A DNA stretch of 64,000 bases from Roseibacillus sp. (GTDB taxonomy: Bacteria; Verrucomicrobiota; Verrucomicrobiia; Verrucomicrobiales; Akkermansiaceae), in NCBI GenBank assembly GCA_965242925.1, contig CBDEUM010000034.1:128001-192000 (forward strand), read 5' to 3'. The notes under the pieces are model-generated. The model was not told the DNA's origin, ran no database searches, and saw nothing but the letters and a program-made list of their open reading frames with translations. The translations under genes and the position numbers were made by a program. Of this stretch, positions 1-64,000 are shown piece by piece. Numbering within the stretch: position 1 is the stretch's first letter; every line of letters begins with the position of its first letter.

Positions 1-63
1 GAATGCGATTTCGCGAAAAACGTCCTCATCCAGCGAACCAAATCCTGCTATAACGGAAAAACA

Positions 64-1461
64 GTGAGACCTGCTTCAAGACGATCCTTCCTGCGCGGCA
101 TGGGTGGAGCCACCCTGGCCCTGCCGTGGATGGAGAGTTTCGGTCGGGAGGCCGCGGTCGCGGAACCCGCCCAGCGCATTGCATGGTTTTATGTGCCGAT
201 CGGAGTGGTGCGCCGCGGGTTCTTTCCCGGGGAGGCAGCAGCGGGAATCCCGAAATTTACCGGTAGCCGCAAGAAGATGGCGGAGGGCGTCACGCAGATC
301 CCGGTGGGAGCCCGTCCCCTCGAACTGACGCCCACCATGAAGCCCCTCGAGAAGATGAGGGAGAAGGTCACCCTGATCACCGGGATGGACCGGACCTTCC
401 AGCCGGGCACGGACGTGCACGCGCAGTGCGCCTCCTGCTTCCTCACCAGTGCCAGTGCCTTCGCGGTGACCCAGTCCCCCTATCCACTCGCTCGCAGCCT
501 TGATCACGTCATCGCGGATACGACCGGGGAGAAGACCCCGTTCCGGACCCTCGAATTCAGCTGCAACAGCCATAAGGACAACAAGGAGTCCATGTATTTT
601 GACAACATCTCCTGGTACGGGACCGGGCACGTGGCACCTTCCCTGCGTGACCCGCGCAAGGCCTACCGCCGCCTGTTCGGGACCAAGGAGATCAAGGCCT
701 ACCGCAATATCACCGACCTCGTGCTGGAGAACGCCCGTTCCCTCCGGCGTCAGCTCGGCTACAGTGACCAGCAGAAGTTCAACGAGTATTTCGACTCCAT
801 CCGCACCATTGAGGAGCAGACGGAAAAACTCGAGGAGATGCGGGGGCAGCTGGCCAAGGCCAGGATCGAGGAGCCCCCGGAGGCCCATCTGCCGCGGGGG
901 GAATACATCCGCCTGATGGGAGACCTGATGGTGGTGGCCCTGCAGACCGGCCTGACCAATGTCGCCACCTTCATGGTCGGTCCCGAGCGCTGGGACACGC
1001 CGTATCTCTTTGAGAGCCTCTTTGAAAAACCGCGCAGTCATCACGGAATGTCCCATAACCAGGGCAAGTTCATCGATGACCTGCTCAAGGTCGACCACTT
1101 CCACATGGAGCAGTTTGCCTACCTCCTGGAGAAGATGGATACCATCAGGGAGGCCAACGGGACTTCCCTCCTCGACAACACGATCTTCACCTATGGGTCC
1201 GGGCTGGGGGATGGTGCCACGCACCAGTACAGTGCCCTGCCGATTGTCGTGGCCGGATCCGGTGGCGGTCGACTCGCCACCGGCCAGCATATTAACCTCT
1301 CCGCCAACTCGGGCGCCGTTCCCAAGGAGGACGGCAAGTATCAAAAAGTCGAGGGCGGCACGCCGCTGGCCAACCTCTGGCTGACCCAGGCACAGGCCAT
1401 GGGAGTGAAGATAGAACGCTTTGCCGACAGCACGGGCACCCTGTCGCAATTGACGGCCTGA
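64..1461 (+). CDS. DUF1552-family protein with Tat-like N-terminus
   Basis: 465 aa. N-terminal SRRSFLRG.GGA.LALPW.ES and C-terminal GSG..DG..H / PLANLWL..AQAMGV...FADSTG are typical of the family. Confidence 0.85.
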   Translation: MRPASRRSFLRGMGGATLALPWMESFGREAAVAEPAQRIAWFYVPIGVVRRGFFPGEAAAGIPKFTGSRKKMAEGVTQIPVGARPLELTPTMKPLEKMREKVTLITGMDRTFQPGTDVHAQCASCFLTSASAFAVTQSPYPLARSLDHVIADTTGEKTPFRTLEFSCNSHKDNKESMYFDNISWYGTGHVAPSLRDPRKAYRRLFGTKEIKAYRNITDLVLENARSLRRQLGYSDQQKFNEYFDSIRTIEEQTEKLEEMRGQLAKARIEEPPEAHLPRGEYIRLMGDLMVVALQTGLTNVATFMVGPERWDTPYLFESLFEKPRSHHGMSHNQGKFIDDLLKVDHFHMEQFAYLLEKMDTIREANGTSLLDNTIFTYGSGLGDGATHQYSALPIVVAGSGGGRLATGQHINLSANSGAVPKEDGKYQKVEGGTPLANLWLTQAQAMGVKIERFADSTGTLSQLTA

Positions 1462-1543
1462 GGCCGGGGGAGAGCAGGCCAGGGGATTCAACAATTCGAC
1501 TTGTTCCCTGTCCAGGGACGGTGATCTGCTCCAGAGTCCGGTC

Positions 1544-2560
1544 ATGAAAATCGAGCTTCCAGGCGTTCTCCAGTTCCTGTTGGCGGGGGCTTTCGTCTTC
1601 CTCCTTCCGGGTTGCGGTGGAGGGGACAGGGAGCAGGAGACGGAGGCAGTGACTTCCGGGGAGGAGAACCCGGAAGAGGGCGCCAGCCTGCAGGATTTCC
1701 TCCCGGGCAAGGCGGTGGTGGGGGAGTTTGGGGAAGTAGAGATATTTGAAGGCAGTATGCGGTTTCTCTTCGCCGAGGGAGGGGAATTTACCCTCAGTCA
1801 AGTTGGGAGGCACGACCGGAAGGCATCCGGGACCTACGAGGTGAAAGGTCCGGCGGTTGTCATCAGGATCGAGGACGAGCAGGACATCGGGGTCCTGAAG
1901 TTTCCCGGCGGCCTCCCAGTGGTGGGCGGGGAGATCCGACTCGAATCCGGGGAGGATAAGATCGTCAAAGGGCGCATCACGGCGGTCCAAGCCCACGTCA
2001 TCTACGGTCAGGTGCCCCGGACCTCTGCAGATTTAATGAAGCTGCTGGGCACTCCTCTCAACGAGCGTGAGAAGCAATACGTGGGCCGCTGGACCGGAGG
2101 GGATCAGGAGGGCCAGTGGGCGCAAATTGTTCGCGAGGATCACACCTACTCCTATTTGCACAGGGGGACGGAGTATGATGTAAAGGATGGCGATGTGGTC
2201 TCGGGTAATGGACACGGGATCTGGACCATTGCGAATGACGTTATTTACTTAGGGGGTTTCGTGTGGGATGGGAAAAAGGTATCCATCGGGCGCGAGAATT
2301 GGGAGCCCTATGCCTTGGAGATTCTCTCCCTGGAAGCGGGAAAAGTGGTTTGTATCAGCGGAGCGGTTACCGAAGAGGGAGAATCCCTGAAGAGCGTGGA
2401 GCGTCGCATCGAGGAATTCGAGGAACCGGAAATGAAGCCTTTCAACACCCCGGAGGCGTTGAAGGGTTTTGATGTCTTGAAAGCCTATGAAGAGGCGAAG
2501 GACCCTGAGGGGGAGGAGGATGCGCCGACTGAGGAGGAAAGTGCCGCGGGGAGTTCATAG
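1544..2560 (+). CDS. Hypothetical lipoprotein
   Basis: 338 aa. Hydrophobic signal peptide ending in lipobox-like LLPGC, acidic linker and tail. Confidence 0.75.
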   Translation: MKIELPGVLQFLLAGAFVFLLPGCGGGDREQETEAVTSGEENPEEGASLQDFLPGKAVVGEFGEVEIFEGSMRFLFAEGGEFTLSQVGRHDRKASGTYEVKGPAVVIRIEDEQDIGVLKFPGGLPVVGGEIRLESGEDKIVKGRITAVQAHVIYGQVPRTSADLMKLLGTPLNEREKQYVGRWTGGDQEGQWAQIVREDHTYSYLHRGTEYDVKDGDVVSGNGHGIWTIANDVIYLGGFVWDGKKVSIGRENWEPYALEILSLEAGKVVCISGAVTEEGESLKSVERRIEEFEEPEMKPFNTPEALKGFDVLKAYEEAKDPEGEEDAPTEEESAAGSS

Positions 2561-2621
2561 ACAGGAGGAGTCGTCACACTCCTGCACATGAGGCCTCTCT
2601 CGCAACCTGCCGGAAGGCCCC

Positions 2622-2648
2622 AAAAGCCAGGATCTACAACGGGCTTTT
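2622..2648 (+). terminator. Possible intrinsic terminator between convergent genes
   Basis: AAAAGCC...GGCTTTT inverted repeat downstream of the 1544-2560 ORF. Confidence 0.35.
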
Positions 2649-2801
2649 CTCACCCTCCGGCTCTACCGGCGCGAACCACACGACACAGGCAGACTCACAC
2701 CCTTCGTCCCAAGTCCGGATCCCGGGCGGGGAGAATCAATAGCCGACAGTTCGTGAAGACTGTGCGTCCTGCGCGGGAGCCTGAGTCAGAGGCACGCCGC
2801 C

Positions 2802-3739
2802 TTACTTCATGGTGTTGTCCTTGAGCGGCTTCCCATTGGTGGTGAGGACCTGGAAGTGGTGGAAGCCGTGTTTGCCTCCGCTGTATGTCCAGACAACCTT
2901 CTTGTCCCTCGTCACCTCGGTGAGTTTCACGCGATCACCAGTGGCATGGTAACTGGTGATCACCGTGTTTCCATTGGGAAGGCGCTGCACTCCACAGGCG
3001 TCGTCCAGGAGGTCTCTCTCCAATGTCCTGCGTTGTCCACTTTCCAGACAATCTTGCCCGCGCCATCGACCTCAATCACGCGGTTCCCGTTGGTGCATCC
3101 GATCAGGGTGTTCCCATCCGCCAGTCGAATGGCGGTAAAGGGCCAGTCCCGTTTCTCCCGGCCCCGGTCGTCGGTCGGAAAGGTCTTCAGGACCTTCCCG
3201 GTCCCGGGGTCGTATTCCTTGACCGCGAAATCGAGAAGGTGAGGGGCGATATAATTCCCATTCGGGAGTCGCCGCAACATACGGGTCTGCATGTGGCTGT
3301 TCTGCTTCTGGCAGGACAACAGCATGTCGTGAAGGACCTCCCCCTTGCGGTTGATCGTCCGGGCGCGTGGCTGAGGACCTAGTTCCGCAACAAGGAAGTT
3401 TCCGTCAGGAAGAAGTTGCACGGTACTGATCTCCTTCTGTTGTCCCTGGTAGGAGAACACCGTCCTGTTGGATGCGCGTTCGATTTCGGCAACTCCGCCT
3501 TTCGGGTATTCCTTGCAGGGATAAACCGCCAGCAGGACATTGCCATTGGGTAGAACCCAGCCATCACTGGCCGGAAGATCGATTTTCCATGAGACTTTGC
3601 CGTCCTCACCAATGATGGAAGAGCGGGCGCCCTTTCCAAGTCCCAGGAAGGAGTGCATGATCTTCCCCTTGTGGTGATCCGAGTAAAGCGGAGAGGCGAA
3701 AAGGAAGAAGAGGAGAAAAGCTGCGCGGGTGATCCTCAT
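2802..3739 (-). pseudogene. Secreted beta-propeller protein (arylsulfotransferase/PQQ-like repeats), frameshifted near 3010-3030
   Basis: ORFs 2960-3790 and 2802-3023 carry the same xxLPNGN/DGN blade repeat in different frames. Signal peptide begins at ATG 3739 (MRITRAAFLLFF). Confidence 0.7.
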
Positions 3740-3946
3740 GGATTGAGGCAGGAGGGAAGGCAGTCCGAAATCAGGGTGGAGGATTTGCATGTCAGTCCTG
3801 ATTTAGCACATCGACGGAGGAGGGGGAAGCAACTCTCATTCTCCCCAAATCTTCGCCGGAGAACAGGCGAGGATCATCAGCATCGCACCGGGAGGGAAAT
3901 ATCCTGGGAAACAGGATCCGGAGAAGCTGCACCGTGGCCCTGCGGG

Positions 3947-6900
3947 TTACTTGCGGCGTGTAGCCTTGTAACGACCTTCAATATCCAGGCCCTCGCCATT
4001 CAACTTGTGTTGAAAGCCGCCTTTGAGGGTGACGGATGCAGGGGTTTTCGCGATGGTCTTTTTCGTCCAGATGACCTCATCGCCATTGCGCAGAATGCAT
4101 CGGCCATCAGCAAGGAATTCCCGCGTGTAGCTCCCGAGATACTCCCATGTGCCGAGCAGGACGTGTCCCTTCAGGCTCACCGCGGGACGGTGAGCCGGAT
4201 TCTCAATCACTGGCACGGGGATCTCCAGGCCCTCCGGCAAGGCGGTTCCGGCCGGAGGAAGTCTGCGTAGGCGGATATTTCGGAACTCAATCGGAGCTCC
4301 TTCGGATTCGAGACAGAGAAAGCCGGAGGCGGGATTGATTCTGTTCCCTCCGGAGACTTCCTCTCCATTCACCCAGAGCCGGACTTCACCGTCAAGGGCA
4401 CGCACGTAATAGTGGTTCCACCTGTTGATCCCCAGCGTTGTTTCTTTCGAAGGAAAACTTCTCCGCCCGTTGGGGGCCACCGGCGGGAAGGGGGTCATCT
4501 TTATGGGGCCAACCGGGAAGACATCGCCATGGCTGGTGAACCAGTCGCTCTTCTTCTTATACTGGGCCTCATAGACCTCACGATAACCGAGATCCAGCAC
4601 CTGAACCTCAATGCCGTGGGGCAGTCGACCCCGGCCTTTCGCCAGATTTACAATGGATTGCGGGGTCGCCCAGACGAAGACGCCCGAGTTGCCGCCCTTC
4701 TTCTTGTGCATCCACATGCAGGAAAACTCGAAGTTGGTCAGGGGCTCGCGATAGCGAATCACGCCGGTTGGACGCCCGGAGCACCAGACATGACCGCCTT
4801 CCCAGCGCCACGTATCCGTCCAACAGTTGACATTGAGGAAGTCTTTCTTCGTCAATTCAATCCAGCCCCGGCCAATGCCCCGACTGAATGCCGGCTTAAT
4901 CTCCCCCGGAGGTGGAGCCGGTTTGCCGGTGGCACCGCCCATGAGATACTCAGCGATATCGCGCACATCCTGGCTTGAGAGGCCCATGGTCGACGCGGAG
5001 GGCATCCAGGAGTGGTTCTCCAGATACTGAATCTTCGCGTGTGGTCGACGATGGGGGACCTTGAGAGTCAGGCCGCCAATCGTCCTGACGCGGATCGCTC
5101 CGGCATGCCAGCTGTAGCCTCTGGACACACCTTCCAGGCGATGTTTGCCCTGGGTCACGACAAGAGGCTTGTCGTAGCCGTGAGCGAGCTCGGAAGAGGG
5201 TGTCACCAGGGCGCGGATCACCGTCTTTGCATCCCGCAACGTCCCCCAGTTGCTGATCTCCGGTCCGAAGGCGACACCTGCGTCGTTAATCCTGTGGCAG
5301 ATCAGACAGGAGGCGGCCTTGGCCTGGCCATTTCTCACGTCCGGTTCCAGGGCGGCGATCTCGTCGACAGATGCCAGTTCTGTCTTTCTGCCGTAATCCC
5401 CGGGGAAGGTGTAACTCTGAGTCAGCGCAATTGGGGGAGGATCGTTGATATCCTTTTCGATGAACTCACCAATGATCGCCTGGAACTCCTCATCCCGGAA
5501 GGCCGGGAGCTCACTGAAACGCTTCATGGCCGCGGCGTTACGCTTTCGTTCGTCCTCGGTGTAGCAGAGCGCGAAGGTGTAAGCGAGGCGGCGGAACTCT
5601 TCGATGCCCGTGTCCTGCGTCGTCATGCACTGCTCCAGATCGGACAGGGCCTGTGGCGATCGCATCCGCCAGGCCAGGTTCTTCTCTCGCCGGGTCCAGC
5701 TCTTGGGATCCGCCTGGGTGGGCCGGACAAGTTTTTCGTAGATCACCGCGCTGCGTCCATCGCAGACCGTGCCGATGGCTTCGAGATACCAGCGATTCCT
5801 GCCATCATACCCGGCGATGAGCTTGCCCAGGGGCTCAAGAGCCTTTTCGAGTTCGATGTCACGCAAGGGATGCAGGATCTCACGGCGCACCGCGGGGCAG
5901 GGATCGTCCGCCAGGAGCCTGACGAGAGGAAGAATGGGTTCCCTGCCGGCCAGGCGCAGAGCACGGAAGGCGATGATGCGTTCCTGGGCATCCTCTGACC
6001 TCAGCTGTGCCCTCACGTAGTCTGGACCCCTGGCATCCCTGAGTTGGGCAAGGATGAATACCGCCCGGGCGCAGTAGTAGGGATTGCCAGTGTTGGCCTT
6101 GATGAAACCCAACAGGGCGCCCGCGGCACCCGGCATGGTTTTCAGTTTATCCTGCGCGACCCAGCGAACGCCGGGGGCCGGGCTCTTCAGGGCATCGAGC
6201 AACCCAGCTTGAGAAGCAAAGTCGATCTCCGGTGGTTGCACGCGCTTCTCGTCGATGCGGTGCAGACGGAAGATCGCTCCTTCGGAATTCCCGGAGCCAC
6301 GGCCGTTGACGTGCGAATTCCAGTCAGTGATAAAGAGCGAACCGTCCGTGCTTGCCACGACGTCTGACGGCAGGAACCCTGAGGCCGATCGGTTGTCAGA
6401 CCCTCGGTCGGTCGCAAAAAAGGACTTGTCGAGATCAATCAGTTCCACCTGTGCATCCTTCAGCTCGGGCCGGAAGCGGAACAGGGCCCGGTGGACCGTT
6501 TCGCAAACGAGATAACTGCCTCGAAAGGCCGCCCCCAGTTCGTCGCCTTCGATGAAATAGTCGCCGGTGGGCGCTCCCGGACCCCAGAGATTGCCCGGCG
6601 GCGTCACGCCGGGGAAATGTTCGCGCCAGTGGCCCTCGTCGCGGCGCAGTGAGGACTTGTTGTGCCGCTCATAGGCATTCTTCACGATCTCCTGGGTTAC
6701 CAGCTTTCTTTCCCAACTCTTGGCAGAGTCTTCCCAGGAGCGATTCCCGTCCTCCAGGCAGGCATACCCGAAATTGGAATACTCCATCACCCAGGCCGCA
6801 CGGGCGTGGACCGGGTCGTCGTTGTCTGCTTGCAGAATATCACCAAAGGAGGTCACCAGCATCCCGTGTGGATTGCGTGCGTTCTGGAAAATGACCTCGG

Positions 6901-7576
6901 CATTGTGTCCATTTGGATCCATCCGCATCCCGAAGCCCCCGACGTAGAGACGCCCGTCATGACTGGTCTTCCCAATGCTGGCCGGGTTTTGACTGTAGTA
7001 GGAACTGGAGTGGATCCGGCGACCGTCCGCCATTGTTACATCCGCCCCCGTGTTGCCGTGGTTCACATACCATTTTCCGCTCGGGCCCGGCACGACGGCG
7101 TGCAGGGCATGGTCATGGGATCTGCCGTGGAATCCCTTGGCAATAATCACTTCACTGTCGATCTCCGGATCAAAGGAGTCGTCACGGTTGACGTCGGTGT
7201 AGACATGAATGTTCGGAGCCATCGACACGACGATGACATTATCGAAAACGCTGATCCCCATCGGTTTCGATCTGTAGGTCGGACCAAAGAGCTTCACGGA
7301 GTCGGCCCGGCCGTCGTTGTCAGTGTCCGCGAGGATCTTGATGCGGGCGTGCGGCACATTCGCCTTGCCGGAGTGCTGGAGATCCTCAGTCACCCACACG
7401 CGCCCTCTACTGTCCACGTCCATGGCCACTGGGCTGTGGATCATGTCGGTGCCGGCCCATAAAACGGCCTTTAATCCCTCAGCGACCGTAAAACTCTTCA
7501 GCGCGTCGTTCTGTTGAGCAGATATCGCGCCAGTGCAGAGCACCGACATGCATGTGATAAAGACAGCAGATTTCAT
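3947..7576 (-). CDS. PVC-type heme-binding protein: propeller dehydrogenase-like domain, HEAT repeats, cytochrome c, DUF1080
   Basis: Signal peptide at MKSAVF (7576), SPVAMDVDSRGRVWV and DTDNDGRAD propeller motifs, CLICH heme motif, and DUF1080 motifs GNSGV, EVQVLD, WNHY, LESEG..IEFRNIR. Confidence 0.85.
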   Translation of the reverse strand: MKSAVFITCMSVLCTGAISAQQNDALKSFTVAEGLKAVLWAGTDMIHSPVAMDVDSRGRVWVTEDLQHSGKANVPHARIKILADTDNDGRADSVKLFGPTYRSKPMGISVFDNVIVVSMAPNIHVYTDVNRDDSFDPEIDSEVIIAKGFHGRSHDHALHAVVPGPSGKWYVNHGNTGADVTMADGRRIHSSSYYSQNPASIGKTSHDGRLYVGGFGMRMDPNGHNAEVIFQNARNPHGMLVTSFGDILQADNDDPVHARAAWVMEYSNFGYACLEDGNRSWEDSAKSWERKLVTQEIVKNAYERHNKSSLRRDEGHWREHFPGVTPPGNLWGPGAPTGDYFIEGDELGAAFRGSYLVCETVHRALFRFRPELKDAQVELIDLDKSFFATDRGSDNRSASGFLPSDVVASTDGSLFITDWNSHVNGRGSGNSEGAIFRLHRIDEKRVQPPEIDFASQAGLLDALKSPAPGVRWVAQDKLKTMPGAAGALLGFIKANTGNPYYCARAVFILAQLRDARGPDYVRAQLRSEDAQERIIAFRALRLAGREPILPLVRLLADDPCPAVRREILHPLRDIELEKALEPLGKLIAGYDGRNRWYLEAIGTVCDGRSAVIYEKLVRPTQADPKSWTRREKNLAWRMRSPQALSDLEQCMTTQDTGIEEFRRLAYTFALCYTEDERKRNAAAMKRFSELPAFRDEEFQAIIGEFIEKDINDPPPIALTQSYTFPGDYGRKTELASVDEIAALEPDVRNGQAKAASCLICHRINDAGVAFGPEISNWGTLRDAKTVIRALVTPSSELAHGYDKPLVVTQGKHRLEGVSRGYSWHAGAIRVRTIGGLTLKVPHRRPHAKIQYLENHSWMPSASTMGLSSQDVRDIAEYLMGGATGKPAPPPGEIKPAFSRGIGRGWIELTKKDFLNVNCWTDTWRWEGGHVWCSGRPTGVIRYREPLTNFEFSCMWMHKKKGGNSGVFVWATPQSIVNLAKGRGRLPHGIEVQVLDLGYREVYEAQYKKKSDWFTSHGDVFPVGPIKMTPFPPVAPNGRRSFPSKETTLGINRWNHYYVRALDGEVRLWVNGEEVSGGNRINPASGFLCLESEGAPIEFRNIRLRRLPPAGTALPEGLEIPVPVIENPAHRPAVSLKGHVLLGTWEYLGSYTREFLADGRCILRNGDEVIWTKKTIAKTPASVTLKGGFQHKLNGEGLDIEGRYKATRRK

Positions 7577-7712
7577 CAAGGTCTCCGTTCCGGGGCGATG
7601 TTGCCATCTGAAACACGGCTCGAGCAACCCCCTCTTTCTGCCCCGGGGCCGGACGACTGGGGGAAGGCCTGTTTTTCCCGGAAACCCGCTGATGCGCCAC
7701 CCGTCAACTCGC

Positions 7713-9194
7713 TCACTTCGCGGGTTTCTCAAGAACCCAGTCCGGGGTTCCGAACCAATCGTGCATCTCCTTGGTGAACGGGGCCACGACTTCCTTCGGT
7801 TCCGGAAAGACACCACGATCACCCGTTTCGGCCATCCAGGTGTCAAGGGCGGCACTCATGGCAACGAGTGCCGCGCGATGGGCGGGGTTTTTCGATTGCG
7901 CAAGATTCACAATTTCGTGGGGATCCTTCAGCGTGTCATAGAGGAGCTCGTAGGGCATCGGCTGCATCAGTTGCAGGGCCGCCCCCCTGAGTTTGCCCTC
8001 GGCCATGAGGGTTCTCATCACGGGCTTGATCCGGAAACATTTCTCCTTGTATCGATTCAGCGTGAAAAAACCCTCCCCCTCACTGTAATTGCGGATGTAG
8101 TGGTAGCGGTCACCTCTTACTGATCGCATCCTGAGCGCGGTTTCATCAATGCGGTCACGGGCACTGAAGGCAAAACGACGGGGCTGATCGATCTCCCGGC
8201 CCAGGAAACGTCTTCCCTGCATGCCAAGTGGCTTTGTGATTCCGGCCATCGCAAGGGTGGTAGCGGTCAGGTCAATGAGGCTGATGACTTGCTCATTGAC
8301 CCCTCCCACCTTGTGCTGGGCCGGGGCAGGCACACTTTCCGGGTAGTAGATGATCATGGGGACATGGATGCCCGAATCCCACAACCAGTGAATGCCCCTG
8401 GGCTCCATCCTGCCATTGTCACCAAAGAAGATCACGATCGTGTTGTCAGCCACCCCATCTTTCTCCAGTTGCTCCAGAATCCATCCCACCCGGATGTCCA
8501 TGCCGGAAACGGAATTCAGGTAGCGGGACCACTCTTCCCTCACGATGGGATGTTCCGGATAGTAGGGAGGAGGCGTCACATTCCCGGGGGTGGCGACCTG
8601 GGGGTGTTGCTCCTCTCCGTCCCAGGTGACCCGGTCATGCCTGTAGGTCTGACGGTCATAAATGTCGTACTCGTTTTCCACCATGTTGATCATGGCGAAG
8701 AAAGGCTGGTCCCCCTTGAGCTTGGCCCAGTCCGTGGTGTGGTAGAGGGGTCCCTCGTTCACGAAGTTGAGGTCGAGCTTGCCGGTCCCCACGCGACGCT
8801 TCCCGATCATCTTGATGTTTGCTGTGACATAGCCCACATCGGAAAGGCGATGGGTAATGGGCCTCACCCCTTCCGGCAACCGGAAGTCATCGTCCCGGTG
8901 CGAGCGCATGTGGTGGGTGTCGGTGGTCGTGGCATACATGCCCACCATGAAGGCCGAGCGACTCGGAGCGCAGACCGGGGAGGTGGAATAGACATTGGTG
9001 TAGCGCTGTCCCTTCCTGGCCAGGCTGTCGAGATTAGGGGTCGCCACGTTTTCCATCCCGTAAATCCCAAGATCGAGACAGAGATTCTCCCCGACAATCC
9101 AGAGAAGGTTTGGCTTTTTGGCAGCAGCAGGGCCTTGGCCTGCCACCGCAATGAGCAGGGTGCAGAGAAATAGAACAGGTCGGTATCGTTTCAT
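7713..9194 (-). CDS. Formylglycine-dependent sulfatase
   Basis: Signal peptide, KPN start, CAPSR (CxPxR) motif, GDNG, ELLYD..KDPHE..NLA. Confidence 0.92.
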   Translation of the reverse strand: MKRYRPVLFLCTLLIAVAGQGPAAAKKPNLLWIVGENLCLDLGIYGMENVATPNLDSLARKGQRYTNVYSTSPVCAPSRSAFMVGMYATTTDTHHMRSHRDDDFRLPEGVRPITHRLSDVGYVTANIKMIGKRRVGTGKLDLNFVNEGPLYHTTDWAKLKGDQPFFAMINMVENEYDIYDRQTYRHDRVTWDGEEQHPQVATPGNVTPPPYYPEHPIVREEWSRYLNSVSGMDIRVGWILEQLEKDGVADNTIVIFFGDNGRMEPRGIHWLWDSGIHVPMIIYYPESVPAPAQHKVGGVNEQVISLIDLTATTLAMAGITKPLGMQGRRFLGREIDQPRRFAFSARDRIDETALRMRSVRGDRYHYIRNYSEGEGFFTLNRYKEKCFRIKPVMRTLMAEGKLRGAALQLMQPMPYELLYDTLKDPHEIVNLAQSKNPAHRAALVAMSAALDTWMAETGDRGVFPEPKEVVAPFTKEMHDWFGTPDWVLEKPAK

Positions 9195-9266
9195 TGTCGG
9201 GAAATCCTTTCAGGAGATTGATGAATCAGGGTGGAGGAGCTGGTTCAACCTGTCGCCGGTTCAGCC

Positions 9267-9866
9267 CTAGTCGGTCGTCTTGAGGTTGCGGAACCGGATC
9301 CAGCGCACTTTCTCATCGGAGCCGTCCTGGGTAAAGAGAGCAAAGTGGCTCTGGCCGGCACCGGGCAACTCGCATTGGCCGGCAACCTTGAACTGGTTGT
9401 TTCCTCCCATGGCGTAGCTGGCAACGACCTTGTGCCCCTCGACCTTCAACCGCAGACCAGTCGATTTTCCCTCCACCTTGATCTTGGCAAACACCTGTCC
9501 TTTCCCGCCGACCTCCCGCGCCAGGACGACATAGTAGTCTCCCTCGATGAACTCGTTGATGTATTTCACGAAGTGATCGTCATCGCGGTAGACCAGCAGG
9601 CCGCCCTGTTCGTACTTGGTCTCTGGTTCGACATGGCTCACCAGGACGCTGGCGGTCCTGCCCTCCGCCGCACTTTTCTCGACCAGGATGTTCCGGGCCC
9701 CCGTGCCGCTCCAGATCCGAGCCTTCTGGGCCCGTAGTTCGAGCACTCCGTCACGCATCCGGTGCCCCTTGGGGTCCTCCCGCACCCATCTCCAACCCGG
9801 ATAGGGTGAATCTGCGAGAGAGGGGAGAATGAGATTGCAGGCGCAGAGCAAGATGAGGATCTTCAT
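9267..9866 (-). CDS. Secreted ConA-like beta-sandwich protein (DUF1349-like)
   Basis: Signal peptide; W.WVRE, YEQGGLLVY.DDD..VK and F.NL motifs. Confidence 0.6.
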   Translation of the reverse strand: MKILILLCACNLILPSLADSPYPGWRWVREDPKGHRMRDGVLELRAQKARIWSGTGARNILVEKSAAEGRTASVLVSHVEPETKYEQGGLLVYRDDDHFVKYINEFIEGDYYVVLAREVGGKGQVFAKIKVEGKSTGLRLKVEGHKVVASYAMGGNNQFKVAGQCELPGAGQSHFALFTQDGSDEKVRWIRFRNLKTTD

Positions 9867-9917
9867 CAACCTAACCGTAACGCGAACCCGGCGATGGACA
9901 AGAACCCATGCCGTGAC

Positions 9918-10367
9918 TCAGGGGGAGGACTCGCCTTCTTCTCGGGAACGCTCAAGCTCCAGTAGAAATTCTCCAACAGGTCCGGTCCTGCTGGCCTCTT
10001 CATCCGCTGCACGTTCCTTGTGGATGGCGACTGCGATGACCATCATGTAGCCTAGGAAACATCCTGCGATTAGAAGCGCCTTGCGCCACGGAACATAAAA
10101 AAACCGGTGAAGAAGGGGAGTGAGGGGAAGAAAGAAGAGGAGAAGAATCAGGACCTGGCTAAAACCCCAGTACCAGTTCATCAGGAGACGGCAGAGAGCG
10201 AACTGCGGCAGGAAGACGATGATCGCCTTCGGATTGAGGTAGTAGAAGAAGACGCCGGAGCGTGCAGTAGTGGGTTCCCAATCCGCCTCATGCCGGGCAA
10301 AGAGGAACATCAGCACGAGAAGCACGATCAGGTCGATAAAAATAGAGCCCGTGTAAACATCATTCAT
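9918..10367 (-). CDS. Hypothetical membrane protein
   Basis: 149 aa with about 4 hydrophobic segments; co-oriented with neighbours. Confidence 0.6.
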   Translation of the reverse strand: MNDVYTGSIFIDLIVLLVLMFLFARHEADWEPTTARSGVFFYYLNPKAIIVFLPQFALCRLLMNWYWGFSQVLILLLFFLPLTPLLHRFFYVPWRKALLIAGCFLGYMMVIAVAIHKERAADEEASRTGPVGEFLLELERSREEGESSP

Positions 10368-10480
10368 CTTCGTGCCGAGGAGGGAGACTCCTCTCCATAC
10401 GGGACCGTAACAGCAGCGCTCCGCCGGATGAACTGAAATCGGTAGTTCCCCAGCAAGGTGGTGGCGCTGAGACTTTGCCC

Positions 10481-11728
10481 TCAGCGCTTCCGGTCAAGGC
10501 CGGCCCAGATGGCCTTGATCGTTTCCTCCTGTCGCATCCCCCTGGGAGAGGTCATGCTGGCGGTATAGTGCTTGAAGCGGCGCAGGGGCAACTGGAAGAA
10601 ACCATTTGGATCGGTCTCGCGCACCCACTGATAGGCATAACGGAGCCATTCATTCCGATAGTCCTCGGGCTGTTTAATGAACCAGTTGATTTCATCCCAC
10701 CCCCAGACGTGAATTTTGTCACCGGCGCGGTATTCGCCGGGATGATCAGAAGGCCCGAAATTGTCGATCTCCACGATGTAGGGCAATGACTCACAGCGCC
10801 AACCGCTGGGGGACAACCCACCCTTGCTCCGGCCGTAGATGGCATCGCTGAACCCCTTCTCCAAAATGGCCTTGTGGGGTTGTCCCTGCAGGGACTTGGG
10901 ACGGGAAGGGAAGGAGTGCAGATCAAACATGAGTTTCCCGGCGTGCACGATTCCTCCGCTGGGCACATGGGCATCAATGAGAACGAGGTGACGACGGGCG
11001 TGCTTTTTCGCGTAGGAACGGATCCGGGACATGAGATCCTGCCAGTGTCGATGATCCCGGTCCCAGTCGTCCATGATTTCAACCTGTCCCAGGTGAATGG
11101 CCTCGAGCCCCATGTCGATCCACCGCTTGGCCACATAGAAGAACCACATCCTGGTCTCGAGGCGACTCATGTCGGGCACGGAGGCATTCTCATACCAGTG
11201 ATTATGGCGATGTCGGAAGCCATAGAGCATGGCCTTGTAATTGAAATTGCGTGGCTCCCGGGAGAGCCCGAACTCCTCAAGCACCGAGGCCGGGATGCAA
11301 ATCTTGCTCACGTCGGTGGTGACCACTTCGAAAATGGCTCCCTGCAGGATCAGGTCGGGATCCATCTCATGGAGGCGTTTGACAAAAGGGGCGCCTTTCG
11401 CAACCAACTCGTCGATACGGGACTCATTGCCCCACATCCAGATCACGCGACCGGCAAACTTAACCCCCGTATTCTGCATCATGCGGAGGTCATCATCGGA
11501 GGCCAGGTGCAGGAGGGAGGCCACGGTGGCGCTCCGGGCGAGGTAGTTCTCCAGCACGGGACGGGAGATTTTCCCGTCGAAGTGGTAATCGACTTTTCCT
11601 ATGATCTTCTCCCCGGCCTGAAGAGGAGCAAGGGTGGAGACAAGAAGGAGAATCGCGGGCAGGCAGAAGATCTGCCAGGGACGAAAGACTCCGGGCACGG
11701 AGCAGGGGACAGGTTCAAACCCAGACAT
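10481..11728 (-). CDS. Hypothetical secreted protein, possibly carbohydrate-active
   Basis: 415 aa, signal-like N-terminus, aromatic-rich globular sequence; start uncertain. Confidence 0.65.
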   Translation of the reverse strand: MSGFEPVPCSVPGVFRPWQIFCLPAILLLVSTLAPLQAGEKIIGKVDYHFDGKISRPVLENYLARSATVASLLHLASDDDLRMMQNTGVKFAGRVIWMWGNESRIDELVAKGAPFVKRLHEMDPDLILQGAIFEVVTTDVSKICIPASVLEEFGLSREPRNFNYKAMLYGFRHRHNHWYENASVPDMSRLETRMWFFYVAKRWIDMGLEAIHLGQVEIMDDWDRDHRHWQDLMSRIRSYAKKHARRHLVLIDAHVPSGGIVHAGKLMFDLHSFPSRPKSLQGQPHKAILEKGFSDAIYGRSKGGLSPSGWRCESLPYIVEIDNFGPSDHPGEYRAGDKIHVWGWDEINWFIKQPEDYRNEWLRYAYQWVRETDPNGFFQLPLRRFKHYTASMTSPRGMRQEETIKAIWAGLDRKR

Positions 11729-12279
11729 GTACTTGGGGGCCTTTTAGATGCTCCCCGTGCAGGGCGGCAAGTTCAACCTGTACAAGAAAAGAGGCAGCTT
11801 CCTCAAGGGAGTGAGATCGCTAAAGTCTTTAGTCTAGTATTTGTATTTTTTGCAGAACCTTGGATCTCACTCCCTCGATTGACTGCCTGTTGTTGATACA
11901 ACCGCACCATCGGCCGGCGATTTTCAAATTTCTTCAATTAATCCCGAATGAGGCTCCAAAGTGAGCATTGCACTTGAAGCGAATTGGCCAGTCCGCTTGT
12001 CAATAGCCGTCTGGGGGCCCGTGAAAGTTCGCGGCGGTTCGTAATCGGTCAGGCACTTCGGCAAGGCCTGCTGGAGCACGTGTAAGCCCCCTCGGCGAGC
12101 TTGTTGAATTGACTGGGAGCGGTTGACCGAATTTCCCCTGATCCATTCTATGCGTAGAATACATTCCGCGAATCATAGTAGTGATGACATGTTGACGATT
12201 CAGCACCCCGCATCTACATGTCATAATGAGAGGCAGTTCGGCCCGTGTTGGAATAGCAGAAAACTCCCGAAACCGCCGC

Positions 12280-15150
12280 ATGTTGCCATTCCAGGTCCTG
12301 CTATGGGCTGCGATTCTAGGACCTGCTAGCACATCCCTGGGAAATAACGCTCCTGAAGCGACGGCAACCACCACTTCCGCTACTGCCACCTCCACTCCGA
12401 ATGGCCCCGGGGAGGAGCTTTCCTTCAACCTGAGATGGGAGCAAACGGGGACGGCGGAGGGCATCATCACCGGCAGAATCACCTTCCCGGCAGACACGGT
12501 GGGCAACCCGCCCCTCTTGACAGATCCCTCCACCGCAGTGGCCGGGAGCACTCTGGTTCTCAGACGCGAGGGACAGACCTTCATCTACCAGGATGCCGGG
12601 GTTGTTTTCAGTGCTGTCCAACAACTTGATTTCTCTCACGAGATCGTTACCCAGTCCGGCTTCTCTGACTTCAACATCTTCACCGGGGACGGTGAGTTCA
12701 CGGGACTCAACCCGGGGGTTCTGGGCAGCTCAGATCGTATTTATCACCTGGTCAGCATGGCCCCGGGGATCTCAGGGCAACTGGTGGCAACCGATCCCGA
12801 CCCCGATTCCTCCCTGGTCTACAGTCTGGACGAACCGATTGCCGGGTTGGCCATCAACCCGGACGGCAGTTACACCTTCGACCCCTCGGGCCCCGTCCAC
12901 GTGTCTCTGGGGGAGGGGGAAGTCCTGGCGGTGATTGCCGACTGGACAGTCACGGACAACGAGGGAGCGTCGGCCTCGAGCACCCTCACTATCACCGTGA
13001 ACGGGGCCAACGATGAACCGGTGGCCAATGCTGCCACCGCCACTGATCCTGTCAGCGGGCAGTTGGCAGCCAGCGACGTGGATGACAATGCGATGCTCAC
13101 CTTTGCCCTGGATGCCCCGGTGCCGGGCTTGGTCGTCAACGAAGACGGCAGTTACACCTTTGACTCCTCGGATCCCGCCTATGCTGAACTGGTAACGGGT
13201 GAATCGATTGAGGTGATCGCCAACTGGATCGTCACCGATAACGAGGGGGCAACCGCCCCCAGCACCCTCACCATCACGGTGAATGGGTTCAATGATACTC
13301 CTGAAGCGACGGCAACCACCACTTCCGCTACTGCCACCTCCACTCCGAATGGCCCCGGGGAGGAGCTTTCCTTCAACCTGAGATGGGAGCAAACGGGGAC
13401 GGCGGAGGGCATCATCACCGGCAGAATCACCTTCCCGGCAGACACGGTGGGCAACCCGCCCCTCTTGACAGATCCCTCCACCGCAGTGGCCGGGAGCACT
13501 CTGGTTCTCAGACGCGAGGGACAGACCTTCATCTACCAGGATGCCGGGGTTGTTTTCAGTGCTGTCCAACAACTTGATTTCTCTCACGAGATCGTTACCC
13601 AGTCCGGCTTCTCTGACTTCAACATCTTCACCGGGGACGGTGAGTTCACGGGACTCAACCCGGGGGTTCTGGGCAGCTCAGATCGTATTTATCACCTGGT
13701 CAGCATGGCCCCGGGGATCTCAGGGCAACTGGTGGCAACCGATCCCGACCCCGATTCCTCCCTGGTCTACAGTCTGGACGAACCGATTGCCGGGTTGGCC
13801 ATCAACCCGGACGGCAGTTACACCTTCGACCCCTCGGGCCCCGTCCACGTGTCTCTGGGGGAGGGGGAAGTCCTGGCGGTGATTGCCGACTGGACAGTCA
13901 CGGACAACGAGGGAGCGTCGGCCTCGAGCACCCTCACTATCACCGTGAACGGGGCCAACGATGAACCGGTGGCCAATGCTGCCACCGCCACTGATCCTGT
14001 CAGCGGGCAGTTGGCAGCCAGCGACGTGGATGACAATGCGATGCTCACCTTTGCCCTGGATGCCCCGGTGCCGGGCTTGGTCGTCAACGAAGACGGCAGT
14101 TACACCTTTGACTCCTCGGATCCCGCCTATGCTGAACTGGTAACGGGTGAATCGATTGAGGTGATCGCCAACTGGATCGTCACCGATAACGAGGGGGCAA
14201 CCGCCCCCAGCACCCTCACCATCACGGTGAATGGGTTCAATGATACTCCTGAAGCGACGGCAACCACCACTTCCGCTACTGCCACCTCCACTCCGAATGG
14301 CCCCGGGGAGGAGCTTTCCTTCAACCTGAGATGGGAGCAAACGGGGACGGCGGAGGGCATCATCACCGGCAGAATCACCTTCCCGGCAGACACGGTGGGC
14401 AACCCGCCCCTCTTGACAGATCCCTCCACCGCAGTGGCCGGGAGCACTCTGGTTCTCAGACGCGAGGGACAGACCTTCATCTACCAGGATGCCGGGGTTG
14501 TTTTCAGTGCTGTCCAACAACTTGATTTCTCTCACGAGATCGTTACCCAGTCCGGCTTCTCTGACTTCAACATCTTCACCGGGGACGGTGAGTTCACGGG
14601 ACTCAACCCGGGGGTTCTGGGCAGCTCAGATCGTATTTATCACCTGGTCAGCATGGCCCCGGGGATCTCAGGGCAACTGGTGGCAACCGATCCCGACCCC
14701 GATTCCTCCCTGGTCTACAGTCTGGACGAACCGATTGCCGGGTTGGCCATCAACCCGGACGGCAGTTACACCTTCGACCCCTCGGGCCCCGTCCACGTGT
14801 CTCTGGGGGAGGGGGAAGTCCTGGCGGTGATTGCCGACTGGACAGTCACGGACAACGAGGGAGCGTCGGCCTCGAGCACCCTCACTATCACGGTGACAGG
14901 CAGCGCTCCGCCTCCTCTTGAGATCATCAATCTTACGGACAACATCACTTCGGAAGGATTCAACTCCTTGACGATTACCTTCTCGTCTCTCCTCGGAAGA
15001 GCATATGCTGCGGAGCGCTCGAGGGATCTCATTCACTGGAACCACCTGCGTGATATTATCGGTGAGGAGAGCACCACTGACTTCACCGACGATGATCCTA
15101 TCCATGATGGCCAGCCCGTATTCTACCGGGTGAAGGAGGTCAGCCCCTAG
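12280..15150 (+). CDS. Secreted VCBS/cadherin-like repeat surface protein
   Basis: Signal peptide MLPFQVLLWAAILG, five GL.IN.DGSYTFD...LTITVNG-type domains, C-terminal FTDD....PVFYRV domain. Confidence 0.85.
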   Translation: MLPFQVLLWAAILGPASTSLGNNAPEATATTTSATATSTPNGPGEELSFNLRWEQTGTAEGIITGRITFPADTVGNPPLLTDPSTAVAGSTLVLRREGQTFIYQDAGVVFSAVQQLDFSHEIVTQSGFSDFNIFTGDGEFTGLNPGVLGSSDRIYHLVSMAPGISGQLVATDPDPDSSLVYSLDEPIAGLAINPDGSYTFDPSGPVHVSLGEGEVLAVIADWTVTDNEGASASSTLTITVNGANDEPVANAATATDPVSGQLAASDVDDNAMLTFALDAPVPGLVVNEDGSYTFDSSDPAYAELVTGESIEVIANWIVTDNEGATAPSTLTITVNGFNDTPEATATTTSATATSTPNGPGEELSFNLRWEQTGTAEGIITGRITFPADTVGNPPLLTDPSTAVAGSTLVLRREGQTFIYQDAGVVFSAVQQLDFSHEIVTQSGFSDFNIFTGDGEFTGLNPGVLGSSDRIYHLVSMAPGISGQLVATDPDPDSSLVYSLDEPIAGLAINPDGSYTFDPSGPVHVSLGEGEVLAVIADWTVTDNEGASASSTLTITVNGANDEPVANAATATDPVSGQLAASDVDDNAMLTFALDAPVPGLVVNEDGSYTFDSSDPAYAELVTGESIEVIANWIVTDNEGATAPSTLTITVNGFNDTPEATATTTSATATSTPNGPGEELSFNLRWEQTGTAEGIITGRITFPADTVGNPPLLTDPSTAVAGSTLVLRREGQTFIYQDAGVVFSAVQQLDFSHEIVTQSGFSDFNIFTGDGEFTGLNPGVLGSSDRIYHLVSMAPGISGQLVATDPDPDSSLVYSLDEPIAGLAINPDGSYTFDPSGPVHVSLGEGEVLAVIADWTVTDNEGASASSTLTITVTGSAPPPLEIINLTDNITSEGFNSLTITFSSLLGRAYAAERSRDLIHWNHLRDIIGEESTTDFTDDDPIHDGQPVFYRVKEVSP
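12350..14891 (+). repeat. Intragenic tandem repeat, 948-bp unit, about 2.7 copies
   Basis: TCCTGAAGCGACGGCAACC recurs at 12351, 13299 and 14247. Shadow ORFs in other frames are identical between copies. Confidence 0.97.
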
Positions 15151-15159
15151 CTCGCAGAT

Positions 15160-17100
15160 TCAGGAGACCGCGGTGCGGTAGTCACCGTTACGGCGGGTTT
15201 TTCCCTCGGCATCCATGCGTTCGAGAAGAGGCATGATGACCCGTCGACTGGTAGCAAGATGCTGACGCAGGTCACTGGCGGTGGCCTGACCCTGCGACTG
15301 GAGGAAGTCGAGAATTTGTTCACACGCCTGATCATAGCTCTGGGTCAGGATGATGACCTTGTCGGTCAACTCAGTGACAATTCCACCTCGAATAAGGAAG
15401 GAGAGGGCGCGTTGCGAGGATGTCCCGGTGGCCAGTTCAGCCCGACCCGGAGGGCTCAGCGGTTCCCGTCGCAAAGTTTGCTGGATCTTCTCGGCGGCGG
15501 CCCGGATGTCATCGGCAAGTGCTGGAGAAAAGGCCTCTTCCGCCAGAATCGTTCCCTGCTGAATAATGCCCCGCTCCCCAAGGTGTTCCACCATAAGATC
15601 AAAGAGGCCAGGATCGGGCAATCCATCCTGAACGCTTTGCCGGAGATCCTCCAGGTGGAGTCCAGGCAGATCGGCATTCTTCCTGTGGTAATCCGCCACC
15701 AAGCCCGCAGCCCGGGTGAGCAACCCCTCCCACCATGTCGCCGCGGCCAGATGACTGCCAAGTTCACAGGCGACCCCTTCGGCGAGAAGTTTCTCTACGA
15801 CCTCATCGATTTCCCCGTCAGAAAACCTCAGGCGCAGTTTCAGTCCGGCAAGTTCAACCAGGGAATCACGCTCCAGGGCAGAAGTCAGGAGAACCGACAA
15901 ATCGTCTGGAGCCTCCGCCCGCTGCCGCAGGAATCGCACTTGTTCCTCGTTGCGCAATCGCCGCCGACTGGCATCGGCGTCGAGGACCAGCGCTCCCCCC
16001 ACGGTGGCCTCTCCCGACCAGTCGCGAAGGACGACATGATCTCCCACCATCATGAAGCGCGGTTCATCGAGTCGCAGTTGTGCCAGCATGGTCTGGCCGG
16101 CGGAGATGCTCCTGCCCTCGATAAAATAGATGCGCGCCCCGGTGGATCCTGATCCGTGGTGTACCCGTACGCGGCGTCCCGACGGAAGGTCACGCCTGGT
16201 GGCCAATTGACCCGGTATTTCCCGGCTCAGTCGCCGCATGCTGATGTTGACTGTATCCGCCGGCGTCCCCGCCTGTGATCCAGTGAGGAGGCCGCCCCGA
16301 CCCACGCCGGAGCGATCCCTGGCGGAGACCTGTAACTCAGGGAGATTCAGCGCGGTACGCATGCCCGGATGAGCGACCTCCACCGATTGACTGTCATTCT
16401 GGATCGTGCGGACGTGCGCCGCCAGTCCATCCGGTTGCAGCGATACGTCGTCGCCCACGACAAGAGTACCCCCGGAAAGAGTTCCCGTGACCACGGTGCC
16501 GATCCCTTTCACAGAAAACGCCCGGTCCACCGGTAGGAGGGGCTTGCCAAAATCGGCCACCGGGGGAGCCGAAACCAGCTGGGAACACAGCGCCGTCCGC
16601 AACTGTTCGATGCCCTCGCCCGTAAGAGAGGAAACCGGAACGATGGGAGCGTTCTCGAGTATGGTGTCCCGGAGGCTGTCCCTCACAAATTCAATGGAGA
16701 AGTCAAGATCCTCAGCGAGATCCGACTTCGTGAGGGCCACTACGCAACGCTCGACCCCGAGGAATGTCAGGATGTGCAGGTGTTCCTCCGACTGAGGCAT
16801 CCAACCGTCATCCGCTGCAACCACAAAGAGGGCTATATCCATTCCTCCCACACCCGCCACCATGTTATTAACGAAGTCGGCGTGACCAGGAACATCCACG
16901 ATTCCCAGTTCGAACACCGTTTCTGCCTCGGAATCGTCCCGCAGGGAAAGGTGAGCAAAGCCCAGTTCAATGGTCACTCCACGCCTCTGCTCCTCGGGGA
17001 GCCGGTCAGGGTCAGTCCCGGTCAAGGCTTTCACGAGAGACGACTTCCCATGATCGATATGACCAGCCGTCCCGAGAATATAGCGCCGCTCGTTACTCAT
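15160..17100 (-). CDS. selB: Selenocysteine-specific translation elongation factor
   Basis: GTAGHIDHGKSSL, DRLPEEQRRGVTIELGF, DVPGH, TKSD, PVDRAF, and a C-terminal winged helix SRR..MPLLERMD..G.TRR.GDYR. Confidence 0.93.
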   Translation of the reverse strand: MSNERRYILGTAGHIDHGKSSLVKALTGTDPDRLPEEQRRGVTIELGFAHLSLRDDSEAETVFELGIVDVPGHADFVNNMVAGVGGMDIALFVVAADDGWMPQSEEHLHILTFLGVERCVVALTKSDLAEDLDFSIEFVRDSLRDTILENAPIVPVSSLTGEGIEQLRTALCSQLVSAPPVADFGKPLLPVDRAFSVKGIGTVVTGTLSGGTLVVGDDVSLQPDGLAAHVRTIQNDSQSVEVAHPGMRTALNLPELQVSARDRSGVGRGGLLTGSQAGTPADTVNISMRRLSREIPGQLATRRDLPSGRRVRVHHGSGSTGARIYFIEGRSISAGQTMLAQLRLDEPRFMMVGDHVVLRDWSGEATVGGALVLDADASRRRLRNEEQVRFLRQRAEAPDDLSVLLTSALERDSLVELAGLKLRLRFSDGEIDEVVEKLLAEGVACELGSHLAAATWWEGLLTRAAGLVADYHRKNADLPGLHLEDLRQSVQDGLPDPGLFDLMVEHLGERGIIQQGTILAEEAFSPALADDIRAAAEKIQQTLRREPLSPPGRAELATGTSSQRALSFLIRGGIVTELTDKVIILTQSYDQACEQILDFLQSQGQATASDLRQHLATSRRVIMPLLERMDAEGKTRRNGDYRTAVS

Positions 17101-17320
17101 CGGAATGGTTAACTGGTCCAACGATCCGGGCTTTCTCGAAATCGTAGGGAGTCAATTCGAGATGGACACGACTTCTCATGGCGAGTTCCTCCGCCAGTCC
17201 TGCAAGGCGACCGGGCAGGTGTCCGATCACCAGTTTCCCGTTTGGCAGTTCCACACGAAAGACGCGACCCGGCAGGACTTCGCAGATCTCACCGGTGGTC
17301 ACGATAGGAGGTTCGGACAT
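17093..17320 (-). CDS. Divergent translation initiation factor IF-1-like protein
   Basis: 75 aa OB-fold pattern G.I.EVLP..FRVEL.NG..V.GH..G and V.LEL.PYD..KARI; the central basic segment is divergent. Confidence 0.8.
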   Translation of the reverse strand: MSEPPIVTTGEICEVLPGRVFRVELPNGKLVIGHLPGRLAGLAEELAMRSRVHLELTPYDFEKARIVGPVNHSDE

Positions 17321-17791
17321 AGGGAACGCGGAGGGCTCAGCATGAGACGCGGATGAGTGGACTGCAACCGCTTTAGGTTGCCCCTGCCAACAGGGACAGC
17401 TCGCAAGGAATGTCCACAGGTGCTGATCGGAAAAGGATTCCAGAGCTCGAGTGATCGTAGCTGACAGGGGCCCATATCTCTGGATTTCGAGTCACGGAAT
17501 GGGGCATATGGCGACTGAGAGAGACCGCAAGCGTGGCGCATTTGGCAAAAAAATCCGAGGGATGAGGAATCGTAGAGACATCATGACATGAATCGGGATC
17601 TGATCGTTCCGGGTCTTCAACATCGATTTCCGGCAATTCAGGTCCGGAAATTCAATGATGGCAGCTCTCCCCGGCCCATTTTGCCCTGTTAGATAGTCCC
17701 GCCCTCCGACTTGACTCCGGGAAAAGCTGAAGCATGATGAGGGCACCACGAAATGCGGTTTTTCCCGCCGTTCCGTCCATCTCCGTTTAGC

Positions 17792-18193
17792 ATGAAAACC
17801 AAGCATATTTCCCTCTCCCTGGCTCTTATCGCCACTCTTTTGAGTTCCTGTTACTATCCCTATCCGCCAAATCCAAACGGTCCGCGGGGTGGATATCCGG
17901 ATCCGGCCGCCAACAGCGACCTCACTTCAGAGGAGCAGGAGGGCATCCGGGAGGCACGCGACAAGGTCCGGGAAGGCGAGACCGGTGATGATCCTTCACC
18001 AGATCCCCAGGATCCCGCCTCCAACCCTCCGGCGCGAAAAGATTATCGGGTGGCTGTCCCTATCCCGGGCAAGGAGGGGTTCGTCTTTAATCCCTTTACG
18101 AATGATCCGGTCGATGTCCGGGCCATTCCTCCGGGAACTTTGGTGCGCGATCCGAACGATCCGGACCCGGATCACAAGTTCCGGGTTCCCTGA
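17792..18193 (+). CDS. Proline-rich lipoprotein
   Basis: Lipobox LSSC; C-terminal PIPGKEGFVFNPF...VDVR..PPGT.V.DP...KFRVP domain. Confidence 0.75.
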   Translation: MKTKHISLSLALIATLLSSCYYPYPPNPNGPRGGYPDPAANSDLTSEEQEGIREARDKVREGETGDDPSPDPQDPASNPPARKDYRVAVPIPGKEGFVFNPFTNDPVDVRAIPPGTLVRDPNDPDPDHKFRVP

Positions 18194-18271
18194 GGTAGAA
18201 ACCCTCCCTGAGACGCCTCTATTCACTGGGCCTTGTCAGAAGGGCCTGGCCTTGGTTTGCTCACCGCTCGT

Positions 18272-19132
18272 GTGACTGATTTTCGCCGCATTGCTGTTCT
18301 GGGACCCGGTGTATTGGGTGGCTCGGTGGCATTGGCTGTCGGGAAGCACCACCCCGGCAGTTCGGTCGTTCTCTGGGGCCGCAATCCGGAGCGAGTGACA
18401 GAAATCCGTGCCACTGGTTTCAAAGATGCTACCGATGATCTCTCCCTTGCTGTCCGCGATGCTGAGCTGGTCATCCTCGCCGTTCCGGTTGGTGCGCTGA
18501 AAGCGCTCGGCAGACAAGTGGTTGAGGCCGGTCTGGCCGAGGGCGCCTGCCTGACCGATGTCGGCAGCATCAAGATCCACCCCCATGAATCACTCGGCAA
18601 GGACATGAAGGAGCGAGGCGTCTCCTTTATCGGAAGTCATCCGATGGCCGGGTCCGAGCGCACGGGATTCGGAGCTGCTGATGCGGATCTTTTTGTCGGA
18701 GCTCCGTGCATTCTTACCAACGAAAACGAACAACCGGAAGACGAAGTACAACGACTAATGGGGTTCTGGACCGGCCTTGGAGCCAGATCGGTCGTGATGA
18801 GCGCCAGTGAGCATGACCGTCTGGCAGGCCGCATCAGTCATCTGCCCCACATTCTCTCTTCCATTTGTGCCCTGGTTGCTCTTGAGAATGCGAAAGACGG
18901 TAGATTTGCGGGGCAGGGATTGCGTGACACCAGCAGGGTTGCGGCAGGCGACCCCGCAATGTGGGTCGAGATTCTCGTGAAGAACCGGCACCGGATAACG
19001 GAGCCTCTGCGGGAGAGTGCGTCCATCCTCAACCGTTTCGCCGATTGTCTGGCGACTGGGGACGAAGAGGCCGTCTTGAAGCTTCTGGAAGAAGGGCAGA
19101 TGCGGCGTCAAACCCTTGACCGGATAGAGTGA
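18272..19132 (+). CDS. tyrA: Prephenate/arogenate dehydrogenase
   Basis: G.GVLGGS Rossmann motif, TDVGS.K, HPMAGSE, HD....ISHLPH, DTSRVA. Confidence 0.92.
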   Translation: MTDFRRIAVLGPGVLGGSVALAVGKHHPGSSVVLWGRNPERVTEIRATGFKDATDDLSLAVRDAELVILAVPVGALKALGRQVVEAGLAEGACLTDVGSIKIHPHESLGKDMKERGVSFIGSHPMAGSERTGFGAADADLFVGAPCILTNENEQPEDEVQRLMGFWTGLGARSVVMSASEHDRLAGRISHLPHILSSICALVALENAKDGRFAGQGLRDTSRVAAGDPAMWVEILVKNRHRITEPLRESASILNRFADCLATGDEEAVLKLLEEGQMRRQTLDRIE

Positions 19133-20454
19133 TGAGAGATGCCAACTCATTGCAGGTAAGCTCTATAGGAGGTTTGTCGGCCGAGCTCACAGTGCCTGGT
19201 GACAAGAGCATTTCGCACCGGTCCGCCATTATCGCGGGTCTCTCCAACGGCCCTTGCTGCCTTCGTAATTACCTCCCCAGCGAGGATTGTCTTAATACCC
19301 TTCGGGCGATGGAGAGTCTCGGTGTCAATTGCGACTATCTTGAGACCAACGAACATGGCCCAATCGAAGTGATTGTCCACGGCAGGAGGATGCAACTCGT
19401 CCCTCCAAGCGGGCCCATCGACTGCGGAAACTCAGGCACGGGAATGCGCCTTCTCGCGGGGGTGCTGGCTGGTCAGGAGTTCGGGTGCACCCTTACTGGG
19501 GATGAATCGCTCTCTTCCCGTCCCATGGGACGAATCATGCGCCCCTTGGAGCGCATGGGGGCACGCATCGACGGGATGGGAATGAACGAGGGGTGTGCAC
19601 CCCTCGTCTTTCATGGGGGACAGCTTGAACCCATTCATTACGTCATGCCGATGGCAAGCGCGCAGGTGAAGAGCGCGATCCTCCTGGCCGGACTGTTCGC
19701 CAAGGGTAAAACCACAGTGGAGCAACCGGCCGAGACCAGGGATCACACCGAGCGCATGCTCGCCATGTTCCGGGTCCGCACGGTGCGGAAGGGGAACGAA
19801 ATCACGATCTACGGAGGACAGGTTCCGGAGGCTGTCGATGTTGACATCCCCGGGGACATCTCCAGTGCCGCTTTCTGGATCGTTGCCGCTGCCGCCAAAC
19901 GAAAATCAAGACTTCTCATCAGGAACGTAGGACTGAATCCCACCCGCACAGCTTTGCTCAATGTCCTGCTGCGCATGGGCGCCAGAATCAAGGACACGGT
20001 GCGCACTCCCGGTGATCAGGAGGAACCTGCCGGAAATCTGGAGGTTGGGGGCGGAACCCTCAGCGGCACGGAGATTCGGAAAGACGAGATACCCAATCTC
20101 ATCGATGAAATACCCGTTCTGGCGGTAGCGGGTGCTCTCGCCGGAGGGACCATGACGATTCGTAATGCGGCTGAATTGAGAGTTAAGGAAACCGATCGGA
20201 TCCGAGCAGTGGTGGACAACCTGCGGGCCATGGGCGCGGATGTGACCGAACATGATGACGGCATGAGCGTGATCGGCGGCAACAGGTTGCGTGGTGCAAC
20301 TCTGGACTGTTTCGGGGATCATCGAATCGCGATGGCTTTTACCATAGCAGGACTCTTCGCGGAGGGAGAGACCGTAATCCAGGACACGAAGTGCATCGCG
20401 ACATCCTATCCGGGTTTCGAAAGGGATCTGAAACAGATTTGCGACCAGAGTTAG
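19129..20454 (+). CDS. aroA: EPSP synthase
   Basis: PGDKSISHR, DCGNSGT.MR, SAQVKS, RDHTE, LRVKETDR, GDHRIAM. Confidence 0.97.
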   Translation: MMRDANSLQVSSIGGLSAELTVPGDKSISHRSAIIAGLSNGPCCLRNYLPSEDCLNTLRAMESLGVNCDYLETNEHGPIEVIVHGRRMQLVPPSGPIDCGNSGTGMRLLAGVLAGQEFGCTLTGDESLSSRPMGRIMRPLERMGARIDGMGMNEGCAPLVFHGGQLEPIHYVMPMASAQVKSAILLAGLFAKGKTTVEQPAETRDHTERMLAMFRVRTVRKGNEITIYGGQVPEAVDVDIPGDISSAAFWIVAAAAKRKSRLLIRNVGLNPTRTALLNVLLRMGARIKDTVRTPGDQEEPAGNLEVGGGTLSGTEIRKDEIPNLIDEIPVLAVAGALAGGTMTIRNAAELRVKETDRIRAVVDNLRAMGADVTEHDDGMSVIGGNRLRGATLDCFGDHRIAMAFTIAGLFAEGETVIQDTKCIATSYPGFERDLKQICDQS

Positions 20455-20462
20455 CGTTTGCC

Positions 20463-21146
20463 ATGTCTTCTCCAACCCCTTCATTTGACGCCATTGCCAT
20501 CGATGGCCCGGCCGCTTCCGGCAAGAGCACGGTGGCGAAGGTGCTGGCCGAACGACTGGACCTTGTCATGGTAAACTCCGGAGAGATGTACCGGGCCGTA
20601 ACGCTGGCCGTCGTGCAGCAGGGAGTGGATCTGGGCAACCCGGTCGCCGTGGGAAATCATCTGAAGGAAATCAATTTGTGCTGCGTCGTCGAAAACGGCG
20701 GCTCCCAGATTCTGCTGGACGGGGAGTATCCCGGTAGCGCCCTTCGGTCCGACGATGTGAATGCGGCCGTCTCGGCGGTAGCAGCTGTGCCTGAAGTGCG
20801 TCATCTTCTGGTCGCTCTTCAGCGTGAACTCCTGCAGCACGGTGATCTCGTGATGGAAGGTCGCGACATCGGATCGGTCGTCTTCCCCGACACTCCCTAT
20901 AAAATCTACATTGAAGCCTCCGAGGAGGTCCGGCGGGAGCGCCGGGCTGCCGAGGGACAAATGGATTCCGTTAGCGACCGGGACCGCCAGGACAGCGCCC
21001 GAGAGACATCTCCTCTCGTTGTGCCGGACGGGGCCGAGGTAATTGACAGTTCTCAAATGGCAATTGAAGAAGTGGTGGAGGCGGCTCTGGAAGTCCTGGG
21101 TGCCCGGGGTTGGTTCAATCGCGAGTCAGAGAGGAACCGCCCATGA
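20463..21146 (+). CDS. cmk: Cytidylate kinase
   Basis: IAIDGPAASGKSTVA, SG.MYR, VMEGRDIGSVVFP, RDRQDS.R..SPL. Confidence 0.95.
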   Translation: MSSPTPSFDAIAIDGPAASGKSTVAKVLAERLDLVMVNSGEMYRAVTLAVVQQGVDLGNPVAVGNHLKEINLCCVVENGGSQILLDGEYPGSALRSDDVNAAVSAVAAVPEVRHLLVALQRELLQHGDLVMEGRDIGSVVFPDTPYKIYIEASEEVRRERRAAEGQMDSVSDRDRQDSARETSPLVVPDGAEVIDSSQMAIEEVVEAALEVLGARGWFNRESERNRP

Positions 21147-21754
21147 GGACGCTTTACTGGATTACCAGGGCCTTGGCCCGTACGGCCTTTGCCTCGTCCG
21201 GAGGGGATATCGAAATCATCAATCGCGGCAAACGCATCCACGAGGGCGGCGCTATCGTCGCGGCTAATCATACGAGCTACCTCGATCCCCCCATCGTGGC
21301 ATGTGCCTATAATTCCCCGATTTCCTTTCTGGCCAGAAAATCCCTCTTTCGGAGTTTCGGGGCATGGCTCTATCCGCGGCTCAATACCGTTCCCATCGAC
21401 CGCGAGCATGCTGATCTCCAGAGCATAAAAATCATCCTGCGGAAACTGAAGAACGGCGAACGTCTCCTGATGTTCCCGGAGGGGACGCGCAGCGCAGATG
21501 GCAGGTTGCAGGAGGCCAAGGCAGGCATCGGCATGCTGGTGGCCAAGAGCGGCGTTCCGGTTCAGCCGGTGCGCATTTTCGGTGCCCATGAATCATGGCC
21601 CAAAGGGGGGAAATTCCGCCCTCATCGCATTCAGGTGGTCATTGGCGATCCCGTTGCTTTTGACCCCGGGGATCTCAAGGAGAAATCGCGGGAGGCCTAC
21701 CAGCGAATTGCTGACCAGTTGATGGGGGCTATTGCGGAATTGAAAGTGGAGTAA
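21143..21754 (+). CDS. plsC: 1-acyl-sn-glycerol-3-phosphate acyltransferase
   Basis: NHTSYLD and FPEGTRS motifs. Confidence 0.92.
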   Translation: MRTLYWITRALARTAFASSGGDIEIINRGKRIHEGGAIVAANHTSYLDPPIVACAYNSPISFLARKSLFRSFGAWLYPRLNTVPIDREHADLQSIKIILRKLKNGERLLMFPEGTRSADGRLQEAKAGIGMLVAKSGVPVQPVRIFGAHESWPKGGKFRPHRIQVVIGDPVAFDPGDLKEKSREAYQRIADQLMGAIAELKVE

Positions 21755-21788
21755 TCAGGCTCGATCGACACGGTGGGCAGTGCCGGAA

Positions 21789-23225
21789 TTACTCCTCGTC
21801 CCGGATTATCTCCCAGGCCCGGCCCACGCGCAGGATTACGTCCTCCGCAAGATGAGGGCCAAGAATCTGCAGTCCGACGGGCAATGCGCTGCCTTCCCGT
21901 TCCACCGTGCCACAAGGCACGCTAAGCCCGCAAATCCCGGCCAGGTTTGCGCTGATGGTGTAGATATCGGCGAGGTAATCCTGGAGGGGGTTATCGGCGA
22001 ACTCACCGATTCTGCGGGGCAGGGTAGGGCTTACCGGGCCAACCAGGGCGTCCACCCGCTGGAAAGCCTGCTGATATTCCTGCTGAATAAGAGTGCGGGC
22101 CTTCTGAGCGCGGAGATAGTATTTCCCACTGTAGCCGGAGCTGAGAACATAGGTGCCAAGTATAATGCGTCTCTTCACCTCCGGACCGAAGCCTCTGGCC
22201 CGACTGCCGCGGTACATCGCGATAACGCCTTCGCCGTTATCGACACGATTGCCGTAGCGCACGCCATCATAGCGGCTGAGATTTGATGAGGCCTCGGCCG
22301 GGGCCAGGATATAGTAGGTTGCAACCGCGAATGAGGTCGACGGCAGCGAGATATCAACCAACTCCGCGCCCTCTGCTTCAAATTTGCCAAGGGCTTCCTC
22401 GATCCGGGCGCGCACGGCCGGATCAAGGCCCTCGTCGGCAAAATATTCCCGGGGCACACCCAGTTTCATTCCCGACACACCCCGCTGGAGTCCAGCGGTG
22501 TAGTCGGGCACTTCCGCATCAAGGCAGGTTGAATCCCGTTTATCTCCACCCGCGATGACTCGAAGAAGGAGTGCGGAATCCTCCACCGTCCTGGTAAGGG
22601 GCCCGATCTGGTCAAGAGAGGATGCAAAGGCCACCAGTCCGTAGCGGGAGACACGCCCATAGGATGGCTTCAATCCCACCACGCCACAGTGACTGGCGGG
22701 CTGCCTAATGGAACCCCCGGTATCCGATCCAAGCGCGGCGACAGCCATGTCCGCAGCCACCACCGCTGCGGAGCCACCAGAAGACCCGCCGGGAATCCGG
22801 TCGTGAGCATGGGGGTTTCTGGTCTGCTGGAGGGCCGAGTTCTCAGTCGACGATCCCATCGCGAACTCATCGAGATTGGTCCGCCCATAGAGAACCGCAC
22901 CCGCCTCCTTGAGCCGGGCCGATACAGTTGCATCGTAAGGCGAGAGATAACCACCTTCCAGGAACCGGGAGGCGCAGCTGCATGGATGGTCCTCCACGTT
23001 GATATTGTCCTTCAGGGCAATGGGAATCCCCCCGAGCGGCCTGGCCAGGTCGACCGCCTCGGCATCAACGAGAGCCTTCTCGAAGTCGGAACTGAGGTAA
23101 CCGCCGATCGTCTCATTCTGTGCAGAGATGGCAGTCCCCACAGACTCCACGATCTCGCGAGGGGTCGTCTCTCCCGCAAGGAGCATGCGCCGGAGGTTGG
23201 CAATGCTGGTAGTGGCCAGGTTCAC
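21789..23225 (-). CDS. gatA: Asp/Glu-tRNA amidotransferase subunit A
   Basis: NLDEFAMGSSTE, PGGSSGGSA, LGSDTGGSIRQPA, EASSNLSRYDG, EVKRRIILG. Confidence 0.96.
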   Translation of the reverse strand: MNLATTSIANLRRMLLAGETTPREIVESVGTAISAQNETIGGYLSSDFEKALVDAEAVDLARPLGGIPIALKDNINVEDHPCSCASRFLEGGYLSPYDATVSARLKEAGAVLYGRTNLDEFAMGSSTENSALQQTRNPHAHDRIPGGSSGGSAAVVAADMAVAALGSDTGGSIRQPASHCGVVGLKPSYGRVSRYGLVAFASSLDQIGPLTRTVEDSALLLRVIAGGDKRDSTCLDAEVPDYTAGLQRGVSGMKLGVPREYFADEGLDPAVRARIEEALGKFEAEGAELVDISLPSTSFAVATYYILAPAEASSNLSRYDGVRYGNRVDNGEGVIAMYRGSRARGFGPEVKRRIILGTYVLSSGYSGKYYLRAQKARTLIQQEYQQAFQRVDALVGPVSPTLPRRIGEFADNPLQDYLADIYTISANLAGICGLSVPCGTVEREGSALPVGLQILGPHLAEDVILRVGRAWEIIRDEE

Positions 23226-23236
23226 GACATGAAGGA

Positions 23237-23542
23237 CTAGGAATCCACCACCTTGGGGACTCGCACCTGATCCAGGGCTGTGTCCGGTGCATTACGCAGG
23301 AACTGCTCACGGGTGAGGCTCTTGTCGGTCTCATCCTCTCGGAAGCAATCAAGGATCGGAGCCGGGTGCGCCGTTGGCTCCACACCTTCCACTTCAAGCG
23401 ACGAGAGGGTGTCGACAAAAGCCAGAATCTCACTCAGTTGTTTCTGGAACTGAGCAGTTTCCTCCTCGGTCAGATCCAGTCGGGCCAGTCCGGCTACATA
23501 GCCGACATCAATTTCCGGAGCCGCACTTTGCCTTTCGCTCAC
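23237..23542 (-). CDS. gatC: Asp/Glu-tRNA amidotransferase subunit C
   Basis: VA.LARL.L, IL.FV..L, VEPT.H, RED, NAP, VPKV; directly upstream of gatA; GTG start inferred. Confidence 0.92.
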   Translation of the reverse strand: MSERQSAAPEIDVGYVAGLARLDLTEEETAQFQKQLSEILAFVDTLSSLEVEGVEPTAHPAPILDCFREDETDKSLTREQFLRNAPDTALDQVRVPKVVDS

Positions 23543-23635
23543 GCGCGGATGTTCGGGAGAAAGCTCAAGGTTTAAAGTATAAAGTTCACCGTTTATGGAA
23601 CCAGGAACTGGAAATCCAGGCATGAACGGATCACT

Positions 23636-23965
23636 TCACACTGCTTGCAGAACGGAATAGATCCAGAAGGAGAGCATCAGAATGGCCGTGACGAGCAGGA
23701 TAAAGAGGAAAGCGCTCTTGGTCTGGTAACGATGCTCATTGCGGATCTCTCCACGACTGAGCCGGGAGTAGAATTTGTGTTCTCGGCGGCGGTCTTCCAA
23801 GTCATCAGGCGGGGGCATGGTAGTGATTTCCTCCTCCATTTCACGCCGGATACGCTCAGGCGCCCCTTCAATGAAATCCTCAAGCTCACTGATGCGGGAG
23901 ATCAGTCGTTCTTCGCGCGAACTGAGGGGACAGTTAACCTTCGGCTTGTTCCGGAAGAATCCCAT
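23636..23965 (-). CDS. Hypothetical protein with C-terminal transmembrane anchor
   Basis: 109 aa, charged helical N-terminal part and one C-terminal TM; 1-nt overlap with the upstream ORF. Confidence 0.7.
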   Translation of the reverse strand: MGFFRNKPKVNCPLSSREERLISRISELEDFIEGAPERIRREMEEEITTMPPPDDLEDRRREHKFYSRLSRGEIRNEHRYQTKSAFLFILLVTAILMLSFWIYSVLQAV

Positions 23966-24594
23966 TATTTATACAGGAGAATGACAAGAGCCACGGTACC
24001 CAGCACGAGCAGGGGAAGGTTGTAGGCCAAGCCAGATCGGAAATTGGCCCCAAACCCACTTCCCGCTCCACTTCCCAACTTGGTCCCGGAGGCGGGGTTG
24101 CCGAAGATTCCACGGGTTCGCCCACCGGCAAAATGAGTCACCGCACTCTCGAACTCCTCTTCAGCCTGTTCCAGCATGCAGAGGGCCCGACTCAGCTCGG
24201 TAGTGAAAGACTCTCGTTGCCAGCCTTCGGGTTCCACTTTCTCGATGCGGATCAGGTGGGCAGCGAAGGACTGCCTGGTCTGCTCAAGATCCTCGAGTTC
24301 CTGGCGCAGCTCGAAGAGTTCGCGATCGATCGTCGTCACTGATCCGGAAAGTCGTTCGGTGAGCTCTATCTGACCGTCGAGGAATTCCTCTTTGCGCTGG
24401 TTCAGCTCATCCATCTCGCACTTCTGGCGCTCCAGCTGTTCCCGTTGGTGCTGAAGCACTTCCAACTGTTGTTGCGCGTCCCGCAACTGCCCCTCAAAGT
24501 CTTCGTTCTCTGCCCGGGTGCGGGAGTCAGCATCCAGATTCATCTGAGTCTCCTTGAGCCTGAGGTGATGTGTGTGTTCGGTTCCAGCAGTCAT
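23965..24594 (-). CDS. Coiled-coil protein with C-terminal transmembrane anchor
   Basis: Long Q/E/L heptad region, Gly-rich linker, terminal TM; start uncertain. Confidence 0.75.
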   Translation of the reverse strand: MTAGTEHTHHLRLKETQMNLDADSRTRAENEDFEGQLRDAQQQLEVLQHQREQLERQKCEMDELNQRKEEFLDGQIELTERLSGSVTTIDRELFELRQELEDLEQTRQSFAAHLIRIEKVEPEGWQRESFTTELSRALCMLEQAEEEFESAVTHFAGGRTRGIFGNPASGTKLGSGAGSGFGANFRSGLAYNLPLLVLGTVALVILLYK

Positions 24595-24930
24595 GGCAAT
24601 CTCCCAAGTGGATTTTGAAAAGGTTAGGGACGGCATCGGAGAATACCCGTAGGCCGTATTTTTAGCTAGTAGATATTTTAGATTTGTTAATAAAACAGGC
24701 GACAGTTCCCGCGGTTGCGGCATTTTTCCCGCCTAGGCGCAAAAATCGTGGCCGGGATCACGTGCCAACGCTCCGCTGGGTGCGGTTCAATCCTTTTCAC
24801 GGCATTCGCCTTATTGCGGCCGGTGATTATGGTCTTGTGACCGGGCCACAAGTGGGACTCCCGGGACGGTGGAGTGATCGATCAGAAAAGAAGCAGTCCG
24901 AAGTTGGAGGCCGTTTACAGGAACAAATGG

Positions 24931-26046
<1,116 letters not shown>

Positions 26047-26132
26047 TTAGCGTGTCTCCGGGGGGAGGGAAATGGAATTCGCCCGGGATTTTGTAGTCGA
26101 GTTTCGAAGATCATGCGACAGGCTCCCTCCGA

Positions 26133-27110
26133 GTGCACGTTCTCATCGACTTTCTCTGGCTCCTCCTTGGTCTGATGCTCCTCTTCCTTGGAGGTGAATG
26201 GCTGGTAAGGGGAGCAAGGGAGATTTCCCTCAAGATGGGCATAGCGCCCCTCGTGGTGGGCCTGACCGTGGTGGCCTTCGGGACGAGCGCCCCCGAACTT
26301 CTTGTGAGCCTGCAGGCCAACCTGAAGGATCCGCCCAAGGGGGACATGGCGCTTGGGAACGTGGTCGGATCCAACATCTGCAACCTTGCCCTCATTCTCG
26401 GCGTGGGTGCGGTAATTCGACCCATTTTTGTGCAGGGGCAGGTCTTGAAGCGGGAAATGCCCCTCCTGCTGATCATCTCCGCCATCTTCGTGTGGTTGCT
26501 TCACGATGGCACAATTGGCCGAGGGGAAGGCCTGGTGCTTTTTGCGGGAGTAATCACTTACACCTTGATCAGCCTGCGGCAATCTCGGCGGGCGTCTCGA
26601 AACCTTGATCGCGCTGCCCTCCCGAACGACCAGGCTGAAACCTTCCAGTCGAAGAGTGAGGGAAGGATGCTTTATGACGTCGGGTTCATCCTGCTGGGGA
26701 TGGGAGCACTGGTCTACGGAGCAGATCGCCTGGTGTCGGGCGGCAGCAGCATCGCCCGGAATTTTGGCGTTTCCGAGGCTACCATAGCGTTGACCGTGGT
26801 GGCGTTCGGAACCTCTCTCCCGGAACTCGCCACCTCGATAGTGGCCTCCCTGCGAAGGCAGGGAGACATCATTATCGGCAATGCGGTGGGGTCCTGCATC
26901 TTCAACATCCTTTGCGTGGTTGGCTTGACCGCTACCGTTTCTCCCCTGACGAGCACGCCTGAGCTGAAGGACTTGGATCTCTGGGTCATGCTGACGCTCA
27001 CTGTCACGCTCTTTCCCTTGCTCTGGAGGCGGCGAACGCTTGGGCGGGGGGAGGGGGGGCTCCTGCTCGCCGTGTATGCGAGTTACGTGTGCTATCTGGT
27101 CCTGCGCTGA
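26133..27110 (+). CDS. Calcium/sodium antiporter (YrbG/CaCA family)
   Basis: Two alpha-repeats, GTSAPEL / GNVVGSN and GTSLPEL / GNAVGS; about 10 TM segments. Confidence 0.92.
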   Translation: MHVLIDFLWLLLGLMLLFLGGEWLVRGAREISLKMGIAPLVVGLTVVAFGTSAPELLVSLQANLKDPPKGDMALGNVVGSNICNLALILGVGAVIRPIFVQGQVLKREMPLLLIISAIFVWLLHDGTIGRGEGLVLFAGVITYTLISLRQSRRASRNLDRAALPNDQAETFQSKSEGRMLYDVGFILLGMGALVYGADRLVSGGSSIARNFGVSEATIALTVVAFGTSLPELATSIVASLRRQGDIIIGNAVGSCIFNILCVVGLTATVSPLTSTPELKDLDLWVMLTLTVTLFPLLWRRRTLGRGEGGLLLAVYASYVCYLVLR

Positions 27111-28019
27111 TCAATTCTGGGGCAGGGGGACAGGTTTTCCTTCCTGCTGTTGAGGCAGATCGTGTCCCTCCTTCTCCCGACATGATGAAGCCACTTCGGC
27201 AAACGGCCCGTCCTGTTCCTCCCTCCGTGTCGCACGGATGGAACTGAGCATCCGGCGGGTGGTGTCGAGGAACCATGACGCGTCCCTGTCGGTGAACTCG
27301 TCGCAACTGTGGACGGCGCGATTGCGCGCGATACGAAGTTCGTGGAAGATTCCCACGCAGTTTTCCGGAATGATGCCAGCACGCGCCGCGAGGGGAATGA
27401 GTTGATTGGCGCGGTTACTGCCGACATGAACGTTGTCGTCCAGGAGGGCTCGCTGCAAAGCGCTTTCAATGCACCGGTAGGCCTCCAGAGCCACCAGATC
27501 ATGATGCCCGGCCCCCATAAGTTCCTCCGCGCGTTGAAAGTGTGCCTTGGACTGGTAAGTAATCCGGTCCACATTGTCCGCCCGGTCCCTGCGATTCATG
27601 TGGGCAGATGCCAGTTTGGCAATAAGAAGGCCTGCTCCGGCGGCAAGGGAGGCGATAGCCAGCTTGGAGATCTCGCCTGCGAGAGGAGAACTCGAAATCC
27701 AGACCACGCCTTCGGCCACCTTGATGGAGAGCGCCACGATAGCGAAAACCGGTGGAAAAAGCAGGGCGGTAGCGTAAAAGAAGTTTCCCGCGCGATGCGC
27801 GAGACCGAAGGGATTGTCGGAGATAAAGTCGATCGCGTAAAAGTAGATCACGCAACCCAGCAGACCGAGCATGAGGAAGTAAATCATCCGGAACTGCAGG
27901 ACGGTGCCGAAGAAGGAGAAACCAGCGTCACCGAAGTCCCTTACCACCGAATGGATAGCAAAGAGAACGGCTACCAGGGCGAGGGCGAAGACAATCTTGG
28001 CTTTGGCAAAATCACTCAC
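27111..28019 (-). CDS. Membrane protein with C-terminal HEPN-like domain
   Basis: About 4 N-terminal TM helices; C-terminal helical domain with AYRCIESAL and LRIARNRAVH (Rx4H). Confidence 0.65.
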   Translation of the reverse strand: MSDFAKAKIVFALALVAVLFAIHSVVRDFGDAGFSFFGTVLQFRMIYFLMLGLLGCVIYFYAIDFISDNPFGLAHRAGNFFYATALLFPPVFAIVALSIKVAEGVVWISSSPLAGEISKLAIASLAAGAGLLIAKLASAHMNRRDRADNVDRITYQSKAHFQRAEELMGAGHHDLVALEAYRCIESALQRALLDDNVHVGSNRANQLIPLAARAGIIPENCVGIFHELRIARNRAVHSCDEFTDRDASWFLDTTRRMLSSIRATRREEQDGPFAEVASSCREKEGHDLPQQQEGKPVPLPQN

Positions 28020-28131
28020 AGGAAGGGTGAACCAGTTCGTGGGGATCGAACAATAAGCTGATCCTGATCGTTTGGAAAGGTAAATTACCTCCCTTCGGGA
28101 GGCGTCGGGAAGGTGACCTGCCCCTGCGGGG

Positions 28132-29301
28132 TCACATCAGTAACGAACCGAGTTCCTGCCCTTCCGGATAAAGGAACTCCTTTCCCTCGTAATTACGGAG
28201 GAGAGTATTTCTGTCATCGCTACGGACCACATAGTCCGGATTGAGGGGGATCTTCCCGCCTCCCCCGGGAGCATCGATCACGAACTGGGGGATGGCATAT
28301 CCGGTGGTATGGCCGCGCAAACCCTCAATGATCTCGAGACCGGTTTGGATCGGGGTGCGGAGATGGGCCGATCCTTTGATGAGATCACACTGGTACAGGT
28401 AGTAGGGTTTCACCCGGCACAGAAGGAGCTTGTGAACCAGCGCCCTTTGAACCTCCACACTGTCGTTCACTCCCCTGAGGAGAACAGATTGATTTCCCAG
28501 CGGAATTCCCGCGTCGGCCAGACGCTCGAGGCCCTCCCGGACCTCAGTCGTCAACTCGCGCGGATGATTACAATGGATCGAAAGGAAGAGGGGATGATAC
28601 CGGCTCAGGATTTTGCAGAGTTCCGGAGTGATTCGCTGGGGAAGAAAAACCGGCAAGCGGCTTCCAATTCGCAGAAACTGGATATGCTCGATCCTGCGCA
28701 ACCGGGACAGTATGCGCTCAAGTCTGGCGTCGGAGAGGAGCAGGGGATCTCCTCCGGAGAGAAGGACATCACGGACCTCCGGGGTGTTTTCCAGATACTC
28801 GAAGGCAGCCTCCCACTGAGTTTCCAGATGTTGCTCGCCCACCCCCGAGACCACCCTCGAGCGGGTGCAGTAACGACAGTAGGAAGCACAACGGTCGGTG
28901 ACCAGAAAGAGGACTCGATCCGGATAGCGGTGAACCAGTCCTGGAACGGGCATGTGGCTGTCCTCCCCACAGGGATCAGTCATCTCGTGCGGGTCCGTAA
29001 AGGTTTCCTCGACCCGGGGGATAATCTGCCGGCGGACGGGGCAACCGGGGTTGTCTGCCTCTATCAGGTTGAAATAATGGGGGGTGACCGCTGAGGCCAG
29101 TTTCGTTCCGGTGAGCAGGATCCCCGAACGTTCCTCCTCGCTGAGCCTCAGGTGCTCCTCAATCCGGTCCAGGCTCTGCACCCGGTTCTTGAGCTGCCAG
29201 CGATAGTCCGCCCACTGGGCAGGAGAGACATCCCGTCCAGACCAGTATCCCGGCGCCGCAGAACTGAATCTGACTTCGGTGTCGTAATCAAAGGAGGCCA
29301 T
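28132..29301 (-). CDS. KamA-family radical SAM protein (lysine 2,3-aminomutase-like)
   Basis: HRYPDRVL, CASYCRYC, SGGDPL, NQSVLLRGVND, and PLP-lysine motif DAPGGGGKIP. Confidence 0.93.
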   Translation of the reverse strand: MASFDYDTEVRFSSAAPGYWSGRDVSPAQWADYRWQLKNRVQSLDRIEEHLRLSEEERSGILLTGTKLASAVTPHYFNLIEADNPGCPVRRQIIPRVEETFTDPHEMTDPCGEDSHMPVPGLVHRYPDRVLFLVTDRCASYCRYCTRSRVVSGVGEQHLETQWEAAFEYLENTPEVRDVLLSGGDPLLLSDARLERILSRLRRIEHIQFLRIGSRLPVFLPQRITPELCKILSRYHPLFLSIHCNHPRELTTEVREGLERLADAGIPLGNQSVLLRGVNDSVEVQRALVHKLLLCRVKPYYLYQCDLIKGSAHLRTPIQTGLEIIEGLRGHTTGYAIPQFVIDAPGGGGKIPLNPDYVVRSDDRNTLLRNYEGKEFLYPEGQELGSLLM

Positions 29302-29312
29302 CAGAGGGGCCG

Positions 29313-29411
29313 AATTTACGGAAGAAAAGTGTCTTGTCAAAAGTCGGTTGACAAAAAAACGGAGAACTTTACATTTAAGGCGTCTTAACTATAGGAGGAT
29401 AGAGTCTTAAC
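29313..29411. promoter_or_regulatory. Back-to-back sigma70 promoters with a candidate operator
   Basis: Plus strand TTGACA(29348)-16-TACATT; minus strand TTGACA(29340)-16-TAAATT; GTCTTAAC repeated at 29382 and 29404. Confidence 0.6.
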
Positions 29412-29413
29412 AC

Positions 29414-30163
29414 ATGTTTTCACAAGCACTGCGTGATATTGCACGCCCAACATACGCCGAAATTCTTGCAACGCTGAAACGATCGGACGGAATGGCCGTC
29501 TCCGAATTGGCGAAAGAGCTCAAAATGAGCTATATGGGGGTTAAACAACACTGCGTCAACCTCGAGAAGAAGGGTTACCTCAAGACTTGGCGGGTTCCTC
29601 GCACCCAGGTGGGACGTCCAGAAAAACTGTATCGGCTGACGGATGCCTGCGACGACCTTTTCCCCCAAGCCGGCGCGTCGCTGACTCTTCAGCTTCTGCA
29701 GGGAGTAAAACAGCTCTACGGTGAATCCGCACCGGAGAAGATGCTGTTCCACCACTTTGAGGACCAGCGCCAGCGTTGGAGTGAGATGATGAGGGGTTCC
29801 TCTTCCCTCGCTGAGAAGGCAACCAAGCTCGCCGAATTGCGGGATTCGGAAGGCTGTTTCAGCAAGTGCACCTACGAAGCAAGGGATGGACTTCGGTTAG
29901 AGGAGTATCATCATCCGATGGCCGCAATCTATGAAACCTATCCCAGCGCGATCCGCATGGAAGTGCAGATGATGGAGCAACTCCTGGGAACGCGCCTGAC
30001 CCGCAAGACGGTTGATGCAGGCAAGGGCCGCGAACTGATCGTTTATGAAATTTCCTCGCTCGGTTCCCCAGCAGAGCGAGGCGTCTTCAATGGTGTCCAA
30101 ACCGATGCCAACCCTCGCACGGGCGCGAATCCCGGCAAAGTGCCCACGTTTCTTGAGATGTAG
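29414..30163 (+). CDS. HTH transcriptional regulator (ArsR/SufR-like)
   Basis: ELAKEL.MS..GVKQH..LE..G and VGRP.K.YRLT....DLFP motifs; AGGAGG RBS upstream. Confidence 0.85.
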   Translation: MFSQALRDIARPTYAEILATLKRSDGMAVSELAKELKMSYMGVKQHCVNLEKKGYLKTWRVPRTQVGRPEKLYRLTDACDDLFPQAGASLTLQLLQGVKQLYGESAPEKMLFHHFEDQRQRWSEMMRGSSSLAEKATKLAELRDSEGCFSKCTYEARDGLRLEEYHHPMAAIYETYPSAIRMEVQMMEQLLGTRLTRKTVDAGKGRELIVYEISSLGSPAERGVFNGVQTDANPRTGANPGKVPTFLEM

Positions 30164-30188
30164 GGAGCTGGCGCCCTCCAGATTCATC

Positions 30189-30220
30189 AAACCCCGGACA
30201 ATTCCCGTCCGGGGTTTTTT
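30189..30220 (+). terminator. Rho-independent terminator
   Basis: AAACCCCGGAC-loop-GTCCGGGGTTTTTT. Confidence 0.85.
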
Positions 30221-30318
30221 CTGAGCGGACTCCAGCACCCTCCGGTCATGCCTGCGATCCCTGACGGATTACAGGATGCGCCCAATGCCAGGGAAGACCT
30301 CGCAATGGCGGAAGATTG

Positions 30319-31224
30319 TTAGCCGAGAGGGGAAGGATATTCCCCTGCGGTGACCAGTTCACTGATGGTTTTCATCACCGCGGGTTTGTCCTCGCGATGA
30401 GTCACACCGAACCATGATCCCCCGGAGGAGAGAACCCGGCAGGAAGCCTCTCCGCTCTTGAGGAGAAGATCTGCCACTGTCGGAATATGGCACTCTCCAC
30501 TGGCTGGATCGTCGCAGGTTTCCAGGAAGGTTTGAAGATTCGCTTCGAGTTGAGTGAAGAAAACCGGGGTGAATCCCCAGAAGTTCATCGAGACCAGAAC
30601 GTTCTCTGCGAGTTCCCGCTCCGATCCGTCCGCCGCAGATCCCAGCAACCGACCGTCCTCCCGACGCGTGATTTTTATGATTTCCTCCACATCTTTCAGG
30701 AGCCCGTCCGCATGGGAGGTCACCCCCCGATTCACTCCGCCATGCTCCGAAAGGGTGTTCTTCAAATGGTATCCCACCAGGCAATAACAACTGGAATCAG
30801 GCTCCGTCTCGGCGAGGAAGGCAGCTCCCCGGGCGTAGGCGTCCCGACCGTAGAAATCGTCAGCATTAATGGCGACGAAGGGATCGCTCACTTCATGGCG
30901 GGCCGAATAAACGGCGTGCGCGGTGCCCCACGGCTTTGTTCGCGCCTCGGGAGGAGCTAAACCCGCCGGAAGGTCGTCGAGGCGTTGGAAGGCATAGGCC
31001 ACCTCGATCCGATCCTTGAAACGGGCCCCGACGCTCGCCTCGAAGGCCTCCGCGAATTCTTCCCGAATCACAAAGACCACCCTCTTAAACCCGCAGCGAA
31101 TGGCATCGTAAAGCGAGTAGTCCAGGATGGTCTCTCCGTGGGGGCCCATGGGGTCAATCTGTTTCAGCCCGCCATAACGGCTCCCCAGGCCGGCAGCGAG
31201 AACAAGCAAGGTAGGTTTGTGCAT
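30319..31224 (-). CDS. Sugar-phosphate nucleotidyltransferase-family protein
   Basis: LAAGLGSRYGGLKQ, KPWGT.HA, INADDFYG, VSMNFWGF. Confidence 0.9.
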   Translation of the reverse strand: MHKPTLLVLAAGLGSRYGGLKQIDPMGPHGETILDYSLYDAIRCGFKRVVFVIREEFAEAFEASVGARFKDRIEVAYAFQRLDDLPAGLAPPEARTKPWGTAHAVYSARHEVSDPFVAINADDFYGRDAYARGAAFLAETEPDSSCYCLVGYHLKNTLSEHGGVNRGVTSHADGLLKDVEEIIKITRREDGRLLGSAADGSERELAENVLVSMNFWGFTPVFFTQLEANLQTFLETCDDPASGECHIPTVADLLLKSGEASCRVLSSGGSWFGVTHREDKPAVMKTISELVTAGEYPSPLG

Positions 31225-31344
31225 ACGGAATCCGGGGCGGTTTTAGGGGGATGGAGAGGGGGCATGCAACGGGAATTTGCAGGAGTCCTGTTGCCCCGGG
31301 GAAAACACGTTGCGAATCCGCTCCCACGCCCCTTAGAGTGCGGC

Positions 31345-32376
31345 GTGCCTCAGGTTGATAGGGAATCCAGAGTCGCTGCCCCGCCGGAGACCTGGGAGGA
31401 TCATGTTCGGCGAACCTTTCGCGCCATGGTGACGGCCCGCACCCTTGAATCTAAATTGGCCAGCCTCTACAAGGCAGGCAAGATCGTGGGGGGGGTCTAC
31501 ATTGGCCCCGGACAGGAGGCCGTGAGCGCTTCCATCGGTTCGTGCCTCACCTGGGATCACGACATCTTTGGCGCCTTGATCCGCGACCAGGGCGGACGCA
31601 CGGCCTTTGGTGAGCCAATGCTGGATGCCACCCGCTCCTATCTCGGCTCAATCAAGGGGCCGTCACGAGGCCGGGATGGAAATATTCACCGGGGACACCC
31701 GACCGAAGGTCTTCCCGCAATGATCAGTCACCTGGGTGCAATGGTCTCCGTGGTGGCCGGCATGCTGTTCGCCCGGAGAATCCAGGGCAGACTCGACGGC
31801 GTAGTGGGGGCAGCCAGCGTCGGTGACGGAGCCAGTTCCACCGGATCTTTTCACGAGGCCATGAATCTTGCCGCGGTCGAGAACCTGCCCCTGGTAGTGA
31901 TCCTGGCCAACAACCAGTTCGCTTACTCCACTCCGACCGATCGCCAATTTGCCTGCCGGTCGCTGGTCGACCGCGCCCTCGGTTACGGAATCGCGGGACA
32001 TGAGGTGGACGGCACCGATCTCCTTGCCTCGCTGGAGGTGATTTCCAAGGCGGTGAATGACGCCCGCGGGGGAGGGGGACCGCAACTCGTTGTAGCCAAC
32101 CTGCTCCGCTTGAGTGGGCATGGTGAGCACGACGACGCATTCTATGTCCCCGAGACCCTGAAGAATTCATCGCTGGGGCGGGATTGCATGGCGGTCGCGG
32201 AGCAGCAATTGCTCGCGGCGGGATTTCTCACCGAACCTGAAATCGAAGAATGGAAGACGGAGGCCGCTGAGGAAGTGCAGACCGCAGTGGCCCTTGCTCA
32301 ACAGGAAGCCGCTCCGGATCCGTTCGCTGATGACTGGATCGTTTATGCCTCGCCTGAACTCGCTGAAGAATCGTAA
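31345..32376 (+). CDS. 2-oxoacid dehydrogenase E1 alpha subunit
   Basis: GQEA, TPP-binding GDGA...G.FHEAMN...NNQFA, R..GH..HD; GTG start inferred. Confidence 0.9.
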   Translation: MPQVDRESRVAAPPETWEDHVRRTFRAMVTARTLESKLASLYKAGKIVGGVYIGPGQEAVSASIGSCLTWDHDIFGALIRDQGGRTAFGEPMLDATRSYLGSIKGPSRGRDGNIHRGHPTEGLPAMISHLGAMVSVVAGMLFARRIQGRLDGVVGAASVGDGASSTGSFHEAMNLAAVENLPLVVILANNQFAYSTPTDRQFACRSLVDRALGYGIAGHEVDGTDLLASLEVISKAVNDARGGGGPQLVVANLLRLSGHGEHDDAFYVPETLKNSSLGRDCMAVAEQQLLAAGFLTEPEIEEWKTEAAEEVQTAVALAQQEAAPDPFADDWIVYASPELAEES

Positions 32377-33350
32377 TGGGAGAAGTCACCTACATCGATG
32401 CCATACGCGAAGCGCAACACGATCTTCTCGCCGCCGATGATCGGGTCTTTATTTACGGACAGGATGTCGGCCACTTCGGGGGCGCCTTCAAGGCTACCCG
32501 GGGCTTGAAGGATCTTTTCCCCGAACGGGTCATCGATTCCCCAATCAGCGAAGATGCTATGATCGGACTGGCAGTTGGGGCGGCCATTGAAGGGATGCGC
32601 CCCATTATAGAGATGCAGTTTGCCGATTTCTCTTCGGTGGGCTTCAACCAGATCGTCAACCAGGCGGGAACCCACTTTTATCGAACCGGTGTTCCCGCTC
32701 CCATTACGGTTCGCCTGCCCTGCGGCGGCACCCCGGGCTCGGGCCCCTTCCACAGCCAGATGATGGAGAGCGTCTATGCCTATTATCCCGGCCTGGTGGT
32801 CGTGACGCCCGCCACGGTTGCCGATGCCTACTCGATGCTGATTGACGCAGTGGCTCTCGACGACCCCGTCCTCTTCTGCGAACACAAGTTTCTCTACCGT
32901 TGGCTGAAGTCAGATAGACTGAAGGGCGATGACGAGCGCCTTCCCATCGGGCAGGCCCGCATTGTGCGCGCCGGCAAACATGCCTCCGTGGTTGCCTACA
33001 GTGCCATGGTGCACGAAGCCCTTCGTGCCGCCGAACTTCTCGCAGAGGAGGGCTGGGAAATCGAGGTGGTGGATCTGCGCAGCGTGAAACCCCTCGACAC
33101 CGACACCGTGATAGCCTCAGTGGCCCGAACCGGCCGACTCCTGGCAGTGGGAGAAGCCTTTCCCTGGGGCGGAGTCACCGCCGAGATCGTTTCCCGGGTG
33201 ACCAACGACGGATTTCATCTCCTCGACGCACCACCCCAGCGCTTAAATTCCCGCGACACCCCGGTGCCCTATCATCCCAACCTGTGGGAAGCCCATCGAC
33301 CTACCCTGGCGTCCATTTCGGCTGCTATCCGTAATCTGCTCCAACTTTAG
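32376..33350 (+). CDS. 2-oxoacid dehydrogenase E1 beta subunit
   Basis: GQDVG..GG.F, DSPISE, EMQFADF, GPFHSQ, EHK.LY. Confidence 0.93.
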   Translation: MGEVTYIDAIREAQHDLLAADDRVFIYGQDVGHFGGAFKATRGLKDLFPERVIDSPISEDAMIGLAVGAAIEGMRPIIEMQFADFSSVGFNQIVNQAGTHFYRTGVPAPITVRLPCGGTPGSGPFHSQMMESVYAYYPGLVVVTPATVADAYSMLIDAVALDDPVLFCEHKFLYRWLKSDRLKGDDERLPIGQARIVRAGKHASVVAYSAMVHEALRAAELLAEEGWEIEVVDLRSVKPLDTDTVIASVARTGRLLAVGEAFPWGGVTAEIVSRVTNDGFHLLDAPPQRLNSRDTPVPYHPNLWEAHRPTLASISAAIRNLLQL

Positions 33351-33368
33351 AGCCAACTGTTTAAGACC

Positions 33369-34595
33369 ATGCCTGAGGTTCCCATTCTGATGCCGCAACT
33401 CGGCGAATCAATCGCGGAGGCCACCATCATTCGCCTCAACATAACCGTGGGCGATGAAGTGGTGGCCGACCAGGAGGTCATCGAGGTCGAGACCAACAAG
33501 GCCACCATGGATGTTACTACCCTGTGTGGTGGCACCGTGCGCGAACTCCTCGTCGAAGAGGGAGTAAGCTATCCGATCGGAACCGTTCTCGGCCTCCTTG
33601 AGGTGACTGAAGAGGAGGCGATCCGAACCGGGGTCCAGGCGACGGGAACGACGGAGTCCTCCGAAACCACCTGCGAGGCCGACGAGGAGCCTCCCCGAGC
33701 CCACTTCGCAACTCCCGAAGGCGGTGCCCGCGAACCGCGTAAGGTGGAGCCCAGCATCCGGGGACTGTCGGTTCCGGCCGGCATGAAAGGGGCCCACTAC
33801 CTTTCTCCCCGCATGAAGGCCCGCATGGACGAACTCGGCCTGCGGGCGGCGGACATCTCCGCCATCGTGGGAAGTGGATCGGGTGGACGGGTCACCGTGG
33901 AGGATCTTGAGCAGTTTCTGGATTACGTCTCTACCTGGCCTTCCGGCCAGGCCTCGTCCATGCGCCTGTCAGTAGCCGACTCCATGCGGCGAAGTTGGAC
34001 ACGACCTCTGGCCTCGGTAGGTCGCCCGGTCGCGCTTGAGAACCTGCTTGATTACCGGCGCAGCCTCGACCCCAAACCGCCGCTGACGATTTTCCTGCTT
34101 CGTGCCTTTGGCAAGGCGTTGGCGGAACAACCGGCCTCCGCAGGCTATCTTATCGGCGAGCAGATCATCCCTCCCAGGGCCTTCGACATCGGAGTGGCAG
34201 TACAGGTTGAGGACGGCGTCCTGGTCCCCGTTCTTCGCAGGATCGACACCCGCACGATTGCAGAGTTGATGGAGGAATACCTCGACCTCGTCCGAAAGGC
34301 ACGCGAGCGGCGGGTTCCAGAGGAGAACATCGGCGGGGGAATCGCCACGGTCACCAACTTCGGAACCTTCGGCCTGATGTGGGGCACCCCCATTCCTCTG
34401 CCCAGTGAAACTCTCATTCTGGGAATCGGAGCCGGGGTGAAGAAGCCGGTCTGGTCTCAGGAAAAGGGAAGTTTTATTCCCGTTACCGAAGCAGATCTCA
34501 TGCTGACCTTTGATCACCGGGTGGTCGATGGGGGCGGGGCCGGCATGTTGCTCAATCGCTTGAACGAACTCCTCCAGGAACCGGAAAACCTCTGA
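33369..34595 (+). CDS. Dihydrolipoamide acyltransferase E2
   Basis: MPQLGES, lipoyl motif EVETNKA, E3-binding GSG.GGRVT..D, catalytic FDHRVVDG. Confidence 0.92.
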   Translation: MPEVPILMPQLGESIAEATIIRLNITVGDEVVADQEVIEVETNKATMDVTTLCGGTVRELLVEEGVSYPIGTVLGLLEVTEEEAIRTGVQATGTTESSETTCEADEEPPRAHFATPEGGAREPRKVEPSIRGLSVPAGMKGAHYLSPRMKARMDELGLRAADISAIVGSGSGGRVTVEDLEQFLDYVSTWPSGQASSMRLSVADSMRRSWTRPLASVGRPVALENLLDYRRSLDPKPPLTIFLLRAFGKALAEQPASAGYLIGEQIIPPRAFDIGVAVQVEDGVLVPVLRRIDTRTIAELMEEYLDLVRKARERRVPEENIGGGIATVTNFGTFGLMWGTPIPLPSETLILGIGAGVKKPVWSQEKGSFIPVTEADLMLTFDHRVVDGGGAGMLLNRLNELLQEPENL

Positions 34596-34610
34596 CTCGA
34601 CGACAACCTG

Positions 34611-34940
34611 ATGAGCGAAGGATTACCTGAGGCCACCCAGCGGGTTGTTGAAACTCCCTATGGCAGGGCGGTGGGATCATCCTATCGGTGGGAGGGCGGG
34701 CAATACTGCGCGATCCACACGACCCGGGGTGTGGTGGGATGCGGTATTTTTGATATCGCCTGTGCCAATGAATTCGGCATGGCATTTGCAGTCGCCAAGG
34801 GCACCCGGGAACATCCGCTCCTTGATCCAGAGGACCTGTATGAAGCCTCCATCGTCCGGGTCAGTGAATCCGCCCGAGCGCTCGGCATTGAGGAAGGCAT
34901 GACGGGAAAGGAGGCCCTCGCGTGCATGCTGAGGGCTTGA
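34611..34940 (+). CDS. YunC-family (DUF1805) protein
   Basis: G.VGCG.FD, A..LGI.EGMTG.EAL. Confidence 0.75.
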   Translation: MSEGLPEATQRVVETPYGRAVGSSYRWEGGQYCAIHTTRGVVGCGIFDIACANEFGMAFAVAKGTREHPLLDPEDLYEASIVRVSESARALGIEEGMTGKEALACMLRA

Positions 34941-35001
34941 GTTCTCTAATCAGCAGGGGAATGGCTTGCCTCTCCCGGTTCCTTTGAGTCCTATTGGAGC
35001 A

Positions 35002-36378
35002 GTGAAAACCGCGGCTCATCTCATTGCGATTCTCATTCTGGTCGCCACCCTGGTGGGAAGCCCGGATCTTCAGGCGGAACTTCGGGAATTTACTGACGTC
35101 AAAGGGCGCAAAATCACTGCCGAACTCCTCGGGTTGAGTGGCAAGTCCAAGGTGAACCTCCGCATGGAAAATGGAAAAATGGTCACCGTGGCCCTTGAAC
35201 GGCTCAGCACGGTCGACCAGGGCTATATTAAAGCTCATCCCTCGGCGAAGCTGACACCCTTAACACTACCGGAGCAGGCGCTCGTGGCCGTGAAGGAATG
35301 GAATGAAAAACTTCAGCAAGATGAATCCTATTTCATCAATATCGCGGGTCAACGAGCGTTCCGCCGGTCCATCAAGAAGATCCACCACGATGGCTTCGCC
35401 AGCGGCCTCTGGCAATTTGCGGTGGTTGAAGGCCCGCATCTGGGAGTTCTCGATGCAAAGGGAATGGCCATGTTTGGGGTATCCCGGGTAGGCCCTACCG
35501 GGCTGCAGGCCGGCTCTGATGCGCCCATCTTTCTGGCGCGTTACGGAACGGGCGACACAGCCTACGTGCAATATCTTCGCAAGGACGGCAAACCCTTCAT
35601 CAAGACCAGGTTTGCCGGAGGGCGCCCGTTCAACAGCGAACGAGCCTGGGTCAACCTGGAGACCGCTGACCGCCCCGGTAGCAACGGGCGGGGAAACGGC
35701 ACCTGGACTCTCATCGATTACCAGGGCAATCTGCTCCATGCTTTCGAGGATCTGACCGTGAATGACTTTTCCGGGGGGCGCGCCGGGGTGTCTCTTGATG
35801 TTCGCTCCACTGAATGGGCAATTATCAATACAGATGCTGACGTGATTGCCGAGGGCCCGTTCCGCCGGGTTGGAAGATTCATCAATGGGGCCGCCGTGGT
35901 GGATGGACGCCTCATGAACCGGGATGGTGAATGGCTCATGGAGAAAAAGGGGGAGTGGCAGATCGAACGGCGCTATGAGAATTCCGAGAGCGATGCGGTG
36001 GTGGCCAGAAGGACCAGACGCATCCCCGGCAAACCCCGCTTCGGAATCCTACGCCGGTCGACCGGCAAGTTCATCGCAGATGTGCCCGACGAGTATTATG
36101 TCGACCGTGGATTCTTTAACGGTTTGGCGGTCGTTCGCGATCTCAAGACCCAGAATTTCGGCTACCTTTCCAGGACCGGTGAACTGATCATTCCTGCGAA
36201 CTTCGCCAGGGCCGAACCGTTCAGGGGCGGCTACGCCCATGTCTCTCTCGAGCAACTCTATGACCAGGCTGTCATCAATCTGGCCGGAGAAGTGATCTGG
36301 AAGGCCCACCTGCAGGAAATAGCGGTTCCAGAGGAAAAGGAACCCGAAGAAGCCGGGCGAAAAAGCCATTCCACCTAA
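35002..36378 (+). CDS. Secreted WG-repeat protein with N-terminal SHD1-like domain
   Basis: Signal peptide; REFTD..GR.I.A...LS..DQ.YI; repeated F..G.A.V / GY....G..II. Confidence 0.75.
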   Translation: MKTAAHLIAILILVATLVGSPDLQAELREFTDVKGRKITAELLGLSGKSKVNLRMENGKMVTVALERLSTVDQGYIKAHPSAKLTPLTLPEQALVAVKEWNEKLQQDESYFINIAGQRAFRRSIKKIHHDGFASGLWQFAVVEGPHLGVLDAKGMAMFGVSRVGPTGLQAGSDAPIFLARYGTGDTAYVQYLRKDGKPFIKTRFAGGRPFNSERAWVNLETADRPGSNGRGNGTWTLIDYQGNLLHAFEDLTVNDFSGGRAGVSLDVRSTEWAIINTDADVIAEGPFRRVGRFINGAAVVDGRLMNRDGEWLMEKKGEWQIERRYENSESDAVVARRTRRIPGKPRFGILRRSTGKFIADVPDEYYVDRGFFNGLAVVRDLKTQNFGYLSRTGELIIPANFARAEPFRGGYAHVSLEQLYDQAVINLAGEVIWKAHLQEIAVPEEKEPEEAGRKSHST

Positions 36379-36443
36379 GTAGTATTCTTCCGCTTAAAGG
36401 TGGGAGAAACGTGTCGAAAGGGGGTCTAACTGACCGTTTCTGG

Positions 36444-36471
36444 AATCCGCATTACATATATTGTGTGAACT
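36444..36471 (+). other. Candidate chromosome dimer resolution site dif
   Basis: AATCCGCATTA-CATATA-TTGTGTGAACT has 11-6-11 XerC/XerD geometry, is intergenic, and KOPS polarity flips across it. Confidence 0.75.
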
Positions 36472-36722
36472 TATCAAATCTTAGTCTCCCTTGGTTGATC
36501 TCGTTCAGAGGCCTCTCCCAATTGTCCTTTTCACCACCTGGAAACCCACGCCTTTGTCTATTTCGGCAAGAATGGACGAGCGCCCCGTGGCGCCCATCAG
36601 GCAACCGGTACAAATCAGCAATTCTGCCTTTTCCCATTTCCGGTTCGCAATTCGCACCACCTTGGGAGAATCTCTTGCCGTTCCCGGGTCACGGCTTCTG
36701 CGCGGGTGAACTAATTGGCTCC

Positions 36723-37520
36723 ATGAAGGTCATTGCGATTGCAAACCAGAAAGGCGGCGTCGGTAAAACCACTACCGCCGTCAACATCTCTTCGGCCCTC
36801 GCGCGTCGAGGTCAGCGGATTCTTCTGATCGATCTTGATCCTCAGGCCAACGCCACCAGCGGCCTCGGCGTCGACCCCGAAAAGGCTGAAAATGGCAGTA
36901 TTTACAGCGTTTTACTCGGCGACAGCACTCTCGAATCTAAGATTCAGGAAACGCCCCGCCAGAATCTCTCTATCATCCCCTCTGAAATGAATCTGGCCGG
37001 CGTAGAGATTGAACTGGCCCGCATGGATGACCACCTCCTTATCCTGCAGGGAATCCTCCGCCAGGCAAAGAAACGCCGTAAATTTGACTTTTGCATCCTG
37101 GATACGCCCCCTTCTCTCGGCGTCCTCATGACTTCTGCTCTCTCCGCAGCCGACGAGGTCCTTGTTCCGCTGCAATGCGAGTGGTTTGGCCTCGAGGGAC
37201 TCTCCAAGATCCTCCATGTCATCGACCAGATTCGCGATTCAGGAGTCAATCCCCGCCTGAAAATTGAGGGGATCCTCATGACCATGTATGACGGGCGCAC
37301 CAATCTTTCCCGCAAAGTTGTTCAAGAGGTCAAGAGCTACTTCCCCGAGTGGCTTTACCGCAGCGTGATCCCACGAACCATCCGACTTGGTGAAGCCCCC
37401 AGTCACGGCAAGACCATTTTTGAATGGGATCCTCACGGCACCGGTAGCGAGGCTTATGACGCGGCCGCCAAGGAGTTCCTCCGCCGCCATCAAGTCAGGC
37501 CGGCGCCGGTGGCTGCCTGA
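36723..37520 (+). CDS. parA: ParA/Soj-family ATPase
   Basis: NQKGGVGKTTT, DLDPQANATSGLG, DTPPSLG, PLQCE, EAPSHG; the 36411 extension in the ORF track is spurious. Confidence 0.92.
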   Translation: MKVIAIANQKGGVGKTTTAVNISSALARRGQRILLIDLDPQANATSGLGVDPEKAENGSIYSVLLGDSTLESKIQETPRQNLSIIPSEMNLAGVEIELARMDDHLLILQGILRQAKKRRKFDFCILDTPPSLGVLMTSALSAADEVLVPLQCEWFGLEGLSKILHVIDQIRDSGVNPRLKIEGILMTMYDGRTNLSRKVVQEVKSYFPEWLYRSVIPRTIRLGEAPSHGKTIFEWDPHGTGSEAYDAAAKEFLRRHQVRPAPVAA

Positions 37521-37843
37521 AGCGTGTCGAGTCAGGGCGCCTGTCTGAAAAGGAGGCAGTTGGGTGTATTTTTACGAGAACGCCCAGCCGGGGCCTGTGC
37601 ATAACTCGCCCTTCCGGACCTCGTCCGACTCCAATTCCCCCCACCCTGCCCTTGGCCACCCGGGCGCCGGAGGAAACGTCCTGATCGCCGCAAGCCCCCC
37701 TTCAATCCGGCGGAGATTTTTCTGCTCTTGTGGCCCTTGCGAAAATTTCTTCCGGTTTGAGCGTAATGCCTGAGGGAAGGCTTGCACCCCGGATTGGGGC
37801 AGCTAAAAACATTTCAGCTTTCTAAACCTTCTCTCCACTTGGC

Positions 37844-38869
<1,026 letters not shown>

Positions 38870-38911
38870 GCAACAAGTTAGATTGCGTCCACCTCCAGAC
38901 GCATCCCTGCC

Positions 38912-39730
38912 ATGAAACCAATCAACTTCTTCGCGCTCGTGTTCTTCCTGTGGGGAGTGATCTGGGTGCTGACGCTGAGTGAGGGGACGGTTCGGGGGAT
39001 CCAGCAGACCTACTACGGAACGATCTCACCGTTCCTCAAGGCCGGATCAGCGATGGACATGAAGGCACGGGATTTTTTGGAGGAAATCGAGAACTCCAAG
39101 GACCTCGGAAACCAGCTCAGGGCCTTAGAGGAGGAATATGTAAAGCTCCGTTCAATCGAAGGGCGCCTGCGGGAACTGGAGTCGGAGAACAACGAGCTCC
39201 GGCGGGCACTCGAGTTCAAGGAAAAGCAGCGCCTCAATGTCATTGCCGCACGCGTCATCAAACGGCAGCCCTCCACCTGGTGGGAGACCGCCATCATTGA
39301 CCGCGGACAGTCCTCGGACATCGGTGCCGGTGTTCCGATCATCGCCCCGGGGGGGTTGGCCGGCAAGGTCGACATCGCATCGGAGGACACCTGCAGCATA
39401 ATCCTCCTGACTGACGAACGCTGTCAGGTCTCCGTTCAGGTTGCGGGCACGCCGGAGACAGGCATTCTTCATGGTGGACGGGGACGCTACGGGGAGGAGC
39501 CCAGACTCATCCTGCGACATCTTTCCCGGGAAGCAGCCATCCTCCCGGGCATGAAGGTGATCACCACTGGCAAGGGTGGGCTGTTCCCTTCCAATCTTCT
39601 GGTAGGTACGGTCAAGGAATACACCCCCGGACCGGTGGAAGGCGTGGCCCTTGTGCAGCCTTCCGTCAACTTCAATGAACTGGGGGTGGTCTTCGTCATC
39701 GCTCACAGGACCGAGGAAGAGGAGGGATAG
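38912..39730 (+). CDS. mreC: Rod shape-determining protein MreC
   Basis: TM, coiled coil LESENNELR, A.VI, IDRG, VITTG.GG.FP...VG; synteny. Confidence 0.92.
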   Translation: MKPINFFALVFFLWGVIWVLTLSEGTVRGIQQTYYGTISPFLKAGSAMDMKARDFLEEIENSKDLGNQLRALEEEYVKLRSIEGRLRELESENNELRRALEFKEKQRLNVIAARVIKRQPSTWWETAIIDRGQSSDIGAGVPIIAPGGLAGKVDIASEDTCSIILLTDERCQVSVQVAGTPETGILHGGRGRYGEEPRLILRHLSREAAILPGMKVITTGKGGLFPSNLLVGTVKEYTPGPVEGVALVQPSVNFNELGVVFVIAHRTEEEEG

Positions 39731-39733
39731 GGC

Positions 39734-40336
39734 ATGGGCTGGTATCATCTGAGCCTGGTATGTCTGCTCGTCACCGCCTGCATCCTTCAACAGTTCTCCC
39801 CCGCCTTCGAATCGCTCTACGAAGGGAGGATTCTGGTGGTCCCTCTTGTTTTCCTCTGCGCCGCAGTGACCGTTCATGCGGGCCCCATGTTGTTGCTGGC
39901 CTTCATCGGGGGATTCCTCTGGGATGCCCAGCATGTCATCACCCCTCCGGTAGAGGAGTTGCGGGGCAACCCGGAAGTCTATATCGATCCAAATGAAGAT
40001 GTGATATTCGGTTACTCCATCATTCTTTACGCCTTGATGGGGTTCTTCATGCAGGGCATCCAACCCCTCTTTCGCGAAGGCAAGTGGCACATCTCGGCGC
40101 TCTTGTCCGGTGTGGCTATCTTTCTTTACCTTGCTGTCGAGTATCTCTTTATCACGTTTGTCCGTGGCGACCTGGTGCTGACCCGTAGTCTCTTTCTGAA
40201 AATCAGTTTCACCTCCCTTCTGACGATGTTCCTCTGTCCCGTAGTGTTCTGGGCCCTTTATGGCTTGGCTGGCCTGTTCCATCACACCATCAGCTACGAA
40301 GGACTGACGGCCACCCGGCGTGGTGCCGGGGACTAG
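39734..40336 (+). CDS. mreD: Probable MreD membrane protein
   Basis: About 5 TM segments, G.L.D motif, located between mreC and PBP2. Confidence 0.7.
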   Translation: MGWYHLSLVCLLVTACILQQFSPAFESLYEGRILVVPLVFLCAAVTVHAGPMLLLAFIGGFLWDAQHVITPPVEELRGNPEVYIDPNEDVIFGYSIILYALMGFFMQGIQPLFREGKWHISALLSGVAIFLYLAVEYLFITFVRGDLVLTRSLFLKISFTSLLTMFLCPVVFWALYGLAGLFHHTISYEGLTATRRGAGD

Positions 40337-40349
40337 CCTCTCACTCCCC

Positions 40350-42491
40350 ATGGAATCCCGCTACCGTTTCCGGCTCTACCTGCTGACTGCCATTATCCTG
40401 TCGGGGGCGGGGACTCTGCTCAGTCGTCTCTTCGATTACCAGATTCTGGAAACTGATTATTACCGGAAGCTCATCCCCGGAGAGACTACGATCTCTATCA
40501 GGGATCCCGGCGTGCGCGGGACTATCGTCGATCGCAACGGTGAACTGCTGGCCAAGAATCTTCGCAACTACGAACTGGTCCTCAACCTCGATGAGATCCA
40601 CCACGAGTGGGAGCGGCAGCATTCGGAGGATCAGCGACCCGGCCGAAGACAGATCGGGATGGCCGTGCCCACCTCCGAACGCAGTCGCGAGATTGTCCAG
40701 ATTGTCAAAGACGGTATTGTTCCGCGCTTGCGTCACCATGGGATCGAGGTGCGCTACAGCTCTGTGGCCCTTCAGAAGCACTACGTGACTCACGGTGGTC
40801 TTATCCCCTTCACCTTTCCGGTGGATCTCACCTACGAGCAGTTCGCACGCCTCGCGGAACACAACCTGGAGATGGCCGGGGTCTATGTCACGGTCCGTCC
40901 CCGGCGAAGATATCCCTACGGCACCCTCGCCTGCCACATCCTGGGCTACCTCAAGCAGTGGGAGAAAGGCGACATTCCTGCAGAGGCAAAGAAGAGATAC
41001 AACCATTACCTTGGGGACGCCATGGGCTGTGCCGGCATTGAAGCCACCATGGACGACTACCTGCGAGGATCACCTGGACGGCGTGTCCTGCGAAAAAACG
41101 AAAAGGGGCGTATCCTCGGTGAAGTGCTGGACGAACGAGTGGCTCCGGATCAGGGCTGCCAGGTCATGCTGACCATCGATGCCCGATCGCAGTTTCTCGT
41201 GGAGAACGTCTTGCGCAAGGCCGGTCGAGTGGCCGCCGTCGTGATGGATGTCAACACCGGGGAGATCCTCTCGATGGCCTCCGTGCCGAACTACAACCCG
41301 AATGAATTCATTCCCAGTATCGATGCAGGAAAATGGGAGAGCTATAAGGCGAACAAGGCCTATCCGTTGATCAACAGGGCCATTTCCAGTTTTACTCCCG
41401 GTTCCACCTTCAAGCTCCCCACCGCGGTAGCAGCCTGCATGCACGACAAGGGTGATTTCACCCACAGGTGTGTGGGGCATCTTCGCTACGGACGGACCGG
41501 AAGGCTGAAAATCCGGTGCTGGAAAACCGTGGGACACGGTTCTTTGGTCCTGGCCAATGCCATTCAGCGCTCGTGCAATCCCTACTTCATGCAACTTTCC
41601 AACGAGGTTGGTGACACCAGGATGGCCGATAGCTTCGCTCTGCTCAACCTGGGCCTTCCAACCGGCATCAAACTGCCGGCCGAGGACCAGGGGATCATTC
41701 CAGGCAGTGCCTGGTGGCGCCGGGAACTCCATCCCGGGGAATCGATGACTCCCGCGAGGATGGCCATGCTCGCCATCGGACAGGACGAATGCGAAGCCAC
41801 CCCCCTGCAGATGGCTGCCCTCGTCGCCTGCATCGCCAATGGAGGCAAATACTATCGTCCCCGTCTCATAAAGAGGGTGGTGGATCCCAAGGAAGGCGTC
41901 CAGGTCAGTGACATTCCCGAACTCAAAGTCGACCTCATGGCGGAGGGGATGAACCGCGATCAGTTCGAAAATATCCGCCTTGGCATGTGGAAGGCGGCCA
42001 ACGAACCGGGAGGAACCGCCCGACGTGCCTCTCCCCGGGACGTTGAGATTGGAGCCAAGACTGGAACGGCCCAGACCACCGACTTTGGCAAGAAATCCCA
42101 CAATGCATGGACTGTTGCCTTCGGCCCTTTCGATCAACCCAGATATGCCATCGCGGTGGTGGTGCAGAATGGGAAGTCCGGGGGCAAGGTAGCCGGTCCC
42201 CTCGTTCGCCTGATTTTCCGTGGACTCTTTGCCGCCGAAGGAGGTCTCAAGCTCCCACTGCGCAGGATGGGGGAAGTAGCAGGCAATTCTGAACCCATCG
42301 AGGAAATAGCCCTTCCTGAAGGAGATCTTCTAACCCTCGCTATTGACGAAGAGGGCGAAACAGGCGAGGAAGCAGCGGAGGCTCAGCTTCCGGGGACACC
42401 CGTCCGGGTGCGACCCCGCGCAATCCCCCTCCCTTCCATCACGCCCGACGCAGACTCGGGAACCTCTCCGAACCGGCAAAACCGACCCTGA
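40350..42491 (+). CDS. mrdA: Penicillin-binding protein 2
   Basis: RG.I.DRNG, R.YP.G, STFK, SCN, KTGTAQ. Confidence 0.92.
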   Translation: MESRYRFRLYLLTAIILSGAGTLLSRLFDYQILETDYYRKLIPGETTISIRDPGVRGTIVDRNGELLAKNLRNYELVLNLDEIHHEWERQHSEDQRPGRRQIGMAVPTSERSREIVQIVKDGIVPRLRHHGIEVRYSSVALQKHYVTHGGLIPFTFPVDLTYEQFARLAEHNLEMAGVYVTVRPRRRYPYGTLACHILGYLKQWEKGDIPAEAKKRYNHYLGDAMGCAGIEATMDDYLRGSPGRRVLRKNEKGRILGEVLDERVAPDQGCQVMLTIDARSQFLVENVLRKAGRVAAVVMDVNTGEILSMASVPNYNPNEFIPSIDAGKWESYKANKAYPLINRAISSFTPGSTFKLPTAVAACMHDKGDFTHRCVGHLRYGRTGRLKIRCWKTVGHGSLVLANAIQRSCNPYFMQLSNEVGDTRMADSFALLNLGLPTGIKLPAEDQGIIPGSAWWRRELHPGESMTPARMAMLAIGQDECEATPLQMAALVACIANGGKYYRPRLIKRVVDPKEGVQVSDIPELKVDLMAEGMNRDQFENIRLGMWKAANEPGGTARRASPRDVEIGAKTGTAQTTDFGKKSHNAWTVAFGPFDQPRYAIAVVVQNGKSGGKVAGPLVRLIFRGLFAAEGGLKLPLRRMGEVAGNSEPIEEIALPEGDLLTLAIDEEGETGEEAAEAQLPGTPVRVRPRAIPLPSITPDADSGTSPNRQNRP

Positions 42492-42554
42492 TCGAACTGA
42501 TGATCATGGGTGCATTCACCGGCTCAAAGACAACCTCCAAATCATTTCCAGACC

Positions 42555-44147
42555 ATGTTGAACAAAATCAGGCAGGCCCTCCGAATCGGGAACATCGATG
42601 CGCGGAAGGGTAACACCATTGTCGTCAATGCTGAAAAACTCGAGCGCCGGGTGGCCCTTCTCGAAGACGGAGTGCTTGAAGAATACGAGATCGAGCGCGA
42701 GGGCGATGTGAACATCGTCGGAAGCATTTTTAAGGGGCGGATCAAGAACATCGAACAGGGCCTGAAGGCGATGTTCGTCGACATTGGCATGGAGAAGAAT
42801 GCCTTCCTCCACTTCTGGGATGCCATTCCCGCGGCACTCGACAACGGCTTGGAGGAGATCCACCGGCAGGGGCGCTCCAAGAAGAAGGGTGGCCCCAAGA
42901 AAATCACTTCCAAGGACATCCCGAACCTCTACCCGGTGGGCTCGGAACTGGTGATCCAGGTTTCCAAGGGGCCCATCGGAAACAAGGGGCCACGGGTCAC
43001 CACCAACGTTTCTCTCCCCGGCCGTTATCTGGTTCTTACTCCTTTTGCCGACCAGTTCGGTATCTCCCGCAAGATCGAGGACCCCCAGGAACGCACCCGG
43101 CTCCGCCGCATCATGCAGCGGATGGCTGTTCCGGAAGGGATGGGGATCATCATGCGGACGGTGGCCATAGGGAAACGGGCTCGTCACTTCATTCGCGATC
43201 TGGCGATGCTCCTGGAGCAATGGGAAGAAGTGGAAGAGATCCGGGACAACACCCCGGCCCCGGTGCGCATCTTTGAGGAACCAAAACTCATTGAAAGGAC
43301 CGCCCGTGATCTCCTGACCGAGGAAATTGACCAGGTCGTGTGCGATAACCAGGAGACCACCGAAGAAATCAAGCAGATCGCGGAAAAGATTTCACGCCGG
43401 GCAAAGCGCCAAATTCACCATCTGCCGACCCAGCAACCCCTCTTCGATCAACTCGGAGTGCAGAAGCAGATCGACGAAGCCTTCCACCGCCAGGTCTGGT
43501 TACCCTGTGGCGGTTATATTGTGATTGACGAGACGGAGGCCTTGATTTCGATCGATGTGAACACGGGGCGTAACCGCGGGTCCAGGGACGTCGACAAGAT
43601 GATCCTGGATACCAACGTCGAGGCCGCTTATGAGACTGCACGCCAACTCCGGCTGCGCAACATCGGAGGACTGGTGGTGATCGATTTTATCGACATGCGG
43701 CACCGGCGGGACCAGCAGGCGGTCTACCGTGCAATGAAGGACCGGCTCCGCCGGGACCGCGCCAAGACTCAGGTTCTCCAGATTTCGGCGGTGGGTCTCA
43801 TGGAAATGACCCGTCAGCGCCTCAACGAAAGCCTGCGAGAGACCCTCCTGGAGCCCTGTCCCTACTGCGCGGGACGCGGCAAGGTGAAAACCACCATGAC
43901 CATGAGCGTGGAGATCCAGAGGAAGCTCAACACCTTGCTGTCAACACACCGGGACGAAGTTGGAGATATCATCGTGGTGGTTAACCCCGATGTCCTGAAC
44001 CGCTTCAAGAGTGAAGACGCCAGTATTCTCATGGAGCTGGAACGCAGTCACACCGGTCGCCTCATCTTCCGCAGTGACCCCGGCCTTCACCGTGAGCGCT
44101 ACGACGTCATTGACGCGCAGACTGAAAAATCCCTTATGCCCAACTGA
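42555..44147 (+). CDS. rng: Ribonuclease G/E family protein
   Basis: FVDIG.EKNAFLH, DETEAL..IDVNTG, QLRLRNIGG..VIDFIDM, EMTRQR, CPYC. Confidence 0.92.
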   Translation: MLNKIRQALRIGNIDARKGNTIVVNAEKLERRVALLEDGVLEEYEIEREGDVNIVGSIFKGRIKNIEQGLKAMFVDIGMEKNAFLHFWDAIPAALDNGLEEIHRQGRSKKKGGPKKITSKDIPNLYPVGSELVIQVSKGPIGNKGPRVTTNVSLPGRYLVLTPFADQFGISRKIEDPQERTRLRRIMQRMAVPEGMGIIMRTVAIGKRARHFIRDLAMLLEQWEEVEEIRDNTPAPVRIFEEPKLIERTARDLLTEEIDQVVCDNQETTEEIKQIAEKISRRAKRQIHHLPTQQPLFDQLGVQKQIDEAFHRQVWLPCGGYIVIDETEALISIDVNTGRNRGSRDVDKMILDTNVEAAYETARQLRLRNIGGLVVIDFIDMRHRRDQQAVYRAMKDRLRRDRAKTQVLQISAVGLMEMTRQRLNESLRETLLEPCPYCAGRGKVKTTMTMSVEIQRKLNTLLSTHRDEVGDIIVVVNPDVLNRFKSEDASILMELERSHTGRLIFRSDPGLHRERYDVIDAQTEKSLMPN

Positions 44148-44227
44148 GAGGGCAAACTCTCCCGATTCCGGAGCAACTTCCGCTAGGGACGAGCTCTCCC
44201 TTAAAGGCAGCGGGCATCGCCCGGCAT

Positions 44228-45271
44228 TTATCCACCCGCTTCCTGCAGCAACCGCAACCGATCAAGGGCGGCCCCCGAAGTGATCAGTTCCCGTGCCTGC
44301 GTAACCCCGGCATCCAGATCTTTCGTTATACCCGCACAGGCCAGACCTGCTCCCGCATTGAGAAGAACCATGTCGAGCTTGGGTCCGGTTTCGCTTCCGT
44401 CCAAGATGCCGGTGAGAATAGCAGCGTTCTCGCCTGCATCCCCACCCTGCAGATCCGCCACCACGGCTTCAACGAGGGAGAAATCCTGTGGCCGGACTTC
44501 CTCCTCAACGTGTTCCTTCCTCGTTCCTGATCTGCAAATTTGAGTCGGCCCCATGGTGCTCAATTCATCAACCGATCGCCCGTCGCCCGTAGTTCCATGC
44601 ACTGCCCAGGCTGATTCACGTCCCAGGCGCTGCATAATATCTGCGTAGACGGGAGGCAGGCCGGGATTGAATACCCCCACGAGTTGACAACTGGGGCGGG
44701 CGGGATTGAGGAGTGGGCCGATCAAATTGAAGATGGTCCGCACTCCCTTCTCGGCCAGAATTTTGCGGACCGGCATGATCGCCTTGAAAGCCGGGTGATA
44801 GAGAGGCGCGAATAGAAAGCCCACCCCGGCCCTTCTGAGGCATTCCCGGAACCCCTCGGGAGGCAGATCGATGCGGATGCCCAGGGCTTCCAGGACATCG
44901 GCACCCCCGCTCTTTGAGGTGATCCCCCGGTTTCCGTGCTTGAGAACCGTTACGCCACCGGCGGCAATCACAAACATCGAAGTAGTGGAAACATTAAAGA
45001 GGTTCAGCTTGTCTCCACCTGTTCCACACACATCGATTGACGGTGCCTCCAGTCCGAGCAGTCCGACCTCCGGATCTATCGCCCGGTCGAGCAACTCGCT
45101 GACAAACCGGGCAATCTCCGGGGCGGTTTCTCCTTTCCGTGCCAGCGCTTCAAGGAAGCAGGCTTTCTGTCCGGGGTCGGCGTCTTCATCCAAGAGAAAC
45201 TCGACCGTGACCCTGATGTGGTGAGAGTCCAGTTCGCGCCCGCATTCAAGCTGGGCAATCAGGTCGTCCAT
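44228..45271 (-). CDS. trpD: Anthranilate phosphoribosyltransferase
   Basis: DVCGTGGD...FNVST, KHGNR..TSKSG.ADVL, FAP.YHPA, RTIFN.IGPL.NP. Confidence 0.95.
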   Translation of the reverse strand: MDDLIAQLECGRELDSHHIRVTVEFLLDEDADPGQKACFLEALARKGETAPEIARFVSELLDRAIDPEVGLLGLEAPSIDVCGTGGDKLNLFNVSTTSMFVIAAGGVTVLKHGNRGITSKSGGADVLEALGIRIDLPPEGFRECLRRAGVGFLFAPLYHPAFKAIMPVRKILAEKGVRTIFNLIGPLLNPARPSCQLVGVFNPGLPPVYADIMQRLGRESAWAVHGTTGDGRSVDELSTMGPTQICRSGTRKEHVEEEVRPQDFSLVEAVVADLQGGDAGENAAILTGILDGSETGPKLDMVLLNAGAGLACAGITKDLDAGVTQARELITSGAALDRLRLLQEAGG

Positions 45272-45335
45272 CGTTCCTTCCATCATGAGGTTTCGGTAAA
45301 TTGTCTGTTGGTCGGCAAGCCCTGATTCCTTGATG

Positions 45336-45917
45336 TCAGCCAAAGTAGGGCGGCTCGTTGCCCGCCTTCCATTTGATGTTGCATCCGCTGCTGGGAGAGG
45401 ATCCGCCGGGTGCTTCACCATCGTTCAATAATGCATTCACTGCCGCCCTCAGGTCTGCCCCGGTTGCCTCCACACCGTCTCCAGGACGGGAGGAGTCAAA
45501 CTGCCCCGCGTAGAACAGGTGTCCCTCGCCATCCAGCAGGAAGAAATCGGGAGTGCAGGCGGCCGACCACTCCTTTGCCACCTCCTGGCTCTCGTCGTAG
45601 AGGTAGGGAAAAGCCCACCCCGACTCCGCCGCGAACGGCCCCATCCTGTCCGGATGGTCGGCGGGATATTTCTCCACGTCGTTGGCCATGATCGCCACCG
45701 TGTTGACACCCGCAGCCGCAATTTCCTCCGCCAGTCGCCCCACCGCATCCGCCAGATGAACGACAAACGGGCAATGGTTGCAGGCAAAGATCACCAGAGT
45801 CCCCTCTTCACCCCGCAACCCTGCGAGGGTGTGAACCTGACCATTCGGTTCCGACAATTCGAAGGCGGGGGCAGGATCACCGGCCTGAAGGCGAAAGGTG
45901 GACTGGACTTCAGACAT
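45336..45917 (-). CDS. Thioredoxin-fold (AhpC/TSA-like) protein
   Basis: CNHCPFV, FPYLYDESQ.VA, A.CTPDFF, GCNIKWK. Confidence 0.9.
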   Translation of the reverse strand: MSEVQSTFRLQAGDPAPAFELSEPNGQVHTLAGLRGEEGTLVIFACNHCPFVVHLADAVGRLAEEIAAAGVNTVAIMANDVEKYPADHPDRMGPFAAESGWAFPYLYDESQEVAKEWSAACTPDFFLLDGEGHLFYAGQFDSSRPGDGVEATGADLRAAVNALLNDGEAPGGSSPSSGCNIKWKAGNEPPYFG

Positions 45918-45994
45918 GACGAAACCGGGATAGGATACCTGACGCTTGCCGTGAAGAGAAATCAAGTCAACCATGGACCTGAATAGACGTCCAG

Positions 45995-47113
45995 ATGTTC
46001 TCCGACCGTGAAGAGGCTCGTTATGAGCGCCACTTTTCCCTCCCCTCATTCGGGCCGGAGGGCCAACTTGCCCTGCGCAATTCCTCCGTGCTCTGCATCG
46101 GCGCAGGCGGACTCGGATCACCGGCAGCCCTTTATCTCGCTGCAGCGGGGACAGGACGCCTCGGCATCGTGGACGACGATACAGTCGATTTCTCCAATTT
46201 GCAGCGGCAAATCCTCCACGACGAAAGCCGGGTGGGCGCGTCCAAGGCCGAAAGTGCGCGAGCACGTCTCTCGGGCCTGAATTCCGATATTTCCGTTGAG
46301 GCATACCAGCAGAGACTCGACGCTGGCAACGCAATGGATTTGATCAGCCGCTACGATGTCGTGGTTGACGGCTCCGACAATTTCCCAACCCGCTTTCTGG
46401 TAGCGGACTCCTCCTGGCTCCTCGGCAAGCCTCTGGTGGCTGGCGCGATCCATCAGTTTGAGGGGCAGCTCAGCGTCTTCGATCCACGTCTCCCCTCCCC
46501 CTGCTATCGTTGCCTTCTTCCGGAACCCCCACCAGTCGGCACGGTTCCGACCTGAGAAGAAGCGGGCGTATTGGGCGCTCTTCCCGGCGTGATCGGGACC
46601 CTCCAGGCCATGGAAGCGCTGAAGATCCTCACAGGGCATGGCACCAGTCTGGCCGGTCGAATGCTGCATTACGACGCCACCGATGCTCGTATGCGGGAAA
46701 TTGTCCTCAAGTCGGATCCATCCTGCGCGCTGTGCGGAGAAAGCGCCACAATCACCGAACCCGTCGACTATGAGAAACCAGAAGCGAGTGGGAGCGCGTT
46801 GAAGGAGATCAGCGTCGAGACCGGCCGCGGGCTTCTGCAGAAGGGATTCGGTGGAATTCTACTCGATGTGCGTGAGCGCGACGAGCATGCCTGGGCACAC
46901 CTTGAGGGCTGCCGCCTTGCTCCCTTCAGCGAGTTCATGTCTCACCTCCACGACCTCCCGCGGGATCGACCCTATCTCGTTTACTGCAAGTCGGGCCAGC
47001 GCAGCGCTCACGCGGCGGCGATGATGACCGAAGCCGGCTTTCCAGACGTGACCAACCTGCGGGGTGGCATCGTAGCCTGGCTCGATGCCAATGGCCCGGT
47101 CCTTCAGGGCTGA
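45995..47113 (+). CDS. moeB: MoeB/ThiF E1-like adenylyltransferase-rhodanese fusion with in-frame UGA at codon 187 (probable selenocysteine)
   Basis: RY.RH, GAGGLGSP, SNLQRQ, DGSDNF.TR, CYRC, VPT*EEAGVLG.LPG, CALC, rhodanese YCKSG.RS; both ORF halves are in one frame, 372 codons. Confidence 0.88.
46556..46598 (+). promoter_or_regulatory. Candidate bacterial SECIS hairpin(s)
   Basis: Either GAAG-A-AGCG / CGCT-CTTC (46556-46583) or TCCCGG-CGTGA-TCGGGA (46582-46598), immediately 3' of the UGA; folded by eye. Confidence 0.45.
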
Positions 47114-47137
47114 AGGGCTTCTATCTGATTGGATTCT

Positions 47138-48319
47138 CTAGACCTCATTCTGCATCTCTTCCGCGTAGCGATGCACCCAGATGCTCTGCACCAGTCCGAG
47201 CAGAAACATGCAGATCACCACAAAGGTTCCCGAGTAACTGATGAGCGGTAGTGGAATACCCGTGATCGGCATGATCGAAACGCACATGCCTATATTCTCG
47301 AAGATGTGGGCGAACAGAAGCGCAACAACTCCGGCAGCGATGATCTGTCCTGCAAAATCACGGCTGTAAAACGCGACAAAGAGACACTGGATCAGTAACA
47401 GGGCAAAGCCTGTGATGAGCAGGAGACTTCCCCGAAATCCCTGCTCTTCCGCGATCACCGCAAAGATATAGTCGTTGTGAGCAGTCTTCCAGGGAATGTC
47501 CTTGCGATGATGCAGGGAGTCCTTGGAGGTGCTCCCGTAGCCTGCCCCTCGCCAACCCGCCTTACCGACCGCCATGGTGACTCGATACTCGGCATAGTTC
47601 TTGTCCGTGTTGGTTATATGGCCCCGCTGCAGATTCTCGAGGAAGTTGTTGATACGCGCGTTCCCACGCTCCGAAGCCCCGGGCAACACGATGAAATAGA
47701 TCAAGGGCACAACCCCGGCTCCGATCAATGCCATGAAGAGAAGATACCGGAATGGAATCCCCCCCACCAGCATGGTGACAAACGCGACCGGCAACCACAC
47801 GATGGCCGATCCCATGTCACCGTTCTTCATAACCAGCAGGAACGGCACACCACAAAGACCTGCAATAATGCCCAACCGACACACCGGGTGCCCGAGAATC
47901 CGGTGTATCCTGGGCAGCGTCTGAAAAGTGAAACCCACCATGATGATCCCTGCCGCTATGACCAGCTGGGTGGGTTGAAAGCTCAAGCCCATCACCGTGA
48001 GTTGGTGTACTTCCGACCCTTGGGACATGAGGATCAGCAGCATCACGATTCCCACCAGATACATCGGGATGCCCAGCCACATCAGCCAACGGTAATCGAC
48101 CAGCGCGACTGCGAAATACACGAGGCTCCCGATGACAATCCATAGCTTCTGCCGGTCCGCAAACCACTCGCCCCAGAGATCGGGCTGATCGAGCAGGTCC
48201 GGCACTGGAATATGGCGTGCCGCGCTCTCGATGCTGAACACCCCAAAGACGAGCAGGCCGTACATGGTGAGGACAAGCACCCAATTCATTCCGAGGAATT
48301 TTCGGAAGAGCGGAGTCAT
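47138..48319 (-). CDS. rodA: SEDS-family peptidoglycan polymerase, RodA-like
   Basis: FQP, D.GSA, H.DYIFAVIAEE.GF, NIGM...IMPITGIPLPLISYSG. Confidence 0.88.
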   Translation of the reverse strand: MTPLFRKFLGMNWVLVLTMYGLLVFGVFSIESAARHIPVPDLLDQPDLWGEWFADRQKLWIVIGSLVYFAVALVDYRWLMWLGIPMYLVGIVMLLILMSQGSEVHQLTVMGLSFQPTQLVIAAGIIMVGFTFQTLPRIHRILGHPVCRLGIIAGLCGVPFLLVMKNGDMGSAIVWLPVAFVTMLVGGIPFRYLLFMALIGAGVVPLIYFIVLPGASERGNARINNFLENLQRGHITNTDKNYAEYRVTMAVGKAGWRGAGYGSTSKDSLHHRKDIPWKTAHNDYIFAVIAEEQGFRGSLLLITGFALLLIQCLFVAFYSRDFAGQIIAAGVVALLFAHIFENIGMCVSIMPITGIPLPLISYSGTFVVICMFLLGLVQSIWVHRYAEEMQNEV

Positions 48320-48526
48320 CTCAAATCACGACCGACCATACGGAGAAAGAACCTAAAGACAAGTAACGTTGGCGCCCCAGGGAACGTGTCAGCCTCGTTA
48401 TCAAGTTCAAGGGCTCCATGTTCCCCGCCTTAGTCCACCCTCAAACCGAAGCAGGCCCCCTCCCGGCCCATAGCGGATAATGTCTCGAAAGAGGCTGGAA
48501 ACCACGGGATCCCTGCCCGGATGCGC

Positions 48527-49312
48527 TCAATCGTCAAGAAACCCTGTCAACGGACTGCTCGCCTCTGCCCGATCATTCTGCATGGGCAGGCCTGCCTCAA
48601 AAGCGGTGCGTCCTGCCTCCACTGCAGAATGGAAGGCCCGCGCCATGCTCACCGGGTCCCCTGCCACCGCTACCGCCGTGTTCACGAGGACGGCATCGGC
48701 CCCCATCTCCATCGCTTGCGATGCGTGACTGGGCGCTCCGATCCCCGCATCCACCACTACGGGTACGTTAGCCTGCTCAATGATGATTTCAATCTGGTCC
48801 CGGGTTGTCAGACCACGATTCGATCCTATGGGGGCCCCGAGGGGCATGACGGTGGCAGCGCCTGCGTCCTCCAGACGTTTGGCCAGCACGGGATCGGCAT
48901 TAATGTAGGGCAAGACGGTGAACCCCTCTTTTATGAGGGTTTCGGCGGCAGAGAGCGTTTCGATGGCATCAGGCAGAAGGTAATTGGGGTCCGGGTGGAT
49001 CTCGAGTTTGATCCACTTGGGCAGACCCGCCGCTTCTGCAAGTCGGGCAAGCCGTACGGCCTCCTCGGCATTCATTGCCCCACTGGTATTGGTCAGGAGG
49101 AGATATTTCTCCGTATCTACGTAGTCCAGTATGTTGGCAAAGGAATCCCCCTCCCCGCTCACGTCGACCCGGCGCAGCGCGACCGTCACGATTTCGGCCC
49201 CGGAAGCGTCCAACGCCTCACGCATCACTTCCAGAGAACCGAACTTGCCGGTGCCTAGCAGGAGGCGAGACGAAAATGCGCGCCCCGCAATCTCTAGTCC
49301 CACAGCGCTCAC
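48527..49312 (-). CDS. thiG: Thiazole synthase
   Basis: [46 protein letters not shown]. Confidence 0.97.
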
Positions 49313-49314
49313 CG

Positions 49315-50304
49315 TCAGGATGGGATAAGGTCTCTCACTGCCTCACGCTCTTCGCGCAATTCCTGCACCGACTCGTCAATCTTTCCGCGAGAAAACTCGT
49401 CAACCTCAACCCCTTCCACCACCGACCAGTTGCCTGCCCCGTCAGATCGCACGGGCATGGAGGCGATCAGTCCCTCATCAATACCATACTGTCCCTCCGA
49501 GCAGATTGCCACGCTGTTCCAGTCTCCTTCGGGAGTGGCCTTGGCCAGAGTGCACACCGTTTCGATCGCGGCATTGGCAGCTGAAGCCGCCGAAGACGCT
49601 CCACGCGCTTCGATAATCGCTGCGCCCCGCTGCTGAACGGACCTGATGAACTCGCCCTCCAACCACTCACGGTCGGTGATGACTTCAGGGACCGGGCTCC
49701 CCTCTATTTGCGCGTGCACAAAGTCGGGGTACTGGGTCGCAGAATGATTTCCCCAGATGCACATGTTGGAAACGGAATTGGTGTGCACGCCAGCCTTGGC
49801 TGCAAGCTGACCCTTGGCGCGGTTTTCATCGAGCCGGGTCATGGCGAAGAAGCGATCCCGGGGAACCCCATCAGCATTGCGCATCGCAATGAGGCAGTTC
49901 GTGTTGCAGGGATTCCCGACCACCAGGACACGGATATCATCCGCCGCATTTCGCGCAATGGCCTCGCCTTGTCCTGTGAAAATCTTACCATTGATACCTA
50001 GCAGGTCCTTGCGCTCCATGCCTGCCTTGCGGGGCACGGAACCCACCAGGAGGGACCAGTTAGCCCCCTTGAACCCTTCATCCAGATCCGAGGTTGGGGT
50101 CACTCCGGCCAGAAGCGGAAAGGCGCAGTCATCCAGTTCCATCACCGTGCCCTCAAGCGCATTCATGGCCGCATCGATCTCGATGAGTCTCAGATGAACA
50201 GGTTGATCCGGCCCGAATATCTCGCCCGAAGCGATTCGAAAAAGAAGAGCGTAGCCGATCTGACCCGCCGCACCGGTGATGGAAACAGTAATGCACTCCT
50301 TCAT
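49315..50304 (-). CDS. mdh: Malate dehydrogenase (type 2)
   Basis: [52 protein letters not shown]. Confidence 0.97.
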
Positions 50305-50626
50305 GACAACGCTTCTCGCTTTAGCGGAGGGAACTTCCGCGGTCAATATCTGGTCGGCAATCATCCGCAAAAACAGGCAATATCTGGTCAGCCGGGGTGC
50401 ATTCCTGTTGAAATTTATGGTTGCCAAACGTCCGCAGAGCCCCATCATCCCGTTGTCTGGATTGCCCGGCGGCAGATCGTTCGTTCGTCGGCAGGCTTGC
50501 GAAGCCACCTACGGCTTCTCCGTCACCCCAAGGGGTTTCGCGACAGAAGCAAGTTCGCAGACGCTGAGACACCGGAGCTGTGTCCTGCATCCCTCTTACC
50601 GCACTCATTATTCCAAGTTCTCACGC

Positions 50627-51379
50627 ATGGCCGGACACAACAAGTGGTCGAAAGTGAAGCACATCAAGGCCCGCGTGGATGCCAGGAAGGGCAAGATGTT
50701 CAGCCGTTTCTCGCAGGAGATCTCCATCGCGGCCCGCGACGGGGGCAGCGACCCCGACCTCAACCCCCGGCTCCGCACCGCCATTGAGGGCGCCAAGGGC
50801 CAGTCAATGCCCAAGGATAACATCGAGCGTGCGATCAAGAAGGGCACCGGTGAACTCGGCGGCGAGGCCATCCAGGAAATCACCTACGAGGGCTACGGAC
50901 CGGGTGGCATCGCCATCATGGTGGAGGTGGCCACCGACAATACCAATCGATCAGCCGCCAAGGTGCGCGAAATTTTTACCAAGAACGGCGGGAGCATCGC
51001 AACCCCGGGGAGCGTGAGTTATCAGTTTGACCGCAAGGGGGAAGTCCGCATCTCAGCCAAGGGAACCAGTGAAGAAACCGTTCTGGAAACCGTCATGGAG
51101 GCTGGCGCGGATGATCTTCAGAGCGACCCCGAAGAACATGTCGTCTATTGTGCGGCCTCCCGACTCAATGAGGTCGCCACCGCCCTGGACAAGGCAGGAA
51201 TGACACCAGTTTCCCGCCAACTCGTATCCATGCCTCAAAACCCCAGCCTCATCGAAGATGTCACCGCTGCCAAACAGGCACTGCGCCTATACGAACTGCT
51301 CGACGACTACCAGGACACCATGGATGTCTTCACTAACTTCGAGATTTCCGATCAAGTTCTCTCAACCCTGGACGCCTGA
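50627..51379 (+). CDS. yebC: YebC/PmpR-family protein
   Basis: MAGHNKWSK.KH.K, NPRLR.A, MPKDNIERAI, YEGYGP.G, TDN.NR. Confidence 0.95.
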   Translation: MAGHNKWSKVKHIKARVDARKGKMFSRFSQEISIAARDGGSDPDLNPRLRTAIEGAKGQSMPKDNIERAIKKGTGELGGEAIQEITYEGYGPGGIAIMVEVATDNTNRSAAKVREIFTKNGGSIATPGSVSYQFDRKGEVRISAKGTSEETVLETVMEAGADDLQSDPEEHVVYCAASRLNEVATALDKAGMTPVSRQLVSMPQNPSLIEDVTAAKQALRLYELLDDYQDTMDVFTNFEISDQVLSTLDA

Positions 51380-51402
51380 GATCCGATCCCCGTATTCACG
51401 CC

Positions 51403-52758
51403 ATGAGTTCCGATCCTCCCTCTGACGCCGTCACCTCCCGGTCCGGTGACACACCGGATTACCCGGGCAGGAACCCCGGAGAGAAACGCGATAACGGCGG
51501 CGGCAGGAACCGCCGACGACGGGGCGGCCCCGTGCGTGGAAGGGTGCGCGGCAGAACCCGCCGACGGGGCAATGATCGCAAGAAGGATAATCAGAGCCGC
51601 GAAATTGACGAGGGAGAACAGCGCAAGGACGTGGTTCTGAGCGGCCCCCCCATCGAAGTGGACGGCATGCTTGAACTCGCTCCCAAGGGTTTTGGATTTC
51701 TTCGTCGGCCCGAGAAGGATTTCGAACAATCGCGCGAAGACGTCTTCCTGCCCCCGGAACTCGTCCGTCGTGAAGGACTACGCCTTGGAATGTGGATCCA
51801 CGGCATCGCCCGGGAAGGCAATCGCGGACCGCAACTGGTCGAAGTAACCTCGGTCAACGACATGGCACCCAAAGAGGCGCGAAGCCTCGCCTTTTTTGAA
51901 GAACTCAAGGCCATCAATCCTGTTAAACGCATCCCTTTCGAGACTGAATCGGAGCGATTCACCACCCGGGTCATCGACATGATCGCTCCGATTGGTCGTG
52001 GTCAACGGGGTCTGATCGTATCGCCACCCCGCTCCGGTAAGACCACCCTCCTCCTTCACTTGGCCGAGGCTGTCCGAGAACGTCATTCCGAAAACCTCCA
52101 TCTCATGGTCCTACTCGTCGACGAGCGCCCCGAGGAAGTCACCGAATTCAAGCGCCAACTCCCGGAAGCCGAAATTTACGCCAGTTCGAACGACATGCAG
52201 GCCAACAATCACTGCCGCCTGGCGGAACTATGCATCGAGCGCGCCAAGCGCTTGGTCGAGGCCGGGAAGGACGTTTTTCTCCTTCTCGACTCCATCACCC
52301 GCCTGGCGCGCGCCTACAATAACAACATGGGGGGGGGCAAAGGTCGTGGCTACCAAACCGGAGGCATTGTGGCCGGAGCCCTCGAAATGCCCCGACGCCT
52401 GTTTGCCGCCGCCCGCAACACCAAGGAAGCCGGGTCCCTCACCATCGTTGGGACGGCCCTGATTCAGACCAATGCCAAAGCGGATGAGGCCATCTTTCAG
52501 GAGTTCAAGGGCACAGGAAACATGGAACTCGTGCTTGATCGTAAGATTGCAGAGAGCTTTATCTACCCTGCTGTCGACATCTTTAAATCGGGCACTCGGC
52601 GAGAGGAACTCCTTCTTCCCGAACACCTGCTCCACAAGATCTATCTGATCCGTCGCGGTCTTTCCGGACACCGCCCACTGGAGGCCATGGAACGCCTCCT
52701 CTTTTTCCTCAAGAAGTTCCCCAACAATGCCCAGATGTTGTTGGAGATCAAGGGATGA
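51403..52758 (+). CDS. rho: Transcription termination factor Rho
   Basis: GFGFLR, PIGRGQRGLIV.PP..GKT, DERPEEVT, LDSITRLARAYN, EFKGTGNMEL, SGTRREELL. Confidence 0.96.
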   Translation: MSSDPPSDAVTSRSGDTPDYPGRNPGEKRDNGGGRNRRRRGGPVRGRVRGRTRRRGNDRKKDNQSREIDEGEQRKDVVLSGPPIEVDGMLELAPKGFGFLRRPEKDFEQSREDVFLPPELVRREGLRLGMWIHGIAREGNRGPQLVEVTSVNDMAPKEARSLAFFEELKAINPVKRIPFETESERFTTRVIDMIAPIGRGQRGLIVSPPRSGKTTLLLHLAEAVRERHSENLHLMVLLVDERPEEVTEFKRQLPEAEIYASSNDMQANNHCRLAELCIERAKRLVEAGKDVFLLLDSITRLARAYNNNMGGGKGRGYQTGGIVAGALEMPRRLFAAARNTKEAGSLTIVGTALIQTNAKADEAIFQEFKGTGNMELVLDRKIAESFIYPAVDIFKSGTRREELLLPEHLLHKIYLIRRGLSGHRPLEAMERLLFFLKKFPNNAQMLLEIKG

Positions 52759-52790
52759 TGAACAGGGCCCATCATGGCGCCCGTGGCACT

Positions 52791-53141
52791 TCATCCCCAG
52801 GTTGTTCACACTCTGTGAGGCACCCTTAGGCGATACCCTAAATATGCTAGTGGATCCGCCCACCCACGGACTCAAGACCTCCTGCCATCCGCATTCTCCC
52901 GGCGAATGGATCTGAATAAATTGTGCATAAACTTAGGAATCTAGTTTTTCTCTCCCATAACTACATGCTCATCAGTCTTTTATGTCGCATGTTCTAACGG
53001 TTAGATACTCCCAAAGGAAAATGAACGCAGCGTTGAGGTCTCCCGGGATTTCTTGCCTCAATTTTCATGGTTCTACATAAGACGTCTACCCCTCCCCCCC
53101 CCCGGTGATCAGCGAACATCGATTCGCCAGATTTGTTCACA
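52791..53141. promoter_or_regulatory. Cluster of DnaA-box-like 9-mers in an AT-rich intergenic region
   Basis: TCATCCCCA 52791, TTGTTCACA 52802, TCTGAATAA 52911, TGTGCATAA 52922, TTGTTCACA 53133. Confidence 0.45.
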
Positions 53142-53319
53142 GGATTTTCCCGGCTTGCAACCCCGACCCAGAAACCTTGAATCCATCATCGCTGATTAAC
53201 ATTTTCTAACAAGCCATTAGGTCCCGTCCCCAATCCCTCCCGCCCATGCTGGATATCAAACTTACCGTTGTCTAACGGGACGGCCTTTCGTAATTCTTCA
53301 CCTAGGAACGACTTCCTCT

Positions 53320-53940
53320 ATGACCGAATCTTCCTCTGATCGGGACCCCGATGACGCCTTAGACGTGTCGCTCATGGAAAAAGTGGCTCGGGGCGACCAT
53401 CAGGCCTTTGAGGAACTCGTTACCCGCCACAAGTATGCAGTTGTGGGCACGGTGGCCAAAATGCTGGGCAATCCCAGCGAGGCGGAGGATGTTGCCCAAC
53501 AGGTCTTCCTGCGCCTCTGGAAGAGTGCTGCCCGCTACCGGGCCACCGCCAAGTTCACCACCTATCTTTTTACCATCACCCGGAACCTCGTCTTCAACGA
53601 GACACGTAGAAAATTCCGCCGCAGTGAGCAATCCCTTGAGGAGCAGGAGGACGACTGGCATCAGCAGTTTCCGGAAGAGGTGCATGGCCGCCCCGACCAG
53701 CAGTTGCTGCAGTCCGAACTGCAGCAGGCCGTTGATCGGGCCATTGCCGCCCTCCCCAAGAAGCAGCGCATGGCGGTTGTCCTTCGCCGTTACGAGCACA
53801 TGCCCTACGACGAAATCGGCGAAGTGCTGGGCCTTTCGGTTTCAGCGATCAAGAGTCAGCTCTTTCGTGCCCGGAGCAGCCTGAGAGACACCCTTAAGCA
53901 TTACCTGGATCAGGAGTCGGGCGCCCCGGAAACCGACTAG
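53320..53940 (+). CDS. ECF-family RNA polymerase sigma factor
   Basis: GD..AFEELV, AEDVAQ.VFL, F.TYL..I.RN, LP..QR...LR.......EI...LG.S...KS.L.RAR. Confidence 0.93.
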   Translation: MTESSSDRDPDDALDVSLMEKVARGDHQAFEELVTRHKYAVVGTVAKMLGNPSEAEDVAQQVFLRLWKSAARYRATAKFTTYLFTITRNLVFNETRRKFRRSEQSLEEQEDDWHQQFPEEVHGRPDQQLLQSELQQAVDRAIAALPKKQRMAVVLRRYEHMPYDEIGEVLGLSVSAIKSQLFRARSSLRDTLKHYLDQESGAPETD

Positions 53941-54536
53941 CCCTCCGGATCTTCCACACCGGACACTCGACTCGGCTTATCCCTCACTGCATCCGTCAGG
54001 ACGCGCCAGTCCAAGTCCCCGGAATCTATCCGCTGGTTCTCATATTCGAACACCGCATCTTCGTTACGCGGATCGATATGGGCAGCCAGTTCGATGAAGC
54101 ATCGGGCCAGAAGCCGCTCATTCTCATTGTCGTTGTTGCTTTTGAGGAGGAGTTTGGCGCGGGTCACCAGGAGCCGCGCAAAGGTGCGTGGATTGTAGTC
54201 GCCCTTCTTGATCTCAGGAATCACCCCCTCGCGCAGCTGAAAATTAATCACCACGGCCTGCTTGTTGCGGCGCTCCAGATGAAGGGCCAGCGCCAGGATG
54301 CGCCGCGCGCTTTCCAGAGACTCCTTGCTTGCCTTCTTGACGGAAACCAGGTTGGCCGCATAGGCCGCCAGATTGGTGGCATAATTATGCCGTTCCTGTG
54401 CCAACATCACGCTGTCGTCGAAGATAACCTTCTGCACGATGGGTGACTGATAGGCGAAGGCTGCGGGACTATTCTCCGACTGCCCACAGACCGTGGACAC
54501 CGAAAGAAGGGTGACGACCATTCCTTGCTTCAACAT
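53937..54536 (-). CDS. Hypothetical secreted helical protein
   Basis: 199 aa, signal-like N-terminus, alpha-helical composition; 4-nt stop overlap with the sigma gene. Confidence 0.65.
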   Translation of the reverse strand: MLKQGMVVTLLSVSTVCGQSENSPAAFAYQSPIVQKVIFDDSVMLAQERHNYATNLAAYAANLVSVKKASKESLESARRILALALHLERRNKQAVVINFQLREGVIPEIKKGDYNPRTFARLLVTRAKLLLKSNNDNENERLLARCFIELAAHIDPRNEDAVFEYENQRIDSGDLDWRVLTDAVRDKPSRVSGVEDPEG

Positions 54537-54578
54537 TAAAACCGTTCATATAATCCTTTTGAAAAGATCTCTTCGCAA

Positions 54579-55175
54579 GTGGCAAATCCACCTCCTTCTC
54601 ACCATAAAGAGCACTGTCGGGAACTGCTTCAAACGCTCCTCACCGCCTCCGGAAGTGAAAAGCGGCACGAGTGGAGCAGCCGTATCTGCCGCTGTTTGGC
54701 CCATTGGATCCCGTCCCTGCACGAGGTAAGGACGATCGCCACCTACGCCGCACTGGAGACGGAGGTCCACCTTGGACCTCTGCATTCCGCCCTGCAGGAT
54801 AGCTACCAGTTCGCCTACCCACTCGTGGTAGACGACACCCTGCGGTTTTACCGGGTGGCAGATCCCTCCGAGTTGACAACAGGCGCTTTTGGCGTCCTTG
54901 AGCCCGATCCCCGGTTGCATGACGTGGCGTGTGCCGATGAATTGGATCTCTGCCTCTGCCCGGGACTCGGCTTCACTCGCGGAGGGGTGCGACTCGGACG
55001 CGGCAAGGCCTACTACGACTCAGTGCTCCCCCAAATTCCTTCCACCGTGTTCCGGGTAGGCATCGCCTTCGAATTACAGGTCCGCAACTTCCTTCCTCGC
55101 GATACCCACGACGTGCTCATGACACACCTCGGCACCGAAGAAGGGGTCACGCCCATTCGGGCAGCTTCATCTTGA
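54579..55175 (+). CDS. 5-formyltetrahydrofolate cyclo-ligase
   Basis: G.FGV.EP, PGLGF...G.RLGRG..YYD, P...HDV. Confidence 0.9.
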   Translation: MANPPPSHHKEHCRELLQTLLTASGSEKRHEWSSRICRCLAHWIPSLHEVRTIATYAALETEVHLGPLHSALQDSYQFAYPLVVDDTLRFYRVADPSELTTGAFGVLEPDPRLHDVACADELDLCLCPGLGFTRGGVRLGRGKAYYDSVLPQIPSTVFRVGIAFELQVRNFLPRDTHDVLMTHLGTEEGVTPIRAASS

Positions 55176-55536
55176 AACGCGGAATGCGCACGAAGACCCG
55201 CCGTCCTTCTTCTGTCAATCCGAAGAAGGAACCCTCGGCGTGTCCACTGCCACGGGCCACATGATAACTGTTGTAGGAAAATTCCTCGCCGGGCCCCAGA
55301 TTGGGCATCTGCCCCACCACTCCGTCGCCCTCGACCACGATCAATTCGTCGGTCTGATCCTCACGGACCAGCCACTTGCGCCCCTGTATGCTGACCCGTT
55401 CGGCTGAGTGATTCCGGATATTGAGAAAGTAGACGAAGGGATGCGGGCGGTCTTCCGGGTGATCGAGACTCGGCATGTAGATGACATCATCGACCACCAC
55501 GCTCAAGCCATCCAGTTCTTTAAAGGAAGCGTCCAC
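55147..55536 (-). CDS. apaG: ApaG-domain protein
   Basis: F.Y...I.N, R.W, V.GDGVVG..P.L.PGE.F.Y.S, IP.F; GTG start inferred. Confidence 0.85.
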   Translation of the reverse strand: MDASFKELDGLSVVVDDVIYMPSLDHPEDRPHPFVYFLNIRNHSAERVSIQGRKWLVREDQTDELIVVEGDGVVGQMPNLGPGEEFSYNSYHVARGSGHAEGSFFGLTEEGRRVFVRIPRFKMKLPEWA

Positions 55537-55620
55537 CGCCCTGCAGCCTAGTGCTGCCGCAGGAGGTTGCCAAGGACAAGGTTGCTTGCGGCTCCAGCCA
55601 CGCCCCCCTATTCTCGCCCC

Positions 55621-56463
55621 ATGTCCGGCCCGCCCGTCGCTTTGACCATTGCCGGATCTGATTGCTGTGCCGGGGCCGGGATTCAGGCCGACCTGAAGAC
55701 CTTCTCGCTTCTGGGTGTCCATGGTGTGACTGCGGTCAGCGCGGTGGTGGCCGAGACTCCCTGGGCCGTGCATAGCACCTACCATCTGTCCCCGACGGCT
55801 CTCCAGGAGCAGATTCGCATCCTCCTCGACTGCTACCCGGTTGCCACCATCAAGACCGGACTTCTGGGATCCGCTCCCCATGTCACCGCGGTGGCCGAAT
55901 TACTTGAGGGGCGAGAGCAACCCCTGGTCGTTGATCCCGTGCTCGGCTCCTCTACCGGTACGATCTTTGCCTCAAAGGATGTCATCCGTGCCTACTGCGA
56001 GCGACTCCTCCCCATCGCCACCCTCGTGACGCCCAATCTCCCCGAAGCCGAGAGGCTCCTTGTCGGAAGGGTGGAACCCGGCCCCCCTGATGAACATCCC
56101 GCTCTCGGAGTGGCGCGGCAACTTGCTCAGGAGCTGGGCATCACCGTGCTCCTCACCGGAGGACACAGTATCTGGAACGACCAGGCCACCGACATATTCT
56201 GCCATCGTGAGGAGGTCCAATACTTCAGTCATCCGAAGATTGATCTCCCCGGCGCCCATGGCACGGGCTGCGCCTACTCCGCTGCCATCACCGGGTTCCT
56301 CGCCCGCGGCCTTGATATGAGGAAGTCCATCGCTAAAGCCAAGGCTCACGTGACCCGGCTTCTTCAAACCTCCTACACCTGGACGGGCGTAGCCCCGGAC
56401 AATTCAGTGCGCACCCTGAATCAACTGCCGGACACAATCTTCGATTCCGGGGAAAGCAAATAG
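55621..56463 (+). CDS. thiD: Hydroxymethylpyrimidine/phosphomethylpyrimidine kinase
   Basis: ALTIAGSD..AGAGIQADLKT, KTG.L, VVDPV, TPN.PEA, HGTGC..SAAI. Confidence 0.92.
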   Translation: MSGPPVALTIAGSDCCAGAGIQADLKTFSLLGVHGVTAVSAVVAETPWAVHSTYHLSPTALQEQIRILLDCYPVATIKTGLLGSAPHVTAVAELLEGREQPLVVDPVLGSSTGTIFASKDVIRAYCERLLPIATLVTPNLPEAERLLVGRVEPGPPDEHPALGVARQLAQELGITVLLTGGHSIWNDQATDIFCHREEVQYFSHPKIDLPGAHGTGCAYSAAITGFLARGLDMRKSIAKAKAHVTRLLQTSYTWTGVAPDNSVRTLNQLPDTIFDSGESK

Positions 56464-56497
56464 TTGCGAGCGCCGGAATTCTGGCCAGAGTTCCGGA

Positions 56498-57049
56498 GTG
56501 GAACCTGATCCCTACGCCGATTTCCACTCCGCCGAAACCGGCGAGCCCTTTCGAGATTGCATCAGTTGTGGATTGGATCTCGATCACGATCCGGACCTCC
56601 CTTATCTCGTTGCCAAGAGCTACCGGCGAGGTGAATGCATCTTCGAATACGCCATCTGCGACGATTGCCGTTCCAACATGGCGCAGGAGTTCTCCAGCGA
56701 ATCCCGACAGGCTCTCTCACGGTTCTTTCAGGAGCAGGTAAACCTGCGCGATCGCTCCATCCTCCTCGCAATTGGTGACGAACCCGCACTCTGGATAGAG
56801 AAATGTGCTTCCTGTGAGACCTTTCGCAACCAGCTGGAGAGCTACTCCCTGGGCGGATTACTCCTCGGCAGGAATATGATCTACGACCCCTACCCGCTGT
56901 GCCTCTGCGGCAAGTGCGAGGAGAAAATCCAGGAACTCCTCTCCCAGAAGACCCGCGGGATATGGGACGATTTCGTAGACACCCACTTCGACGGCCCCCC
57001 CGCCGGCGTAGAAGACCTCCCTGTCAGGGGCCGTCCGCTCCCGTTCTAG
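56498..57049 (+). CDS. Hypothetical protein with four CxxC motifs
   Basis: CISC, CDDC, CASC and CGKC arranged in two similar halves. Confidence 0.7.
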   Translation: MEPDPYADFHSAETGEPFRDCISCGLDLDHDPDLPYLVAKSYRRGECIFEYAICDDCRSNMAQEFSSESRQALSRFFQEQVNLRDRSILLAIGDEPALWIEKCASCETFRNQLESYSLGGLLLGRNMIYDPYPLCLCGKCEEKIQELLSQKTRGIWDDFVDTHFDGPPAGVEDLPVRGRPLPF

Positions 57050-57087
57050 CTTCCAGTCCGGCATCAGCGCCACTCCCGGGACAGGGG

Positions 57088-57162
57088 TGGCAGCCCCGCA
57101 TGGACTCGAACCATGAATGACTGAACCAAAATCAGCTGTGTTACCAATTACACCACAGGGCT
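57088..57162 (-). tRNA. tRNA-Gln(UUG)
   Basis: Reverse complement AGCCCTGTGGTGTAATTGGTAACACAGCTGATTTTGGTTCAGTCATTCATGGTTCGAGTCCATGCGGGGCTGCCA folds as a cloverleaf with TTG anticodon, GTTCGA T-loop and encoded CCA. Confidence 0.96.
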
Positions 57163-57284
57163 TTTGACTGCCGCGGCGCTAGATAGGGTGATTCTGGGAG
57201 ATATTCAACCCAGAATGCACGAAAGCGTAGCAAGCCACTTGACTCTCCGCTCCCCGGTCGAGAGGTTCTCGCCGACAGCAGAAG

Positions 57285-58367
57285 ATGGAATTTGGTGGCC
57301 TGATCGAACAGCGCCGGGAACGCCTGGCGGAACTGGAGGAACTCATCTCCCAGCCGGACTTCTATAACGACCAGAAGGCCGCCGCGGAAGTGATGAGGGA
57401 GCATCGTGGACTCCAGAAACTCATGAACCTCTGGGAAACCTACCAATCCGCAAACCTGAATCTGGAGGAGAACCGCGAACTGGCTAGAGACGAAGACACC
57501 GAGATCGCCGCCATGGCAACCGAGGAGATTCCGACCCTTGAAGCGGCTCTTCCCGGATTGGAGGAAAACCTGCAATATGCCCTCCTGCCTCAGGATCCGA
57601 CCGAGGAGCGCAATGCACTTGTAGAAATCCGGGCCGGTGCGGGCGGTGACGAAGCCTCTCTCTTCGCAGGAGAGGTTATGCGCATGTACGAACGCTACGC
57701 GGAGAACTGCGGCTGGAGGTGCGAGCAACTGGAGAGCAGTCCATCCGAAGTAGGAGGCTACAAGGAGGTGGTGCTCAAGGTAAGCGGAGACGAGGTTTTC
57801 CGGCGTATGAAGTATGAAAGCGGTGTCCACCGCGTCCAGCGGGTGCCCACCACCGAGACGCAGGGACGCATTCATACCTCCACCGTAACGGTAGCGGTGA
57901 TGCCCGAGGCACAGGACGTCGATATTGAACTGAAGATGGATGAGCTGCAGATCCAAGCCACCCGCTCAAGTGGCCCGGGAGGACAGCACGTCAACACCAC
58001 CGACTCTGCGGTACAGGTCACTCACCTTCCCAGCGGGATTCAGGTGAAATGCCAGGACGGGAGGAGTCAGGGTCAGAACAAGGAGAAGGCCCTTGAGATT
58101 CTCCGGTCCAAATTGTTTGAAGCGAAACAGCACGAGGAACAGGAGAAATACTCGGCCCAGAGGCGCGCCCTGATCGGCTCGGGAGATCGATCCGAGAAGA
58201 TCCGGACCTATAATTTCCCGCAATCCCGTGTCACTGATCACCGTATTAATCACACCTCCCACAATCTGGAAGGAATTCTAACGGGCTCGGTCGAAGAATT
58301 CACCGAAGAACTGCAGAAGGCAGAGATGTCCCAACGTCTCGCAGAATCCGGCCTCAAGCCCGAATAG
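57285..58367 (+). CDS. prfA: Peptide chain release factor 1
   Basis: EIRAG.GGDEA, ESGVHRVQRVPTTE (PxT), GPGGQ, RSEKIRTYNFPQ. Confidence 0.97.
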   Translation: MEFGGLIEQRRERLAELEELISQPDFYNDQKAAAEVMREHRGLQKLMNLWETYQSANLNLEENRELARDEDTEIAAMATEEIPTLEAALPGLEENLQYALLPQDPTEERNALVEIRAGAGGDEASLFAGEVMRMYERYAENCGWRCEQLESSPSEVGGYKEVVLKVSGDEVFRRMKYESGVHRVQRVPTTETQGRIHTSTVTVAVMPEAQDVDIELKMDELQIQATRSSGPGGQHVNTTDSAVQVTHLPSGIQVKCQDGRSQGQNKEKALEILRSKLFEAKQHEEQEKYSAQRRALIGSGDRSEKIRTYNFPQSRVTDHRINHTSHNLEGILTGSVEEFTEELQKAEMSQRLAESGLKPE

Positions 58368-58391
58368 GAGGATCGGCGCTATCCTCATCCC

Positions 58392-59261
58392 ATGAAGACC
58401 GTCCTGGAATGCATCCAAAGCGGGGCAAAATACCTCCGGGACCGCGGTGTCGACGGGGCCAGACGTAACATGGAGTGGTTGGTGGCCCGGCAAATGGAAT
58501 GCAGTCGTATCGAACTCTACACTCAGTTCGACCGCCCCATGTCTGAAGCCGAGCTCGAGCCGTTGAGGGATCTTCTCAAGCGACGGAGCCTGGGAGAACC
58601 ACTCCAGCACCTCCTGGGGACAGTGGAGTTCTGTGGCCGGGAGTTCCTCTGCGATCAACGCGCACTGGTCCCCCGACCTGAAACCGAAGAACTGATCGAA
58701 GAGGTCCTGAAACTGGAATTTCTCCGCCCGGCCCGCGTGCTCGACATGGGGACAGGCAGCGGCGTAATTGGCATCACCGTTGCCTTGGCCCTCGCTGAGG
58801 ACTGCCGGGAAACCGTTCTCGCCGACATTTCTGCCGACGCGCTCGGCCTGGCACGTGAGAATGCGGAAAAACACGATCTGGCTCCGGTCCTTCTGCAAAG
58901 CGATCTTTTCACGGAGGTTGAAGGAACCTTCAATTTGATCGTGGCCAACCTCCCCTACGTCGCCGACGGGGAGAGGGAGCTCCTTTCCCGGGAAGTCTCC
59001 CACGACCCGGACCTGGCCCTCTTCGCAGGCCCCGGGGGCCTCGACGCCTTCCAGCGCTTTTTCCCCGCGGTCCCTGCTCATCTCGCTCCCGGCGGTTGGG
59101 TTGCTCTTGAGATCGGCGCCAACCAGGGGCAACAGGTGACCTCTCTCGCCGAAACCTGCGGATTTGAATCCATTTGTCTCGGCAATGATCTTTCCGGAAA
59201 TCCCCGCTTTGTCTTTGCGCGGGCAGCCGGACATGACGAAGATACCCCCGCTCCACTCTAA
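58392..59261 (+). CDS. prmC: Release factor glutamine methyltransferase
   Basis: EPLQH.LG, ALVPRPETE, DMGTGSG, NLPY; follows prfA. Confidence 0.95.
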   Translation: MKTVLECIQSGAKYLRDRGVDGARRNMEWLVARQMECSRIELYTQFDRPMSEAELEPLRDLLKRRSLGEPLQHLLGTVEFCGREFLCDQRALVPRPETEELIEEVLKLEFLRPARVLDMGTGSGVIGITVALALAEDCRETVLADISADALGLARENAEKHDLAPVLLQSDLFTEVEGTFNLIVANLPYVADGERELLSREVSHDPDLALFAGPGGLDAFQRFFPAVPAHLAPGGWVALEIGANQGQQVTSLAETCGFESICLGNDLSGNPRFVFARAAGHDEDTPAPL

Positions 59262-60530
59262 ATGGATAAACTTCTCGTCCACGGAAACGGATCCCTGCAG
59301 GGATCCATCAATATCTCAGGATCGAAGAATGCCTCCCTGCCCATCCTGGCGGCCTCTCTTCTCTCCAGCGAACCTTCCATCGTTCGGAGGGTTCCCGACG
59401 TCTCGGACACCAATTACATGCTGCAGATCCTCCGAGCCCTGGGGGCGGAGGTAGAACGATCCAGTGGCACGGTACGGGTGGAACCCGCCAGCATTGCCCC
59501 GGAAGCCCCCTACGACCTTGTCCGCAAGATGCGGGCCTCCATCTGCGTGATGGGACCACTTCTGGCCCGGGTGGGGCGTGCCAAGATTTCCCTGCCCGGA
59601 GGATGTGTGATTGGGGACCGCCCGGTCGACCTTCATCTCAAGGCCATGCAGGGGTTGGGAGCCCGGGTCGAGATGGAAGGCGGGGATATCATCCTGAGCG
59701 CCCCCGGGGGACTGCTTGGCGCTGAAATAGATATGCGTGGTAAACACGGTCCCACCGTGTTGGGGACCGATAACCTGATGATGGCCGCAGTTCTGGCCAA
59801 GGGCACCACCGTGATTGATTCTGCCGCCAGCGAACCGGAGGTGGTGGACCTTGCTAATTTCCTCGTCAAAATGGGGGCCCGCATCAAGGGAGCCGGTACC
59901 CGGAGAATCGAGATCAAAGGGGTCGAAGAGCTCAAAGGCGTGGAACACACCATCATCCCTGACCGGATCGAGGCGGGAACATTCATGGTGGCAGGTGCGA
60001 TGGCGGGAGAAGGGGTGACCTTGCGGCGGGTGTGCCGGGAGCATCTCAAGGCTGCCACCGAAAAACTGGAAGAGGCCGGGCATGACGTGCTCTTCAACGA
60101 GACCGGCACGGAAGTAACGATCTCGCCAGGGGAAGCGCCCCGGGGTTGCGACGTCACCACTGCTCCCTACCCCGGATTCCCCACCGACATGCAGGCCCAG
60201 TTTACGGCCATGTTTGCCACGACGCCGGGCATCTCGCTGGTGGAGGATGCCATATTTCCCCAGCGCTTCATGCATTGCTCCGAAATGAAACGCATGGGGG
60301 CCGACATCACGGTCGACGGAGGGCGGGCGCTGGTGCGAGGGGTCCAGCGTCTCAGTGCGGCCCCGGTCATGGCCTCGGACCTTCGGGCTTCGGCCGCCCT
60401 TGTGCTTGCTGCACTCAAGGCTGAAGGAACCACCGAAATCAACCGCCTTTACCATATCGACCGGGGATACGAGCATATAGACGACAAACTGCTGCAACTT
60501 GGGGGACAGGTCGAACGCGTCCCGGCCTGA
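59262..60530 (+). CDS. murA: UDP-N-acetylglucosamine 1-carboxyvinyltransferase
   Basis: SG.KNA.LP, KMRAS, PGGC.IG.RP, PDRIEAGT, PYPGFPTDMQ, DLRA.AAL, HIDRGY. Confidence 0.97.
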   Translation: MDKLLVHGNGSLQGSINISGSKNASLPILAASLLSSEPSIVRRVPDVSDTNYMLQILRALGAEVERSSGTVRVEPASIAPEAPYDLVRKMRASICVMGPLLARVGRAKISLPGGCVIGDRPVDLHLKAMQGLGARVEMEGGDIILSAPGGLLGAEIDMRGKHGPTVLGTDNLMMAAVLAKGTTVIDSAASEPEVVDLANFLVKMGARIKGAGTRRIEIKGVEELKGVEHTIIPDRIEAGTFMVAGAMAGEGVTLRRVCREHLKAATEKLEEAGHDVLFNETGTEVTISPGEAPRGCDVTTAPYPGFPTDMQAQFTAMFATTPGISLVEDAIFPQRFMHCSEMKRMGADITVDGGRALVRGVQRLSAAPVMASDLRASAALVLAALKAEGTTEINRLYHIDRGYEHIDDKLLQLGGQVERVPA

Positions 60531-60593
60531 CAACCCTTCCCGGGAAGATGTTCCATATTGGCAGTTGCATCATGACTATGATAAGAAACTAAC

Positions 60594-61670
60594 ATGAAGC
60601 CTGCCGGATCCCTTTTCTTCCTCCTGCTCCTCCAGATCTCCTTGAGCCAGTCCCTCTCCGCCGCACCAGCGACTGCCACCCTCACGGCAGTCAACGAAGC
60701 GAACTTCAACCGGATCACCATCGAATTCGAACCGCCAGTCCTCCCTAACGGTTCGGATACTTCAATACTGTCTGGCAACCTTGAGGTCCTGCTTGAGATA
60801 GATCCAGTGACCGACCAGGTCTCCGAGATGACGATTGTCGATGGGAGCTTTCAGGGATCGGCGATCGAAATGTCAGGGAGCACCTTCTTCATTGGCAGCT
60901 ATGACCTGGAAAGCTCTACCCTCGAAATGACCCTTGCCACGCCCAATCCTCCTGGAATTGTGGACCCAGTCACCGGGGAATTCGACTCTGCCCAACACAG
61001 CTTCACCGTGGTCAGCGGCGACCTGAGCGGGGACTTCACGCTCTTGGGAACCACAAGCGAGATTCTCTTTAATTTCTCCGACACTCCCATCGGCGGGACG
61101 GGAATCGGAGCCGGCACCGTGACCCTCGTCCCGACCGGAACTACCCCCACCAGTAAGAGCTATAATGTGGAGGTGCTCCTGCCCATCGCCGTCAACGAGG
61201 TCTTCGAGGCCGAGGGTTTTGAGATCCCGATCGGCGCCAACGGGATCGCCAAGCTTGTTGGTCCTGCCACCATCGAAATCGAACCGGAGGACCCCTTTGT
61301 CGCCTGGACAGAACAGAATGGCATCGCTGGGGCGACTCAACTGGAAGACGCAAACGGTGATGGAGTCCCCAACGGCCTGCAGTGGGCCCTGGGTCTCGAC
61401 GCCTCAGACTCCCCCTTCCCTCACCTTCTCAGGCCGGACGGCACGACTGCATCGACCGTTGATTTCAGCCTCACTCTCCCGGACGGCGGAACGGCCGCTC
61501 CCCTCACGGTCGTAACCGCTACCGACCCTGAGTTGCCCTTCAGCATACTGGGCACCGCAGCGATCAGCAGTGGCAACCCGATCCCCCAGGGCACGACCGG
61601 TTCCATTTCCATCGCCCTGCCGAGGGGAGATCGCGGTTTCGTCCAACTGATAGTGGGCGCCGCAAACTGA
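60594..61670 (+). CDS. Secreted hypothetical beta-rich protein
   Basis: Signal peptide, T/G/S-rich body, C-terminal F.AW...NG...D.NGDGVPN..W.LG.D ...RGFVQL module. Confidence 0.8.
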
Positions 61671-61687
61671 GAATCCGGATCCTGGTA

Positions 61688-64000
61688 TCAGGCGGGAGCA
61701 CCAACCGGTTCCGGTAAGGGGCCGTCATCCTCGACGTCGTCCTCCCCCTTCTTGCTGGAAGCGGCGGGGGCACTATCGGAAGGCAACTCGGGCGGCTTGG
61801 GAGTCTGGGGCGGTTCTTCATCTCGCCATGCTCGATGAGATCACGAATTTGATCCCCGCTGAGTGTCTCATACTCGAGAAGCGCCTCGGCGATCAGTTCA
61901 AGTTTGTCCCGCTTCTCGGTGAGAATCCGCTTCGCGTCGGCGTAGGCACGATCGATGATACGCTTGATCTCGGCATCGATCTTCTTCGCGGTCTCTTCAG
62001 AGTAGTTCTTTGCCTTTGCGATATCCCGGGCCAGGAAGACCTCGTCCCGGGACTCCCCGTATTCCACCATCCCGAGCTCCTCACTCATTCCCCACTCGCA
62101 CACCATGCGGCGGGCCAGGGTGGTCGCCTGACGAATGTCGCCGGATGCGCCATTGGTCACGTCCCCGAAAACGATCTCCTCCGCGACCCGTCCTCCCATC
62201 GTGACGATGAGCTGCTCCTGGCCCTCGATCCTGTGAACCTGAAACTTGTCCTCCTCGGGTAGGTGAAAAGCCGCTCCGAGGTACGGTCCCCGCGGGATGA
62301 TGGTGACCTTGTGCAGCTGGTCAGTATGTTCAAGGGTGGCGAGGAGAAGGGCGTGACCCGCTTCGTGATAGGCCGTCAATTTCTTCTCTTTCTCGCTGAG
62401 CGCAAGGCTGCGGCGCTCCCGTCCCCAGCGCACCTTGTCACGGGCTTCCTCAAGCTCAGGCAGGGTGACCGCATTGAGATCCTTGCTCGCCGCTAACAGG
62501 GCCGCTTCATTGATGATGTTGGCCAGTTCCGCCCCGGAGAAGCCCGGTGTCCCGCGTGCCACCGTCCCCAGATTGGTTCCAGCCGCCAGCTTGATCTTCT
62601 TGGCATGCACCTTGAGGATCTGCTCCCGCCCCTTCACGTCAGGCAAGGAGACGGTTACCTGGCGATCAAAGCGCCCCGGGCGCAGGAGGGCGGGATCGAG
62701 CACGTCAGGCCGGTTCGTAGCGGCAATAATGATAACTCCCTCCTGAGTGTCAAACCCGTCCATTTCCACAAGGAGGGCATTAAGCGTCTGCTCCCGCTCG
62801 TCGTGACCACCCCCCAATCCGTGACCCCGGTGGCGACCAACGGCATCGATCTCGTCAATAAAGATAAGGCAGGGGGCCTGCTTCTTGCCCTGCTCGAACA
62901 TGTCCCGCACCCTGCTGGCACCCACCCCAACGAACATTTCCACAAAATCCGAACCACTGATAGTGAAGAACGGAACGCTGGCCTCTCCCGCAATGGCCCG
63001 GGCCAGCAGCGTTTTCCCTGTTCCGGGAGGCCCGATCATCAGGACGCCCTTGGGGATACTCGCACCCAGTTTCTGGAACTTACGAGGATCCTTGAGGAAA
63101 TCGACAATCTCCCAGAGTTCTTCCTTGGCCTCCTGGATGCCCGCCACATCCTTGAAGGTCACCTTGTTCCCCTCCATGTCCGTCATGCGCGCCTTGCTCT
63201 TGCCGAAGCTCATCGCTCCCCGCCCGGCCTGCTTCATCTGGTGGCGAAAAAGAAGGAAAAGCAGGACAATAAGGATCAGGATGGGCAGAAAACTGAGCAG
63301 GACCGTTCGCAGGTAGTTCGTCTCCGACCGGTAGGGCACCTTGCTGTTGAAAAGCATATTAAGCTCTTCCTGCATGGCCATGATGTTGACCGGAACACGG
63401 ATTTTCTCGGGTTTGAGTTCCCGGATCGCTTCAAACCCCATGGCCTCCCTCGGTTGACGGGTTCCCATCAGATAGGCGTCTCCTGTATTGGGGATGGCAG
63501 CAAGCCTGAGAGCATTCGCTTCCAGGAACACTTCGTCTCCCGCGACCCACTGCTCGAATTCAGCGAAGGTGCGGTCCTGATCCTCCAGTCCCGTGGCGTC
63601 CTCAGGCGGCACACTCTGCACGCGGGAGCCCAGCAATCTGGTCAACTTGGGACCGTCCAGATCAAGATTGATCCGGATCCGGAAAGACCGCGGCGACTCG
63701 TCCTTGCGGCGGATACTCGTGGGATTCTTGGTCCGGTAACCTACGATTTGGGCGTTGAACGAGGATTCATTGGTAACAACTTCGAGTGGATACTGCTTCA
63801 CTTCCTTGACGATCAACCCCTTCTCCAGATCGGACTTGAACTCGCTGAAGGAGATCGACTTGCCCTTGCCCTTCCCGGCGCCTGAGAGGGCTATGGTAAG
63901 GAGGCCCAGGGCAATCGCGAAGAGAAGGAGGACCCGCCAATTGAATCCACCCGATTCACTCGGTTTGCGGGGATCCTTGGGGCCGGGGTTCGGGGGGTGT
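61688..64000 (-). CDS. ftsH: ATP-dependent zinc metalloprotease FtsH (5' end outside window; 1-nt frameshift near 61812)
   Basis: [48 protein letters not shown]; frame open to the window edge through a first TM segment. Confidence 0.95.

Follow-up and report, generated by a model that had tools for sequence, protein, structure and literature searches.

The closest described relatives of the gene reported here are known from marine metagenomes. A "molybdopterin biosynthesis MoeB protein" was among 15 new selenoprotein families described from the Sargasso Sea in 2005, with 11 sequences (Zhang, Fomenko & Gladyshev; PMC1088965), and the family reappeared in 2008 among the GOS sequences, where 19 members were filed under pfam05237 (MoeZ_MoeB) (PMC2398784). 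These two sources agree with the first-pass annotation of the DNA studied here, which had referred to predictions of Sec-MoeB proteins from marine metagenomes. Two later reviews, of 2022 and 2026, list the family with MBT7809913.1 as its representative (PMC9312934, PMC13188914), and a passage on Olavius symbionts states that it was not detected there (PMC1976440). The published passages that deal with the family give no organism, architecture or biochemistry, and no biochemical study of it was found in the literature searched, the coverage of which did not include subscription journals. A mechanistic reference point is provided by Uba4, as described in the relevant passages of two papers: its loop cysteine (Ct Cys202, yeast Cys225) forms a thioester with Urm1, and both this residue and the rhodanese cysteine are required for thiocarboxylation (PMC6007339, PMC11662940).

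The gene lies in a 64,000-nucleotide stretch of a Roseibacillus sp. contig (the window) and its features are collected in Table 1. It is a single frame of 372 codons with one internal TGA, at codon 187, which an ORF listing presents as two same-frame ORFs, 45995-46555 (186 aa, ATG start) and 46571-47113 (180 aa, TTG start), with the TGA and five more codons in the gap between them. The readthrough product of 372 residues runs ...PPPVGTVPT-U-EEAGVLGALPGVIG... with U as residue 187. The first-pass annotation had joined the two ORFs in just this way, into a 372-aa E1-like enzyme with Sec187 and a cysteine rhodanese, and its proposal is supported below by codon alternation, machinery, hairpin and selection. 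The motifs that it had read as intact on both sides of the UGA (GxGxxG, SNLQRQ, both CxxC pairs and CKSGQRS) are all present, SNLQRQ at residues 67-72. Pfam finds a ThiF domain that is unbroken across the TGA (residues 10-244, 3e-77) and a Rhodanese domain (residues 288-364, 2e-15). Residue 187 is in the C-terminal part of today's ThiF domain, the part that the older model pfam05237 covered. The NCBIfam model for the MoeB subfamily, PRK05690, is passed by the protein (299 bits versus a cut-off of 266), which stays below the equivalog cut-offs of PRK08762 (425 versus 449), MoeZ PRK07878 (371.4 versus 647) and PRK07411 (350 versus 633). The start MF(S/T)(D/E)RE is common to 11 of the 14 other Sec-type Roseibacillus orthologues, individual genomes beginning MFTDRE (G005 and G019), MLTDRE (G011), MLNDRE (G001) or MFSDRD (G010).

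Table 1. Positions in the window of the MoeB-rhodanese gene, its functional sites, its neighbours and selB
Feature	Coordinates	Strand	Basis
Whole gene: ThiF/MoeB adenylation domain plus C-terminal rhodanese, MoeZ/Uba4-like order	45995..47113	+	Frame, Pfam, NCBIfam
Nucleotide-binding GAGGLG, residues 36-41	46100..46117	+	Translation
Zinc CxxC pair 1, C170/C173	46502..46513	+	Aligned with CxxC of MoeB/ThiF
In-frame UGA, codon 187, predicted to be read as selenocysteine	46553..46555	+	TGA/TGC/TGT comparison, alignment to catalytic Cys
Possible second small hairpin, +12 to +26, weak	46565..46579	+	Consensus fold; varies among species, some pairs broken
Candidate SECIS: 6-bp hairpin, 5-nt loop CGUGA, 29-45 nt after U of UGA	46582..46598	+	RNAalifold consensus, 15 sequences
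Zinc CxxC pair 2, C244/C247	46724..46735	+	Translation, structure-database alignment
Rhodanese active-site C331, YCKSGQRS, codon TGC	46985..46987	+	Cys in all orthologues displayed
Redoxin/AhpC-TSA-fold protein, 193 aa, CNHC motif, divergent, 77 nt from start codon	45336..45917	-	Adjacency in related loci
rodA/ftsW	47138-48319	-	Neighbour of MoeB-rhodanese gene
thiG, 1.4 kb from MoeB-rhodanese gene	48527-49312		Neighbourhood of MoeB-rhodanese gene
selB, selenocysteine-specific elongation factor	15160..17121	-	Pfam GTP_EFTU, Beta-barrel_SelB, SelB-wing_2, SelB-wing_3; TIGR00475 287.5 bits versus 242

Among 5.8 billion protein clusters no full-length protein more than 66% identical to the readthrough product is recorded, which fits the expectation of the first-pass annotation that standard annotation would miscall the gene, and the DNA of 14 congener genomes encodes TGA forms that are 65-86% identical to it. 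The Cys homologues in the clusters number hundreds (372-390 aa, about 50% identical, named adenylyltransferase/sulfurtransferase). Contigs from RNA libraries (X15 and X17) match parts of the gene on either side of the UGA, none of them bridging the codon, and it should be noted that RNA libraries can hold DNA.

A six-frame search of 41 genomes (the Roseibacillus sp. genome itself, 19 congeners and 21 of the family and order; threshold E <= 1e-30) gave matches in 38. Within Roseibacillus an orthologue was found in 17 of the 20 genomes, with TGA at codon 187 in 15 (one of which ends at a contig edge) and TGC in two (G017 and G007); two of the remaining genomes have no match and one has a short paralogue alone. 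TGA also occupies this codon in four other Verrucomicrobiales, namely G020, from another genus (52% identity), and the MAGs L045, L047 and L048. Overall, codon 187 is TGA in 19 genomes and TGC or TGT in all 69 other homologues read, with no other residue, counts that leave out 13 order-level matches without an internal stop in the six-frame search. The alternation between TGA and TGY that the first-pass annotation had suggested looking for is therefore what these counts contain. A collection of species representatives together with two fetched regions gave 81 loci, 16 with TGA, 32 with TGC, 33 with TGT and nothing else, 13 of the 16 TGA loci being Roseibacillus genomes already counted in the six-frame search. 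In a search of solved structures the Sec187 column holds Cys187 in E. coli MoeB (1JW9) and Cys184 in E. coli ThiF (1ZUD), and in Chaetomium thermophilum Uba4 (6YUB/6YUC/6Z6S) it falls on the cysteine of TSCGEAG, in keeping with the earlier alignment of the UGA to the conserved catalytic-loop cysteine. Several Sec-competent genomes, including both Cys-type congeners, use cysteine at codon 187, and Roseibacillus contains natural Sec and Cys versions of the enzyme, the Cys ones being 61-65% identical to the Roseibacillus sp. protein.

The signal for a hairpin downstream of the UGA came solely from the comparison of species. The core of the candidate element (46583-46597, codons 197-201) is invariant in all 14 Sec-type sequences. 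There are 173 degenerate codons with an invariant amino acid and seven of these are codon-invariant, five being the consecutive codons 197-201, as against only 2 of the other 168. This block is also the longest invariant run of nucleotides (15 nt, the next-longest being 5 nt), a run of this kind arose in none of 200,000 shuffles, and the block, extended by a single base at either end, gives the 6-bp hairpin. In both Cys-type congeners the block is altered. The search for a bacterial SECIS proposed in the first-pass annotation gave a candidate in the comparative hairpin but none by the other two routes: taken as a single sequence, the 68 nt after the UGA are no more stably folded than their shuffled versions (z +1.35; folding was equal or better in 187 of 200 of these), and an Rfam scan of 45000-48000 with E up to 10 returned no SECIS family and one chance lncRNA match. 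The invariance of the hairpin leaves no covariation to read, and the argument for a candidate SECIS is built on the constraint at synonymous sites, on the spacing and on the G-U that the loop contains. The selD hairpin of the same genome begins +28/29 from its UGA, a spacing like that seen here. The loop is not the GGUC of the fdhF-type hairpins in the other selenoprotein genes of this genome (+12 to +16). The second Sec lineage (G020, L045, L047 and L048) has a different, 7-bp hairpin at +16 to +35, the loop of which also begins CGUG. The weak hairpin nearer to the UGA (46565-46579) is made of Gly/Ala codons and is not independent evidence.

It is conceivable that the gene is split, or its termination regulated, with ribosomes stopping at UGA187 to give a 186-residue fragment and the C-terminal part being produced by internal initiation (at TTG 46571 or at codon 199, a conserved GTG). 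The two ORFs in the ORF listing have this form, and GTG199 lies inside the invariant block, which could in principle be an initiation site. We regard this as very unlikely because the cut would fall within one ThiF domain, the TTG that opens the second ORF (codon 193) is not conserved, being ATT, CTA, CTC or CTT in other species, and every Cys-type homologue is a single chain. Furthermore, no purine-rich Shine-Dalgarno-like run precedes GTG199, and the invariant block folds as a hairpin with the spacing of the selD SECIS.

The genome encodes most of what is needed to decode UGA as selenocysteine. The first-pass annotation had placed selB at 15160-17100; the gene is there, but it extends to 17121 and is on the minus strand. 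Of the three further genes that it had named for checking, selD and selC were found but selA was not. selD, on contig C14, has an in-frame UGA of its own at the canonical SelD position, and a single tRNA-SeC(tca), on contig C30, has the sole tca anticodon among the 46 tRNAs found. Neither TIGR00474 nor PF03841 detected selA in this assembly, which is 89.9% complete. The gene occurs in 18 of the 19 congeners as well as in G020, in several relatives within about 1.2 kb of a contig end, and the failure to find it here probably reflects an assembly gap. Nor was selA found in G021-G024 of the family, G023 among them having the Cys form. Further UGA-containing genes came from a crude genome scan followed by NCBIfam and Pfam: FdhA, the formate dehydrogenase alpha subunit (TIGR01591, 726 bits versus 666), with UGA at the canonical site and a GGUC hairpin at +15, an AhpD-like CYYU protein, two thioredoxin-fold W-U-GxC proteins and a large FG-GAP/ASPIC family. 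The scan (TGA plus hairpin plus codon usage) is a weak detector, with 3,051 candidates among which the MoeB-rhodanese gene ranked 75th and selD 185th. Its next two candidates in the window, 58281-60569 and 33324-34622 (both on the minus strand), have no Pfam match and were rejected as they look like antisense frames.

The possibility that UGA187 is read as Cys, Trp or Gly, by near-cognate read-through or a suppressor tRNA, draws on the evidence for selenium not being direct and on selA not having been found in the incomplete assembly. It appears just as improbable as a split gene, because TGA also terminates the MoeB-rhodanese gene itself (47111-47113) and several orthologues, and hence is a normal stop, and because no tca tRNA other than tRNA-SeC was found. 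TGA forms, moreover, occur only in genomes with Sec machinery, selA being common among the congeners and present in G020 and not found in the Cys-type family members G021-G024, and the codon is followed by the conserved hairpin.

Selection was estimated by the Nei-Gojobori method from the 14 full-length Sec-type Roseibacillus genes (91 pairs), the gene cut by a contig end being left out. Median dN/dS was 0.079 for codons 1-186, 0.092 for codons 188-250 and 0.136 for codons 251-372; for codons 188-372 together it was 0.122, the highest value being 0.27. Synonymous sites are saturated in many pairs, so that the ratios come from 43-84 finite ones, and in the five closest pairs dN/dS is 0.08-0.27 on both sides of the TGA. 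Judged by these ratios both halves of the gene are under purifying selection, and as this extends to the codons after the TGA the post-TGA part must be translated. The first-pass annotation had named relaxed selection in the 3' half as a sign against its own reading, and purifying selection was found in its place. A pseudogene, that is a nonsense mutation in a decaying moeB-like gene, would agree with the premature stop that a gene caller reads and with the lack of any full-length TGA-form call in the protein collection, but we set it aside as extremely unlikely because the TGA is conserved, being kept in 19 genomes down to 52% identity, and the part downstream of it is under selection; internal frameshifts and other stops are also absent from 18 of the 19 TGA genes, the exception (G013) carrying one extra TGA. 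That a single base of a TGC or TGT codon was misread or misassembled has nothing in its favour and a negligible chance, TGA being present in 15 separately assembled Roseibacillus genomes and in a seawater contig from a separate public run (19,113 nt, word depth 20) that spans the gene with three differences, none at 46553-46555.

A maximum-likelihood tree was built from 34 chosen rows, of which 16 are Roseibacillus, 8 belong to other Verrucomicrobiales in the same clade and 10 are more distantly related; about 55 loci were not included. All 14 Sec-type rows from Roseibacillus fall in a single clade (100/98), with the two Cys-type rows as its sister, and the other four Sec rows group with three Cys rows in a poorly resolved part of the tree. 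At least two changes between the Sec and Cys states, in either direction, are needed on this tree. Because of these changes, and because the hairpins of the two lineages differ in place (+29 versus +16), the Sec state may have been acquired or re-established two or more times in the Verrucomicrobiales.

The MoeB-rhodanese gene stands alone between two minus-strand genes, for a redoxin and for RodA/FtsW. The redoxin gene adjoins all 15 Sec-type Roseibacillus loci and two Cys-type loci (L021 and L046), and is not adjacent in L017, L020, L045, L047 and L048. With two Cys-type genes also next to it and four Sec-type genes lacking it as a neighbour, it was rejected as a Sec-specific partner, and any link between it and the E1-rhodanese enzyme would be a guess. 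A seemingly conserved ORF at 45519-45986 on the plus strand (155 aa) was rejected as a gene, being an antisense shadow of the redoxin gene. Carrier proteins encoded in the genome comprise a MobA-MoaD fusion (contig C2) together with MoaE, ThiH-ThiS (contig C30) and a SAMP/MoaD-like carrier, the last of which adjoins a short E1 paralogue that is 37% identical to the Sec enzyme and lacks the loop cysteine. The Sec enzyme is the only E1 with a rhodanese domain found in the genome, the gene content of which makes it the likely activator of ThiS and/or MoaD.

At the level of sequence, comparison across genomes establishes that the gene is intact, that its conservation and the selection on it extend past the UGA, that the UGA lies in the column of the catalytic cysteine and that a constrained hairpin follows it. 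We infer from there the insertion of selenocysteine, the carriers and the selenium chemistry. In our judgement it is highly probable that this is one intact selenoprotein gene for an E1-like adenylation plus rhodanese enzyme, UGA187 being read as selenocysteine by way of tRNA-Sec, SelB and the downstream hairpin. The ribosome would use these to read UGA187 with the small mRNA hairpin 29-45 nt downstream, placing selenocysteine where the catalytic-loop cysteine of the adenylation domain would be, with the persulfide-carrying residue of the rhodanese domain still a cysteine. By homology with Uba4 the enzyme would first adenylate the C-terminal glycine of a ThiS/MoaD-type carrier. Sec187 may then attack the adenylate to give a selenoester instead of a thioester, and/or resolve the acyl-disulfide that arises later, through a Se-S bond to C331, a chemistry suggested by Uba4 and by the general behaviour of selenols. 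The C331 persulfide would finally convert the carrier to its thiocarboxylate. The probable carriers are ThiS, for the thiazole of thiamine, and MoaD, for molybdopterin, which is needed among others by the Sec-containing formate dehydrogenase. In E. coli MoeB, Cys187 is dispensable, and the role of the residue could differ from that in Uba4. More tentatively, as a possibility to which we give somewhat less than an even chance, the enzyme may be a natural "seleno-E1", in which Sec187, as selenoester or as the resolving nucleophile that cleaves an acyl-disulfide, speeds up the activation of sulfur carriers or lowers its sensitivity to oxidation in oxic sea water, the Sec state having been gained or rebuilt at least twice. 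The suggestion in the first-pass annotation that the enzyme might handle selenium on its carrier, loading it instead of sulfur, drew no support from any analysis and seems highly improbable.

Because gene callers cut this gene in two and no full-length TGA form is on record, these abundant marine bacteria wrongly appear to have broken pathways for thiamine and the molybdenum cofactor. No study of an E1-like enzyme with selenocysteine at the catalytic-loop position was found in the literature searched, and the Sec and Cys versions within one genus are a natural pair for asking what selenium gives acyl-transfer and persulfide chemistry. For recoding, the gene offers a predicted SelB-read hairpin that lacks a GGUC loop and is about 15 nt farther from its UGA than are the fdhF-like hairpins that this genome also has.

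Compared with known systems, the gene resembles the MoeB selenoprotein family, so far as the published passages describe it, in being a marine-bacterial MoeB/ThiF homologue (COG0476, PF00899) with an in-frame UGA paired with cysteine in homologues and a SECIS-like stem-loop after it, which has a small G-containing apical loop and is subject to the fold and Rfam results given above. The selenocysteine may occupy the same column in both, an indirect hint of which is the pfam05237 filing of the GOS sequences. The picture of 2005 is unchanged by our results, to which they add an organism, an architecture and a candidate hairpin element: the host genus, the Uba4-like E1-rhodanese order, the Sec/Cys pairs within the genus and the constrained non-GGUC hairpin are now defined. 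With Uba4/MOCS3 (activators of Urm1; PDB 6YUB, 6YUC, 6Z6S) the protein shares the order of its domains, adenylation before rhodanese, and a catalytic residue in both, U187 being aligned to the cysteine of TSCGEAG and the rhodanese cysteine being conserved as well; it differs in that selenocysteine replaces the loop cysteine, in being bacterial and in a carrier that is presumably ThiS/MoaD and not Urm1. By the same analogy a covalent acyl intermediate would form on Sec187 and the carrier would be thiocarboxylated. The MoeZ/MoeB-rhodanese fusions (PRK07878, PRK08762 and PRK07411) are matched over the full length of both domains, although with scores under the equivalog cut-offs and with selenocysteine at the loop cysteine, and a MoeZ-type working is likely for the Sec enzyme even though it is not filed as a MoeZ equivalog. 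E. coli MoeB and ThiF share with it an adenylation domain of about 250 residues (E 1e-56 and 9e-53, respectively), both zinc CxxC pairs and the loop-cysteine column, but have no rhodanese domain and carry Cys, not Sec. As in the SECIS of E. coli fdhF, the hairpin is inside the ORF shortly after the UGA with a G-U in its apical loop, and SelB is encoded in the window; the loop is CGUGA and not GGUC, however, the stem is of 6 bp and the start is at +29 versus +12 to +15 for the FdhA and FG-GAP hairpins of the same genome, the selD hairpin of which shares the longer spacing (+28/29). Taken on its sequence, the UGA of the Roseibacillus gene is almost certainly read as selenocysteine, the gene is an added member of an already predicted selenoprotein family, and recognizing it as such is a correction of annotation.

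The codons flanking the UGA of the MoeB-rhodanese gene were compared between orthologues carrying TGA at codon 187 (Sec forms) and those carrying a cysteine codon there (Cys forms). Residue 186, directly before the UGA, is threonine in all 19 Sec forms (VPT-U or APT-U) and in one of the 69 Cys forms read, the remainder having mostly serine, asparagine or glycine, and the base directly 3' of the UGA is G in every Sec form. This pattern may reflect a context effect on recoding or may be a lineage signal. One orthologue, L016 (G013:C120), carries an extra in-frame TGA at codon 155 (QFE-U-QL), where every other orthologue has glycine; possible origins are an error in sequencing, a recent lesion or some other cause.

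A redoxin gene adjoins the Sec gene (see the table below) in 15/15 Sec-type Roseibacillus loci and in two Cys-type loci, and is not adjacent to the other four Sec-type genes in the neighbourhoods compared. Its product could act as the reductant of the oxidized MoeB-rhodanese selenoenzyme, a putative role. An ORF at 45519-45986 (+) was rejected as a gene, being the antisense shadow of the redoxin gene. Downstream of the Sec gene, at a distance of 1.4 kb and past rodA/ftsW, thiG is encoded on the opposite strand; ThiS and ThiH are encoded on a different contig from thiG. Next to selB, the cadherin-like gene is faced by an opposite-strand ORF pattern that recurs every 948 nt, which suggests that it contains long tandem repeats. 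As for selA, in several relatives it lies no more than about 1.2 kb from a contig end, and such a position may be the reason for its absence from the genome's own assembly.

Location of the features discussed (G000, the genome's own assembly, all loci outside the window; other G numbers, compared genomes; C, contig)
Feature	Location	Strand	Remarks
Redoxin/AhpC-TSA-fold protein	window 45336-45917	-	193 aa; CNHC motif; divergent, 77 nt from Sec gene
thiG, thiazole synthase	window 48527-49312	-	Pfam 7e-107
Cadherin-like protein	window 12226-15150	+	974 aa; bacterial cadherin-like and Big_9 domains; adjoins selB
selA	G002:C1:6-1349		near contig end
selA	G020:C295:72-1403		near contig end
selA	G015:C84:423-1769		near contig end
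selA	G013:C326:684-2024		near contig end
Formate dehydrogenase alpha	G000 C22:62350-65205		UGA, NCSRA-U-HAPTVAG
AhpD-like peroxidase-related protein	G000 C14:245518-246237	-	UGA, CYY-U
Thioredoxin-fold protein 1	G000 C22:23068-23835		UGA, SASW-U-GxC
Thioredoxin-fold protein 2	G000 C14:612993-613760		UGA, SASW-U-GxC
FG-GAP protein with DsbD_N domain	G000 C34:28896-30719		UGA, PST-U-CSTFC
FG-GAP/ASPIC gene	G000 C12:87870-92069		TGA, hairpin
FG-GAP/ASPIC gene	G000 C12:49642-52248		TGA, hairpin
FG-GAP/ASPIC gene	G000 C17:48854-50974		TGA, hairpin
FG-GAP/ASPIC gene	G000 C20:14635-18165		TGA, hairpin
FG-GAP/ASPIC gene	G000 C13:130395-134276		TGA, hairpin
FG-GAP/ASPIC gene	G000 C28:2531-6451		TGA, hairpin
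FG-GAP/ASPIC gene	G000 C22:98095-101703		TGA, hairpin
FG-GAP/ASPIC gene	G000 C30:359064-363140		TGA, hairpin

In-frame UGA codons were also found in five individual genes elsewhere in the genome (table) and in a highly duplicated family, likewise outside the window, of FG-GAP/UnbV_ASPIC/TlpA-like/TPR proteins of 800-1400 aa. Each member carries a single in-frame TGA inside the motif DL-U-SxxWR(Q/T)VV, followed at +12 to +14 (counted from the U) by an fdhF-like GGUC hairpin; the eight loci tabulated are part of a longer set. Matches to this family occur in 11 of 41 genomes of the order and, among the matches listed, 86 of 91 have exactly one TGA and copy number reaches at most 17 per genome. 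The words FG-GAP, VCBS, ASPIC, UnbV and CRTAC1 are all absent from the accessible portion of a 2026 review (PMC13188914).

With regard to the function of the Sec enzyme, one homologue in the protein collection (P0121, 486 aa, encoded on a 4.09-Mb contig) has a ThiS/MoaD domain (PF02597) N-terminal to ThiF and Rhodanese, and because carrier, E1 and rhodanese are thus fused in one protein, it supports the predicted carrier-activating role of the enzyme's subfamily.
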